Shown piece by piece: positions 1 to 64,000 of a stretch of 64,000 bases of DNA. The stretch covers positions 310,001 through 374,000 of the forward strand of contig CP145416.1 of assembly GCA_036867785.1 (NCBI GenBank). Direction: 5' to 3'. The DNA is from Plasmodiophora brassicae. Its lineage: Eukaryota. Each line of letters begins with the position of its first letter. The first letter of the stretch is position 1. Below the pieces are notes generated by a model. The model saw only the letters and a list, made by a program, of their open reading frames with translations, was not told the origin of the DNA and ran no database searches. Made by a program: the position numbers and the translations under genes.

Positions 1-108
1 CTTCGTAAACGGCCAGCGCTCAGCGGTATATATGTATTCACAACGTGAACGTGGTAGACAATAGATGGATCATGGAAATGGCGTGTCCAAACGCGTGGTT
101 GGCGGGGA

Positions 109-1339
109 TCAAAGCAGCGGTTCGAATGTCGCTGTTGTAAGGAAGAGCTTGCCGTCCTCCGTGACGGCACTGTCCCATGTCGACACGCAGTGCACGACCT
201 TGCCGTCCAGCCGCAACAGGGTCACAGGCAGGACCGCCCGCTTCTTGCCCAGAACGAACACGTCAATGGCGTGATGTACAACCGCCGACCAGGATGACGA
301 CTCGAATAGCCTAAATGATAAAAAGGCATAGTCAAATAGGCGGGATTTCGCGAAGGGACTGCCTAATTGATACGGACATGAGAAACGGGTGCGCGTACTT
401 GCGCTTATCGTCGGTCACTCTGGGATACGACTGGCAGAGAGCCCGCAGGTTGGCCAGAGTGTATCCTAACAGTGCCTGAGCCCGCTCAGTCACCAGCAAG
501 GAGTATCGGACAACTGGCAGCTCGCTATAATCGATTTGAATCTGCAACATCAATGCGTCTGATGGCGGAAGCTGTCCGCATGTTTCAGTACCAGAACCAC
601 ACATCGCATCAGAGTGCATACTGTTCCAATGTCGAAGGATACGGCAAGCGGTTCCAACGACGCCAGCCATGATTCCAACTGCGCATCGACAGCTGATATA
701 CAGGACGTCATTGATTGACGAAACGCGATGAGGTCATCACGCGATAAAACCGCCGCTATCACGGATAGGAACGTGTTCCTGGACAGAGAGCACTCAGAAT
801 ACATTGTTGGGATAGCCGATGTTTGATCGGCGCACGTACAGTCTGGTCGGGGCTAGAATGAAATTGGCAATGTCGAACGTGGTATACCTACGCAGAGACG
901 ACAGGACAGCATTTCGGAGCCCTTCTGGGACGATGACGGCAGCGAAGACGGGCGTGTCGGGAGCGGCGGTACCAGCAGGTGCACCAGGCACAGTTGACGG
1001 ATACGACGTCATCGGCTCGGCCCTGTTGTCCCTGTGCAGCGACCCGGCGGCGTTCCGCCTCGGCAGGATCGTGCACTTCTCGGGCTGATTTAGGCGTACA
1101 CATCGCCCGCAGGGTCGCTCATCGCAGCAGGCGACTTTCGATCGATAACACGGGTCGCAGGCTTTAACGGCCTTGCGCTTCCGCTCAGGACGGTCTTGAC
1201 GGGTCTGCACGCGGTCCATGCACTGCTCGGGAACGCCACGCTGAATGCATCGGTAACACGGCCGTCCCTGATCGCATTTCGCCTTATTGGCGGCGCACAG
1301 CGAACAGGCTCTCTTCAACCTCGGTGCCGGCGCCGACAT
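109..1339 (-). CDS. Transcription factor with two tandem Zn2Cys6 clusters and a C-terminal PAS-like domain (Ert1/Rds2/AcuK-like), multi-exon
   Basis: ATG at 1339 gives MSAPAPRLKRA-CSLCAANKAKCDQGRPCYRCIQRGVPEQC and a second CDPCYRSKVACCDERPCGRCVRLNQPEKC. Later exons give VTERAQALLGY and LLRLDGKVVHC...DGKLFLTTATFEPLL, with stop TGA at 109-111. Confidence 0.8.
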
Positions 1340-1691
1340 TGCCGTCCGAGTGCATATGCGTCGGCTCGGCAGACTCGGTGCCAGGGTACAGATGGACGGC
1401 TGGCCGAGAGAGAGGGAGCGAGAGCGGACGAGGCTCCCCGCTGGCTGGGCGGGATTTACCGCAACTGCCGCAACTTCGCACCTGCCAGTCGCGCGGACTC
1501 CCGATCCGAAGAATCGCGGGGCCGGCCTGGGGTTCGGCGGCCCTCCCCGATTGCGAGTGCGGCCATGCCGTGCGGCACTGTAGGACCTACCACCGGTGGC
1601 TACGCAACCACGCAGGGCCAAACCAGTCCAAAACATGCCTGGGACGGTCGGCGCGGCCGCACCACCTCAATGCCGCCGCCGGACTGGGCCT

Positions 1692-2410
1692 TTACTGGCG
1701 GACAAGTTGGACGCGGGTCCAGGCCGGGCAGGATCCGTCCTCGCATGATGCCAGCAGCGATGCCAGGGACTGCGGATCCGCGCTCCCGAGGAACCTGGCG
1801 GGCAGGCCGCCCCACACCTGGCCGGGCGGGATCTGCTTGAACGGCGGAACCAGCGACCCCGGCATGACGATTGACCCGGTTCCAACCACGACTCCGTCAA
1901 GGACAATGGCTCCTACGTACGATACCACTCGGTGATACTGTCCAACTGCGAACGCATGACGTGGGTACCTGGGCCAACACACGCGTTCTCTTGGACGGTG
2001 CAGGCATGCAGAACGGCCCCACATCCGATCCTGGATCCGGATCCCACCTGTTCGAATACAAATATATTACTCGCAGGCTGGCCATCCTCTGCTCTGCGTT
2101 CACTACTGTGGTTGCCAGAGAATTCCCCGCCGGATTGTGTTTCGCCACATGGACAACGACGCCCGGTTCGATATGCACACCGTCACCGATGCTGATATCT
2201 GGACGCGCACACGATCAGCGTCGCACGCCGGCAGGAGGAATTCCCATCCGCGGCACCGTTGACGTCGCCGCGCAGTACAGCGCCGTGCCCGATTGTCGTG
2301 CGGTCGCCCACCACCGTCCTGCCGATCACCGTCCCCGACAGCGCGGCGCTGGAAGCGACCCGCGGTGCCACGCCGGCGAACTTCAACACGGTCCCGCCGC
2401 TGGGCGGCAT
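1692..2410 (-). CDS. Gamma carbonic anhydrase-like hexapeptide-repeat protein, multi-exon; ends uncertain
   Basis: Exon peptides TIGHGAVLRGDVN, IEPGVVVHV, IGCGAVLHACTV, GAIVLDGVVVGTGSIV and IPPGQVWGGLPARF are typical of the gamma-CA left-handed beta-helix. Confidence 0.8.
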
Positions 2411-2687
2411 CGCAGTGCGATCGACAGTCGCGCGATATTCCACGATTGCGCCGTGCGCTGCTTCCTGTGTAGAACGGACTGGGCACACGTTTTAGTAGGC
2501 AATACATAGGCCGCTGGGGGGCGCGCCCCGACTACAAACAGGGCAAGCGACCAGGCGAGATTCGACCGGGTGAGATAGGTACCTACCGGGATGGCGCGTG
2601 TCGCCTTTCAACGCGTGCATAATATCTAGCGTTGTCGATGGCAAGGCGTTGCTCGTGAAGACGGGGGTGACCGGTCCAGGGGGGTCG

Positions 2688-3703
2688 ATGCCGCCGCCGC
2701 CGTTTGCCGCATCGGGCGGCTTCTCCATCCAGTGCAAGACGATGCGGCACCCGAACGAGGATCGGTTCACGATCGTCGAGGCCCTGTCGACTGCAGATGC
2801 GTCGGTCGGGTTCTTTGCCGTCTACGACGGGCACTGCGGCGACGCCTGCAGTGCGTTCCTGGCCGACACGCTTCACAATCGCGTGCGCGAATCGCCCGCG
2901 TTCACCTCCGGCGACTACAAGCAGGCGCTGGCCGACGGCCTGCTCAGCACCGAGCGAACTTACCACATGCAAGTCATCGAAAACGAGAAAGCCGGCGTGG
3001 TTGACGAGAACCCGGACGACGATGGACCGAAGCGTAACTCGTCTATCATGGGACCATTGCTGGGCGTCTCTGACGGGTTCGCGCGCAGAGTCATCCGGGT
3101 CCTGCGTCGTGGCCACGATCCGCACTGGACCCCGATTGTACATCGCAAACCTAGGCGACTGTCGTGCCATCTGCTCCGTCAACAATATGTCGAAGATGCT
3201 GACACGGGACCATAAGGCGACGGATCCGCAGGAGAAGGTACGGCTGTGAAGCGCACGTGGGTCCCAGATGGGCGGCCGCTGACGGCTACGGCAGGCTCGC
3301 GTCGTCGAGGCCGGCGGGTTCGTCAGGTCCAATCGCATGTTTGGCCTGATGTCGGTGACGCGATCGATTGGCGACTTCGAGTACAAGGACGGCAGCACAA
3401 CGGGGACCCTGATCTCGACTCCCGATCTATTCGAGGTACAACCTACCCGTCCGGCCTGCTAGCCCACGGTTGCTTACGCGCGGGTGCGGCCAGGAGGAGA
3501 TAACACCTGGGCATCAGTGCTTGATCATGGCATGCGACGGGCTGTGGGACGTGGTCGACAACGCCCTCGCAGTCGAGACCGCCGTCGATGGGCTTCGTGC
3601 TGGGCAGTCCGCCTCGGAAACGGCCAGAGAACTCGCCAAACTCGCTGTCCAGCGCGGCAGCAACGACGATATCACCGTTGTAGTCGTCCCCCTTAATATA
3701 TAA
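2688..3703 (+). CDS. Protein phosphatase 2C (PPM family), multi-exon
   Basis: Motifs NEDR, FFAVYDGHCG, LYIANLGDCRA, TRDHKA, VTRSIGD, LIMACDGLWDV and GSNDDITVVVV. Confidence 0.93.
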
Positions 3704-3889
3704 AGCAGGGCGGCCCGCCGTCCCGCTACTCCCAATGGCAACGGCGATGGCCGAGTATCGCAGGCGCCCGCGAATGTTCTCGAACGGCATTGTAGTACCG
3801 CTGGCAGGGTGCACCAGGTCTAGAACGACGATCAATAGACCTGCGCTTCGCCGGTGCGACCCAATGTGCAATGGTAACCCTGGTCGGAT

Positions 3890-5011
3890 ATGCCACCCGA
3901 GGTACCCTCCAGTGATCCCGTCGGCGTACGGCCACCGATTGCTCGTCACGAACCGGCAATGGAGGTCAGCGCTGACGGGTTCGACGTCGCCAGGAGCGGC
4001 AAGGTCGAGCCGAGGACGGGCCCCGGCAGCGATGTCGAGGTGGTCGGCGGCGACGCCCTGGAATCGTTCATCCGCCATGGGATGGAGCTGTTCCGCGACG
4101 ACCATGGGGAGTGCCTCGAGGGCGAGGTGGACCTGATGGTCCGGGGCCTAACGATCATGGCGCACAGCACGCGACGCCCAGGGCTGGCGGACGCCCAGTT
4201 CCGCCTCGACCTGCACAACTGGGACCTGAGGCGGGTCGGCCCGCTGCATCTGGCCGAGTCCATCGCCAGCACGCCCGTCCTCTACGACAACATCGTCTCG
4301 TTCGACCTGCGCCGCGCCAGCATCGACGACGACGCCCTGATCGCCCTGGCCGCCCACCTGCCACCCGCCGTCAGGGACATGGACCTTCGCAGCAATGCGT
4401 TCGGCGCTCGCGGCTTGACCGTGCTCTGCGCCGCGTTCCTCCGACGACCCATCGGAATCGTCGCGTTGAACGTGTCCGACAACGCGGCCATCGGTGACGC
4501 GGGCACCTGGCCGATCTTGCGGGTGGCGGCGGCGTGCCCGACGCTCACCTCGCTAGACCTGTTCCACATCGGATGGTCTCGCGACGGTGCTCTGGTGGCG
4601 CTTCGTGCCCTGGCCCATTGCGCATCGCTCCGGCGCCTGGCGGTCGGCATGGCACGCGTTGGCGATCAAGGCGCCGGCATCGTCGCCGCTGGCACGGCAC
4701 CGATCACCGACCTCGCCATGGACAACTGTTCGATCGGCGACCCGGGCGCACGCTCCCTGGCGTTGTCGCAGCTGCGCCTACACGCTCTTCACCTTCGTGA
4801 CAACTGGATCGGCGACGACGGTGCCAGGACGATCGCCAGTGCCATTGCGACCAAGCAACCCTCGCTGCGACATGTCGACCTGACCGGGAACGTCGTCACC
4901 GGCGCTGGCCGCGATGAGCTCGTTCGCGTGCAACGGCAATGCAGCGTGAGCCTGAGCCGGAACGCGTTCGACGAACCGATAGCGACGTTCTCGCCCGGGC
5001 ATGTTCCATAG
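3890..5011 (+). CDS. Leucine-rich repeat protein (RNI-like); start uncertain
   Basis: Repeats such as MDLRSNAFGARG, LNVSDNAAIGDAG, LHLRDNWIGDDGA and VDLTGNVVTGAG. Confidence 0.8.
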   Translation: MPPEVPSSDPVGVRPPIARHEPAMEVSADGFDVARSGKVEPRTGPGSDVEVVGGDALESFIRHGMELFRDDHGECLEGEVDLMVRGLTIMAHSTRRPGLADAQFRLDLHNWDLRRVGPLHLAESIASTPVLYDNIVSFDLRRASIDDDALIALAAHLPPAVRDMDLRSNAFGARGLTVLCAAFLRRPIGIVALNVSDNAAIGDAGTWPILRVAAACPTLTSLDLFHIGWSRDGALVALRALAHCASLRRLAVGMARVGDQGAGIVAAGTAPITDLAMDNCSIGDPGARSLALSQLRLHALHLRDNWIGDDGARTIASAIATKQPSLRHVDLTGNVVTGAGRDELVRVQRQCSVSLSRNAFDEPIATFSPGHVP

Positions 5012-5054
5012 GTAAACCATAGGTAGACGAATGGGTACAGGAGCGTGTATACGA

Positions 5055-6032
5055 TCAGTTAGAGGATTCGCCGCCCTCCTTTGGCGGTTCGGCGCCTGCG
5101 TCGCCCTGTTTGGGGGTATCCGCCTGCTTGGCGGGGCCGTTCGGGTTCTTGTAGGTCGCGACGCCGGCGGATCGCAGGACGCGGTCCTTGAACATGAACC
5201 CGGGGATGATGACCTTGGCGATGGTACCATGCGTCTGCGTTGTGGTCGGCTCCTCGAAGAGGGCATTGTGCGAATGCGGGTTGAACGGCGTCTCGCCCAC
5301 GACAACGTGCATCTGTTCGACGCCGTGCTTGCCGAACGCTTTTCGCAGGCCGGACTCGGTCAGCTCAAGGCCCTCGAGCAGCGACTTCAGCGGGGCGTTC
5401 TTGGCGGCCTCATGACGGTCAACATTTTCCAGGGCCCGGTTCAGGTTGTCGGACACCTCCAGCAGGTCCTTGGCGAACCCGGTTATCGAGTACTTGTACG
5501 CGTTGTCCACATCACGCTTCGAGCGGTGGCGAACGTTCTCCATCTCTATGCATCAGCGTACTCAGTATACGACGACGCGGATGAGACCGCCCGCCGGTAG
5601 GTACCCGCCAGCGCCCGGTACAGTTTCTCCTTGATGTCGAGAATCTCCTCGTCCTTCTCCGAGATCAGGTCCGCCATTTGGGCCATCTCGTCCTCACGTG
5701 CGTCCGACTATGCGACTGCGGGTCAGACCAGCTCAGGATACGACTGGTATAACGACAACGCGTACGGATGTCTCCGCATCTGTCTGCTGCTTCTCCTCGC
5801 CGGCACCGACCTTGTCAGCGCCTTCGGCAGGTGCAGCGCCGGCCGCAGCGTCCTTCGGGTCATCCGGTGTCGCTGCTGCCGCCGCGGCATCGTTCGGCTT
5901 GGCGTCCTTCGGGGTGCCATTGGTGGCACTGGAGAACAGCATCCGGGCGATCGGCGCAGCGACAGGCATCTGCCGTCGGTACAACGCGAGTCCGGAAGCC
6001 CGCCTCATGAATCGTCCCAGTGCGAGCGACAT
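5055..6032 (-). CDS. MGE1: Mitochondrial GrpE nucleotide exchange factor, multi-exon
   Basis: Arg-rich presequence MSLALGRFMRRASG..., then MENVRHR, FAKDLLEVSDNL, FNPHSHNALF and GFMFKDRVLRSAGV. Confidence 0.93.
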
Positions 6033-6526
6033 GGTTGTACGGGCGGTCGGTTCCCCCCGTCCGGGTTGCTGGTCGTGCAATCTGACGGGCGCGTGCGACT
6101 GCGGGTGTGTAGCCTCGCAGTCGCCCGCCCGTGCCGTGGCGGCGCACTTGCCGATCGCGCTGCAGTCCGGAACTTTCCTGCGAAAGGTCCCCCATTGGCG
6201 GTTGGCGCGTATTTACGATGTGGCGGTGGGCCCCGGCCGCGAGAACAAGCGGGGCTTGTCGGCGTTAGGTAATGACACCGTATGCACATGAACGGGCATC
6301 AGCAGGCAATATCCCGTCGTTGCGCTCATTTCAGTTGGCGACCTGATGCGGCGCCTGCCTCGACGTGCCGCGCACGGCAACACGGCATGGCGCCCCCCTC
6401 TGTCCCCACTGGCCACTGGGCGGTTGCGTGACTGGGGCGTGCGTCGCGTGAAGTCAGTCGCGCTCGCCCGGCCCGTCGGCGTTACATTTGTGACAACCGG
6501 GTCGTCCTCGTCGAATGCTGGGTGTC

Positions 6527-8706
6527 ATGCAGCGGGTCGCCGTTGCTGCGCTGGTCGCGTGCTGCTCCTGTGCGTGTGCGGGCGACCTGTTCCACGTGGC
6601 GTCGGGCGGGGTCATTGTGGACCAGTTCGGGCGGCAGCGTATCTTCCATGGATTGGTACGCGTCGCGAGCGCCTCGCCGCCGAACGTCGTCGCTGTCTGA
6701 CGGGCGCAGAATGTGGTCGAGAAGGTCCCGCCGTACATCCCGCGACGCGATGCGTTCGATTCGAGTCGGTCCCTAGCAGCGCACGACATCGACCTGCTAC
6801 GGCAATGGGGGTGAGACCGTTCCACTCGCCTTGCCTGGGAGCAGCACTACAGCGGTGGGCACAGGTTCAACGTCGTGCGCCTCGGCGTCCTCTGGGCAGC
6901 CGTCGAGCCCTCACCCGGCCTGTACAACGAGACGTTCTTGGGCGAGATCCGCGGTACGTAACGCTGATCCGCGGGTGGTGCTGACCAATGGACACCGACA
7001 GATCACATGCACAGATCTGGTCGACGAACTGGGCCGGGCTGGCATCTATACAGTGATCGACTCGCACCAGGTACAACCAACCTGCAGTGGCACCAACAAT
7101 ATTATCCTATAACGTTGGTCGCGTTCGTTAGGATTTGATGAACCCATCGTTCTGTGGAGAAGGGTTCCCCGACTGGGCCACCCGTCCCATGCAGACTTCC
7201 TGCGACGGGTACGTCCACTGCCCGCAACCGACGACCTGCGTTTGTAACCGACGTGCGACAGCGTGTTCGCCAAGATTGCCCGGCGCTTGTTCGGCGCCTG
7301 CCAGACTCTGCCCGACCTGGGCGTCTCTGTCGACCCTGTCACCGGGTACGCCAACCGGACCGACTGCCTCAAGACGAACTTTGCCCGATATTACCTAACC
7401 CCCGAAGTCGGATCGGCGTTTGATAACTTCTTCGGCAGCGCAGATCTGCGACTGGCGTTCGCCAAGCAGTGGAACCAGATCGCCCGTGCCCTGTCTGGCT
7501 CCCCGTACGTCGTCGGCTACGACCTGCTCAACGGTACATCAGTGTGTCGGCGGCGAGGCCTGTCTGACTGACTGACAAACCTCACACAGAGCCCTGGATT
7601 GGCAACGTTTGGGACAACATCCGCCTCATAGAGCCTGGCTATGTGGACAGGACCCTGCTGCAGGGCCTGCACCACGATGTGCACAACGCCATTCGCGAAG
7701 CCGACGACAAGACGTTGGTCATCTACGAAGAGACGCAGTTTCCGGATTCGTTCCCGATCTTTGGTGGCCTCGTCCATGAAGTGGGGTTCACTGAGAACCC
7801 TGCTGGACCGCACAGCCCGTACTCGAATCGGACCGTGCTGTCGATGCACAATTACTGTTGCATTGCGAGCCCATCGGCGTGCGATCGCGATGGCAACCCT
7901 GTCGCTTCCGACGCCCACCTATGCGACAAGTATGCCCAGCGCAAGGTGCGGCACACGGTTTCTTGTATGCATGGATTGGCATATAAAGACCTTGACGATC
8001 TCTGTAGATTTCAACGCGGGTGAAGGATAGCCGCCGGCTATCCAGCGGTTTGATGTTGACTGAGTTTGGCGCGTGCATGGACCCGGTCCTATGTCCTCAG
8101 GAGATCACCCGCGTCACGTCGCATGCCGACGACATGCAGCTGTCCTGGATCTACTGGCAGTACAGTAACGAGCAGCGCGCCGTGCAACTGCCCTGCCTGG
8201 CTCTGACCGAAACACCCGCCTAGAGTATTCCGATGACGTTACGACCCAGTCAGGGGACGGTGAAGGGCTCTTCAATGCCGATGGATCTATCCAGATGGAG
8301 AAGCTCCGGGCGTTATCGTAAGACATTCGCTTGGCATTACGCAAAGGTACGTTGCCGTCTGAAGGCATGTGTGCCGTTCTGTAGGCGTACGTATGCACCG
8401 GCGGTTCAGGGGCGGATCCATTCGATGGCGTTTGATGCGACGGCTGCCGCATTCCACCTGGAGTTCACGCTGGACCCGTCTGTGGCGGCTGACACTGAAA
8501 TTTACTTCAACGAAGACCTTCATTACCCGAATGGATACCGCGTTGTCCTGGCACCACCAGATGCCGTGTCGTGGTCCTACGTTGAGCGCAACCGCATCGT
8601 GGTATCCGTTAAGCGGCACACGTCGCTGGCCCAGCTGGACGGCACGCGAATTACCATTGGCATACAAAGGATTCCAAGCAAGCCTGAACGTGTGCAGACG
8701 TTATGA
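6527..8706 (+). CDS. Secreted GH5 glycoside hydrolase, endoglycoceramidase-like, multi-exon
   Basis: Signal peptide MQRVAVAALVACCSCACA, then VDQFGRQRIFHG/NVVEKVPPY, IDSHQD, GEGFPDW, acid/base GYDLLN-EP (intron-split), nucleophile LTEFG, and C-terminal RTYAPAVQG...TEIY. Confidence 0.88.
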
Positions 8707-9292
8707 TCGGCGGGACGATGGAGCCCATGCTGCATGTCCATTATAAACGTTGTCGTGGTGTCGCCGGGCGTTACTATCCGTCCCACGGGCGCAGGTCTCG
8801 TTAGCCCTGTGGGTAATATAGGATCAGACCACCCTTTTCCAACAGTTGCCGAGATGAGATCGACCTACGGTTGTTGCCGCGGATGTCGATGCTGGCGCCC
8901 ATGACGGTCGTCAGACGGGTCAGGGACACCAACGCCCGAGGAAATCGTCCCCGCGTTCTTGTGGGTGTTGATCGTGACCGCCCGTTATTCAGTTGGTGGT
9001 TTCAACACGAGGCTGGACTCTATATCGCTTGGACACGATCAGCATCCAGAAGAACGCAGGTCTTCGAGTTCTTCGGGAGATTTGACCCTGGCACTGCTGA
9101 ACGTATTTCCACAAGAGGTCACCGAACAGGTGACCGTGACGATCGGACCAAGGCAGGCGCATCGTGTGGGCTATGCCATGGTGTCGAGATACCACATGGA
9201 GATCACCGCAACGCCTGTCGACAACAGCCAACTTGCCGCCTGTACTAGGGCCAACCAGGGCATGTGATTATGCTTTATGCGATATGCTTCAT

Positions 9293-11497
9293 TCACCACA
9301 CAAGTCGCTCGTTGTCAATCCGCTCAGACCATAGTGGGTTTGGCCGCTCGACACAGTCGGCATCGGCCTTTCCGTCGTTGGTGTTCACAAAGACCATTGA
9401 CGCCCCCACAGTAAGTGCATCGCGACATTTCTTGCACCGGGCTCTCCTTCGGTCGTGCTGACAGATGCCGCCCCCTCGACACTTCTTGCAGTGGAATCTC
9501 TGTCGGTCGTGTTCACACATGGCACCTCCTCGGCACTCGTTGCACTTGGACCAGCTATGCCGCTCGTGTTGACAGATGCCCTCCTTCCCTCCACAGGCTT
9601 TGCACAAGTAATTGACTCGCCGATGCGCACAGATTCCGGGACCGCCACACGTCGTGCAATCTCCTTTCCGTCGTTCATGTTCACAGTAAGCGTGCGGGCT
9701 GCAAACCCTTTTCCATTGCCCGTTCTCACACCGCCCTCGGAGGCATTTGACCTGCCCATGACGTTCGGATGGCAATGGGTGCACCCTGCGGTCGCTCGTG
9801 GTGGCAGGTTCTTCCGTTGTACCTTGAGTCCGCACTGGTTGAGACGCAAACGGGGCAACACTGCAACCTTCATGGCTGGATGTGGCGACCGATATTACGG
9901 GAGGTGGCGCGCTCGTTCCAATGAACGCAGTATAATCGCCAACCTGAAACTGGGTTGGATTCAGTGTGTCTGGAACGAGGTCGCCTCGGTCGGTGGCGGC
10001 TTGGTTCGGCGGGCACTGGGTCGGCCGTTGCCGTACACCGGAATCAGTAGACAGCACATTCGGGACCGCCATTTGCATCCAGTGCCCAATTTCAGGGAAA
10101 TCCTGCCTCGATAGGAATGCACCGTTGGATTCGTCTGAAATACTCGCTACGGCTTGATGAACTGGGTCACCGAATTCGACAAGGTATGGAACCTGGGTCC
10201 TGGAGAACGTCATTGCCAAGGTGCTCAAAGTGGAGTACTGAAAACCACTGGGGTCGAAAGGAGATCGGGTGTCAATGGGAAGACTATCCCAGTTGGAATT
10301 CGTCGGCCATGAGCTGAAAGTGGCGCCTTGTGGTACTTCGGCTGCGTCCTGCAATTCAAATTCGATAGAACGGGAGGTCATTGGAGATAGGACGTCAATG
10401 GCGCGGTGGTGCCCGTTGGCATTGAGTGGCCACGCGCCTAAAGTGCACTCGGCCTGTAGTACTTGGGCGACGCCTTGCGGTTGAAATTCGCCATGGCAGC
10501 TCTCTTCAATTGGATATTGGCTGTCAATGAGGAGACGTCCGTTGGAGTTGGTAATTGGCCATGCGCTGAACGTGGCGTCTTGTGATATTTCGGCTACGTC
10601 TTGCGTTTGGAATTCGATGGGACAGGGGACAGTTGGAGGTAGGATGTCAATGGCGTGATGCCCGTTGGCATTGGTTGGCCATGCGCCTAAAGCGGTGTCG
10701 TGTAGTAGTACTTCGGAAATCCCTTGCGATGGAAATTGGCACTGGCAAGGTTCGATTGGATCAGGGTGGAAGTCGATGGCAAGGTGCTGGTTGGCGCTTG
10801 TAAATGGCCATGTGCTCAAAGTGGCGTCTTGAGGTGTGTCATCAGGAACGCCTAGCCAGGCAAACCCATTGTAACAGGGGTCCATTAGAGTTTGGATGTC
10901 ACATTGAGGATGCGCGTTGGCGTTTGTGTGCCAGGTGTGAGGTATGCTCTCGTGAAGTATTGCAGTAACGCCTTGCGATCCGAACTCGCCACGACCGGGA
11001 CTGAATCGACCGTGAACCTCAAAGGGAAGGTGCTGCCCGTTGGGGTTCATATGCGACAGAAATTCCACATCGGAAGTGTCGGACGGTAATCCCGGCAGCT
11101 CGATTGGCGACGATATTACGTTTCCGTTGCTGAGGACGCCATTGCCAGCTGACGATGCTGGCCACATGCGACACCCGCCATGGCAGGGGACAGTTCGAGC
11201 ATCGATGTCCACGGGAAGATGCCCGTTGGAATCAGTCAGAGAGATCACATCCGCATGGGTAGAGACGGACGGCAACCCCATGTCGGGGGACACCTGCTGG
11301 GGCGTCGCGGCATTGTGGGGACGCCACCTGACGTCGTCTGCTGTCGCTGCAATCAAGCATTCGGCGTCTCCAACGAGATGGGCAACTGGCCACCATGTCT
11401 CCCGTGTCGCTAACGCTGGACATGCACCCAGGTCAACAGCCGCTGCAGAGCAGGACGTCATGCCGCGCAGGCCAACTCGGGACCTGAAATGGAACAT
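9293..11497 (-). CDS. Hypothetical protein with ~39-aa internal repeats and five C-terminal CxHxRxxxxCxxCxG repeats
   Basis: Single long ORF. C-terminus CEHERRKGDCTTCGGPGICAHRRVNYLCKACGG...CQHDRRRARCKKC. Middle section has repeated WP(T/L)N(A/S)NG units. Start codon uncertain. Confidence 0.7.
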   Translation of the reverse strand: MFHFRSRVGLRGMTSCSAAAVDLGACPALATRETWWPVAHLVGDAECLIAATADDVRWRPHNAATPQQVSPDMGLPSVSTHADVISLTDSNGHLPVDIDARTVPCHGGCRMWPASSAGNGVLSNGNVISSPIELPGLPSDTSDVEFLSHMNPNGQHLPFEVHGRFSPGRGEFGSQGVTAILHESIPHTWHTNANAHPQCDIQTLMDPCYNGFAWLGVPDDTPQDATLSTWPFTSANQHLAIDFHPDPIEPCQCQFPSQGISEVLLHDTALGAWPTNANGHHAIDILPPTVPCPIEFQTQDVAEISQDATFSAWPITNSNGRLLIDSQYPIEESCHGEFQPQGVAQVLQAECTLGAWPLNANGHHRAIDVLSPMTSRSIEFELQDAAEVPQGATFSSWPTNSNWDSLPIDTRSPFDPSGFQYSTLSTLAMTFSRTQVPYLVEFGDPVHQAVASISDESNGAFLSRQDFPEIGHWMQMAVPNVLSTDSGVRQRPTQCPPNQAATDRGDLVPDTLNPTQFQVGDYTAFIGTSAPPPVISVATSSHEGCSVAPFASQPVRTQGTTEEPATTSDRRVHPLPSERHGQVKCLRGRCENGQWKRVCSPHAYCEHERRKGDCTTCGGPGICAHRRVNYLCKACGGKEGICQHERHSWSKCNECRGGAMCEHDRQRFHCKKCRGGGICQHDRRRARCKKCRDALTVGASMVFVNTNDGKADADCVERPNPLWSERIDNERLVW

Positions 11498-11819
11498 CGC
11501 GCAGCGGTGCCACTGCGCGGAGTCCGTCGAACTGCATCTGCAGACCCAATCGGCCTGTCTCTGCCGCGGCCCGGCCTCAACATGCCGCCAATCGCTGCCA
11601 TCGTAGCACGCGGATGCCTCTCGCGGTTCCACAACGGAGCCGACGTCCAGACCTGCGCGCAATCGCTGCGTACGACAAAGCGCTCCAGGGCAGGTGAACG
11701 TGACATATCGGGATGCAGGTCGCCTGCTGATGCGCTGTTATGATGGCGAATCTCGCGATACAGTCGACATTTGCCGTCGTTTGACGCCGGTGGCGCTTGC
11801 GCAGATTCTGCTTCCGAGA

Positions 11820-11918
11820 CACGCTCCTTGCACGGGGGTCTCGCTCGGTCGTGTTGACAGATGCTGCCCCATCGGCACTCCTTGCACTGGGGGTCTCTGT
11901 CGGAGGTGCGGACAGATG
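11820..11918 (-). pseudogene. Frameshifted remnant of the CxH-CxxC repeat domain
   Basis: Reads ICPHLRQRP(+1 C in a C-run)QCKECRWGSICQHDRARPPCKER, the same repeat type as 9420-9690. Confidence 0.6.
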
Positions 11919-12180
11919 TCAGTGCATGGTCAGGTACGTCGAGTTGCGCCACGACCAGGGCGTCATTTACCCGCATGCAATTAATACAGCCGCTTAGGTT
12001 GCCGGCGAATACATGGCCACGCCTACCTACCAGACCGCAGTGGACGTCGACATGACGTCACGGCCGTGGCGTCACACTTTGCTCCAGTTGCAGGTGTGGT
12101 CGTTGAAAATCCAGTCAGACCTTATCTGGGAGCACATACGAACGTAGCGAGTCGTGCCCATCTCGAACTCACCTAATACC

Positions 12181-13395
12181 ATGACGGTACGTGCTGTCAT
12201 CGTTGCCGTTACCATCGCCGCCCTCGTTGGCGTAGGTGTACCAATGCAAACGTCGTTCACGTTTGACGGTATTCGGTACACGTTCTACCCTGGTGAACAG
12301 GCGCGCACCTGGGCCGAGGCCAAACTGTACTGCCAGTCGCAAGGCAAGACCCTCGCCGTGTTCGAGAACCGTGGTCAGATCCTGAACGTGTCCGAGTACC
12401 TTTCCGAGGACGGTGGTGTCTGGACCGCCTACCAGACCGACAAATCCGGCCAGTTCGAGGTTGCCATCCCCGACATGCCGCCGTGGAAGAAAACGTTCGG
12501 CCTGGCGAACGCACCAGACGCCGACCCATCCCAGTGTGGGCTGTTAAGCGTTGCCGGCAACGTCACTGGTATCCGCCCCGCCGATTGCCACACCAAGAAG
12601 GCGGCCCTGTGCGCGCTCGTCGACCCCGTCGCCGTTCGCGCCGAGGGCATCCGCGATGGTGATATCCCTGTGCCCGATTTTATCTCCAGCAGCAACCCGA
12701 ACGCCAAGCAGACCCCGCCGGAACAGCCGTCACGCGCCCCTGTCGTGCCGCCCAAGTCGGTGATACCACCGTCGAGGTCGTCCGCCTCCGGCTCCCCATC
12801 GTCGTCGTCGTCGACGTCGTCGTCGGGTCCCAAACCGAAGAAGGCGGTACCAAGTCAAGGCAAGTCGCCTAGCGGGTCAAAGCCGACGGCGTTGTCCTCG
12901 TCCAGTAGCCGCAGTGGATCGTCGTCGTCGTCTTCGTCATCGTCATCGTCGTCGTCGTCGTCGTCTGCGGCGCCATCAGACGACAAGTCGAAATCGAAAG
13001 ATCCGATCGAGGTGACCGTGCAGGGCACGCGATTCGTGTTCTTCCCGAACGCCGTCCTGTTCGGCGGGTGGACCGAAGCGTCCCGCGTCTGCGAGGGCCA
13101 TGGCATGCAGGCGGCCGTGTTCAAATCGCGATCGCAGATGGAGAAGGTCGTCGACGCCACGACAAAGGGCAGCGTCCCGGTTTGGACTGGGTACTCGTCA
13201 GACGGCATGGGCGCGATGCACTCGATAGACGAGCGTCGGGGCCCGTGGTCCGATGACATGGCGACGGCGACCAGCCTGCCCAAGCAGGCGTTCATGTGCG
13301 GCCTGCTGGGTATCGGTGCGGCCGACAAACGCCCTGGGATCTCCCAGGTGCCGTGCTCCTCCCCGCGCATGGCGCTCTGCTCATCCCGAAACTAA
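12181..13395 (+). CDS. Secreted protein with two C-type-lectin-like domains and a Ser/Pro-rich linker, intronless
   Basis: Hydrophobic N-terminus. Two copies of the pattern TWAEAKLYC..GKTLAVF..VWT..C..C..ALC and GWTEASRVC..GMQAAVF..VWTG..C..C..ALC, separated by poly-Ser. Confidence 0.8.
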   Translation: MTVRAVIVAVTIAALVGVGVPMQTSFTFDGIRYTFYPGEQARTWAEAKLYCQSQGKTLAVFENRGQILNVSEYLSEDGGVWTAYQTDKSGQFEVAIPDMPPWKKTFGLANAPDADPSQCGLLSVAGNVTGIRPADCHTKKAALCALVDPVAVRAEGIRDGDIPVPDFISSSNPNAKQTPPEQPSRAPVVPPKSVIPPSRSSASGSPSSSSSTSSSGPKPKKAVPSQGKSPSGSKPTALSSSSSRSGSSSSSSSSSSSSSSSSAAPSDDKSKSKDPIEVTVQGTRFVFFPNAVLFGGWTEASRVCEGHGMQAAVFKSRSQMEKVVDATTKGSVPVWTGYSSDGMGAMHSIDERRGPWSDDMATATSLPKQAFMCGLLGIGAADKRPGISQVPCSSPRMALCSSRN

Positions 13396-13449
13396 CACGA
13401 CACACAGCATTGTCGCGCAAGATCATAACGCTTCGTATAGTGCTAATAG

Positions 13450-13890
13450 TTAAGCCAGGCCAAGATCCTCGACGATCTGCTTCCTGATGAGGTCGAGTCG
13501 TGCGGCCTCGTCGGCGGCGGTGACGTCGCGGTGGCCGAAGGTGGCATGGTCGATTTGGATGCGAATGCGGGTGCAGAGCCAGCAGATGGCATAGAGGGCC
13601 GTCACGAGGACGCTGGTGGCGACCGCGCCAACGATGCCGGCAATGACGCCGCCGATCACGTTGGCCTCCAGGTCGCTGGTGTAGCGAACGGCGAGGAATA
13701 TGGCGAGGAACACGGCAATCCATAGAAGGGCGACGCCGGTCCAGGCGACGCGTCTCCATCTGGGGTCCTCGTCGTCCACTTCCTGTATTGCGCATCGACT
13801 TATACGCCGGGCCCCGTCAGCGTCGTGCCCGTCCAGGCGAATGATGACAGACGAATGGCGACGGCCGCTGTTATTCGACCGTGACATGCA
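13450..13890 (-). CDS. Small two-TM membrane protein; start uncertain
   Basis: Hydrophobic segments VAWTGVALLWIAVFLAIFLAV and VIGGVIAGIVGAVATSVLVTALYAICWLC with coding-like codon usage. Confidence 0.55.
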   Translation of the reverse strand, partial: CMSRSNNSGRRHSSVIIRLDGHDADGARRISRCAIQEVDDEDPRWRRVAWTGVALLWIAVFLAIFLAVRYTSDLEANVIGGVIAGIVGAVATSVLVTALYAICWLCTRIRIQIDHATFGHRDVTAADEAARLDLIRKQIVEDLGLA

Positions 13891-14454
13891 GCAGGACAGG
13901 TCCAGCGACCGTCGTCGCGCCTCGACAGGGGACGCAGCGCCCCGCTGCTGCGGTCGCTTCGACCGACTACAGGCCATTCGCCCGATGAGAATAATAAAAG
14001 GGAACCGCAGAGCCTATACGTCGACGGCCGGACGACGATGTACACACGAATCAATAATACGTTATGCTGACCTACCGCAGACAGCGACCGCTGCGTCACC
14101 GACGCCTCGCCCATTGACAGCAGCCGGTTGACTCACGCCCGGCCACTGGACGGATGGCGCCCAGCTGCTCCAAGCCATCGGAACGATCGGGTCACCGCAG
14201 AGGCGGGCAAATGCGGTGTGGTTCGAACCATGTGGCGGCGCGCGGCGCCATTTCGATCCCGATAACTCGAGGCGTGCCGACGTCACATCGTCTGGTCCTC
14301 CGGCGACGGTCGCCCCGTCTCAAACGCCCGCCATGCCTAAACATAGGCGCGACTGGGGCAGTCCGAAAATAGACTGCGGGGATTCGGTTGAGACCCAGCT
14401 TCCGTCCGACCCGGCGTCGTCGTTCCCTGTGACAAACTATTGTATATCGGTGCG

Positions 14455-17331
14455 ATGGGCGCCGCCGCGTTCCTCGCCGTTGTCGCCCTCGCGGCGACTA
14501 CGAGCGTCGTCCTGGTGGTCGACAGCGCTCTGCTGAAATCGTGCGGCGGCGCGATGCTGACGTGCCAGAACGGCGGCACGATCCGGGACAGCGACTGCCA
14601 CGGGCGCATGCGCCAGTGCCCGGACGCGTTCACGCGCATGACGACCTGCGCGTGCCCGCCCGGGTACACGGGCCCCGAGTGCCAGTTCAGCACGCAGGAG
14701 CGTACGTGCCCGCGCGCCCAGTCCTTCTCCAAGTACGGCGTCAACCACGCCGGGCCCGCCTTCCTCCACTGCGACCTGTACAAGACGGCCATGCTGTACA
14801 CGACGCCGCTCCGTCTGCGAGACGTTCGCATCGCGCTGAAGTTCGACCTGCCGTCCAGGACGGCAACGCTGGCCATGACGGCGCGGTCCATGTCGCCGAT
14901 GGGCAAGTCCTGTTCGGCGTCGTTGCGCCTGCTCGACTGCCAGTTCAGCGAGTGCGTCGAGCAGGTCAGCCCGCGCGGCCCAGGCTTCCGCCGCGTGTCC
15001 TGCGCCGTCAAGGCGTGCCGGTCGTGCCAGGAGGAGACCGGGCAGACGAAACGCGACTGCCCGTCGCCGATGCACGGCGTCTCCATGTTCACGTCGTCGG
15101 CGAAACCGTTCGACGTCGACGTCGAGTACAAGCCATTCCAGTTCGACACGCACGTCATGCTGGCGATCCCGTTGATGACCGTCCCGTTGCATGGCGCGTG
15201 CCGCACTGGCCTCTGCACGCCGGACGCGCCCGTCCCCGTCGTCCCCGTCGTCAGCACCGATTCGTCGACGCGGGAACCGACACGTAGCGTCCTGTTCACC
15301 ACGCTGTTCAGCATCGGGTCCGCGTGCGCCCTGATCACGATCGTCATCCTGTGCGTGTTCACGGCGCGCGCCATCGTGCGCCTGCGCCACCCGGTGACGT
15401 CCGGCGCGGTGCGCGCCACGGGCCTGGCCAGCGCGCCGGCCCGGTCCGCGCACTGGTCGTCGCCCATCGCCCTGTCCTGGTCCGGCCTGTCCGTGCGCGT
15501 CCGCCCCACGCGCCTGCAGCGCTGCCTGTCGCGGGGCGCGGCCTCCGCCCCCAAAACGCTGCTGCGCCCGTGCAGCGGGTCGGCCCGGGTCGGCACGCTG
15601 ACCGCCATCATCGGCCCGTCCGGCAGCGGCAAGTCGACGCTGCTGGAGCGCCTGGCGCACCCGGACGGGTCGGTCGTGCGCCTCGAGACGCGCGGGCCGG
15701 CGCGGCACGCCGACCCGCGCGCCCTGCTGTCGTACCAGGTGCAGACGGATCGGTCGGCGCTGCCCGAGCAGACCGTCTGGGAGGCGGTCCAGTTCAGCGC
15801 GCGGACGCGCCTGGCCAGGGGCGCCGCCGACCCGGAGATCGACGCTGCCGTCGCGCTGGCCCTGGCCGACGCCTCGCTGATGCACTGCGCCGACAAGCGG
15901 ATCGGGCGGGTCGGCGGCGCCGGCCTGTCCGGCGGGGAACGCCGACGCCTGGCGCTGGCCCAGGAGCTGGTCGCCGATCGGCGCCTGGTCCTGCTTGATG
16001 AGTGCACGACCGGGCAGCACTCGGCGGCCGCCACCGACCTGGTCCGCGTCCTGCGACGCCGGGCGACCGACACGCAGACGACCGTCGTCGTTGTGATCCA
16101 CACGCCGCCCGCCGACACGTTCGCCCTGTTCGACCAGGTGATCGTCATGGGGCGTGGCGGGCGTTCCCTGTTCCAGGGTGCTCCCGGCGACGCCGTCCGG
16201 TACTTCGAGCACGGCGACCGCCTGTTCGAGCCGGGCGAGAACCCGTGGGAGTTCATCATCAGCCAGGTGAACGCCCGCGACGCTGACCTGCCGCCGTGGC
16301 GGGACGAGACGTCGTCCGCGATCGACGCGGACGACGCTGACGACGGTCAACCGACCCAGCAGCCGATGGGCATCTCGACGTACCGTCAGATCCAGCTCCT
16401 GTGCGACCGGTCGTTCCAGTCGGCGGCGCGAGCGCCCCGCCTGCTGATCGGGTACAACGTCATGATGATGCTGGGCGGCGTCATCGGCGGCCTCGTCTTC
16501 ATGAACGTCGGCGCCGACCTGCACGGCGCCCTGGACCGGTTCGGGTACATCGCCGTCACGCTCATGTTCTCGTCGCTGGTCACCATGTCGAACGTCGACA
16601 TCCTGATCGAGCAGCGCGACGTCCAGCAACGCGAGCGCCTGTCGGGCAGCTACTCGGCGTTCGCCCAGTTCATGTCGATCCTGATCGTCGACCTGGTCCC
16701 GTTCCGGGTCATGCCCGCCCTGCTGTACACGGCGACGTCGTACGCCCTGGTCGGGTTCCAGCTGTCGTTCCAGAAGGTGTTCTGGTTCGCCAGCGTCCTG
16801 ATCCTGCACAAGCTCGCGTCGGGCGCCATGACGCTGTTCCTGTCCGGCGCCTGCCGCGACGTGCGCATGGCGAACTTCGCCGGCGTCCTGATCAACATCT
16901 GGTCGGTCGTGTTCGGCGTCCTGGTGTCGCACCGGGACGATGGCATGTCGGTCCTGTCGACGATCGCCTCGCACCTGACCTACTACCGGTACGCGGCGCA
17001 CGGCTTGTACAGGAACGAGATGCTGGGCCTGGCGTTCCAGGTCGAGCAGCCCGTCTCCATGCAGGCGGACGGGACCATGTTCCTGGCCATGCGGGGCATT
17101 GCCAATGGGCCCTACAGCCTCGTGCAGGACATGTGCGCCCTGATCGCCTTCATCCTGGCCTGGTTGTTCCTGGCGTTCCTGGCGCTCAACGAGGGCATGC
17201 TGAAACGGGGCATCGCTGCCTGCTGCGACATGGCCGCCGATGACGGCGACCAGCAGCAGCCGGCGTTGCTGAGCGGCACCCAGGGCGACACCGACGAGCA
17301 TAAGGCGGCGCCGCCTCCTAACGAATCATAA
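14455..17331 (+). CDS. ABCG half-transporter with signal peptide and EGF-like extracellular N-terminus (ADP1-like), intronless
   Basis: CQNGG...CACPPGYTGPEC EGF-like domain, then a TM, Walker A GPSGSGKS, signature LSGGERRR, Walker B LVLLDE, H-loop IH, and an ABC2 membrane domain. Confidence 0.9.
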   Translation: MGAAAFLAVVALAATTSVVLVVDSALLKSCGGAMLTCQNGGTIRDSDCHGRMRQCPDAFTRMTTCACPPGYTGPECQFSTQERTCPRAQSFSKYGVNHAGPAFLHCDLYKTAMLYTTPLRLRDVRIALKFDLPSRTATLAMTARSMSPMGKSCSASLRLLDCQFSECVEQVSPRGPGFRRVSCAVKACRSCQEETGQTKRDCPSPMHGVSMFTSSAKPFDVDVEYKPFQFDTHVMLAIPLMTVPLHGACRTGLCTPDAPVPVVPVVSTDSSTREPTRSVLFTTLFSIGSACALITIVILCVFTARAIVRLRHPVTSGAVRATGLASAPARSAHWSSPIALSWSGLSVRVRPTRLQRCLSRGAASAPKTLLRPCSGSARVGTLTAIIGPSGSGKSTLLERLAHPDGSVVRLETRGPARHADPRALLSYQVQTDRSALPEQTVWEAVQFSARTRLARGAADPEIDAAVALALADASLMHCADKRIGRVGGAGLSGGERRRLALAQELVADRRLVLLDECTTGQHSAAATDLVRVLRRRATDTQTTVVVVIHTPPADTFALFDQVIVMGRGGRSLFQGAPGDAVRYFEHGDRLFEPGENPWEFIISQVNARDADLPPWRDETSSAIDADDADDGQPTQQPMGISTYRQIQLLCDRSFQSAARAPRLLIGYNVMMMLGGVIGGLVFMNVGADLHGALDRFGYIAVTLMFSSLVTMSNVDILIEQRDVQQRERLSGSYSAFAQFMSILIVDLVPFRVMPALLYTATSYALVGFQLSFQKVFWFASVLILHKLASGAMTLFLSGACRDVRMANFAGVLINIWSVVFGVLVSHRDDGMSVLSTIASHLTYYRYAAHGLYRNEMLGLAFQVEQPVSMQADGTMFLAMRGIANGPYSLVQDMCALIAFILAWLFLAFLALNEGMLKRGIAACCDMAADDGDQQQPALLSGTQGDTDEHKAAPPPNES

Positions 17332-17445
17332 TACACACCGGCTGCTGGACCGAACGCAGGTTGCGACCTACGAGGACGGTTGCGACCAGATGAAACGCCG
17401 GACGAAAATACGTTGTTGTGACAATGCTGACGCCGATTCGCCGCT

Positions 17446-18882
<1,437 letters not shown>

Positions 18883-19257
18883 TCATCGTCGGCAACCGCT
18901 CCGTGGCATCTGAAGAGCGCGGTCACATGGCGATGTTCGTTCCACTACAATGCGTGTATTCATGTCTGGGACATGAACAGCCTTGGCGCTCGAACGACGA
19001 CACTTTGGCAGCGGGAGCCTTCCATGCATTGCCATGAGATACCGGGCTCTCCCACCGCCCTTGCTGATCGAAGTACGTCGCAGTGAAGCATATGTCGCCG
19101 GAACGATAATAGGCTGGCCTGGTGATAGAGTTTTCTAGACACGCCTCCTTATGACGTGAAGGTCAGCGTACAGGGGGCAATGGAACTCTACAGATGAAAC
19201 GGAGTGGTACCCCAATAGGTTTGGGATCCGGTGCTGTCAACAAACTCAGACGACGTG

Positions 19258-20316
19258 ATGTCCGCACGGACTGCGGCGGCGTCGCGCGTCGGGCGACCCC
19301 GACGATCGGCGCGACCCGGTGGCCCGCGCCGCCTGTTCGTAGCGCCGATCCCCGATCGTGTAGGCTGGGCGAAGTTGGAGCGGGACATTCGGTCGGTGTT
19401 TGGCCGGTTTGGGACGATCGCCCGCGTTGTCGTGCACAAACGGTTTGCGTTCGTGGCGTTCGACCGTGGTGAATCGGCACAAGCGGCCATCGACGAGCTG
19501 CATGGGACGTACCTGTTCGGGCAGCTGCGTCGGTCGACCGTGGAGCTGGCCGGCAATCGGGCCCGCGAGGGAAGCGACAGATCGTGTGACGAACGGGAGG
19601 TCTGGGTGACGCCGATGCCGGAACACCGCCCAGAAGAGACCATCATTGCAGACCTGCACGATACGTTTGGAGCGTATGGCACCGTTGAGCAGATTCGGCT
19701 CAGGCATCGTTGCGCAATCATTCGCTTTAGGGATGCCTGCGGTGCACGGGCAGCCCGGTATGCGCTCGATGGATGGATGTACATCGGGCGCCGGGTCAGG
19801 GTCGACCTAACGTCCAGCGAGGGTCGTGTTGGGTCGGAATCGTCCTCGTCCCTACCGGGCTTGATCATCGACAGCGATGATGACGATGACGACGAGGATA
19901 CCGACACTGACGCACGACGTCTGTCGGAGGGATTCTCCAGGCTGCACCACGCTGACCTACCGCGCTCGGATTCATCGGAATGCCCAGAGCGATTCGGGAC
20001 GGACGTTCCTCGTGGACATCGCAATCCGCTGTCGCGGGCATCGCCTGAGGTCCAACCGACCGCGCTGGAGGCGTTACCTGAGGCGCGACCGGCACCGCCC
20101 CGGAGGACAGAGCTCGAGTTTGTCGACGCGCAAGTCGACGCGTTCCTGAGCAGGTCTGGGTTCAGCGACTGGATCGACGTGTTCCGCAAAGAAGAAATCG
20201 ACATCGACTCGCTGTACGAACTCACCGACGACAGCCTGAAGGTGTTGGGTTTCAGCAAGATGGGCCAGCGATTGCGGTTCCAGCGACTAGCTCGTAGGCA
20301 TCTAGACGGGGCTTAA
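19258..20316 (+). CDS. RNA-binding protein with two RRMs and a C-terminal SAM domain, intronless
   Basis: RRM1 LFVAPI...FGRFGTI...KRFAFVAF. RRM2 VWVTPM...FGAYGTV...CAIIRF. SAM VDAFLSRSGFSDWIDVFRKEEIDIDSLYELTDDSLKVLGFSKMGQRLRF. Confidence 0.82.
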   Translation: MSARTAAASRVGRPRRSARPGGPRRLFVAPIPDRVGWAKLERDIRSVFGRFGTIARVVVHKRFAFVAFDRGESAQAAIDELHGTYLFGQLRRSTVELAGNRAREGSDRSCDEREVWVTPMPEHRPEETIIADLHDTFGAYGTVEQIRLRHRCAIIRFRDACGARAARYALDGWMYIGRRVRVDLTSSEGRVGSESSSSLPGLIIDSDDDDDDEDTDTDARRLSEGFSRLHHADLPRSDSSECPERFGTDVPRGHRNPLSRASPEVQPTALEALPEARPAPPRRTELEFVDAQVDAFLSRSGFSDWIDVFRKEEIDIDSLYELTDDSLKVLGFSKMGQRLRFQRLARRHLDGA

Positions 20317-20366
20317 TCTGGTAAACGACGGAAGCGGCAATGTCGCATGCTGTGTTGTGTATCGGC

Positions 20367-21803
20367 CTATGTACACGACTTCGACATTGTGCGAACGCGC
20401 GACGCGATCCTGTCGATCTCGGCGATCATGGCAGCCTGCTTCGGATGAATGGCCCGTGTCAGTGCGGAAAATCGGTCCAGAATGTCGGCCATTGCTGTCA
20501 GCGGGTACGCCTGCCTAACGACTCGGCCATGCCTCTCGCTCAGAAGGCCAATAAGAAGGCAGACGTATCCGGACAGGGTCCTCAACTGCCACAGTACGTG
20601 TCAGCAGACGCTGATAACGGATGTGCACACCACACAGGGATTACGTGGATCGTGAGGTCATCGAGATCAACCTCGTCACCAGCGCGTTCTACCCACGACG
20701 GCCGTGTCAGCTCGAAGGTCAACTGGACAACTGGCGCCTGTATAACAAGGTCCTGCGCCAATTCGTCAGCGCGATCGTTCAGCCTGTGGCGGGAGCGCTA
20801 CTACCTGCGATTCATCGTGGACTTCAGCACAGTTAATCAGCAGCGCGAACGCGCACGTCATCAGGTCGCAGATCGCGCTTGACGGGTTGTGATCGAGTTC
20901 GGGCGCCGCAACCCGGATGACGTCCAGGCACGCATCAATACCGCCTCGCGAATGGAAGACATCTGCACAGGCCGGGCACCCGTTCGTCACGTTGGTGACC
21001 AGGCGCAGCGCGGCACAGACCGACAGATGCAGGTCGCCGTCCGCGTCATCGAGCCAGACGCGGGTGTCCAGTGCACGTTGCACCCATTCCACAGCAAGCT
21101 CTATGCCACGCGTGCAGCACTGTGCTTGCCGATACCCAGTGCAATTCTCCACGACGCACAGCAGGCGGTGCAACCTCGCCGCTCGCCATCCGACATTCCG
21201 GGCCATTCGACAGTCCCTGTCAATGGCGTCCATCACGACGTCGATCAAGTCCTTCGGTCTTAACTGGGCCGCACAAGTTCCATCCAACGTTGCCAACGAC
21301 AACGCCATCGCCATCGTCACAGACGGTAACCGTTGCGACAGCGCAGCATTTGACGCCACGACCGTTGAGGCCTTGCTCATCTCCACTCGTCGACGTCTTC
21401 GCCGATGACCACCTTCCACGACGCGTGCCTCCGATGTCGCTGCCGTCAATGCCGATGGCGTACTGTCGTCGTCACAGGCCACGACCGCAACGAAGGTGCG
21501 GAAATGGTCCTTCGTGCACGCATGCAGGTTCGCAGGGTGCTGCGTCGCGGCAACGAGAACGAGTTCCGCCAGGTACCGATGCGCATCGGGGCCGGCACGT
21601 TGCAGCGCGCCGATCGCGTCCGGGATTGCCATGCGCGATCGCAGGTGCAGCCAGGCGTCCGGCGACGACAGGGCGGCGCACATGCCGACCAGGCCGGCGG
21701 CGGACGCTCGCCAACCCGACGAGCCGGGCGCCGCCGCCGCCAACCCCGACATGTGATACAAGATGTCGTCGTCCAGGGCCGCCCACGACGACGACGACGC
21801 CAT
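20367..21803 (-). CDS. WAPL: Wings apart-like (WAPL) cohesin release factor, multi-exon
   Basis: LDDDILYHMSGL...RASAAGL, LLCVVENCT, LRLVTNVTNG and AFALLINCAE match the WAPL helical domain pattern. Confidence 0.65.
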
Positions 21804-21904
21804 GCGGAACGACTGTCCCGCACTGCCGTCTCCGGCCGACCGCCACACGCCCACTGGGCACTGAAGGGGACTACTCGCCCCTGGACTGACGTGTCTAACA
21901 ATAG

Positions 21905-22029
21905 GACGCCGCCGGGACTGCAGACTGCAGACGCCGCCGGGACTGCAGACTGCAGACGCCGCCGGGACTGCAGACTGCAGACGCCGCCGGGACTGCAGAC
22001 TGCAGACGCCGCCGGGACTGCAGACTGCA
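21905..22029. repeat. Perfect 25-bp minisatellite, 5 copies (GACGCCGCCGGGACTGCAGACTGCA)
   Basis: Direct read: five identical contiguous units between divergent genes. Confidence 0.97.
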
Positions 22030-22174
22030 GTCGCCGGTCGACTCGCAGCCGCGGATCGTATTCTTTACACCATTTGTCGACTGCAATTTTGGGGGGAGGG
22101 GAACGCGCCTCGAATGTGGTTGGGGATGCGCTTCACAGTGGCCAGGTTGAGCGTTTGCGCCCGGGGGACGCGCG

Positions 22175-24837
22175 ATGCCCGGCGCTCGCCAGCCGCTGCT
22201 AGGCGATAGCGGCACCGCGAGGGACCGTCGCCGTCGGCAGATTATGGTCCGCCTTCTGATCGTGCTCGTCGGGGTCGCGATATGCGCGCTGCTGTTCGTT
22301 GTCGTCGTGGAAATATTCCGGGCGGAGCCCATCGATCGCAGCGGTATATCAGCGCTAGCCGTGGACGAGAGGGACTCCTCCAACTGACCGTCGTGTAGAC
22401 TGGATCGACATGCTGCTCGATGTGCCAGATCCGGATCGAGCCCAGGCGCACATGCACGCTCTGACTGCGAACCAGTCCCTAGCGGGCAGCGCAGGTGACC
22501 TTCCCCTCGCCATGTACGTGGCCAACAGGCTGCGGTCCTGGCGAGTACCGGACGTCACCGTGCACGAATACAAAGTTCTGCTCTCGTACCCGTTGCACAT
22601 CTCCCTGGACATTGTTGAACCGGGAACGGGCCGATCCCTGCGCTCGTTCGACCTCGTTGAGCCTCGGGTCGACGGTGTCCCTCCTCCTACGACTGGGCCA
22701 TACGTCGCGTATTCCGGATCGGTATCCTCCCCTGGCACGGTGCCCTGCCAGTGTTCTCACGGGGGCGTTGGGTTTTCAGGGCAAGGTGACCGCCCCGCTC
22801 GTGTTCCTGAATTACGCTCGTCGCTCCGATTTCCACGCGCTCCGAGACGCTGGCGTCGACCTTCGCGGACGCATCGGCATCGCCCGGTACGGGCGGTCAT
22901 TCCGCGGCCTGAAGGCCATGCTCGCCGAACAGCACGGCATGGTTGGCCTGGTCCTCTATTCCGGTTCGTGATGGACGCGTCGCCCGGCCTGCTCTGTCTG
23001 CGACGTTCTGACGGGTGCCCCCGCACAGATCCGGCCGATGACGGTTCGCTGCGCGGCAAGACGTTCCCCGATGGAGCATGGCGCCCGCCCGGTGCAGTCC
23101 AGGGCGGCAGCGCCATGTTCATCTCGTTGTTCTCGGGCGACCCGTTGACGCCGGGCATTGCTGCCGTTCCCGACCTGGACCCGCGGCGACGTAAATTCTC
23201 GGCGTCATCGTCGCCGGTCCTGCCTCGGATCCCCATCGTTGCCATCGGGTACGGCAACGCCGGGCCCCTGCTGGCGTCGCTGCGCGGCCCACGTGTGCCG
23301 AACGATTGGCGGGACGCCATGGCGACTCGCATCGGCCCTGGGTCCGACCTGGTGCAGCTGAACGTCCAGATGGATCGCTCGCTCCAGCCGATCTACAATG
23401 TGGTCGGCACGTTCCCAGGCGCCATTGAACCCGACCGGCGCGTCCTGCTCGGCAACCACAGAGACGCCTGGGTCTATGGGGCGGTCGATCCTCATTCGGG
23501 GACGTCCGCGTTCCTGGAGATGTCGCGCGCGTTCGCTTCCCTGTACGAACGGGGATGGCGGCCCCGCCGAACGCTCCAGCTGTGCTCATGGGACGCCGAG
23601 GAGTTCGGCCTGGTCGGGTCGACCGAGTTCGCTGAACAATTTGCGGACGATCTCAGGCAGGAGGCGATCGCCTACATCAACACGTACTGGCTCGATTCGA
23701 CAGTACGGCCCGCTGCGTTCTGACGACGCAGCCTGGCTTGTGCAGAGACGTCGGAGTGATGAGCACGTCGGCGTTCCTGGCGCAAGCTAGCCCGTCCCTG
23801 CAACCGGTCATCGAGTTCGCGACAAAGCTTGTTCGGAACCCGCACGCCAATGCGACGTATGCGACCGCCTGCCTCTCGATTTGGACACGTTTCTGATCTG
23901 GACTTCGCTCGGCAGGATCTACGACCAGTGGGAGTCGTTCGGCAAGGATGGGCCTCGCGGTGTCGTAGGCGCGCTCGGTTCCGGGTCTGACTACACGCCT
24001 TTCCTGCAATTCCTCGGTGTCGCATCTGCCGACATCTCGTTTGGCGATCGGTCATCGCGATATGGCGTCAGGCGCCCGCATCGCAACGTACCGGATGCGT
24101 CTAAGAATGTTGGTAGGTATACCATTCTTCGTACGATTCCGCCATATGGTATGGTCGGTTCGGCGATCCCGACTACACGTACACGGCCGCGTTAGCTCGT
24201 GTGTGGGGCGTTATCGCCTTAGAGCTCGTTGATCGAGGTATGATCGCACGCGCGCGTATACGTCCAGGGGTGACGACGAACCTGACGTCTCCGTCGTTAG
24301 CGGTTATCCCTATTCGGATACAGGCGTACGCGTCGACACTGGCAAGTTACATCGCAAAGCTTAACGAGGGTTACCCTGGGCAGCTGCCCATGCGCGTCCT
24401 CTCTGAGTGCCTAATGAAGTTCGCACAAGCGGCCAAGCACACTGACCAGGAGGCCGATACTCTCGACCGATTGACGCGTCTGTCTGCGACCGTGCGCGAC
24501 TCCAAGGACGCCCATCTTCGTCACCTCAATGATCGACTAGCGTTAGAGCGGTGCCCAATGCGATATACCAGGGACGCTTACAATCTGGCATAGGTTTGTC
24601 GAACGCGAGTTCACGTCATCCATCGCGTTGCCTGGTAGAACGGAAACGTACTACCGGCACGTCGTCTACGCCCCTGGGCTCTACGAAGGATACGCCGCCA
24701 CGACGCTCCCAGGGATCACAATGGCCCTGGAGGAACGCAACGAAACGATGTTGATCGAACAAGTCGCCATTTTCATAGAGCGCGTCACAAGGGCGAGCGC
24801 AATGCTGAACATGGTGTCCCCCGGGGGCGGCGGTTGA
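22175..24837 (+). CDS. Glutamate carboxypeptidase II / M28 peptidase (type II membrane; PA and TfR-dimer domains), multi-exon
   Basis: N-terminal TM, IARYG..FRGLK, GDPLTPG, GNHRDAWVYGAVDPHSGT, SWDAEEFGLVGSTE, GSGSDYTPF, YHSSYD and YRHVVYAPG. Confidence 0.92.
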
Positions 24838-24969
24838 TTCTGTGTAGCAACAAGGAGCCTCCGTCCGCATAACAACGGTCAAGAATATTCATTGTGTCCG
24901 GTTGACCGATGGCATGGGTGGGACGCGTCTAGGTGGAAATTGTAGGCCGTGCTACGACCGTGGCCTTTA

Positions 24970-27535
24970 TTACTGCACGTAACTGTTCGTGCTCCCCTTC
25001 AACTCGGCCTGTCCCCGAGCGAGGTTCTTGGACGCGCGGGCAATCACGTTCGTCGTGAAGAAATTGTCCAAGTTCTTGGCGATCGGGCCCGGCTGGATCT
25101 TGCCAGACGACGGAACGTCAGTCCAGGGAGAAATCGTCCGCGCTGGGTCGATGTTGTCCAGGGACATCATGTGCGGGGCGACCTTGCCCAATCGTTCCCG
25201 CACGTCGTCGATGGAATCATAAGGAAGCGTAGATCCAACACCGGCAACTTCCGACAGCGCCCTGATAATCGTCCAGTCGTCACGGGCGAGCCCGATTGGC
25301 GTCGTCGCCGCGGTTGTCAGTTGCGGGCGCCCTTCAGTGTTCACGAAGATGCCGCTCGATTCGGTGTAGGCCGTGGAAGGAAGAATGACGGATGCACGAG
25401 ACGCTCCGCGCTCGCCGTGATGCCCTGAGTACACACAATCAGAAGAGGCCAGGTTGAACAGGATGTATCGTACCTTGGTACACAACGAACGCATCCTGAG
25501 GAATCTGAGAATCATCGAAGTCATCGGCACCGAGAAGGTACACGAATTTGCCAGAAGATGGAGGTCCAGTTCGGACGAGGCCGAGATCCAGCGCAGCCGC
25601 TCGCCCTGCCTGTAGCTGGAGGACATTCACACCCATCCAATCCGGGGCGAATAGCGACGGGGAACGCTTGGCAAGACGATCGAGAGCCGCGCGAACGGCG
25701 TCGAAATCCTTCCGGTGCAGGATCGCTTGGCCGAGGATGATCATCGGCCTCTGCGCCTTCGCAAATGCCTCGGACAGGGGGTGCTTGCCGTCCGCGATCT
25801 TATCAAGGAGCGTCAGGTCGTCGCCGAGCTGCTCGCACGCGCCGGTAACATCATGGTATTGCGGCCCAATGGACGCCAAACGTGGCGTCGATCCCGTTGC
25901 CAGCAGGCATCGTCTGATTCGCGCGTTCAGGACCGGGGCTTCCATGCGGATGTTCGTGCCAACGAAAAGAACGAGGTCGGCGACGTCAATGCCAGCGATC
26001 GTGCTGTTGAACAGGTAGCCGCTGCGCAGGTCAGCGGACGTGCCGTCGCTTGTCTCCCTGCATTCGACGTCGTCGCAGCCCATGGAGTTCATCCAGTCCT
26101 TCAGGCAGATCATTGCTTCCGCCTGCCCAAGCCGCCGTTACCGCACGACTCCAAGACTTGATGCCGAACTTACAGTGGCAAGATTTCCGACGAGCGCTCT
26201 GACATCCTTCTGGGGATTGACTTTCTGCAGGGCTTCCGCGATAACCTCGAACGCCTCCGCCCAGACGACAGGCGTCAGCTCGCCTACAGGTTCCAGTCAG
26301 GAACCCGTGCGCATACCAACGACGCCACCAAAGTCAACCGCTGGCGCTTCGTACGAGCGGTTCGTCAAGACGCTGGACCCGCAGGCCGTCATACGCGAAG
26401 CGGGACCGGTCCGAAATCCATTCTTCGTTAATGTCCTCGTTGACGCGCGGCAGCACGCGCATGACCTGCGACCCGCGAGTGTCAATACGAATCGCGCACC
26501 CAAGCGCATCGTGGACGTCGATTGATTCTGAAGAAGGGGCAAATCACGAACCATGTCAAGAGCCTCCCCGTTCGTTTCGGTTACCGGTCTTCCGCAACTC
26601 CCATGGGCGCGCAGCAAACGCGAACGGCTTCGAAGTCAGGGCGCCGACGGGGCACAAGTCGAACACGTTCCCCGACAGTTCCGAATCTGGTTGACAGTCA
26701 GCGCCGGCTGTAAGCGCTGGACGGGCGAGGAGCTGACCGAATGGCCTCTCAAAGTACGTCCCGATCTCCATCGTGCCGCCGCGCCCCGTGACACCGAGCG
26801 TTGGAACGCCGGCGACCTCATCCGCGTACCGAACGCAACGCGTACAGTGAATGCACCGCGTCATGACGGTCTTCACGAAGGGGCCCAGGTTCTACCAAGT
26901 GGGCGGGGGGAGTAAGCGCCCCGCCGCGCTTGTGCCCAGACAATCGCCGCGCGTTACCTTATCCTCTACGGTGCGCTTCCACTCCCGGTACCGTCCGCGG
27001 TCACTCCCGTACGACATGGACAGGTCCTGCAAATCGCATTCGCCGCCCTGGTCGCAGATCGGGCAATCCAGGGGATGGTTGATCAGCAGAAATTCCATAA
27101 CGCCTTCGCGCGCCTTCTTCACGAGGGGCGTGTCGGTCTTGATGACCATGCCAGGCAGCAGGGGCATGGCGCACGATGCAACCGGCTTGGGCGACTTGGC
27201 AATCTACGAAGAGCGACCCGTGAACCGGGGGCGCGGCACACGCCCCCCGATCGCGCATCACCTACCTCCACCAGACACATCCTGCAGTTGCCGGCGATGG
27301 ACAGCCGAGGATGGTAGCAGAATCGCGGGATGACCGCGCCGGCCTCCTCGCAGGCTTGCAGTACGGTCATGCTCTTATCGCAGACCACGTCCCTGCCGTC
27401 GACGTTGACCGTGATGGTCTGCGACGGCGGCGGCGCCTGCGGCTTCGGGGCCGCCGGCGCCCCCGTCGTGGCGACCCGCACACGACGACCCGGCCGCCAG
27501 GCCGCCCGCCATCCGCGCCCACCTAACGACAGCAT
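24970..27535 (-). CDS. NDUFS1: NADH:ubiquinone oxidoreductase 75 kDa subunit, nucleus-encoded, multi-exon
   Basis: Presequence [14 protein letters not shown], then [68 protein letters not shown] and VNTEGR. Confidence 0.96.
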
Positions 27536-27694
27536 ATCGGGACGCGGGCCTCGTCGCGGGATCCTCCGTCGAACCGTGCGGCTGGCGTGCTCTCCCACTC
27601 TGCCTCGCCTCTCGACCACGTCACAAAATACAAATTCGTCGAAAACGAATCCCCCGCGCCGCCGCCCGTGGCACCCACTGGCGTCATCAGATCG

Positions 27695-28040
27695 GCTGCA
27701 ACAAAGGCTGCCAGGTCTGCAGCCATTATTGCATCCCACTTTTGCAGCCGGTTGTAGCCAAATCTGCAGCCGGCTGTAGCCAAATCTGCAGCCCTTGCAG
27801 CCGATCGTAGCCAACAGACAGCCGATCGTCCCGATGGTGCAGCCGATCGCCCCCAGTTTTGCAGCCAATTATTCTGCAGTCGAATGCAGCTCACCTGCAG
27901 CCGATCGTCCCCGGTGTTGCAGCCCATTCTGCAGCCGATTGCAGCTAATCTGCAGCTCATTCTGCAGCCAACCCACAGCCGATTGCAGCTAATTGTGCAG
28001 CTGACCGCCCTCCAATTCTGCAGCCGATTGCAGCCGCTTG
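27695..28040. repeat. Degenerate array of TGCAGC(C/T)-cored short units
   Basis: Roughly 20 same-orientation TGCAGCC/TGCAGCT/TGTAGCC cores spaced about 10-20 bp apart, e.g. TTGTAGCCAAATCTGCAGCCGGCTGTAGCCAAATCTGCAGCC. Confidence 0.8.
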
Positions 28041-28172
28041 AGGCTGCGTCAACTTGGATCGACTCGTCTTGCAAATTCATCACCTTGCAGGGCTGGATTC
28101 GCGTTTGGAATGTCCTGCATTTTTTACCATAGGCGACGATTCGGACTTGGTTCCAGCGCTGCAATGATCTGC

Positions 28173-29852
28173 GCGCAACGCGTCGTGAACGCCGAAGTGT
28201 ATCATGAAACGGGTCGGTTGCTCTGTTCGCTTCGTTCTCCGCACCCAGCTAGCATGCTGCAATGATGGCCGACGTCGACCGGGCGGCGGAAGGGCAGCGA
28301 CGTCTCCCGTCGATGTGCGATTCGACGCGATCGGAGGTCCCCCACACGGAGAACAGCTGGACGGGTCCCGAGGACGTCAAGGCGTACCCACTGTTTGTTG
28401 AAATCGCGACGTCCATGACGGATAATTTGCATTTCGACATGGCTGGCTGGCTGGTTTCGGGGCTAACGGAACGCTCAATGGTTCTGGATGTCGGTGCAGG
28501 TGCGCTCGAAGAGATGGACCGGCGCCTCCGGGGGCATGGGTTCTATTTGATCGCGCGCGAGACCGGCCAGCTGGCGTCGATGAGGCCGTTTGGGCACGTT
28601 GTCGCGCAGGGACAGATGGGCGTCTGCAACTGTTAAAAATCTCCCTCGAATGGCTCTAGGACCGGGGCGGTTCGCCATCTCACGTGCTTCATTGCATACC
28701 TTTGCGCTGATATCTCCGACGCCGACCAGCGACCGGAGATATCGCTGGCGTGGGCCTCAGCCTCGTCATTATTATTTCACCAAACAAGATTTGTAATTTG
28801 GTCGTACCGACTCTAGGGTTCTGGCGGAGGTGTTCATTCAATTATGGGGCGAGACTGCCTTGCGGTCCCGATGCTGCCGTCGGCTGTGCTGGCGCTGCAT
28901 CGAGATGTTCCAGTATATCATGGTGCGCGACAGCCAGGAGGTCACGGTGCTGCCGACGGCTCTGCAGACACTGCAGCAGGACGATGAGGAGGGAGGTCCC
29001 ACTATCGATACAGCGATTAGTGGATAGAATCGCTGTATCGATAGTGGGGATCGCTGTATCGATAGTGGGACCTCCCTCCTCATCGTCCTCCTGCAGTGTC
29101 TGCAGAGCCGACGGCAGCACCGTGACCTCCTGGCTGTCGCGCACCATGAGATACTGGAACATCTTGATGCAGCGCCAGCACAGCCGACGGCAGCATCGGG
29201 ACCGCAAGGCAGTCTCGCTCCATAATTGAATGAACACCTCCGCCAGAACCCTAGAGTCGGTACGACCAAATTACAAATCTTGTTTGGTGAATAATAATGA
29301 CGAGACGACCTCGCTGGCACTAGTCCCGGCCCGCTGGTGAACAGTACTGTAGTGTCGGGTGTCTAGTACATAGAATTAAGGTGTCGTGCTGGTGCCCCAG
29401 GTCACGGGCGCTGGAATCTGCATTCGCGCGGTGCAGGCAGCCAGGTCATGGGTGCGAGCGCCAGCCCACCGGCATGTAAGGCGCTGAATACCTGAGGGCC
29501 GAGGACGACGATGGCCCGCGAACCGCGAGCCTGCGCACCCGTCAGGCCGAGAGATGAGAACGGTTCCAGGTGGTTGATGAGGCCCACGCCAGCGATATCT
29601 CCGGTCGCTGGTCGGCATCGGAGATATCAGCGCCGTATCAAAGGTATGCATTGAAGCACGTGGGCCAGTACTCAGCATAATGGCGAACCGCCCCGGTCCT
29701 AGAATCGCACGTCGACGGGAGACGTCGCTACCCTTCCGCCGCCAGGTCGACGTCGGCCATCATTGCGTCATGCTAGCTGGGTGCGGAGCACGAAGCGAAC
29801 AGAGCAACCGACCCGTTTCATGATACACTTCGGCGTTCACGACGCGTTGCGC
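28173..29852. repeat. Nested inverted repeat (fold-back) of ~1.7 kb
   Basis: Reverse-complement pairs: 28173-28323 with ~29702-29852, 28657-28759 with ~29578-29701, and 28762-29017 with 29050-29304. Confidence 0.95.
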
Positions 29853-30021
29853 AGTCGTCGCGTACGAGGGGGGGTATACTCGTCGGTCGCCCATGGCCAG
29901 CTAGGTACAGTCAGCCCGAGCGGGATCCAGGGCACGCAGCGATACGCAAACGCATGCGACAGACGCATGTGGGGCGAACAAGTCGCGATCGACTAAATCT
30001 GTAGTGCGACATGAGCACGAC

Positions 30022-31838
30022 CTATAACGTCGTGTCGAAGGCGTCGACTAATAGTTCTCTGGCGTCGAGGTCGCTTCTGAGCGACCTCGTGGAGAGTTCG
30101 CTCTTGAGCGAGGTCGGGGACGCCGGTTTCATGGCAGTCTGGGCGGCAGCCAGCAGCGCCGTCGCTTCTGCGAGCGATCGTTGCAGGTCGGCGACCTGCT
30201 GCTGTAGGAGCCGGATGTGGGTGTCCTTCGACGCCAGGCCCTGTGCGTCGTGGTCGTTTCGATGGCGGAGCTGCGACGTCAGCAGGCGGGCCTTCCGCAC
30301 CCAGCGGAACCGCTCTTCGCGCAGCGTCAGAAGCGCTTGCTCGGCCAGCTGTCGTTGCGCGCTGAGCTCTTCAGCGCATCGTTGGTGGTCCGCGGGTTGG
30401 GCCTCGCTGATGTCGCTACGGGGCGGCGGCTCCGACGGCGCCGCCCTCCCGGGGACGTCGTCACGCGATGCTTCTCGCAATGTGGACACCTCGGTGCGCA
30501 GCCGCTCGATCTCTTTCTCGAGCGCGTCCGTCCGCGGCGAATGCCGCTCCAGCAACCCGCTGTTGATCGAGTCGGCCCGGCGAAGTTTCCTTTCGTCCAG
30601 GTGGGACAAGTCGGACACGTGTCGTCGATGCCGCGAAACGCGCCCGGACTCGTCGCGACCCTGGACAGACGACGCTGCATCGTCAAACGGTACCGAATCC
30701 GTCGTCGTCGTCGTCGGCGCGCGGCTCAGTGGCTGGCGCACGAGACGCGCGTCACTCGGCAATGCATAGATCTCCATGGCCGACGGCTCGGAATAGAGCA
30801 CGAAGATGGCCGAGTTCGCACCGGAACATACGGTCGATATCACAGCGCGCCGTCCTGGCTGCCCATCCACCATCTGAACCGGGGCGCTCCCATCAGTCAC
30901 GGGCGGGCGTACGACCCGTCCACTGGGACGATATTACGTTGAGGTCCACGAACCCATAGCTGGCTCTGTTGACGGCGTTCCAGCAGTGAACGTCGTTGTG
31001 GGAGTCCAGCGACCAGACGTGGGATCCGTGGCTGACCAGCGACACGATCGGTTGCGAATGCACGTTCAGGACCTGCACGACCGTCTTCTGCGCCGTATCC
31101 CACACAGCCATCGACCCGTCCTGCTGTCCAGAGAACACGGCCGTCGTCGTCGCCAGCACGCAGCGCACCGGCAATCGCGTCCGCCCTCCCGGGCGCCTGG
31201 GCACCGCCAGCCGGTGCAGGATCTCACCCGTCCCGACGTCGAACACAATGAGTCCAGCGTCGCAGGCCGCCCAGACCTCGTCGTCGCCGACCAGCGCCAG
31301 GTCGCGCGCGAAGTCGTCCTGGGCCACCCGCAATGTGACGCCGCCCTGCAGGTCGCGTTGTGTCGTCACCCTGGCGCGTAACACGTTTGGTCAGTACAGG
31401 CGCCCGGCTGGCCACCGCCGCAGCGAGCACAACCGACCCGTTGGAGTCGATGGTCCAGATGGCACTGGGGGCGATGCAGATCCGGGTGACGGCGTGGCGG
31501 CTCTTCGGGACGTGCACGAGCCGTGTCGTGCCGTGCACGTCCCAGGCGCCGAGCTCGCCGTCGCCCATGGCGATCCAGACGCGATGCAGGGGCGCCTGGA
31601 GCGCGATGGCGGTGACCGGGTGCAGGGCGGCCGGCGCCGATTGCGGCACCGGGAACAGCTTACGCAGGAGCTGGCCGGACGAGGCATGCCGGATCGAGAT
31701 GAGGCCGGACGCCGACCCGATCCAGATCGCGTTGCCAATGCGGCACGACGTTATCTGGCGTCCGGCCAGGCGCGTCTGCTTCACCAATTCGTAGTGACGG
31801 CTGAGGGTCCTGGACGGCGTCTTTCGATGCGTCGGCAT
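30022..31838 (-). CDS. Beta-propeller (WD40-like) protein with C-terminal coiled coil, multi-exon
   Basis: IWIGSASGLISIR, VWIAMGDGELGAWD and VFSGQQDGSMAVWD, followed by heptad-rich LEKEIERLRTEVSTLRE and LLQQQVADLQRSL. Confidence 0.7.
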
Positions 31839-32282
31839 CCTTGAGGGAGCCCCTCCGACCGTCTTGCCGTCGCCAGCAGGCGTACGTCTTCCTGTACACG
31901 ATCCCCCCAATGTAATATCTGCCTGCCCGAGCCTAACTTCAGGGAAACCGTCCCAATCCAGCGGGGGCACGGGTCCCAAGGATTTTATTCAGTACGCTGC
32001 GCTGGCGTCATGTGTGTGCAGGACCCTCCTGTCCTACCGAGTGGCACACCCGCCACAGCAGACCTGCGTCGCGCGCGACCAATGGAGGCAGATGCCGATT
32101 GGGCACCTGTCATCGACAGATTGATCTGCGCATTGGTTCGCGAATGTGCATGGCGTCACCCGGAATCGGTCGTCCACGCGAACCAGGTGACCTTCCGCGC
32201 CATTTGCGGTTTGAATTGGGTTTCAAAACGCCGTTATAGTATCTTTGCCGCATTCATACCTAGTCCTTGCTGTCGCTCCGCC

Positions 32283-35200
32283 ATGGCGCTGCCGTTCTAT
32301 AGCTCTTTCACAGCCCTGCTGTGGAAGAACTGGGTCACGAAGCGGCGAGCTCCGGTCGGATTGCTGATCAAGATGTTCCTCATCGTGCTCTGGTCGCTGG
32401 CGACGAGCTACGCAATTCACGGCCTCGTATCCAAGCAACAGTTACTTGAGGATGCCATCCAGGAGATGAAGATGATGCTGTCGGGCACGGCCGCGGTGAT
32501 GGCGTTGGTCTTCATGTTCATCGTCCTAGAGGTCGTCGGGCTCGTCGTGGAAGAGAAGACGACTCGGAACCGCGAACAGCTTCGGATCATCGGCGTACCT
32601 GAATCGGCGATCGCCACGTCGTGGATTGTGCTCTACGCCCTCATTGTCGTGGTCATTGGCGTGTGCACCTGCGTCGGCGGTCTCCTGTTGTCCAACGTCA
32701 CCGCTCTCGGCTTCTGGGGTTTCGTCACTCTGCACATGATAGCCCTGGGCCCATTCGCGTATTTTCTCTCGTAACGTTCGCGTTTCGTTTGCCGCTCCAT
32801 CCGTATCTGACTGCATATGCCGCAGGGCCTTCTTTGACAACCCAAAGTTAGCGGCATTCTCGGCGTTCATCCTCTATCTACTGCCCGTTGCGCTGCCTGT
32901 CATGGCCAGTATGAGATTCCACAAGTACAATTCCCTGAAAGCCGACGTGCTGGACGCACTGTGCACCGCCACGAACGTTCTTCGATTCTTTCATCCTTCG
33001 ATCGCGTTAGGGGCGTCGATGTCCAGCGCGCCGGCGACCATCTTCTTCGACAACACGACGGATACCATGGACGTGCTCCTGGAGATTGTCATCCCGGTCG
33101 CACATTCCATCATCTACACCCTGCTTGGCGTCTACCTGAACCGCGTCCTGCCATCCAGGTACGGCGCGTCAGCGTCCTGGTTGTACCCGTTGAAGGCACT
33201 GTTCGGCGGCCATAACACCAAATCCCATCACGAAGCCGCTCCTCCCGTTGTCCCAACGGGTACCGATCCGACCCGTTTCGAGTCGGTCGACCACTCGACC
33301 CGGACGGTGGGTGTCAGCGTTCGCGACCTGCGCAAGGAGTACAACGGCGGCGCCATTGTCGCCGTCAATGGTGTCAACCTGGAGATGTTCCAGGGTGAGG
33401 TGTTCGCGTTGCTCGGCCACGTAAGCCATGCCATCTCTGCCCTGAACGCGTTAACAGTACGTAACTGTCAGCTGGCTGTAGAACGGTGCCGGAAAGACCA
33501 CCCTGCTGGAGTGCCTGGCTGGGTCGCATTCGCCGACATCGGGCCAGGCATGGGTCAACGGGTACGAGATCTCGTCCGACATGGACAAGGTTCGTCGCAG
33601 CCTTGGCGTTTGCCCCCAGTTCAGCTCGCTGTACGCGTCGCTGACCGTCCTGGAATCCCTGATGCTCTTCGGGCGCCTGAAGGGACGCAGCGCAGCCGAA
33701 GCGCACCAAGATGCGGTGCAAATCGTGGATGCTCTGGGCCTCACCGACGTGAGCTCTCTTCGGACGCCTGTCCTGTCAGGCGGTCAACAGCGCAAGCTCA
33801 ACGTCGCGCTGTCGTTCACCGGTGGCTCGCGCACCATCATCCTCGACGAGCCATCGTCGGGCATGGATGTTGAATCCCAACTTCAGTTATGGGCAACGAT
33901 CCGCTCCATGAAGCAAGGGCGTACGATCATCCTGACCACGCACAGCATGACGGAGGCGGAGGCGCTCGGCGATCGCATCGCCATCATGTCGGCCGGATCC
34001 GTCCAGTGCCTCGGCACGTCCCTGTTCCTGAAGCGCAACCTCGGCACAGGATACACCTTGTCGCTGTTCGTCGACAATGCCAGTGATGACCAAGTTCAGT
34101 CCTTCGTTTCACGGCATGTCCCAGAAGCCCGTCTCGAAGCGCGATCCGGTGCCGAATTCATCTTCGCCATCCCTCAGGAGGTATGCCAACGCCGCGAATT
34201 AGCTCTGTATGTCAGCGGGGGGTTGACATTCGGGCAACAGGAACCGTCGACAATCGGTGCCCTGCTCACCCAGCTGGAGGCTGCCAAGGAGAATCGCACC
34301 AGCGGCATTGTCGATTACTTCCTGACGCCGTCACGCCTCGAGGACGTCTTCCTTCGCATTGCCCGAGAGCACGAGGAACGTCTGGGTCTGGCCGGCAAGG
34401 AGGTACCCCCGATGCCAGACTTCCAGATCGTCGAGTCCGGCGCCTGGAACCAGATTCTCGTCATGTGCACGTTGCTTCTCTCCGAGTTGAGGTCCGATGT
34501 CGTCCTCTTCCTGTCCCTGGTCCTTCCCGTCGCATTCGCTCTACTGTCCATTGGCTCGCCGTCTCTCTCATCGTTCACCTACTGGCTGTTGTACGCCACT
34601 GTTTTCATTACCAGCGGGGCGAACATTGCCAGCATCAGGGTACGTGCCTGATCTGTCCCCCCGTTGCTGAGTGGCTTCGAAGTCCTGATATCACCTTGCA
34701 GAGCTCCGGGAAGCGCCTGCACATGTCGATCTACGGGATGTCGTTGCCGGTATTCGTCTCGGTCGGCGTGCTGTGGAACACACTTCTCCTCTGTGCTTCG
34801 CTGCTGCTCGTATTCTGCATCCAGTTGGCCAGTTCGACGGTCCCGTTCGCGTTGCACGTCGAACCATTCGTTATGCAGCTCCTCGTCTGCCTGGCCGTCG
34901 CCTCCTTCGGCACGTTCCTGGCGTACGTTTGCAGAAGCGTCGGCGCGCTGCTTGGCACCGCCTCGTTGCTGATCGGCATGGACACGATCATGTGGATCTG
35001 CGACATGATTGCAGCGATAAGTGGTGCGAAGGTTCCACCTGTGCTGTGGGTTGTCCTCGCCGGCATCCACCCGGCATCGTTCTACTCCTGGGTGCCCATC
35101 GCCCGGTTCACCCCGTTAACGCTTGCGCTGATCTTCGCGTCCATGGCGATGTTCTGGGCGACAATGGCCGGCGTCTGCGACTGGATCCTGCTGCACCCTG

Positions 35201-36423
35201 GATTCCGCTTGCGTCTCAAGCACCTGTTTGTCCAGCGCCCCACGTCGCTCAGCAGCGGCAACCCTGTCGACGCCGACGTCCAGGCCGAGATCGACCACGT
35301 CGACAACAGTGATGGCAGCGCTGATCTGCTTCGTCTCCGACATATCGGCAAGGTCTTCGGCAAGACGATCGCCGTCCGCGATGTCACCATGGGCGTTCGT
35401 GGAGGGACGTCGCTGGCGTTCCTCGGAGGTCAGCCCCTATTCAGGTTGCCCACGTCGCGTGCGTTCTGATCTGTCCCCATCTAGTGAATGGATCCGGGAA
35501 GACGACGTCGATCAAGTGCATGCTGGGCGAGGAGGCGCCGTCCCTGGGCTCGATCACTGTGTGCGGCGTCGACGTCGCTGAGTCTCCCAACGAGGCCCGC
35601 CAGCGCATCGCGTACGTGCCACAATTCGACACAGCGCTCATGCCGAAGGTCAGCGGGCGCGGTCACCTGCACATGTACGCGCGTCTGCTGGGTGTCCCGT
35701 CGCACGTTCGCGACGACGTCGTCGAACACCTTATCCAGGGCGTCGGCCTGGAAGTCGGCGCCGATCGCCCGTCGCAGACGTACTCGGGCGGCATGAAGCG
35801 GAAGCTGTCGGTGGCGATCGCCATGCTGGCACGCCGATCTGTCGTCATGCTCGACGAGCCCAGCACCGGTGTCGATCCGGCGTCGCGTCGCCACATGTGG
35901 TCCATGATGAAGGACGTCGGCAACGACCCTGGCAGGTGCCTGCTGCTCACGACGCACGGTAACAGACACAAACACGGTGGCGAACGTTCGTGCACTGACT
36001 GCCTGCGCAGCGTTGGACGAAGCGGAAGCGATCTGCGACCGCATCTCGATCATGGTTGCGGGCGAGGTGATGTGCATCGGGAGCGCCATGCACTTGAAGC
36101 GCAAGTTCGGGTCGCACCTGCAGGTCGACATGGTCGTGGAGCGGGCGGACCAGGCCAGCAGCGTCGCCCGCTGGATGATGGAGACCGTGCCCCGATGCGA
36201 ACTTGTGGAGGCCAGCGAGACGCGTATGCGGTTCTCCGTGCTCAAGACGCCCGACATGTCGCAGGCGCGATTGTTCGAGATCATGCACGGGCAGCACGGG
36301 CAGCCGATCGTCGAGCTGGCCATCAGCACGATCTCGCTCGAGCAGATCTTCATCGACATTGCCCGCAACGGTCGCCTGCAACAGAACGCGCTGTACGTCC
36401 CCATGGCCAGTCTTACAGCCTAG
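32283..36423 (+). CDS. ABCA-family full transporter, multi-exon
   Basis: ALLWKNW..KRR start, VEEKTTR.REQLRIIG. NBD1 LLGH|NGAGKTT, LSGGQQRKL, LDEPSSGMD, LTTHSM. NBD2 NGSGKTT, YSGGMKRKL, LDEPSTGVDP, LEQIF. Confidence 0.93.
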
Positions 36424-36790
36424 TCGGTAGGCCGGGAATACACTCCAGCCCCGTCCACGTGGTATCGTGCGCTTCTGTGCACACCGAGTCGCGCGAGCTC
36501 GAGGCACCGCAGGTAGCAACGATCGACTCTTATTGTGTGCCCCGAACGTGTCTTCCAGTCGGACGTGTGCCTCACACGTCGCGCTTGAGGCAGTGGCGTT
36601 ACCCCTCCTTCACTGAGCAGCGTCGTGGTATCGGTACGCGATACCCTACTACGTATAACATACGTTAGTGCATGCCTGCCGTACACCGGGGCGTTGTGCG
36701 CTCTCGGGCGGGTACGGTCCGTGTTGATCACTAGGCGTGACGCGTGTGTACCCCAGGAGGGCGATCAAACGTGACAAACAAAGCGCGGCC

Positions 36791-38000
36791 ATGTCACGGG
36801 TGGTGCCGGTCCTGCTCATCGTCGTGCTGGCGCGCCTGAGTGCGCCGCTGACGGTCAACCCAAACTCGAACGTCACGTGGACGTACGCCCGTCAGGACCT
36901 GTGGGCGGCACAGTCGCCGACGTGCGCCTCGAGCCAGCAGTCGCCGATCGCCATCGTCGAGACGGGCGACACCATCTATGACAGCACCATGGCCGGCAAA
37001 CTCAAATGCGCCTACCTCAAGAACAGGACGCCCATGACCGGCCTGGTCAGGAACGACGGGCACACGATCGCCATGGCCTTCAACAGATCCGCCGCCAACG
37101 CCTGCAAGGTGCGTCAGTGCTCACCCGTATCGCAGCAGGGTTCGTTGACCCGCAACCGCCCACAGGGCGTCCCTCTGGCTGTGAACCAGACCGCTCTGTA
37201 CGACCTGGTCGCCATCGACCTTCACTGGGGCGAAACGGATACGAACGGCACTGAGCACTCGGTCAACGGTCTGACACGTGCCGACGCGCGCTACCATCGT
37301 GCATCGCCTGATACCATGGTCAGGGTTGTCGGGGGCACTGGAGGTGCACTACGTGCACATTCTGGCGTCGTACCCGTCGATCCAAGCGGCGTCGGCGGTG
37401 CCGGACGGCGTCTTCATCATCGCGTCCCGCTTCGAGGTCGTCGACGACGGCACTGGCGATCGGCAGCTGGGCGCGCTCGGCGCCCTCGCCAACACGACGG
37501 CGATCCAGACGGGCAACTACGTCCCGTTCCATATCGTCCCACAGGATGTCCTGTCTGGCACCAGCTTCCCGCTCTTCTATTCCTATCGCGGGTAGGCAGA
37601 CGGGCGCGTGCGTCAGTATTGGGTTCCCGATCGCGCCCTGACGTTTGTGCACAGGTCGTTGACGGCGCCGCCCTGCAGCCAGAGCGTGATCTGGGCGTTC
37701 GTCTCGGGGTCGGGGTCGGTGGACCCGGCGACGGTGGCGTCGTTGCGGGCGGCGGCCCGGACCGACGGGACCAGCCTGACGCCGAACGTGCGCGCCCAGC
37801 ACGAGGACAACGGCCGCCCGCTGTACGCGTCGTGGGACCAGGGCTCCGAGTTCGCCGTGTCCACCACGGGCATCATCACGGGCATCATCGTCGCGTTCTC
37901 CGTCGTGATCGTCATCACGGCCGTCGCCTTCCTGGCGCAGTACATGAAGCGCAAGGACGAGACGCGCGATCTCCTCCACTACCACGACGTCGAACTCTGA
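36791..38000 (+). CDS. Alpha carbonic anhydrase-family protein with signal peptide and C-terminal TM, multi-exon
   Basis: WTY...C..QQSPIAI, NDGHT, DLHWG, GTEHSVNG, LEVHYVH, YRG-SLTAPPCSQSVIW, NVR, and TM IITGIIVAFSVVIVITAVAFL. Confidence 0.88.
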
Positions 38001-38245
38001 TCCCCGCCCGGCACGAAGTAAACCGAACGGCGCTAGTCGAACGACACCGACGAACCATCGCTGTGCTATACGCTGCGTCAGAGCTGCGTCTGCTGCCGCA
38101 GGTGGCGACGATGCGGTGAGTGACGGCAGTGCTCGCCCCGAGGGCAGGGACGACGGCTTGCACCGTCAATCCGGATATCGGGTCGGGGGGACGGCGCCGA
38201 ACGTGGCGCCTTTGGGTCGCGGTCGCCATATCTGGGCTGGCGGCG

Positions 38246-39964
38246 ATGCGCGGCGTCGTGCGCCGACGGCTGTCGTCGGCGGGCGTGGAGGCGGTACGCG
38301 CGCGCAAGGCGGCGCGCGCGCAGGCGGTGACGCGCATGATCGGCGCGGGCACGATCGAGGACGTCGCCGTTCCTGCGCTGCCGAAGGAATACGCCATGCA
38401 CTATCCCCCTCGTACGGTCCCGTTCGCCGAGCGCCATGTTGATCTGCTGGAGGACGTGTTCCGGGACCTGAAGTCGGTGAAGAAGCGCGAGCAGGACCTG
38501 CTGACGGAACCCGCGCCCGACCCCGAGCACGCTCGGGCGCGCTGGCCGGACCGTCCCGAAGTCAGGGAGCTCCTGCAGCGCAGCGATCTGGCGATCGGTG
38601 ATGTGATCGAGCCGAGGAGGCCGGACCCGTACGACGCGGCAGCCGGGCCCGATCAGTTTCGGGACGTGACGCCCCCGCTGCCCGGCACCGTCCCCGCACA
38701 CGCCAACCTGGTCGACATTGGGTTCACTGACTTCGGCGCCCTGCTCGACATGGACTTCCAGAGCGAATTCGCCGACTCGAAGTGGCTCGGCGTGGACCTG
38801 TGCCCGTTCAACTGCGCCAAGACCCGCGTCATGCTGGAGATGATGCGCGTCAAGCATTGCACGGGCCAAGAGATTATGGAGGTGTGGCCGCGACCGACTG
38901 GGTCGTCAGCTCTGTCCCCTAGTCCCGCTGCGTACTGACCGCATGCGCCCCCCTCTGCTACATAGGTGTACATCAACTCGGTGTGGTCGGTCAAAACCGT
39001 GTACCTGTTCGCCGAGGCCGTCTACCGGCTGCTGAATTCGCCAGCGCAGCCAGTAGAGAAATCCGTCCAGAGCATCCTGCGGGCGTGGGCCTGCGCCGTC
39101 GACGCGTTGCACAAGGTCAGCGTCACGTCCGCCGTCCGGCGCCTCGACGATCGAAGCGATTTCCACCGCGTCTGCGGCGACGTCTGCCACCTGCCGACGG
39201 CGCCGGACCGTGCGTCCTGCCTTCGTGCGCTGCTGACGGGTGACTATGTCGGCGCTGGCATGGGCGACGACAGCACCCGCGTCGGCAGCATCGTCTTCTT
39301 CTCGAACCCGGCCATCTTGCAGGCGACGATGACGTTCTCGACGCCCCTGTCTGCGCATGCGTCGTTCGGGCCCGGCCCATCCGGCATCGTTGAGCGAACC
39401 GTGGCCGCGCTGAAGGCCAAGATCGACCGCCTGTGCACCCGAATCGAATGCGGGCAGGTCGAGGCGATGGTGAAGTGTGCCCCCGTTGCAGGCGCCGTCC
39501 AGGCGATCCGTTCGCTGCAGCCGCATCGCATCAGCTGGAACGGCGTCCAGGAGTACATCCAGATCGACGAGTTCCATCAGATGGCCCGGGAGATGTCGTT
39601 CCACGGCCCCGGCACCGAGCACCACTTCGTGTCCCGCCAGTGGCCCAAGTCGATCTTCGGGGCCGACATCTACGACATCGCCGTCGACCATCGCAGCGCG
39701 TTGCTCCAGGAGGGCAGGGACCTCCTGGCGAGGCTGTTCAAGGCGGCCCGGCTGTCCTCCGAGCCGATCATCGACCCGACCAGGCTGGCCAATGCCGTCC
39801 TGGCGAGGCGGTTCGCCCGCACGTACGTCGACTACTTCGTCGCGTCCGCCGGTCGCGACTGTGCCGCCCAGGGCGACATCTCCATTGTGCCACCGCTGCC
39901 GTTCTCCGTGTCGCCCTCGATCATCTGCTTCGCGCTGACCTACCGCAACAAGCCATCGTCGTGA
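38246..39964 (+). CDS. Conserved hypothetical protein with probable mitochondrial presequence, 2 exons
   Basis: MRGVVRRRLSSAG N-terminus. Two long GC3-rich ORFs joined by a GT-AG intron near 38882-38965. Confidence 0.65.
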
Positions 39965-40123
39965 ACAAATACATAGTAGGATGATCCCAGGGCAGCGCTC
40001 AGTACCAACTGTGACGTTCCTGTACGCTTCTGGCTTGGCGCACACGTCATACGCGGGCCCGGTCGTGCATGAACTCGCGTCGGCGTTGGTGAGCAGCGGG
40101 CCTCGGTCATCGACAGAGCAGCG

Positions 40124-43100
40124 ATGCTGCGGCTGGTGGTCGCCGTGCTGGCGGTGCTGGCCTCCGACTCGATCTGCCGAGCCCATGGCGAGTGCGCGTC
40201 GCAGACCCAGAACGTGGTCGTCGTCTATGACCTGTCGGCACCATCCGCCGATATCAACGCCGCCCGCCAATGTAATACGCGATCGTGTGCCGCCGGCCCC
40301 TCGCGCTAACGTCACCCGCGTTGCAGTGGCCGGCACGCTTCTGTCGGGATCCAGTCAGCAATTCTGGGTCGCCGTGCTGACCTACCGCCCGACGTCCACG
40401 GTCACCATGCTGACCAACTTCACGACATCGCGCCTCGTCCAGGAATCCATTGCACAGGGCGGTGTGGCCGGCGTCCCCGTCACCGGGGCCGCGGGCGTCG
40501 GCCTCGGCCAGGCTCTCGTCGCCGCTGGCCTCCTGCTCGAATCCGCCTCCGTCCGATCCGGCGCCAAGATCGTCGTCTTCCCATCGTCCGGGTCCATTAC
40601 AGGTAGGGCGGCGGCGGCGCACCAGGTCCATTTCGCCCACGTGATGGACGGGTGCTAGCGGGCGCGATGAGTGCCGCCCAGGCGCTGAAGGCCGAGGGGC
40701 ACACGATCCTGGCGTCCAGCAGCTTTACCCGCTCGCAGGCGCTGGTGTCGCTCCCGCTGCGCGACAACTTCTTCGCGGTCGCCTACCTGAACCGGGCGCT
40801 GATGTCGATCCGGGGCGACGCTGCCTGGGCCGGCACCTGCCTGGCCACCGCCGGTATGAGCACACACACGCCGGAAACCTGTGTCACACGCGCGCGTCCC
40901 CCATCAATAACGCGCGCTCGACTGCCAGGGTACCATCTGCTGACCTGGGACACGACCCAGTTGTCGCTGTCGGGCGTCCAGGGCGAGTTCTACATGGCGT
41001 ACAGCAACAACGGCGGCCTGACTGTCCAGATCCGGATCGTACGTCCGCCTGCCTCCCCTTCCGGTTCCATCGAGCGACGACGTTGACGCGCGATAACACA
41101 CACACAGGCGCCCTGCACGGCGACGAACGGCTGCCCCGGGATCGTCGGCGTCGCGTTCACCGACGGGACCGCCACCGTGCAAGTTCGCCGACGAATCACG
41201 GCGGACGAATCGCCGCAATCGGTAACCCTGCAATGGCATTACTATCATCATCATCGCCGTGCCAACCGTTCGTTTCCATCAGTTGGTGTCCGTCAACGGT
41301 GGAGCGTTCACGGCGAGCCCATCGTCGACAATGTCGTTAGTGACGCTACAGTGAGGCAGCAGCAGCAGTGCATCACGATCGGCTCCTGACCTTGCCCCTT
41401 CAGACGCGGCGTCGCCGGCGATGGCCTGGAGCACAACCTCGACCTGCTGCAGGCGAACCTGGGGTCATCGTCGCAGCAGACCATCCAGGTCTGGCTCGGC
41501 TGGCAGATGCACGTCCGCATCGACAGCGTTGCCGCGTACGGCCAGATCCTGGGCCTGTGCGGCCTGTTCGACGGGTGCCCCTCCACCGACTTGTACACGC
41601 GTTCCGGTTCGAGCACGACGTTCGCCTAGTACGACGGCCATGATCGCTCAACGGTCGCGCCTGCAGGCACCCGTGTACGGGACGTATCGCCGTTCGCAGA
41701 GTCGTGGCGCGTCCCGCTCCCCGAATCGCTGTTCACGTCGATCGAGGACGCCATGTTCACGGGTGGCACTCAGGCAACCGTATGTCGAGGAGGAACGCGC
41801 GCGCGATTCGTGAAGCGTCTGACGTCTGGTGGCAGGTCTGGCCGCAAGGAGCCCTGGTGGCGTCCGGGGATGCGGCGTCGGCCTGCTCGACCATGTCGGG
41901 CACGTTCCAGTCGCTCTGCCTGTCGGAATCGTCGGGCACCAACGCGCCGTACTACGCGTCGACGATCGAGGACGTGCACGACCTCGACTGCTACGTGTAC
42001 TGTGCCGGCGGCCTGCCACGTTCGTATCCCGCCGCCTCTGGGCAACCGCCCGCTGACGTACCGTACGCGCACAGCACTGGGTGGGGCGCAGACCTGCCTG
42101 CCGTTGTGCACGAACCCGCTCGACCAGGCGGCGCGGCCGGCCACCACGCCGCTGGACACGTACGACGCAGGGAACCTGCCGCCGGTGAACCTGGCCCAGG
42201 TGGACGCGCAGACCACCGTCGTCCAGATGCCGCTGGGCCTGGCCGGCAACTATACGTTCCGCAGCAACCTGGCCAACGCCATGTGCCAGCAGGAACCCGT
42301 CAACGTCACCGGTAAATAACGGGGGGTGTCGTGCGCCCCGAACGCCACCCCGTCGCTGACCGCGATCGCGGCAGTCGCCATCGCGTGCCCGACGAATCAG
42401 TGGATCGCGATGGTCGCGTCGCCGAACCTGACCGTCCCGCTGGGCACGACGCTCAAGCTGCGCGGGTCGGCCGTCTCGTCTGTGGGCCTGAACGTCACCG
42501 CCGCGTGGGCCGTGCTCAGCGCGCCGCCCCGGGCGTCGTACGCCCAGGTCGTCGGTGGGTCGCGTGCCGAGTTCACGCTGAACACGCCCGGCACGTACCT
42601 GTTCCAGCTCGCCGCCGCCGACGGCTGCCTGATGAACCGGTCGCTGCCCGTTGCCGTTGTCGGTAAGCGACGCCCGTCGGCGTGGCGATGCCTGCCGGCG
42701 CGTCTGACGTCGCGAACAGTGACGTGCCCAGCAAATCGCGACCCGCTGGTCGCACACATCGCCCAGGTCACGTCGCAGAGTAACCGCGCGTCGCCCCTGG
42801 GGACTCGGCACCGTTCCGCGCTGACGAGTACGGTCAGGTCCCTGCGAGTTCGACCTGTCGGCGGCGGCGCCAGGCACCTGGTCGCTGCAGTCGTTCGCCG
42901 CGTCCTCGTCGTCGTCGCCCGCCCCGCAACCGTACCTGCTGTCGACGTCGAGCGCCTACGGGCACCTGAACACGCCCGCCTGCAACACGTTCCTGACGCC
43001 GCCGCCCGTCGCCGGCGCATCCCCCGTCCCACAGCAAGCGTCGCCCGCATCGGCACCGTCGTCCCCGTTCGCTGGCACCTGGGTCACCTACGTGTTCGCC

Positions 43101-46100
43101 GTCAACATCAGCGCATCAGGCCTCGCCGTAGGAGCGCGTCCCCACCCCGTCGTTCGTCCTGTTCCTAACGGCGAGGTTGTACGCGCAGACACCCGTCACG
43201 ACAGCGACGACGGCGACGACGACGGCGACGACGACGTCGACGGCGTTGCCGGCGGTGCCGTCGACGTTGACGCAGCGCATCTCGGCGATCCAGCCAGACG
43301 TCAACGTGCAGACCGTGACGACGTTGTCGACGCAGAGCACGGTGACGAGCTCGACCGTGCTCAGCGTCGTCCCGCAGGTCGTCTGCACGGTGACGATCCC
43401 GTTCGCGACGGCGTCGTCCCGGACGCCCATGTGGGTGCTGCCGGCCGCCGGCTTCCCGCAGGGGTGCCTGGGCGCGTTCACCGTCCAGCAGACGGTGACC
43501 AGCACGTGCGACACGGCGACCGACACGACGACCGTCGCCAGCACGTGCAACGGCGGCCCGCCCGTCGTCATCGTCAGCTGCGACACGACCGTCTTCAGCA
43601 CGTACGTGACTGGGTTCGAGACGGCGCGCCTCGACGCGCGCGCCAGCTACCAGGCCAACCGGATGCCGTTCGCGACGACGTGGACGCTGACGAGCCGCCC
43701 ATCCCCGTCGTCGTCCTGGGCGGGGACGACGGCGCCGCCGAAGTCGCCCGTGATCCCGGTCGGCGTCGTGGGCACCACGCCGCTGACGATGTTCAAACCC
43801 GACCTGCCCGGGACGTACACGTTCTCGGTCGAACTCGACACGGTCTGCGCGTCGGCGGCGTCGACGGTGACGCTGACGGCCAGGTGCAAGTTCGGCATTC
43901 AGACGCCGGCGCCGATCGTCACGTGGCCGTCGGCGGCCACGGCCGTGGTGAACGCGACCGCGTCCGGCTGGGCGCCCGCCACTGGCCAGGTCGCCCTCGG
44001 CAGGAACGTCGCCTCGATCCAGGCGTACATGGCGGCAAGAGGGCAGGCGCTGACGGCGAACTGGAAGGTGATCGCACCGTCAGCGTCGCCCGGGTCACCT
44101 CAGTCCCTGCTGCCGGCCCCGTCCCTGACCGGTGCCACCAGCACCAGCACAGGGCCCCTGGTCTACAACGTGACGTTCGGCGGGGCGTTCGTCGCCGGCG
44201 CCTCGTACACTGTCAACCTGAAGCTCTGGGACCGTCGGAACCGAACCTTGCCGGCCGTCCCTCGTGAGATCTCTGACGCGCGCGTCCTGCTCCGCAGAGT
44301 GCATGATCTCGGAGGTGAACGCCACCGTCGTCGCCCCGGCCTGCGATGCGACCGTCTACGCGGTCATGTCGACGTCGACGCTGGCGTACGGCGACAGCCC
44401 CATCGTGCAGGGCGGCAACCTCCAGTTCCCGACCGTGCCGCTGTCGCTGGACAACAGCCCCGGGAACGGGCCGATCCAGGCTGCGTTCTGGACGGTGACG
44501 GGCCCGGCGACATCCAGAGCGTCCATCACCAGGTAGCGCGGCGGCACTATGCGAATCGTCACCATGTCAGGCCCTGACATGCAGTGTGCGCCGTCCCCAG
44601 CCCGACCTCGCCGACGTCGGCGTCGTTCACGCCCGATGTCCCAGGGGCGTACACAATCGTGCTGACGGTTCGCGGCCGGTGCGCCTGGTCGCAGAGCGCA
44701 CCGCTGGTGATCACGGCGGCCTGCCCGCGCCCTGCGCCAGGTTCGTCGACCGCGTGTACCCGCACAGTCCTGCCCGGTCTGACTGGCCGCCCTCCCCCCG
44801 GCGTCGATAGCATTCACGACGTCGGGCGCTGGGCCCGGTGGCGTCCAGGTGTACCGAGGGCAGACCGGGCGCTTGCCGACATTTACGTTGGACCCGACGC
44901 AGGCGAACAACTTTGACGCGTCGGTCGACACGGTGTCGTAGGCGATGACATCGGTGCCGGCCGGGTCCTCGCTCGGCCGGCTCCGTTCGCCCGCCTCCAA
45001 GTACGCGACCCGGCGCGCGTTCGCCTTCCCGCCCGCCCGTAGGCTGATGGTCGTCGCCGCAGGAACTGGAACTTCACGTTCACGCCGGACGTCGTCGGCA
45101 TCTACCGAGTGAACGTCACCGTGTCGGATGGGTGCAATCCGGCGGCCACGATGAACGTGCAGGTCGGCTCGGGCCAGTGCCCGGCGACGACCATCACCGT
45201 CAAGATCGCGTCCGGCCTGGCCAATGCGGCGACAAGCGTGCCCTACGTCGCCGGCCAGGGCTGGCAGAAGATACTCGTCAATGGCGCCGGTCGGTTCCCG
45301 TATCGGCCACCCGCCGGCAACCGCCTGCCTTCTTCCGCTGACGCATCGCAGGGTCCAGCTGGGATCCGGCGTCGACCGTCACCGGCACCTGGTCGGTGCT
45401 GGGCCCTGCCGGCAGCATCTGGGGCCCCGCCCCTGCCCCGATGACCGGCGCGCCCGTCACCACCAGGACAACGGTTGTGAACGGGGCCGCCCGCGCCGGC
45501 GTCCTCAACACGACGTACGTGACGACGACCAGCGTCCTGACAACAACCATCGTCAAGACCGTCACCATCTCGAACGGTCCAGCAGCATCGCACGGGGACG
45601 ATGTGCTCTACTGACCGGCCAGTGGCGTCCAGCAATGCTGAACGGGACGAACGCGGGCGACATTGCGTTCCCGGCGTGCTTCATCCCAGACGTGCCCGGC
45701 GCGTACACGGTTCGTTTCTCAGGATGATTGCCAGTACCATACGGGTCGGGTGCACTGACCGACGGCGGTCGCCAGTTCACGCTGACGATCAGCGACGGGT
45801 TCTGCTCCGCGCAAGGCCCGCCGATCACGTTCACTGCCCAGCCGTGCACGCAGCGCAAGTGGCCGCCTGCCGCCCCACCGACCATGCGGTCGTCTGAACA
45901 TGAACCTGTCTGTAGAGAACGCGCTCCTGAACCGCCCGCCGAGCGTTGTCGTCCAGACGCCGGCGCCGTACCAGCTGACGTCGCCCTGGATCAAGATCAA
46001 GGTGGGCCCCGACTTCCCCATCTGGACGACCTACCAGGTACGTAGCGTGTCGCGTTCGGGGGGCGGGTCCACCGTACCGAAGACCCTGTACAGTGGGGCG

Positions 46101-47127
46101 TGGCGTACCTGCCGAGTTTCCTGACGGACCAGATCTGGGTGAACAACGTCCTGACGTCGGTGACGCTGCCCGTCGGCCCAACGTCGTACTACATCGACAA
46201 CCCGGCGGCGGCGACGCCCAACCTGGTGGTCAGCTACCCGGGCACGTACGCCATCTACCTTCAGGCGTCGAACGGGTGCGCCGATTACAACGGTACCAAT
46301 GCGGGGGTGGGCATTGCGGGCGCTCGCGCTGACGGGTCCGACTAGCGACGGCGGTGACGATCACGGTGACGTGCGTCGTCCCTGGCGATACGGCGCTGGC
46401 TCCCGTCGTCGTCAACTCCACGTTGACCGGATCCGGCGAGAGGTCCGTCCGTCCCGGGCAGGCATCGCACGACATGAACCGGACGCCTGACCGGTCACCA
46501 ACAGGTCGTACGTCCTGGCGGCGACGCAAATCGGGACGACGACGTGGACGCTGGTGGACTTCCAGCTGTACAACGGGTGGGCGGTTCAGCCGTCCGCTTC
46601 GCCAGCGCCAGGTGCCAAGAACGCAGCGCAGCTGAACGACGCGCTGGACAACCTAGCCCATTCGGTACTGGGCAAGGTTCTCATCGGGTACAGATGATAA
46701 TGCAGCAGAGGCCTGCGCGCCGTATCTGAGACCCGTAACTGCTGGCAGGGTGGTCGCCGGGGCTCTATTTGCCATCGTCATCATCGTCGTCTGCATTCGC
46801 AGGCGCCGGAACGCAGCAGGTGCCAAGCCAGGCGGGAACATTGTCGTCAGCGGCGCGTATCCGCCCATGTCGCCCCGTACGGTGCTTCCCGTTGCATAGT
46901 GCTGACCGATATGCCTGCTCACGACGACGCACACAACAGAGGTCTTGTACGGCAACCCGTATGCCGACCAGCCGAACTATTCGCCGAACGCATACCAGGA
47001 CCCGCAGGCGTTCGGCCAGGCGGCGTACGGGCAGCAGCAGCCGGCAGCAATCCCGCCAAATCCGTTCGGTCAGGCTCAGCAGTACGGTGCAGGCCCAGAC
47101 CCGAACGCGGGCAGTTCAGTGTTCTAA
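40124..47127 (+). CDS. Very large type I membrane/surface protein: signal, VWA-like, VWD, multiple PKD/Ig-like repeats, Thr-rich stretch, TM, Gln/Pro/Tyr tail; many exons, may be more than one gene
   Basis: MLRLVVAVLAVLA; NVVVVYDLS; HLLTWD..VQGEFY; GLCGLFDGCPSTD; repeated F(T/K)PD(V/L)PGxY; TM VVAGALFAIVIIVVCIRRRR; YGNPYADQPNY...SVF*. Confidence 0.7.
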
Positions 47128-47180
47128 CAAACGGCCGCCTGGCGCACACAACGGCACGACTCGCGAATACGTAGTTGCAT

Positions 47181-47413
47181 TTAGACCCCGGCCGGCGCAA
47201 CGTCCATCTTGACAGGTTTCGTGGACGCGCTCTGGCTGTTCAGGTACATGACGTACTCCCTCCAGTTCTTCCCGTTTGCCGCCGCCGAAGGCACTGTCCA
47301 GACCAACGTCAGGGGCGGCGTGATTCACCGCTGGACATCGGCACACACGTACAGATCTTCCGGTGTTCCTCCTCTTTATCCTGAGCACGTTTCCGTACGG
47401 CACGCTCGGACAT
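47181..47413 (-). CDS. Putative 57-aa two-exon microprotein
   Basis: Exon 47413-47353, intron 47352-47294 (GTACGT...CCCTGAC...CAG, 59 nt), exon 47293-47181 ending TAA. The spliced frame is open. Confidence 0.6.
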
Positions 47414-47571
47414 GACCGCCTCGATCTTGCCACGTTTGATCGTGTTCAGCCGCTTGACACGCTTGGACTTGAGCGAGCGTCCCATGGTGGTTCAGTCGTC
47501 GGCTCGTCGCCAAGCAAAGGCGAGTCCGTGGCGGAGTCCGTGGCGGACACCATGACGGGCACGCCGTCGCC

Positions 47572-48154
47572 AGCGGGCACCATCGCCTGCTCCTCGCGGG
47601 ATCTGCCGCCGTCTGCATCGGACAGGCCCAGCAAATCGCTACTGCGGCTGCAGAAATCAATTGGGGCGGCGCGTGCGCCCTCGAAGCGCAACAAGGGCGC
47701 GGCGCCCGGTCCCCGACGGATCGAGCGGCGCGGCGAGAACTTCTATCAGTTCGTGAAGCGGGTGAACGCGGAGACGGCTGAACGAGTCCAGAAGATCGCG
47801 GCGGTCAGCGCTCGTAGGCCCAGCGCGAGCACTGCGCGGTTCCGCGAGCGGCGGAAGGAACGGCAACGCGAGAAACGACTCGTGGACGGTCTGGACAGGC
47901 GGGATGACGTCAGCAAGACAGCGCCGTCGGTTGGCATCCAGGCGCCCGTTGAAGCGCCACCTAAGCTCGGCGTGACGCCGAAGCGAAGGCAACCACCGGC
48001 TCCCGTGCCTGTGCCCATCAGCGACCAGCTCGAGCGCCGCAGACGGGATCTGCTTCGTGAACGGGTGCAGGCGGCCTACAAGAATGCGAAACAGGCTCGC
48101 CGATCTGCGTCGTCGGCGGGCTGTTCGTCGGCGAGCCTGGACCGATTCCTCTAG
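47572..48154 (+). CDS. Basic coiled-coil protein (possibly CCDC137-like); start uncertain
   Basis: RIERRGENFYQFVKRVN, RFRERRKERQREKR, VEAPPKL and LLRERVQAAYKNAK. Confidence 0.55.
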
Positions 48155-48390
48155 CGAAGCATTACATTCATATTTTCGCCGTTCCCGACGGGCAACCCGT
48201 GCGAGGACAGGACCCCGCCAGAGATTCCGCTGACACGCGTGGGTGACCGGCCACGTTCGGCCCTGGTTGACTCACCTCACTGTGCCGTGTCACACTGCTT
48301 TCGCCCGTGACGCTGGCGGGCCTGTCCAAAGCAGAAGTCGCCCATAATCTATCGAGCAGACGCTTTGTTATTGTTGCCATCGCTATTGTC

Positions 48391-49227
48391 ATGTCGAGCA
48401 GCCTGCGGCGCGTCGAAGCGTTCCATAGGGCGTCGGCCCCCGGTCGACACGTGGACCCGGATGCGTTCGCCAGGTACGCCGAATGGGACATCAGCAACAG
48501 CCTGTCGCGGTACACGCCCCTGGCTGTACCGCGGGCGCAGCCGCCGCTGGCCAGGCAGGTCTCCATGCAGTCGCACCGTTCGTCGCAGTCGATGCGGTCG
48601 ACGACGACGTCGCTTCGGCGCAGTCGGCGGCATCCCCGAGCCGAGCCGAGCCGGCACGCGACGCGCTCCACGGACGACGCGCAGATCGCCTCGCTGAAAG
48701 CAGCGCTCGTCAACGCCGAACGGCGTTCCCATCGAGACAAGTCCGTCGTCGTCGACTTCAACCGCACCCTCTCGAAGTCGCCGGCGTCGTCGTTGACGCT
48801 GCTGAAGCCATCGTCGTCGTCGACGACGACGACGCCGGACGCCGATGAGCCCGTTGCCGATGTCAAGCCCGCCGTCGACCCGCCGTCGTCGCCAATGACG
48901 CCGGCCAAAGTCGGCTGGGCGGATCAGCAACGGTCGTGGTGGCGCCTGCGACGGCGCCAGCAACGGCGGTACCTGGTCCTGCGGCAGACGTGCCTCGAGA
49001 TCTACGACACGCCGGAAGCGTTCGCCTGTGGGCGCGCGTCTGGGTGCGTCCTGCTGGTCGGGTGCGTGCTGACGTCTGGGAACGGGGCCATCACGTTGCG
49101 GTTCGGGAAGAAGGCGAAACGGTTCCGCACCGACGACTGGGAGGCCTGGTCCAGCGAGCTGAGGCGCGCGATCGCGCGCGCCACTCCCGACAGCCAGTTC
49201 ACCAACGGTCCGACGTTGCCGTTCTGA
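48391..49227 (+). CDS. PH-domain protein
   Basis: C-terminal KVGW...QRRYLVLRQTCLEIY...ASGCVLL...KRFRTDDWEAWSSELRRAI fits a PH fold. Confidence 0.65.
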   Translation: MSSSLRRVEAFHRASAPGRHVDPDAFARYAEWDISNSLSRYTPLAVPRAQPPLARQVSMQSHRSSQSMRSTTTSLRRSRRHPRAEPSRHATRSTDDAQIASLKAALVNAERRSHRDKSVVVDFNRTLSKSPASSLTLLKPSSSSTTTTPDADEPVADVKPAVDPPSSPMTPAKVGWADQQRSWWRLRRRQQRRYLVLRQTCLEIYDTPEAFACGRASGCVLLVGCVLTSGNGAITLRFGKKAKRFRTDDWEAWSSELRRAIARATPDSQFTNGPTLPF

Positions 49228-49329
49228 TCCGCCCCGCCCGCCATCCTGATTGTCCAAACGTATATCTTAACCGGGTCGTTAAACCTTTGTTGCTTTGGTT
49301 GAACGGTTCCGCCTGTGCCGCGGACGCGC

Positions 49330-51041
49330 CTAGACGGGGACGTCGATGACAGTCGTCGACTCGAGCGCCTCCTGGATGGCGAATTGCGCATTCGACGCCA
49401 ACGGGACGCCGCACCTGTCGGCCACGAACGCGATGAAGCAGTCGAGGGCCTTGCCGACGTGTTTCTCGCCGAGCAGGGCGCCCACGAACGGGTACACGTG
49501 CACCATGACTGAAAACGAACCGAAACGGGCGTTAGGGAAGCCCTATTGGCGATGCAAGTACACCCATCCGGGGACATCGTACGGTTATCCATGTGCAATT
49601 CCACGTCCACGCCCGACTGCTTCGCCTTGTTAGCAAAGGCCACGATGTCGTCGACAAAGATCTCGCGCCCGCCAGCAAAGATCTGGTCACGCCCGCTTCA
49701 GCATCGGTGACAGACGCGTCGCGGTTGGACAGGTGCACTGACCAGCAATGGGGCCAGCCCTCGCAGGTCAGCGAAGATAGGCGATACGCGCGGGTCTGAT
49801 AGCAGACCCCCGGTAATGCCTAGCTCCAGGTCGGCCTCTAGGTGGCTGTCGATGCCCATGTACATGCCGGCGGCCTGGCGTGCGGGAGCGGGCCCGATCC
49901 AGTCGAAGACGGCGTTCCTCGTGAACGACGGGCTGTCGCAGTTCAGGTTCATGAACGGGCTAATCAGGACGATCCCGGCAGGCTGCGGCAGAGCGCCCGT
50001 CGCCAGCACGTGGGTGGCCAGGCTAGCGGCCAGGTTGCCTCCCGATGAATCCCCTGGGCCCGCCACGTCAGCCCCATGCGGCGCACACTGCCACGAACGG
50101 TCGCGAACCGGCGATAATGATCTTCCGGGGGCTGATGACCAGATCTTCGAGCAGGTATCGATAGGCGGCCTCGCACTGGTCGGGCGCCGCCGGGAACGGG
50201 CTCTCAGGGCTCAGGCTGTACTCGACGCTGAAGAACGCCAGCTTCAGCGAATGCTTACTGGCCCTGGTCATTAGGGCGCCCATGGAGTCCAGCCATTGCA
50301 GCGCGTCGCCTGCAGTGTTCGATGAATAACGCGACGCGTCGCGCCCTGCAGGGAAACTCGCCTACCGAGGACGAACCCGCCGCCGTGTGCATACAGGACG
50401 ACGACGTCGAAGGTGTCGACAGGTGGCAGGTCGAGGCTGGAGTGGCGATTGAAGATCCAATGGGCGACGAAATCCTCGCGGCGCACCTCGACGTGGTGCG
50501 TGTCGATGGAGTGGAGCATGAAGTCGATCAGGGCATGCGGCCGGTACGGATGCATGCTGGATCGAAAGGTCTCGATCGACGAGCGCAGGGAGTTGAGCAC
50601 TGTCCGCAGCGCCAGCAGGGACGCTTGCGTCACATGACGGACGAAGCGCAGGTTGATCGGGTCCCTGCTGAACGCAATGATGAATCGCGTGACGGCATCG
50701 AGCGTCCAGGGCCATTCGGATCGGCTGCGTCCCGATCCGATCGGGTTGACCATGGGCAGCAGGACCTCCGTCGCCGAATGGTACGTCCCGCGAATCACGC
50801 CGAACGCCGCCGTTCGAATCGGGACCGGGTGCTGCTTGAGCTCGGACACGACCGTGAGCAATTCCCGGACGCTGCGGAATGCGATCGACAGGCTGAGGAG
50901 CGACGACAGTGTCGGCGATGCCGGCTCCTGCACGACGTCGGACGTGTCGATCGCGATCGTCGCGTTGCGTACCTCAGCGTTGGACGCCGCCATGACAGCG
51001 CCGGCGACGACGACGACCACCACCCAGCATAACGATGACAT
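49330..51041 (-). CDS. Secreted or membrane-anchored alpha/beta hydrolase (HSL family; Say1-like esterase), multi-exon
   Basis: Signal peptide, VLYAHGGGF, VEYSLSPE.PFP, GDSSGGNL, LISPF, E-I-F-V-D-D and MVHVYP. Stop TAG at 49330-49332. Confidence 0.88.
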
Positions 51042-51508
51042 TGCGTACGTCCAGGGGCCCGACTCGAACTGCGAATCGATATATAATGCGACGGGCTGCG
51101 GATCGGTGCGCGAACTGCCTTTTTAGGGCGGCCCTCGCCACTGCGCCACGGCCTTCATCGTTGCGTCGTTGCGACTGGCGGTCGCTATATTTAGGCGCTC
51201 GTAGGTTCGGTCCGCCTCCGTGCCGCCGCCCACAAATCCCGATCTGCAGCGCTGCTCTGTCTGTACACCGTATGCGCGCACGATGCTGGCTGTGACAGTA
51301 TCACCGGGGGTCGCATCACTCTGCAGAGCAGCGACGGGGTCTTCCGGGTCCGGGCGAAGGTGACGCCCGGGACGTTGACACCGCGGGAATGACATCTGGG
51401 CGGCGTCCACCAGGAACATTCCTTCGGCGGCGTTGCGGGGCAGCCACGGACGCCGCCCAGGGGCGCGCAGGGTGATGGATCGGGCGGGATATCGCTACGC
51501 TTGTGGGT

Positions 51509-52030
51509 TTACTGAACGATACAGCAGCCTCCGCCGCCGCCGCTGCCGCCGGCCGGCTTCAGGAGCGCCATGATCTCCTTATAGTTTTTCTGTTTGGCGA
51601 GCTCGAAGGCGGTCAGGCCGTCTCCTGCCGGGCCGTCTCTCTGGTCCTTATTGGCGCCGTTCTCGACTAGCCAGGTGCAGAATTCGAGTTTGCCGCCCTC
51701 GGCGGCTAGGTGCAGGGGTGACGACCCGCTGGTCGTCAGGCAGTTGATTTCAGCTTTATGGGTGAGGAGGATCTTGGCGGTCTCGAGGTTGCCGGCGACA
51801 GCGGCCCAGTGCATGGGCGTTCTACCGCTGCCGTCGGTGATCGTGACATCGGCGCCCTTCTCGACAAGCAGCGACACTGTATCGACGTGGCCTTCGCCGA
51901 CAGCCCTGTGCAGAGCCGTCCGGTTCGCAGCGCCTCGCTCGTTGACATTCTCGCCTTGCTCGAGCAGCGCCTCGACGACGCCGATCTCGCCCTTGTACGC
52001 CGCCTTGTGAAGGGGGCCATCCTTCGGCAT
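51509..52030 (-). CDS. Small ankyrin-repeat protein with C-terminal CaaX
   Basis: PLHKAA, TALHRAV, TPMHWAA and SPLHLAA repeats. Ends GGGGGCCIVQ*. Confidence 0.9.
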   Translation of the reverse strand: MPKDGPLHKAAYKGEIGVVEALLEQGENVNERGAANRTALHRAVGEGHVDTVSLLVEKGADVTITDGSGRTPMHWAAVAGNLETAKILLTHKAEINCLTTSGSSPLHLAAEGGKLEFCTWLVENGANKDQRDGPAGDGLTAFELAKQKNYKEIMALLKPAGGSGGGGGCCIVQ

Positions 52031-52261
52031 TCAGGGGACAGGGCGCGCGGGCGACAACGCCCCAGTAACGCGCGCGCTCTCCTCGTGTACAGCCAGTGGA
52101 CGGCCGTTCCGTTCGTCGGATAACGATCGATCGTCTATACGCCCTATGACTGGTGGTGGTGTGACGATCGCGGTCAGCCCCTGCCATGTAAAGGTGGATG
52201 CTTGGCCTCCCACACACACCATCCATCGGTATATGATGACGCAATGCAGGGCCTTGTGAGC

Positions 52262-53175
52262 TCATGGGCTATCGCCATCGCTGCCATCGCCGTCGACGCC
52301 AAACGCCCTCATCAGCTCGAGGACAGCGTCTTCGGCCGCCTTGCGCCGTTCACTATCAGGAAGCGTCGACGCTGTCGTACTCGTCAGCCACGATGCGGGG
52401 GCAACGGAACAGGGACAGAACCCACCTCTGTCTCTGACGTGCCGAACCATCTCGAAGACACGGTCGAGATCGTCGTGACTGACCTCTGAGGCGGGATCGA
52501 GGTTGGCGCCAGGACAAGGACGTGGCGAGCGGCTCAGACGGGCATCGGTGTCTGTCCGCTGCAGACCAGGCCAGGCGTGGCACTGCATGATTTCGAGGAG
52601 GCGGTCCAAGCCTTCAGCGTCGCCGGTGGGACCATCCGGCGACAGACGCGAATTCCAGGGCGTCTCGACGAATTCCAGGTTGTTGTCGTCCGCGAACTGA
52701 ACGCCGACCGATCGGGCTTCACGCGACCCTGAGCCGGCCGGATCGTTGGCAACACAGACGTTGATCTGGGCGTCGACCTTCTCCATCCAGGGACGAAGCG
52801 ATGCCAGCGACGAGGCATCGTTGACGTCGAAGACGGCCACGAACGCCTCGCACATAGCGCTGCGATGGCGCCGGGTCAGATGATGACGACCTGCCATGCG
52901 CTGGACGACCCCGACTGACCAAACCGATTCGTCAACGTGTTCGGTGCTGTGAACGACGCGGACGGCAACGTCGGCCTTGTAATACTTGGTCACGATCGTC
53001 ACGCGCCCATCCGCAGCCGCACCCGGGAACAGACCTGCCAGTTGGCAACCCTCGTCACGTCTCCACACACACATCGCAATCGAAACGCGCCACGCGTACG
53101 CTCAGCAATGTACGCCTTGCCGACGCCGGCGTCGCCGACGATCAGGACGGCGGGCAGCGCCCCGGGAACCGTCAT
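52262..53175 (-). CDS. AAGAB: Alpha/gamma-adaptin-binding protein p34 (AAGAB/Irc6), multi-exon
   Basis: VLIVGDAGVGK, TIVTKYYKADV, EGLDRLLEIMQCHAWPG and LPDSERRKAAE. Confidence 0.82.
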
Positions 53176-53499
53176 GATCGGCGTCTGCCTGACGACGCAA
53201 AACGCCGCCGACGGCCCAATCTGATTGAGACTTTTCGTTAATTTACCGCTTCCTGCCCGATCGTTTTGCGGCCAGGCCCAGGCCCAGGGGCCAGCAGCAC
53301 ACACAGAACGATCATCCGTTGCCACAAGTCGCCCTACCAGGCAGCCCATGCCCGAGACCGGGAGCGGGACGTGTCTGCGAACAGGGGCGTCCTGCCCAGA
53401 CGGTCCGTCGTTACCCTGGATGCAGGTACGGTCGCGAGATCTGAACGTCGGGATATCTGGTTCGGTGTCGAGCGCGCCATGCGTGGGACCGGCGGTGCT

Positions 53500-55995
53500 G
53501 TCGGGGTGCCGGTGGCCGTGCGCCCCCGTCTCGCCCACGACGACGACGACGGCGTTGCGTTGCGACATGACCGTCGCCGATTCGGGCACCTGGTCGCCCA
53601 GCTAGGCCTGGACGTTGTTGGCGTTCGGCCTGTCGCCGCTCGCGCCCGACGGTTCATCTGCCTGGCGGCATCGTCGACCGTGCTGTTATGGGATTACGCA
53701 TCCGCAAAACACAGGTACCTTCGGGTAGACGGCGGTGCGGTCAACGGCCTCGCTATATCCGACAGCGAAACGCTGTTGGCCGTCGTCGACGCAGGTGGTA
53801 ACCTGACCATCTGGTCGTTGACGAACTTTGACATCGCCGCCAGCGTCCCTTGCCGCCTGGCGGCCACGGTCGCCTTCGTTGACAACGACCGGGCCGTGGT
53901 CACCGCGCATCGCGACGGGCGGGTCACACTCTGGGCGCTGTCGGACGGCACGGCTCGGCGCCAGTGGTCGACGACGATAACGAGCCCGAAGGCGATTCTG
54001 CCAACGAACAACCCGAACGTGATCGTCGTCGTCGGCGCCGACCGCTTCGCGACCGTGGACGTAACCAGCCTGGGTTCCAGCGCCGTCATCGTACCCGTAA
54101 CGTCGCCACTGATCATCGCCGTCTGTACCCATCCGGGTAACGCTGATTCCCTCCTGGGTGTCACAATCGACGCCGACTTCGCCGTCGTCGACGTCGCCAC
54201 CGGCCATGTTACGCGCCGCCAGGCGGCGTCGTTGCCGAAGCGGGCGACAACGATCGCAACCAATGGGACGTACGTGTTCGTTGGAGACGAAGGAGGCAGC
54301 GTGCGCTTGTACACCCCGTCGACGTTTGAGCTGATCCGGCACATCACGTACCAGTTCCAGGTCAGGCGTCAATCGGCGGGGGCGCCAGTGGCACCCGGCG
54401 TTGTGTCGATCACTGCCTGCTCTCATCGGCACATCGTCGTCGCGTACGACAACAACGACGTGCACGTGCTGGACCTGCTGGCGTCGCGCATCGTCGCGTA
54501 CCGATGCGGGGCGCCGATCGGCGATTCGGTTGCGTTCTGCACGGGTCCCCCGATCGTCATGGCGACAACAACGAGACGGATCCAGACGTGGAGCGGGAAC
54601 CCAGGCGATCCCCCTGTGTGCGTCACCGTTACGCCTTCGCCGGTGACGTCGATCGCCGTCACATCCTGCGGGAAGCGTGTCGCGATTGGTTGCTCGGACG
54701 GCGACCTGCGCGTCATGACGATGACGCCCACGAAGACGGACGCGCATATCGACCTGGGGCCCACCGCGATTCGGGCGCTGACGTTCGCCAGCGACGGATC
54801 GATCGGCGTGTATCAGGGTGACCATCGGGTGACCGTGCTGTGGAGCGCCGCCCACTACCACGACGGCGTCGTTCTGCAACGACGCGCCGACGATAACGTC
54901 AACACGGCCGCGGTCGCGTTCGTCGATTTCGTATCGTCGGGTGACGGCCCTGCCGTCGTCGTTCTGCACGGATGCGCCAACGGCCACGTCATCAAGGTGA
55001 CGCGGGCCGATACGGCCACCGACGCCGTCGACGAAGCCGTCGCGATTGATGTCGGGGCGCCCATCACGGCAGCACGCCTGCACCCGTCGTCGCTGTACGT
55101 CGTCGCAGCGACGCTGGCAGGGGAAGTGGGTGTCTGGCGGGTCGCATCGGGGGAATGGTGCGGCCTGTACGCCGTGGGCGCCCCCGTGGCCCATCTATCA
55201 TTCGATGCGCTCGGCATCTACGCGTGCCTCGGGTTCGTGTCCGGCCACGTCGACGTCGTCGAGGCCGGCACCGGGCAGGCGTGCGGGCGCGTTGACGCCG
55301 GTGGCGACGAAGATGGGCTTGTCGGCGCGTACCTGTCCAAGTCGACGCTCGTCGTGGCGCGCCCGCGCACCGTGGACGTGTGGCGCGTCCCGGGTGCCGT
55401 CCGGAGCAATATGGAGTACGTGAAGACCCTGCTCGGGTCGGCAACATCACTGCGGGAGTTCTGGTCGAGGTTCTCCCATGACGCTGACATTGGGGAGCGG
55501 CGTATTCTGACTAGAGGGCACAGGTTTCCGTTGAACTTGGCGAGCGGGGACAGGCGACCTGGACAAAAGTATATCGGGGCCTCGTCGACGATACAGTCCC
55601 CATTGTCAACAGCGCCACCATCGCCTCGAGAGGAGCAACCACACTCGTCGTTCTTCGACAAGAGCGTGGCACCCGTTATCCGGAATGATGCCGTGCCAGG
55701 ACGAGCCAAGTCCAGGAACGTATCAGCTGACCTGCGTGCACTGTACGCGAGTGGCGCAGATCTGGACGCTAATGTGGAATGGGGTACCGCCAGTGACGAG
55801 GTAACCGAGGTGCATGCCTGACGCGACCCGCTTTCTTACGAACGGACAATGGTACAGAAGACGGAAACCGTCCAGGATATCGGGGCGTTTGAGGAGCGAC
55901 TATCGAAATCCGGCAACGACGACCTGGATCGGGTGGTCAAAGCGACCGTCGATAACGTGGGTCGGATTCGCGACATCGTATACATAACAAGCTGA
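53500..55995 (+). CDS. Large WD40-repeat protein; start uncertain
   Basis: Many WD-like blades (VLLWD, LTIWS, VTLWA, GDEGGSVRLY, VGVWR). Probable final intron 55801-55857, then stop at 55993-55995. Confidence 0.7.
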
Positions 55996-56174
55996 ACCAC
56001 CTGCCCACTACAGATACTTGATGAAGTCGTCCGCGAACTGGGCCCCTCTGAAACCAAACTGTCAGAGTGAATGGCGCCGATCTCCAGGAGGTAGGAAACA
56101 GTTGTTTGTACAATAAGGATGGAATGAATTTATGACAGGCAAGCGCGAAGCGTCTCCCATAATACATCAGGGCC

Positions 56175-58456
56175 TTAGAATTCGTCGTCGTCACTGGGAT
56201 CATCCAAGTCGGGGCTGGATGAATGCAGTTTGTCGATCGCAGACTTGACCAGATTTCGGTCCTTCGGGTCCAGGTCGAGGCACGTTAGGAAATGCATCAG
56301 GGCGCCGCCCAGCTGCCCGCGCTTCTTGCTGATCTTGCCCATGAGGAAGTGGACGGACGCTTCCCTGGGGGCGACATCTGCCAGATACTGCAACTCCTCC
56401 ATCGCCGCATCGTAGTCCTCCATCGAGAAGAACACGTTGGCCTTCTGGAACCTGGGCAGCAAGTTCGCCGGCTCGAGATCGCATGATCGCTGCAGATGAT
56501 GCAGCGCCTCGTCGTACTGCTTGTTGGCATGCAGGACCATGCCCAGGTAGCACTCCAGGACCGAGTTGCGCGGATTGATCTTGATAGCCCGTCGGAAGTG
56601 GTACGCTGCGACGTCGAACTTCTCCTGCCGGTAGTAGATGGCACCGAGGCCATACCAGGCATTGTAGTGCTGTTCGTCGATTCGGATAGCGTTTCGGAAG
56701 CCGGCGACCGCCTTGTCGAAATCCTCGTTCGCAATGTACTCGTGCGCGCTTAGGGTGTACGCGTAGGCACACGACGGGTCGAGCTGGATGGCGCGTTGGA
56801 AGAACTTCAAGGCCGTGTCGTGCTCTTTCTGCAGAGAGAAGCAGTTGCCAACGGCGAGCCATGCCGATGGAGACAACCGGTCGCATTCGACGGCCCGTTG
56901 CGCCAGGAACGACAGCTGGACCTCTCGCTTCAGCTGCCACAGAGCGGTGGAGTATACTTCCAGGCCGCTCGTCAGGCACGGATCGACCCGACACGCCGCC
57001 TCGAACATGTCGATCGACTACGCCAACCCACCCGTCAGTCACCGCCACAAGAGAGAGAGAGCAGGGCGGAGAGCCGATTACCTTCTGGTATTTGTTCAGC
57101 TCGAAGTAAGCGCGGCCGACCTGCGCCAGGACCCACGACGTGTTGAAGTGGCACTCCGGGAGCCTCATGAATGTATCAATGGCTTCCTGGCACTGATACG
57201 CGCAGAGCAACCGATATCCTTCGGTGGCATTCGCAACCACTTGCGGCAAGGAGGTCGCCGTCGCAAACGGTTCCGACATGTCCAGGGGCCGGTCGGGAGT
57301 CTCGCCTGGAGCGACGCGTGCCGTTGCGGGCCTGCCGGGCGCTCTGGCCTGCGTCTTCTCCTGCCGAGTCGACCGGCGCAGGCGCTCGCCTCTGCCGGCC
57401 ACACGCTCGCCTAGCGCCTGGTCGGTCGAATCCGCCACCGACGAGAACGACAGGCGCTCGCTACGTCGTGGCGTACGCGATCCGGGCAGAACGAGGGCCG
57501 GCCTAGGTGGACCCTGGTCGAAATCCGGTCAGCGACACCATCCGGCCATGAGATCACGAGCGCCCACCCTACCGGCGTGATAGCGCAGTCCAGGCGAGAG
57601 GCGCGGGACCTTCGCGTCGGGGGCGGCTTCGACAGCGGCGTTTCCTCAAACTCATCGGCCCTGTCGCGGGCGTCAGCGTTCAACCCAGAAGGCGCGCCCG
57701 GTACGACAGCAACAGTACAGACATCTGCGACAGGAACTGGGACGTCCTCGGCGGGTTCGACTGAGGCGTCCGGAACCCCAACGCGGCAGGCGATGGCAAC
57801 GACGGCTGCTGCTGCTGCTGGATGGGTTCGCGAGGTTGCCCTGGCTGCACTGGATCGATCCGGCACGCGTTGGGATGCGCGGCACCCATCTGGCACATTT
57901 GCGCATAGGCCGACCAGTGCAGCCGGTCGACCTCGACACACCGCGCGAAGTACGTCAGGGCGTGCGTTCGGCGGTTCTGTTTCAGACAGATGCGCCCCAG
58001 CAGGTACAGGCCGTTGGCGCCACCCGGCACATGGCCCGCATCGATCGACGACGCCGCCGCGACGTACGACGGGATCGTTTCCGATAAACACTTCTCAGCT
58101 TCGGTCAACTTCCCCAATTGGAAACTGACGGGACAAGGTCAGTCAGTGCCTGAGGGCAGGGCACTTGGTGAGCGCAACAAACCGGACCATGCCGTCGCCA
58201 GTGCGAATCTCCTCTTCCGGTCCAGGGCGACCGGGTCGTCGGGCGCCGCCTGATACGTCGACAGAATGCCATAGGCCCGGGCGGGACGATGCGCCCGCAG
58301 ATGCACCTGCACCAACCGCAGCAGGTTCGGCAGCGTCGGCGCCGACGCGAACAGGCGCTCGCACCACCACACGGCCCCATCGTAGTCGAACGCATCCGCG
58401 TACGCCTCGATCCGATCCATCACCACCTCCTGCGTGGCGTCATCATCGACCTCCAT
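56175..58456 (-). CDS. CDC27: Anaphase-promoting complex subunit 3 (CDC27), multi-exon
   Basis: GAVWWCERLFA, GLEVYSTALW, AWLAVGNCFSLQKEHDTALKFFQRAIQLDP, YAYTL, HYNAWYGLG TPR series. Confidence 0.95.
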
Positions 58457-58777
58457 TCGTCGCCGTCGTCGTCGTCGTCGGCGGAGTGCCACCCCCAAAT
58501 CCGCCCCGCAACTCCGCGACCGACAACTTAACACTTAACGTATAGGTACGGACCGTCAACGAATTGGCACACACACCACCCAGTCGGACGCGCATATCGA
58601 GACGGGACATGTTGGTGACGAGGGGACGGCAGCTGTGTACGACGAAGCCCACCTCAGCAGGGGACACGCTCCAGGCGGGCGGGGTCGACCGTCAGGTGCA
58701 GCGGACCGAGCGCGCGGGTGCAGCGTCGGACTGCGCGTCGGCGGAGCGGTCGCCGCGAACGACGCGCCACGGTAGCC

Positions 58778-61440
58778 ATGGGGGATCCCGTCGCGCGACA
58801 CGGCCTGTCGTCGCCGCATCTGGGCGAGCGCCTGCGCGCCATCCACGTGAATGCGATGGCCGGCCGCGCCCTGGACCTGCTGCCGCTGTGCACGCCGGAT
58901 GCGGCGTGCCAGACGACGGCCTGCTTCGCGTTCGCCGCGATCTGCGACCTGGCCGCCAGCGACCTGTCGCTGCTGCCGGCCGTGCTGCCCACGATCACCG
59001 CTATGCGAACGGCGTCGTTCCCGAGGTGTATACGAATGGCCAGGGTACCGCTGCTGCGGTTGATCCGGGCCAGCCCCGAGCACGGGAACGCGCTGGCGGC
59101 GCTGGCGTCCGAGATCGGTGTGGATCAGGGCGTGACGCGGAAGCGGCCACGAGCCCCGCTGGTGCCCAGCCAGACGTCGGCGGAACAGCGGCTCGTCCAC
59201 GAACGCCTGGACATGCTGCCGATGACGTCCCAGGTCGAACTCATCATGCGGTGCACGCCGAGCGTCGGCGTGGAACCTGGCGCCACCCTCGACCGCGTCA
59301 CCGCGTCCTTCGCCCGCCTGCTGACGCTGCTGCACGAGCAGAACGCGGCCCGGCTGCGGGATCCACGTCTGCGATCGGCCCCGCCCACGATCGACACCGA
59401 CCTGCAGGTCGTCGTCGACGCATTCGCCAAGATCATCGGCAAGGACGGCCTCCCTGTACCGGCTGCCGCGGCACCGCCCGTCGTGATCGAACGACGAACC
59501 GTGCCCGACATCCCCGTCCTGCCATCAACCGACGAGTATCGCACTGAACAGGTCAGGAACGTCGTCTCGCCCGATCCTCTTAGCGTTGGCACCCACGAGC
59601 GGATTCGTAGATTGAGGCGTGCTTCGACCGGGTCGCGTCGGCCGCGACACGGTCGCCAATGGCCGAGGCGATCGCCGCCCGGCTGGTTGCATCGGTCGCG
59701 GTCGATCGCGTGCCGATGCTGATCGAGCGGTTCCGGCAGGCACCCGTGGAATGGTGCAGCGCCCTGCTTCAGCTCTGCTACGCGTTGGTTGGCAAGGGCC
59801 TGGACGCACTGTACGAGTCGGTTCTGCTGGACATGGTCGAGATCCTGCTGTCGGTTCCGCCGGCCGAGCTCTCCCGCCTTCTCTGTCAGTGCCCCGTCCT
59901 GCCGAAGCACGTCGTCGAGACTCTGGATCGGCACATTGTGGCCGAGGGCGGTAGCGGGGCGCGAATGGTGGCCCTGTTCGCGCTGCGCGACGTCGTGATG
60001 AAGCGCCCCGCCGATCGCAGCGCCATCTTGGACGTTGTCCTGTCGTACTGTGCATCGTCGAACGCGATCCTTCGGAAGACGGCCGTCAACCTGATCGCCA
60101 CCCAGCTGGCGCCGTCCGGCCCCGCCATCCAGGACCCCATTGTTGCGTTCGCCACGCGCCTCTTCGGCACGATGTCGGAACCGTTCGAACGCGAGATCGA
60201 GGAACGGGTCGCGGCCAAGCCTGAACCATTGCCCGGGGACGATCGTACTGCCGCCGCCGACCGGACCGAAGCACAGGACGACAAGATGGAGATTGACGGC
60301 GACGAACAAGAGACAACAGGAGCTGACGCTCAAGTTGATACGGGCGCGGGGCTCGAGCCGCCTGAGAGGAGTGGTGACGACAACAACCATGGCGAACCCG
60401 GATCGGAGCAGGGCCAGGGCAAGCCCGAGGATGGGCCGGCGAACGCCGCCGATGGCCTGATTGAGGCCGAGGCGCACCGACGCCTGGACCTGTACTTCGC
60501 GTTGTGCGCCGGCCTGCGCCCCGATCTGTTGCATGGCATACTTGCCGAGTTCGCGTTGGTGTCCGCCCGGGGCACTCGTGTCCGCGCCTCCATCCACAAG
60601 CACATCGTGCGCGTCGTTCGCGCCATCGGCGTCGGTTCGCCTGCGATGATCGACGCGATCGCCAGCGGGCCTCCCGGCGCCGAGCCGCTCGTCCTGCACA
60701 TCCTGCATATTCTGACCGAGAGCGCGGACGGCGGCGACAACATTGTCCACCCCGCCCTGGTGGATGCCGCACGGGTCTGCTACGGCCGTGCCCGCGATGC
60801 TCGGTTCCTGATCCCGGTCATATCGGGCATGAAACGCGCCGACGTGCTCGATGCGCTGCCGCACATCATCGCCCTGCCAAAGAACCACGTGCAACAGGCG
60901 TTCAAGGTCCTGCTGGGTGCGCGTTCGCCCGTTTCCCCGTCTGAGGTCCTGGTCCGCCTGCATCTGGTGGCGCCCACTCCCGATCACCCGCTGCTCCGCA
61001 AGGTCCTGGAGGCCATTGAGCTATGCATCCTCGATCGCGAAGCGTACAACGAGAAGGTGCTGGCCGTTGTCCTTCAGCAGATCGTCGAGCACACGCCGAT
61101 CCCTGTCCTGTTTATGCGAACGCTTATTCAAGTAATTGTCGCCCATCCTCTGCTGACCGATTTCGGCATGTCGATCCTGGCCAAGCTCGTCAACAAGCGC
61201 ATCTGGGACATGCCGGTGCAGGAGCTCTGGCAAGGGTTCGTCGTTTGCTGCAAGCGGACGGCGCCCCAGTCGTTCCCGGTTATGCTGCAGCTGCCCAGCC
61301 AGAAGCTGGCCCACATCATCGATCGCAGCAAGGACCCGGAACAGCTTCGTAACGACCTGGCACGATTCGTGCAGAACTCTCGAATTGGTGTGCGCCGATC
61401 CATCATGAGCGTTCTTGGCCTCAGCAGACGCACACGCTGA
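58778..61440 (+). CDS. SYMPK: Symplekin-like protein
   Basis: RRLDLYFALC, DARFLIPVISGM, SPSEVLVRLH, LQQIVE.TPIPVLFMRTLIQ, LWQGFVVC, PQSFPVMLQLP. Confidence 0.9.
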
Positions 61441-61543
61441 CTAACGCCCAACTATGTACGTTGCCATAAAGTCATATACTCGCCATCCAACTCTACTTGT
61501 TAGTCACACCCATCAAGCAGGCTGGAGGGCACTTCCGAATCGT

Positions 61544-63009
61544 CTATTTTCTTCCTGGACGCGCTCGCTGTGCAGATGGGAACTTAAGCGGAGCGGTCAA
61601 CGACACCATCGCCTGGTCGTCTCCGGACGGCTTCCTCTTGATCGTGGCCCCGACTTGTTCGAAGTGCGTCAGCAGCAGACTGGGTGCGATCTTCAGATCG
61701 GACTGAAGCGCGTCCACGGCCCGCTTCGGCAGGGAGAAGTCGGAAACGGTTAGCGCCAGGACGCAGATGTAACAGAGAAGAGAGACGCGGTTCGAGCTGG
61801 TCGTGGAGAAAACCACGCGACCGTCCTCGAGGGTTCGCTCCTACGGTGCCAGTCAAATATGCAGGCCGGGTAGAGCACGCGCTTCGTACGTACCTGCCTA
61901 AACCGGGACAGCAGGCTCTCGGCAACAATCTCGGAGCATCCCAGCATCGCCGCCAGGTCGGACGCAGACGAGATACGCGACCTCCCTTGTATATAAAGGT
62001 CAATCAGGTATCCAAGGTACACCTGGACACCAAGTTAGGATGCCGGTTGGAAACAGGGGACCGTGGGCCATACAAGAACGCCCAGCTTGCTGCGGACGAC
62101 TTCACGCCCTGGATTAGCCGCCTTGAGCGCCGCCAGACGGTCAAGCACGAACGGAAACATCAAATCGTCTTCAAGCCGCCCAGACTTGAACAGTTTCGCA
62201 ATGGGCTTCGTGTCGATACTGCATCGTTGTTCCGTAGTGATGACTACAGCGTACACACTCTTAGCATCGGGTGCATTGATAGCAACCGCCGCACGTACTG
62301 TCATCCAGGGGGTAGATGTCACGTGTATCCAGCGCGTTGGCATCGTACGGAGGTAGGAATTCTCGCACCGCGTCTGCCGATGGCACATCTGCAACAACGC
62401 CGTTAAGGGGGGACCGTCCATCAAAACGATGGCAACAGCGCGTACTCCCAATGGACGATTTTCCCGCGATCAGGGCTTGCTGAATGGCACCTTGAGCGGT
62501 AGCCTCTTCAACATCGATTCGGTTCATGTCCGCCGACTTCATGGCGCGTTTCCGTTTCTTGCTGCCGAAGTCGTCGATCAGAAGGCGTTTCGTCTCAGCG
62601 TAGGTCGACCCGGAGCGATCGTGTTCAAGCATGGAATCCCTGGGTTCGCGCTGCATCGAGAACAAGTTGATGCCCTGCGACGACAGGGTGACGGTGCCCG
62701 CATCGGGATCGAAAATTCCGATCGCAAACCGGGTGGCTTGCGGGTCCTCCTTTCGGACAGAGCCTCGATAGTTGAAGGCGCAATCACCTGAACTTTCCAC
62801 AATCGTTTCCTTCGCATCACCCGATGTGGACAATGAGAAACGCATCGACTTTGACACAACGTCAGCAGGGATGCCCGATGGGAACGTCACTGAACCGAAT
62901 TAGATGCCATTATTATAATACACCAGATATGTTTCGGTCGCTTACATAACTGCGGGTGCAGCGCCGCCTGATCACAGTTGTTGGAGGTAAGCTTGACGCG
63001 GGTCGACAT
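61544..63009 (-). CDS. RPA49: RNA polymerase I subunit RPA49/PAF53, multi-exon
   Basis: FAIGIFDP, LIDDFGSKKRKRA, FLPPYDANA...DIYPLDD, LLCYICVLAL and SLTAPLKFP. Confidence 0.85.
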
Positions 63010-63456
63010 CGCGAAAAGCCGCCCAGTTCTTCCTGAGGCAGCGGAAGATGGTATCAGCGAACGCTGAAGTCGTTGCGCTCAGCCGTGGCCACGGACTCCG
63101 CAGCGGACTCCGCGCGACGGTCCAGCAGGTCAAGGCACCGAGGACGTGCATAACATGTGACTACATACCCATACCTACCTGTAGAGAAGAACGCATTGCA
63201 GATGAATCTGTCTGCCGTGCCTGATGCGCTGTTGCATGTTTGAACTGCCAACGATCGTGTCGGCGGTGGACAAGGCTAGGTAAGTCCGCATTGCGAAATG
63301 GTCGGCGATGATACCGCGTGACGTTCGTTGGCGAACTGTTGCGTTCACGTAATTCTGTGCGGTTCGAGCACTGGAACCACTGGCGCCTGTGGCATGGCAT
63401 GGCCTGCGGCCGCTCGCGGATGACAAGTCGGCGCGATTTTGCAGGTTGGCGGATCG

Positions 63457-64000
63457 ATGGGCGACCGGACGTCATCGGCGTTGTACCACGTCGTCTGTGA
63501 TACGCCCGATGAATTCGACGCGCGGTTGCGGGTCGCGCAAGACGAGGCGCGACGTCGAGGCGTGCCATTGTTCATCCTGGCGTTCGGCCAGCGGGATCCT
63601 GACACCGGCCGATCGTGGTGCCCTGATGTACGCTGCGTGCCGTTTCCGCCACGTTGTGGACTGTTCTAACGACAGACAGTGCCATGCTGCGTACCCGGTC
63701 ATTATCGGCGCGATGGAGGCGCTTGCCCCATCGGCGTGCCTGCTGGAGATAACGGTGGAGCGAGCGGCGTACAAAGGCAACCCCGCGTACGCCTACCGGC
63801 GGCATAGTGCCTTGCAGCTGAAGGCGATCCCTCAACTGTATCGAATCCAGGACGGCGACGCGCACCCCTGGCTGGAGACCCTTGTGGAGAACGATTGCCT
63901 GGATGCCGGCCGCGTCGAGAAGTTCGTGCTGCTCAGCCCTCGAATCGATCTGGATGCGTACGATACCGTCCTGCTCGATTGCGATGGCGTGTTGTGGACC
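63457..64000 (+). CDS. TRP14/TXNDC17-like thioredoxin fused to a HAD phosphatase (PGP/pNPPase type); truncated by window end
   Basis: GRSWCPD|C (intron 63628-63679)...YRRH..LQLKAIPQL...LVENDC, continuing in frame to YDTVLLDCDGVLWT. Confidence 0.8.

What the first reader, a model, noticed from the sequence alone, without database searches (positions are those of the whole stretch)
28173..29852. 1.7-kb fold-back: an inverted duplication with reciprocal deletions, candidate hairpin-RNA locus
Seen: the order is A-B-C-D-loop-D'-E-C'-A'. A is 28173-28323 (about 6 differences from A'). B is 28324-28656 and is absent from the right arm, with a TC microhomology at the junction. C is 28657-28759. D is 28762-29017 (about 5 differences in ~255 bp from D'). 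E is ~29305-29577 and is absent from the left arm. Read inward, the left arm is A-B-C-D and the right arm is A-C-E'-D. Inference: an ancestral ~1.1 kb unit A-B-C-E'-D was duplicated head-to-head and each arm then lost a different block. A transcript would fold into ~500 bp of duplex, a potential Dicer substrate. The unit carries coding-like remnants, so it could silence a parental gene or element in trans. I saw no transposase and no clear target-site duplication.
Basis: partly seen in the sequence, partly recalled or inferred. Interest (0 to 1): 0.75.

Follow-up and report, generated by a model that had tools for sequence, protein, structure and literature searches.

The report
Hairpin locus yielding phased small RNAs
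This folded-back stretch of clubroot-parasite DNA is a broken gene copy that lines up with a published source of 21-base silencing RNAs, and almost every such source checked was also a fold-back, which points to where this parasite gets its double-stranded RNA.

Summary
The fold-back is real and laid out as described. The genome is Plasmodiophora brassicae.

The unit is a copy of DNA from contig C14. It runs from just behind a Band-7 gene into the intron of a small membrane-protein gene with no confident homologue outside this species, then folds back.

Anchoring a 2026 small-RNA study (PMC13547706) to this genome puts its phased 21-nt locus PHAS21-395 at window 28664-29320, 97% inside the arms. 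Two other fold-backs of the same gene family (C14, C11) are also phased loci. Of 37 phased loci tested (of 435), 36 lie in fold-backs, against 1.7% of random intervals. That study found no RdRP and called the dsRNA source unknown; genomic hairpins are the likely answer for its phased loci.

RNA contigs of two studies hold window-specific sequence. Strand, full-length transcript and trans-silencing are not shown. The scan noted many similar fold-backs in this genome before; the notes I saw gave no small-RNA mapping.

The parts
27676..28172 (.). Left flank: internally deleted, truncated copy of a repeat also on C5 and C4. It starts CACTGGCG and has TGCAG-rich subterminal repeats (CACTA-like end, recalled resemblance; no transposase found). 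The fold-back is joined to its broken end.
28173..28323 (+). Arm A. Copy of the DNA starting about 8 nt behind the stop codon of a Band-7/SPFH gene on C14.
28324..28654 (+). Block B, unpaired; lost from the right arm at a TC microhomology; present on C14.
28655..28759 (+). Arm C, with 15- and 6-nt deletions relative to C'.
28762..29017 (+). Arm D, left half of the main 255-bp stem.
28842..29028 (-). Gene remnant in D: 3' half of the intron (29002-29028) and exon 2 (28842-29001) of the small membrane-protein family. Exon 1 is absent and the frame is broken at the start of exon 2 in both arms.
29018..29049 (.). Hairpin tip, inside the intron: 9-nt loop between 21-nt arms (28998-29018 / 29028-29048), then a 21-nt tandem duplication (29029-29049, 29050-29070).
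29050..29304 (+). Arm D', with the second exon-2 remnant at 29066-29225 on the + strand.
29305..29577 (-). Block E, unpaired; lost from the left arm; lies downstream of the small gene on C14.
29578..29703 (-). Arm C'.
29702..29852 (-). Arm A'. It ends within a few bases of the point where A begins; no target-site duplication; the right flank is single-copy.
28664..29320 (.). Mapped position of the published phased 21-nt locus PHAS21-395 (Ctg_7:1031772-1032428, p = 2.4e-7).
   Evidence: Table S6; anchors; 97% in arms

Best explanation
An endogenous hairpin-RNA locus of Plasmodiophora brassicae. Origin (inferred): a ~1.1-kb piece of C14, from just behind a Band-7 gene to the middle of the intron of a small membrane-protein gene, was copied. 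It folded back on itself over a 9-nt loop and was joined to the broken end of a repeat element on C8. Each arm later lost a block (reciprocal deletions shown). Function: the locus is transcribed (shown for A-B-C and E; strand and a single full-length transcript not shown). The RNA folds into long duplexes (computed). Phased 21-nt RNAs come from C-D-D' (published table, mapped here). The cutting enzyme is most likely the Drosha-like PbDRL, with no RdRP needed (inferred from the paper). The same layout underlies nearly all phased loci tested, so genomic fold-backs are the likely dsRNA source for them. Whether these small RNAs repress the C14 relatives is open (about 0.3).
For: Published miRNAs match exactly at the predicted places on C8 and C14, fixing one offset per contig that holds to about 10 nt at several hairpin ends. 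PHAS21-395 then falls 97% inside the arms. 29 of 30 phased loci on C8 and C14 have at least 40% of their length in inverted-repeat arms; random intervals 1663 of 100000; four shifts gave 0 of 30 each. 7 of 7 on a 200-kb C11 stretch, by a coordinate-only fit, next best 3 of 3; three miRNA precursors not used in that fit also land on hairpins there (worked out by hand). All 7 fold-backs of at least 500 bits in 464 kb are phased loci; 0 of 9 weaker ones are. Cross-mapping is minor: of 637 21-mers, 0 match the C14 hairpin exactly and 31 match anywhere in the C14 region. RNA contigs of two studies, which splice a neighbouring intron, hold 28196-28759 and 28196-28720 with 0 differences, while C14 is 88% identical there. 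Two tandem Piwi-domain genes and four RNase III hits are in the genome.
Against: I saw only coordinates and a p-value, not reads; the nearest sequence anchor is 34 kb away and bounds the offset only to about 140 nt on that side. Reads from a palindrome map to both arms and strands, which may favour phasing calls at inverted repeats. Phased loci hold only 5280 of the paper's 78,890 siRNA species, so the bulk is not explained. A, A' and C' are outside the listed locus. The RNA contigs are assembly chimeras with the C14 mRNA through a shared 31-mer, so they give neither level, strand nor transcript ends; the runs are only guessed to be RNA. PHAS21-385 lies in no fold-back. The C8 and C11 stretches were chosen around known fold-backs. 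My RdRP search had no positive control.
Confidence: 0.85

Rival explanations
1. Neutral repair scar. The fold-back arose by accident and is diced only because any transcribed palindrome is diced here; the small RNAs do nothing useful. Hairpins survive in dispensable DNA because hairpins of essential genes would be purged. This is compatible with the best explanation on biogenesis and differs on function.
For: The arms carry unrepaired mismatches and large deletions; only 5 of 14 substitutions give G-U on the + strand and 2 of 14 on the - strand. A diverged lineage has further indels in C and C'. The gene remnant broke before the fold-back. The family sits among transposon debris. Fold-backs are common in this genome.
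Against: Three fold-backs of one small family have different geometry, so they arose independently, and all three are phased loci. The structure is present in two lineages.
Confidence: 0.55
2. Trans-acting suppressor. The hairpin was kept because it represses its parental gene family, or the Band-7 gene through its 3' end, as young Drosophila hairpin RNAs repress young gene families.
For: 6 of the about 10 family copies found lie inside fold-backs. D 21-mers match the closest C14 gene region: 17 of 247 exactly, 73 within 2 mismatches. A 21-mers match the Band-7 3' flank: 36 of 131 exactly, 93 within 1 mismatch. A 10-kb control gave 0 within 2 mismatches. C14-type letters in an RNA contig suggest the C14 copy is transcribed.
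Against: 11 of the 17 exact D matches lie in the shared 31-mer, which is mostly intron. The intact-looking C16 copies get no match within 1 mismatch. A:A' is not a listed phased locus. No expression or cleavage data.
Confidence: 0.3
3. Ordinary fold-back transposon or MITE whose arms are terminal inverted repeats.
For: Both arms end within a few bases of the same point; the left flank is a repeat element; related sequence is dispersed.
Against: The genome search found only the C14 region plus short pieces, and no second copy with these ends (counts are lower bounds). No target-site duplication. No transposase domain in the ORFs scanned. The arms are host gene-flank DNA that continues seamlessly into a Band-7 gene on C14.
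Confidence: 0.07
4. Assembly artefact (read fold-back or misjoin).
For: No listed contig spans the whole locus.
Against: The arms differ by 2-4% and by reciprocal deletions. Both B junctions occur in DNA contigs of two studies. A different published long-read assembly (19 contigs) keeps the same offset on both sides of the locus.
Confidence: 0.02

Closest known systems
PHAS21-395 and the 'phasiRNA-like' loci of P. brassicae (Zhang et al. 2026, PMC13547706; abstract, section 2.2, passages, Tables S1-S8 read)
   Same: By coordinate mapping it is this locus: phased 21-nt RNAs, p = 2.4e-7.
   Different: The paper lists it only as coordinates. It shows one palindromic region as a miRNA source, has no occurrence of 'inverted' in main text or supplement 2, and says the dsRNA source of siRNAs is unknown. 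Figures were not visible to me.
Drosophila hairpin RNAs, e.g. hp-pncr009 with the 825-Oak family, hp58, Nmy (PMC10317233; abstract and two results sections read)
   Same: Long inverted repeats made from pieces of young genes, recurring within one gene family, sometimes far from the parent, cut into 21-22-nt siRNAs.
   Different: They are made by Dicer-2 and have proven targets and mutant evidence. Here there is no canonical Dicer, no target is shown, and such loci appear far denser (7 strong ones in 464 kb, chosen stretches).
Chlamydomonas DCL3 pathway (PMC4817775; passages read)
   Same: A PAZ-less, Drosha-like RNase III makes both siRNAs and miRNAs, many from hairpins in transcripts.
   Different: DCL3 is a Dicer-like protein and many precursors sit in introns or UTRs of coding RNAs; this locus is an intergenic pseudogene fold-back.
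Maize Mu killer (recalled; also named in earlier scan notes)
   Same: A natural inverted duplication of a truncated copy that yields a hairpin RNA.
   Different: Mu killer is transposon-derived, with proven heritable trans-silencing; these arms are host gene DNA and no silencing is shown.

Membership tests
Endogenous hairpin RNA (inverted-repeat siRNA locus) | Long genomic inverted repeat able to form extended duplex | tested here: met
   About 510 bp paired; 0 of 100 shuffles as stable
Endogenous hairpin RNA (inverted-repeat siRNA locus) | Locus is transcribed | tested here: met
   Window-specific A-B-C and E in contigs of two studies that splice a neighbouring intron; level unknown, runs only guessed to be RNA
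Endogenous hairpin RNA (inverted-repeat siRNA locus) | One single-stranded transcript runs through both arms | not testable with these tools
   Only unstranded contigs could be laid
Endogenous hairpin RNA (inverted-repeat siRNA locus) | Phased 21-22-nt small RNAs from the arms | tested here: met
   PHAS21-395 maps to 28664-29320, 97% in arms; from a published table, reads not seen
Endogenous hairpin RNA (inverted-repeat siRNA locus) | Small RNAs fall and precursor rises when the RNase III is lost | not testable with these tools
   The paper shows PbDRL dependence for one miRNA only
Endogenous hairpin RNA (inverted-repeat siRNA locus) | Represses a homologous target in trans | tested here: inconclusive
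   Sequence matches to C14 exist; no expression or cleavage data
Plant-type phasiRNA locus (trigger miRNA + RdRP + Dicer-like; features recalled) | RdRP makes the second strand | tested here: inconclusive
   No PF05183 hit, but no positive control rang; the paper reports RdRP absent
Plant-type phasiRNA locus (trigger miRNA + RdRP + Dicer-like; features recalled) | Precursor is not self-complementary | tested here: not met
   The locus is a near-perfect hairpin
Fold-back transposon / MITE (features recalled) | Dispersed copies with shared termini | tested here: not met
   (lower-bound search)
Fold-back transposon / MITE (features recalled) | Target-site duplication | tested here: not met
   Junction contexts differ
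MicroRNA precursor | One dominant miRNA duplex annotated from the hairpin | tested here: not met
   No Table S8 precursor at Ctg_7:1031240-1032920 (by coordinates); all 13 Rfam matches below gathering score

The most novel reading that the evidence does not exclude
P. brassicae runs RNAi without Dicer or RdRP, fed mainly by hundreds of genomic fold-backs that capture pieces of young genes and mobile DNA. This locus is one of three independent hairpins selected to silence one orphan membrane-protein family: a protist counterpart of the fly hairpin-RNA conflict systems.
Probability: 0.25. Interest if true: 0.85.

Novelty: new member of a known kind. Interest (0 to 1): 0.62.

Why it matters
The one small-RNA study of this crop parasite that I found reports no RdRP and no Dicer and leaves the source of siRNA precursors open. 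Here 36 of 37 of its phased loci tested sit in genomic fold-backs, which gives a concrete answer for the phased class that can be tested with existing reads. It also turns this scan's many unexplained fold-back notes for this genome into checkable loci. For this locus it adds a parent, a plausible origin, and a small gene family hit three times independently. It bears on RNAi-based clubroot control because it indicates what substrate the parasite's own pathway normally processes.

Tried and rejected
No RNA holder was listed as on record; RNA labels were guesses. The two RNA runs show no cover at 28876-29143; a hole in contigs proves nothing and I did not use it. The high contig depth over A-B-C and E (405, 1047) was rejected as an expression measure, and C14-type indels in E as alleles, because shared 31-mers explain both as assembly chimeras.

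Reading the conserved 'WIYPLIA' stretch as protein was dropped: it lies in a 56- or 60-nt GT-AG intron whose removal gave an open frame in 5 of 6 copies examined and matches the annotated proteins. No expression data for splicing were seen.

Protein family searches gave nothing useful: no Pfam match above cut-off; 3 proteins of this species plus one marginal hit at E 0.009; only itself; unnamed atlas clusters at 0.90-0.91 with a low recognition score. No transposase domain was found for the flanking element in 15 ORFs scanned. A first attempt to place C11 against Ctg_8-11 gave only chance fits; Ctg_5 fitted in the wider search. G-U bias does not reveal the strand.

Literature searches listed no paper linking this species' phased loci to inverted repeats, judged from titles and abstract starts; passages of an assembly preprint (10.1101/2024.04.03.587992) had no occurrence of 'inverted'. 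Most subscription papers are outside the library.

Full report
OBSERVATION. The structure is as described. A/A' are 151 bp with 6 substitutions. C/C' have 3 substitutions and gaps of 15 and 6 nt. D/D' are 255 bp with 5 substitutions and one indel. B is missing on the right and E on the left. The D hairpin folds at -538.5 kcal/mol; 0 of 100 shuffles came near. DNA contigs from two other studies span both B junctions, and one of them is a diverged lineage with its own SNPs and indels. No listed contig spans the whole locus.

CONTEXT. The window is C8:310001-374000 of a 25.3-Mb, 20-contig genome. Related proteins carry Plasmodiophora brassicae names. The fold-back lies between the start of a complex I 75-kDa-type gene (27535, minus strand) and the 3' end of an uncharacterised minus-strand gene (ORF 30022-30873). 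Its left edge abuts a truncated repeat that also occurs on C5 and C4. Its right flank is single-copy.

PARENT. A genome search found one full relative, C14:45261-50600. It holds A-B-C and C-E'-D in the predicted order, at 7-11% substitutions, now interrupted by a gypsy pol fragment, a solo LTR and its own fold-back. On C14, A begins about 8 nt behind the stop of a Band-7 gene. D is the 3' part of a small gene on the opposite strand, encoding a 70-100-residue protein with one hydrophobic stretch. About 10 copies were found on C8, C11, C14 and C16. Public databases gave only three proteins of this species and one marginal hit. The gene has a 56- or 60-nt intron. The window's copy is cut inside that intron, lacks exon 1, and has the same broken frame in both arms. 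So C14 is the likely donor and the gene was dead before it folded back. The retained intron piece and the lack of a poly(A) tract favour a DNA route. The 9-nt loop fits snap-back priming, and the flush outer ends fit a palindromic fragment joined at a break. Both are inferences.

SMALL-RNA EVIDENCE. Zhang et al. 2026 (PMC13547706; I saw the abstract, section 2.2, passages, Tables S1-S8, the start of S9 and a word search of supplement 2; no figures) report 21-nt phased RNAs, two Argonautes, a Drosha-like enzyme, no Dicer and no RdRP. They state that the dsRNA source for siRNAs is unknown. My searches found two tandem Piwi genes and four RNase III hits; the RdRP search was blank but had no positive control. 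Their tables use another assembly, so I anchored it. Six listed miRNAs were tried and all six match exactly at the predicted places. Their Ctg_7 is C8 reversed and Ctg_12 is C14 reversed, each with one offset. PHAS21-395 (p = 2.4e-7) then falls at window 28664-29320, 97% within arms. Cross-mapping from C14 cannot explain it: of 637 21-mers, 0 match the C14 hairpin exactly and 31 match the 10-kb C14 region. A, A' and C' are outside the listed locus, and no listed miRNA precursor lies here.

THE PATTERN IS GENERAL. I tested all 19 Ctg_7 loci and 11 of 17 Ctg_12 loci: 29 of 30 have at least 40% of their length in inverted-repeat arms; the miss is PHAS21-385. Random intervals in 264 kb of C8 gave 1663 of 100000. 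Shifts of 3-4 kb gave 0 of 30 four times, though a few shifted intervals may fall outside the fetched DNA. On 200 kb of C11 a coordinate-only fit to Ctg_5 placed 7 of 7 loci (of 36 on that contig) on fold-backs, next best 3 of 3. Three miRNA precursors not used in the fit (miR081-083) also land on hairpins there (by hand). In the other direction, all 7 fold-backs of at least 500 bits in these 464 kb are phased loci and 0 of 9 weaker ones are. Both stretches were chosen around known fold-backs. In total 36 of 37 loci tested, of 435 listed, lie in fold-backs. Two limits apply: palindromes double-map reads, which may favour phasing calls, and phased loci hold only 5280 of 78,890 siRNA species.

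ONE FAMILY, THREE HAIRPINS. The C14 fold-back (48894-49513) has its tip upstream of exon 1 and maps to PHAS21-89 and -90. The C11 fold-back (1022910-1024124) is tail-to-tail and maps to PHAS21-327. This one has its tip in the intron. The different geometries mean independent origins. This could reflect selection to silence the family, or simply tolerance of hairpins in dispensable, transposon-rich DNA. Matches to possible targets are modest. D has 17 of 247 exact 21-mers against the nearest C14 gene region, 11 of them in a mostly intronic 31-mer, and none within 1 mismatch against C16. A has 36 of 131 exact against the Band-7 3' flank.

TRANSCRIPTION. Contigs from two guessed-RNA runs of different studies splice the neighbouring gene's intron. 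They hold 28196-28759 (X7) and 28196-28720 (X8) with no differences, plus most of E. C14 is only 88% identical over A-B-C, so this is window-specific. The contigs are fused to the C14 Band-7 mRNA at the one shared 31-mer, so they show presence only, not level, strand or ends.

COMPARISON. It works like Drosophila hairpin RNAs (PMC10317233; abstract and two sections), which also arise repeatedly from young gene families. It meets the structure, transcription and phased-RNA tests; enzyme dependence, strand and target repression are untested. Chlamydomonas DCL3 (PMC4817775; passages) is a precedent for a Drosha-like enzyme making both RNA classes. It fails the fold-back transposon tests (no dispersed copies, no target-site duplication) and is not a plant-type phasiRNA locus. 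Earlier scan notes describe many fold-backs in this genome, and some suggest the same dsRNA role. Those shown report no small-RNA evidence, and no note contains the terms phasiRNA or PHAS21. One of them coincides with PHAS21-382/383 by my mapping.

VERDICT. A real, transcribed hairpin locus that very probably yields phased 21-nt RNAs (0.85). It is a new member of a known kind, already tabulated by coordinates but not recognised as an inverted repeat in the text I could read. Its value is the link between fold-backs and phased loci, which makes a stated open question directly testable. A regulatory role in trans is possible (0.3) but not shown. Interest 0.62.

Noticed in passing
L024:4894-5513 (C14:48894-49513) and L024:6597-6656: A second fold-back of the same gene family maps to PHAS21-89/-90; a 60-bp hairpin beside it holds Pb-miR176 exactly.
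   Followed up: yes
L044:1204-2418 (C11:1022910-1024124): Tail-to-tail fold-back of two open-frame family copies; maps to PHAS21-327.
   Followed up: yes
C11:1022910-1035027 (L131, L132): Four fold-backs within 12 kb; three map to phased loci and one to the miR082 precursor.
   Followed up: partly
window 29029-29070: The tandem duplication at the hairpin tip is exactly 21 nt, the small-RNA length, so it would keep the phase register; may be chance.
   Followed up: no
L084, C8:1109977-1110584: PHAS21-385 is the one tested phased locus with no fold-back; it appears to lie in coding sequence and may reveal a second dsRNA route or a hairpin target.
   Followed up: no
L049-L052 (C13:389080-400226) and L053 (C5:149600): Four copies spaced 3.7 kb apart with a kinase fragment, an LTR 98.6% identical to the C14 solo LTR, and a CACTG-type end; the same end sits just before the start codon of two family genes.
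   Followed up: partly
L026:4888-5006 with L101-L105 (C5:794888-802166): A longer copy of the left-flank element with a gypsy element and another inverted-repeat-bounded element nested inside it.
   Followed up: partly
L027:5423-6645 and 8084-9329 (C16): A 1.2-kb direct duplication, 97% identical, carrying the two intact-looking family genes that are not in a hairpin.
   Followed up: partly
window 48373-49154: Mapped position of the paper's hc-siRNA-like locus Repeat45 (same offset).
   Followed up: no
L054, L055 (C12:592510-596413): Two Argonaute genes in tandem, as the paper reports.
   Followed up: no

Follow-up and report, generated by a model that had tools for sequence, protein, structure and literature searches.

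Does the gene that crosses the end of this window, a stretch of 64,000 nucleotides of Plasmodiophora brassicae DNA, encode a TRP14-type thioredoxin and a HAD phosphatase in a single polypeptide and, if it does, does one half act on the other? The initial annotation, made from the letters of the window, had read such a fusion across a short intron and had proposed a phosphatase carrying its own reductase module.

Gene structure and transcripts

The start ATG of the fusion gene lies at 63457, and the end of the window falls within the gene. Read on into the adjoining DNA of the same genome (G000:C8), the gene continues through two further introns to a stop codon, and its four exons encode 424 aa (Table 1). 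Intron 1 reads GTACG...TTCTAAC...ACAG, with the branch-like TTCTAAC at 63664-63670, and interrupts the WCPDC active site between WCPD and C. It had been predicted exactly: two AGs lie 4 nt apart in the intron, and the joint found in all four runs skips precisely 52 nt, leaving the frame intact. The first AG was rejected as acceptor, its use being absent from the contigs. From 63680 onwards exon 2 reads as the initial annotation had given it, in frame and without a stop. Since the linker is situated within this exon, the domain fusion is made by no splice joint and is independent of any splice call.

Table 1. Features of the fusion gene; window numbering is extended beyond 64000 where needed.
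Feature	Window position	Position on G000:C8	Strand	Remarks
Exon 1	63457..63627		+	Codons 1-57, N-terminal half of the TRP14/TXNDC17 domain, last residues W-C-P-D; covered by spliced contigs
Intron 1	63628..63679		+	52 nt, phase 0; GT..AG joint in 4/4 runs
Exon 2, first part	63680..63931		+	Codons 58-141: second active-site Cys, R97, P108, TRP14 C-terminal helix
Linker	63932..63949		+	Codons 142-147, within exon 2
HAD-IIA (PGP) domain start	63950..64000		+	Motif I D157-C158-D159 at 63977-63985
Exon 2, whole	63680-64054	end 374054	+	
Intron 2		374055-374111 (L001:2556-2612)	+	57 nt
Exon 3	64112-64345	374112-374345	+	Motif II, S190
Intron 3		374346-374404	+	59 nt
Exon 4	64405-64899	374405-374899	+	K350, D376, D381, stop

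Transcript evidence came from the contigs of four runs from four studies placed on the locus; the RNA nature of these runs is a guess, and the GT..AG joints are the evidence used. All three introns are present as such joints in each of the four runs. Transcripts joining both domains were found as single spliced contigs that carry all four exons in two of the four runs, X8 (record 17) and X11 (record 9), which belong to two studies. In X5, a single contig spans the TRP14 part plus motif I; X1 covers the locus with overlapping contig pieces. Contigs run across the domain boundary rather than ending between the domains, the outcome that had been named as telling against the fusion. Intron 2 is unspliced in contigs of X1 and X5, in which introns 1 and 3 are without cover, and this looks like specific retention of intron 2. 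Its retention would end the frame at 200 aa and leave TRP14 whole and the phosphatase a dead stub; such a message would give a 200-aa product or be a target of NMD.

Several side observations concern the same region. The donor of intron 2, GTGTGT, looks weaker, and the intron lacks CTAAC. Two extra frame-shifting GT..AG joints within coding exons (L001:2288-2351 and 3001-3055) occur in X1 alone, and contig depth, which cannot rank gene parts, is apparently higher across the HAD exons in X1 and X5. In each of these two runs a single contig spans window positions 62946-63457, from the minus-strand A49-like gene into the fusion gene, and the two divergent genes may have overlapping 5' regions. 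Nine upstream ATGs, each followed by a short frame, fall within 63128-63456.

The fusion gene is flanked by housekeeping genes unrelated to it, namely a divergent RNA polymerase I A49-like gene upstream and a convergent phosphomannomutase gene downstream. The 90% cluster of the public record of the 424-aa protein (P0001) has four members, two of them named and both from P. brassicae; SPQ97921.1 is entered in UniRef as 'Thioredoxin domain-containing protein' and CEO97625.1 is the hypothetical protein PBRA_000970. SPQ97921.1 represents a second allele that is also fused and differs at 8 of 424 residues, none of them catalytic. Altogether, the same fused model is found in three annotated sequences. 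P0005 and P0097 were rejected as separate evidence, being unspliced ORF calls from the fusion locus itself.

Two complete domains in one chain

Residues about 8-141 form a complete TRP14 domain, which scores 54.3 bits against PF06110 (curated cut-off 23.1). After splicing, its active site is W54-C55-P56-D57-C58, the WCPDC motif defined for TRP14 in the available text of PMC11217419, and R97 and P108 in exon 2 are the family-invariant residues. Sequence comparison matched this half to four solved TRP14 entries and a mouse NMR entry. Its model, with pLDDT mostly above 90, superimposes on 1wou (human TRP14), 7xq3, 7xpw and 1v9w with TM values of 0.80-0.82 of the target, the value for 1wou being 0.80, and the assignment of WCPDC to TXNDC17/TRP14 is thus borne out by both profile and fold. 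Folding from the single sequence was poor (pLDDT 44.8). Two mixed TRP14 and PGP alignments for the whole protein were dropped because their TRP14 rows were misaligned (5-17% identity), and in the second model the HAD half has low confidence. The domain shares the active site, the invariant Arg and Pro, the length and the fold of TRP14/TXNDC17/Clot (PF06110; PDB 1wou, 7xq3, 7xpw). However, a typical TRP14 is a free protein of ~14 kDa, whereas here a 280-aa phosphatase stands in frame behind it. The domain belongs to the TRP14 family, but the whole protein is not a typical TRP14. Enzymes of this family act on cystine and persulfides, leave insulin untouched and are themselves reduced by TrxR.

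The remainder of the chain, residues about 148-424, is a complete HAD-IIA phosphatase of the eukaryotic PGP/PDXP type. It scores 239.6 bits against TIGR01452 (cut-off 201.95) and 169.8 against TIGR01460 (cut-off 100.15), so that the reading of DCDGVLW as HAD-IIA motif I is upheld. None of the downstream motifs has been lost: D157 and D159 (I), S190 (II), K350 (III), and G375-D376 with D381 (IV) are all intact, and a C2a cap lies between motifs II and III. The alignment extends across 145-423. Comparison with mouse PGP gave an E value of 1.7e-42, and the scores of 149.0 bits to mouse PGP and 148.9 to human PDXP are equal and do not tell the PGP type, with phosphoglycolate, glycerol-3-P or 4-phosphoerythronate as substrate, from the PLP type. 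Among clusters of at least 50 members in the ESM Atlas, PGP/HAD-IIA clusters alone were matched (0.78-0.79). This half resembles PGP/AUM/G3PP, yeast Pho13 and chronophin/PDXP (TIGR01452; 7po7, 4bkm, 2cfr) in its HAD-IIA fold, C2a cap and motifs I-IV, yet the N-terminal leader of PGP is replaced here by a thioredoxin domain, and motif IV reads GDNL, with Arg in 53 of the 59 other PGPs. The public record, P0001, carries PF06110, PF13344, PF00702 and PF13242. As both domains score above curated cut-offs, the matches are not due to chance.

The closest relatives of the two halves are separate entries. P0010, a 141-aa protein of Spongospora subterranea, shows 46% identity to residues 5-127 and is sister to the TRP14 half with support of 99/96, in a tree of 25 rows from which 10 partial rows were left out and whose bootstrap had not settled; its tail beyond the E127 column is atypical. 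P0035, of 294 aa, shares 57% identity with residues 138-424 and is sister to the HAD half (100/99, with 36 of 61 rows used). Its sequence starts without a Met, and Met7 falls opposite F139, at the junction. Together, the two tile P0001 with a gap of ~10 residues, which would fit either a single fused gene split between two gene calls or separate genes from before the fusion. Standalone TRP14s end at a median of 16 residues past the E127 column, at about residue 143, and the HAD match begins at 145-152, so that there is hardly any linker.

Distribution of the architecture

Within the genome, PF06110 and P0010 match the fusion locus alone in profile and sequence searches, and TIGR01452 and P0035 match it together with one distant gene on C6. 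The latter (L006, G000:C6:1295490-1296308, minus strand) is a second HAD-IIA gene, NagD-like by appearance and 26% identical to the PGP domain. As far as searched, the fusion is the sole TRP14 and the sole PGP-type gene found in the genome; these single-copy counts are lower bounds, as the genome was searched exon by exon.

Elsewhere, the combination was not seen again. A HMMER scan with exon 2 gave 68 matches, of which 21, mostly the longer ones, were checked against Pfam along with P0001; among those checked, both domains occur solely in P0001 and in an unspliced fragment of its locus. When proteins of 280-2000 aa were searched with a TRP14 profile, 18 matches were obtained among 8000 candidates scored, with HAD in P0001 alone. 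Both halves were matched by 5 of the 111 proteins compared, all of them from the fusion gene or its alleles. Of 333 metagenome loci related to PGP, the best 80 were scored for TRP14, and none had a match nearby, whereas the control locus did; many contigs in this set are short, and it contains no close relative (highest identity 45%). A word-index search with residues 8-142 recovered the protein itself only, among 378 candidates, and is a weak search that missed the TRP14 proteins P0006, P0007, P0008 and P0027 within its length range. The initial annotation had allowed that the architecture might prove common and characterised; no other TRP14 and HAD protein was found. The fusion gene is real, expressed and rare, and its uniqueness lies beyond the reach of these searches.

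TRP14 domains do occur with other partners. Fourteen of the 18 long TRP14 proteins have a non-thioredoxin partner, of eight kinds: acireductone dioxygenase (four clusters), arginyl-tRNA transferase (three), MLH1 (two), and one each of PF02540, PF02115, PF01704, PF00814 and HAD. The four Pfam families we take to be NAD synthetase, RhoGDI, UDP-glucose pyrophosphorylase and a TsaD-like protein, respectively. Some of these other fusions may be merged gene models; the variety of partners indicates that the TRP14 domain tolerates fusion to unrelated proteins. The acireductone dioxygenase proteins (P0075, P0079, P0083, P0087) likewise join TRP14 to an unrelated housekeeping enzyme. Unlike the present protein, they have TRP14 at the C-terminus and recur in four divergent clusters, with 34-53% mutual identity and WCPDC in all, whereas TRP14-PGP occurs in one. 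A narrow literature search found no paper on this recurrent fusion, which connects the salvage of methionine with the reduction of cystine and seems more conserved than TRP14-PGP. Among the other proteins seen, P0073, P0074, P0006, P0007, P0008 and P0027 comprise tandem TRP14 repeats of two to three copies and a PX-TRP14 protein, and one tandem set sits behind a PF00795+PF02540 enzyme in Platysulcus. P0009, a repeat protein, was rejected as a relative.

No paper on a TRP14-PGP fusion was found in the literature on TRP14/Clot/DUF953, PGP, P. brassicae, Spongospora and PBRA_000970, searched by titles and abstract openings and including few subscription papers. The supplements of three genome papers, PMC4471660, PMC4815078 (text files) and PMC6823432, hold no DUF953/PF06110 entry, and those of the first two (text files for PMC4815078) hold nothing on the fusion gene. 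The supplement of PMC6823432 has one row labelled just phosphoglycolate phosphatase / HAD, at most a candidate entry for the fusion gene. The fusion had not been recognised as described, and the searchable literature agrees, with the protein itself already in databases. It is apparently an undescribed architecture, verified here, built from two well-known families.

Relation between the two halves

The cysteines of the phosphatase half were compared with those of mouse PGP. According to the available text of PMC13220862, mouse PGP is reversibly inhibited via three cysteines, Cys35, Cys104 and Cys243, the last two of which form a disulfide, and its Cys297 drives oligomerisation. These positions were placed via alignment to 7po7 and counted by hand. 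Cys35 corresponds to C158 of the fusion protein, between the two catalytic aspartates. The Cys104-Cys243 pair is not kept, its positions being A222 and L358, with C218 four residues before the Cys104 position; the best-described redox switch of PGP is therefore missing. Cys297 falls beyond the aligned stretch, which ends at 290 (406 in the fusion); there is no Cys at 372-418, and the nearest, C419, is absent from P0035. Hence, of the four mouse redox cysteines, only one has a clear equivalent in the fusion, and this one, C158, is present in 59 of 59 other aligned PGPs, standalone ones included, in a set mostly chosen by that motif and not a neutral sample. C158 therefore does not distinguish the fusion from unfused enzymes. 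The HAD half has six cysteines, compared with a mean of 4.8 (range 1-11) in other PGPs. Three are common to the fusion and P0035, namely C333 (in 0 of 59 other PGPs), C218 (8 of 59) and C371 (5 of 59), and could mark lineage-specific redox sites.

On the side of the reductase, human TRP14 reactivates the oxidised phosphatase PTP1B and is rate-limiting in cystine reduction (PMC11217419, available text), and it strips cysteinyl, persulfide and nitrosyl adducts (same source and the accessible part of PMC11763069). Because C158 matches Cys35 and TRP14 can reactivate PTP1B, coupling of the domains is chemically plausible. The genome has a low-Mr thioredoxin reductase with CATC on contig C13 (L096), and no high-Mr selenoprotein TrxR was recognised among six PF02852 matches or the TIGR01438 matches in the genome. 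Other flavoproteins were noted in passing: L091 (G000:C2) and L092 (G000:C12) are glutathione-reductase-like by appearance, and L093 (G000:C4, around 653345-653668, minus strand) and L094 (G000:C14:337376-338796, plus strand) are flavoprotein disulfide reductase-like, the latter without the second Cys of the redox CxxxxC. We take L093 and L094 to resemble bacterial soluble pyridine nucleotide transhydrogenase, which would be unusual in a eukaryote.

We regard as somewhat probable a single cytosolic protein with two housekeeping activities whose halves work largely independently. To judge from their families, the C-terminal half would be a Mg-dependent metabolite-repair phosphatase of the PGP/Pho13 type that clears inhibitory phosphorylated by-products arising in central carbon metabolism, and the N-terminal half a TRP14 that reduces cystine together with cysteinylated, persulfidated and nitrosylated thiols of other proteins, probably with electrons from the low-Mr thioredoxin reductase. 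The fusion most likely arose, we infer, when two adjacent genes on the same strand were joined, the TRP14 end running almost directly into the PGP start, and it would persist because neither function has a second copy. Independence of the halves is suggested by the absence of the mouse disulfide pair and by the tolerance of TRP14 for unrelated partners.

It is highly improbable that the fusion is an artefact, whether two genes merged in annotation or a fused message whose product is unmade or cut. Retention of intron 2 in half of the runs and the inability of contigs to reveal transcript starts lend this idea something, yet the two domains meet within a single exon uninterrupted by a stop, and the full-length spliced contigs and the three annotated sequences agree on the fused model. 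A PGP-only protein from an internal ATG was rejected: the chain contains no Met between residues 70 and 168, and M169 comes after motif I, so that a separate active PGP cannot start there. At the RNA level, the artefact is largely refuted. A self-repairing or redox-gated phosphatase is rather unlikely as the main explanation. In it, the tethered TRP14 would reduce oxidised, persulfidated or cysteinylated Cys of PGP, most likely C158, in the same chain or across a dimer, and so keep or switch the phosphatase on under oxidative stress. The equivalence of C158 with mouse Cys35, the reactivation and adduct-stripping activities of TRP14, the pull-down of Arabidopsis PGLP1 with NTRC (PMC6812714, available text) and the three cysteines shared with P0035 are consistent with it. 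However, three of the four mouse redox cysteines lack a clear counterpart, C158 occurs in unfused PGPs with TRP14 nowhere near in the metagenome loci scored, the cysteine count is ordinary, the fusion did not recur in other lineages within the searches made, and the main text of PMC11217419 is silent on PGP. Known chains that pair a catalytic with a thioredoxin-fold domain offer a further comparison. MsrAB-thioredoxin (PilB) and plant APS reductase are enzymes with a built-in thioredoxin-fold recycling domain, and NTRC is similarly built. There, the partner needs thiol reduction in every cycle, whereas a HAD phosphatase, with its aspartate nucleophile, needs none, so that any coupling in the fusion would be repair or regulation.

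Coupling might instead operate at the level of the pathway, with both activities in one chain serving one damage-control circuit and neither acting directly on the other: PGP would protect glycolytic and PPP flux and thereby NADPH, which TRP14 would spend on cysteine supply and thiol cleaning. We consider this quite unlikely. PGP does guard both fluxes, and pools of cystine and glutathione change when it is lost (PMC13220862, available text); TRP14 limits cystine reduction, as noted above, and the four acireductone dioxygenase clusters indicate that metabolic pairings of TRP14 can be conserved. Yet this connection is a general one, is drawn from mammalian cells and needs no covalent join, and the TRP14-PGP pairing was not seen to recur in the searches made.

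The fusion places the only TRP14 and the only PGP found in this genome on one chain, and database names refer to just one of the halves. It offers a cheap test of a link between the two proteins: PGP of mammals undergoes reversible oxidation, few protein substrates of TRP14 are known, and our literature search found no paper connecting mammalian PGP to TRP14. It is unlikely that the protein is a self-reactivating HAD phosphatase, repaired at C158 or at the lineage-specific C218, C333 or C371; the fusion would in that case be a Rosetta-stone pointer to PGP as a natural TRP14 substrate in further eukaryotes, and it might be plasmodiophorid-wide. If the halves are coupled, the fusion would predict a TRP14-PGP link in animals; if they are not, it would serve as a lineage marker and a further case of TRP14 riding on an unrelated enzyme.
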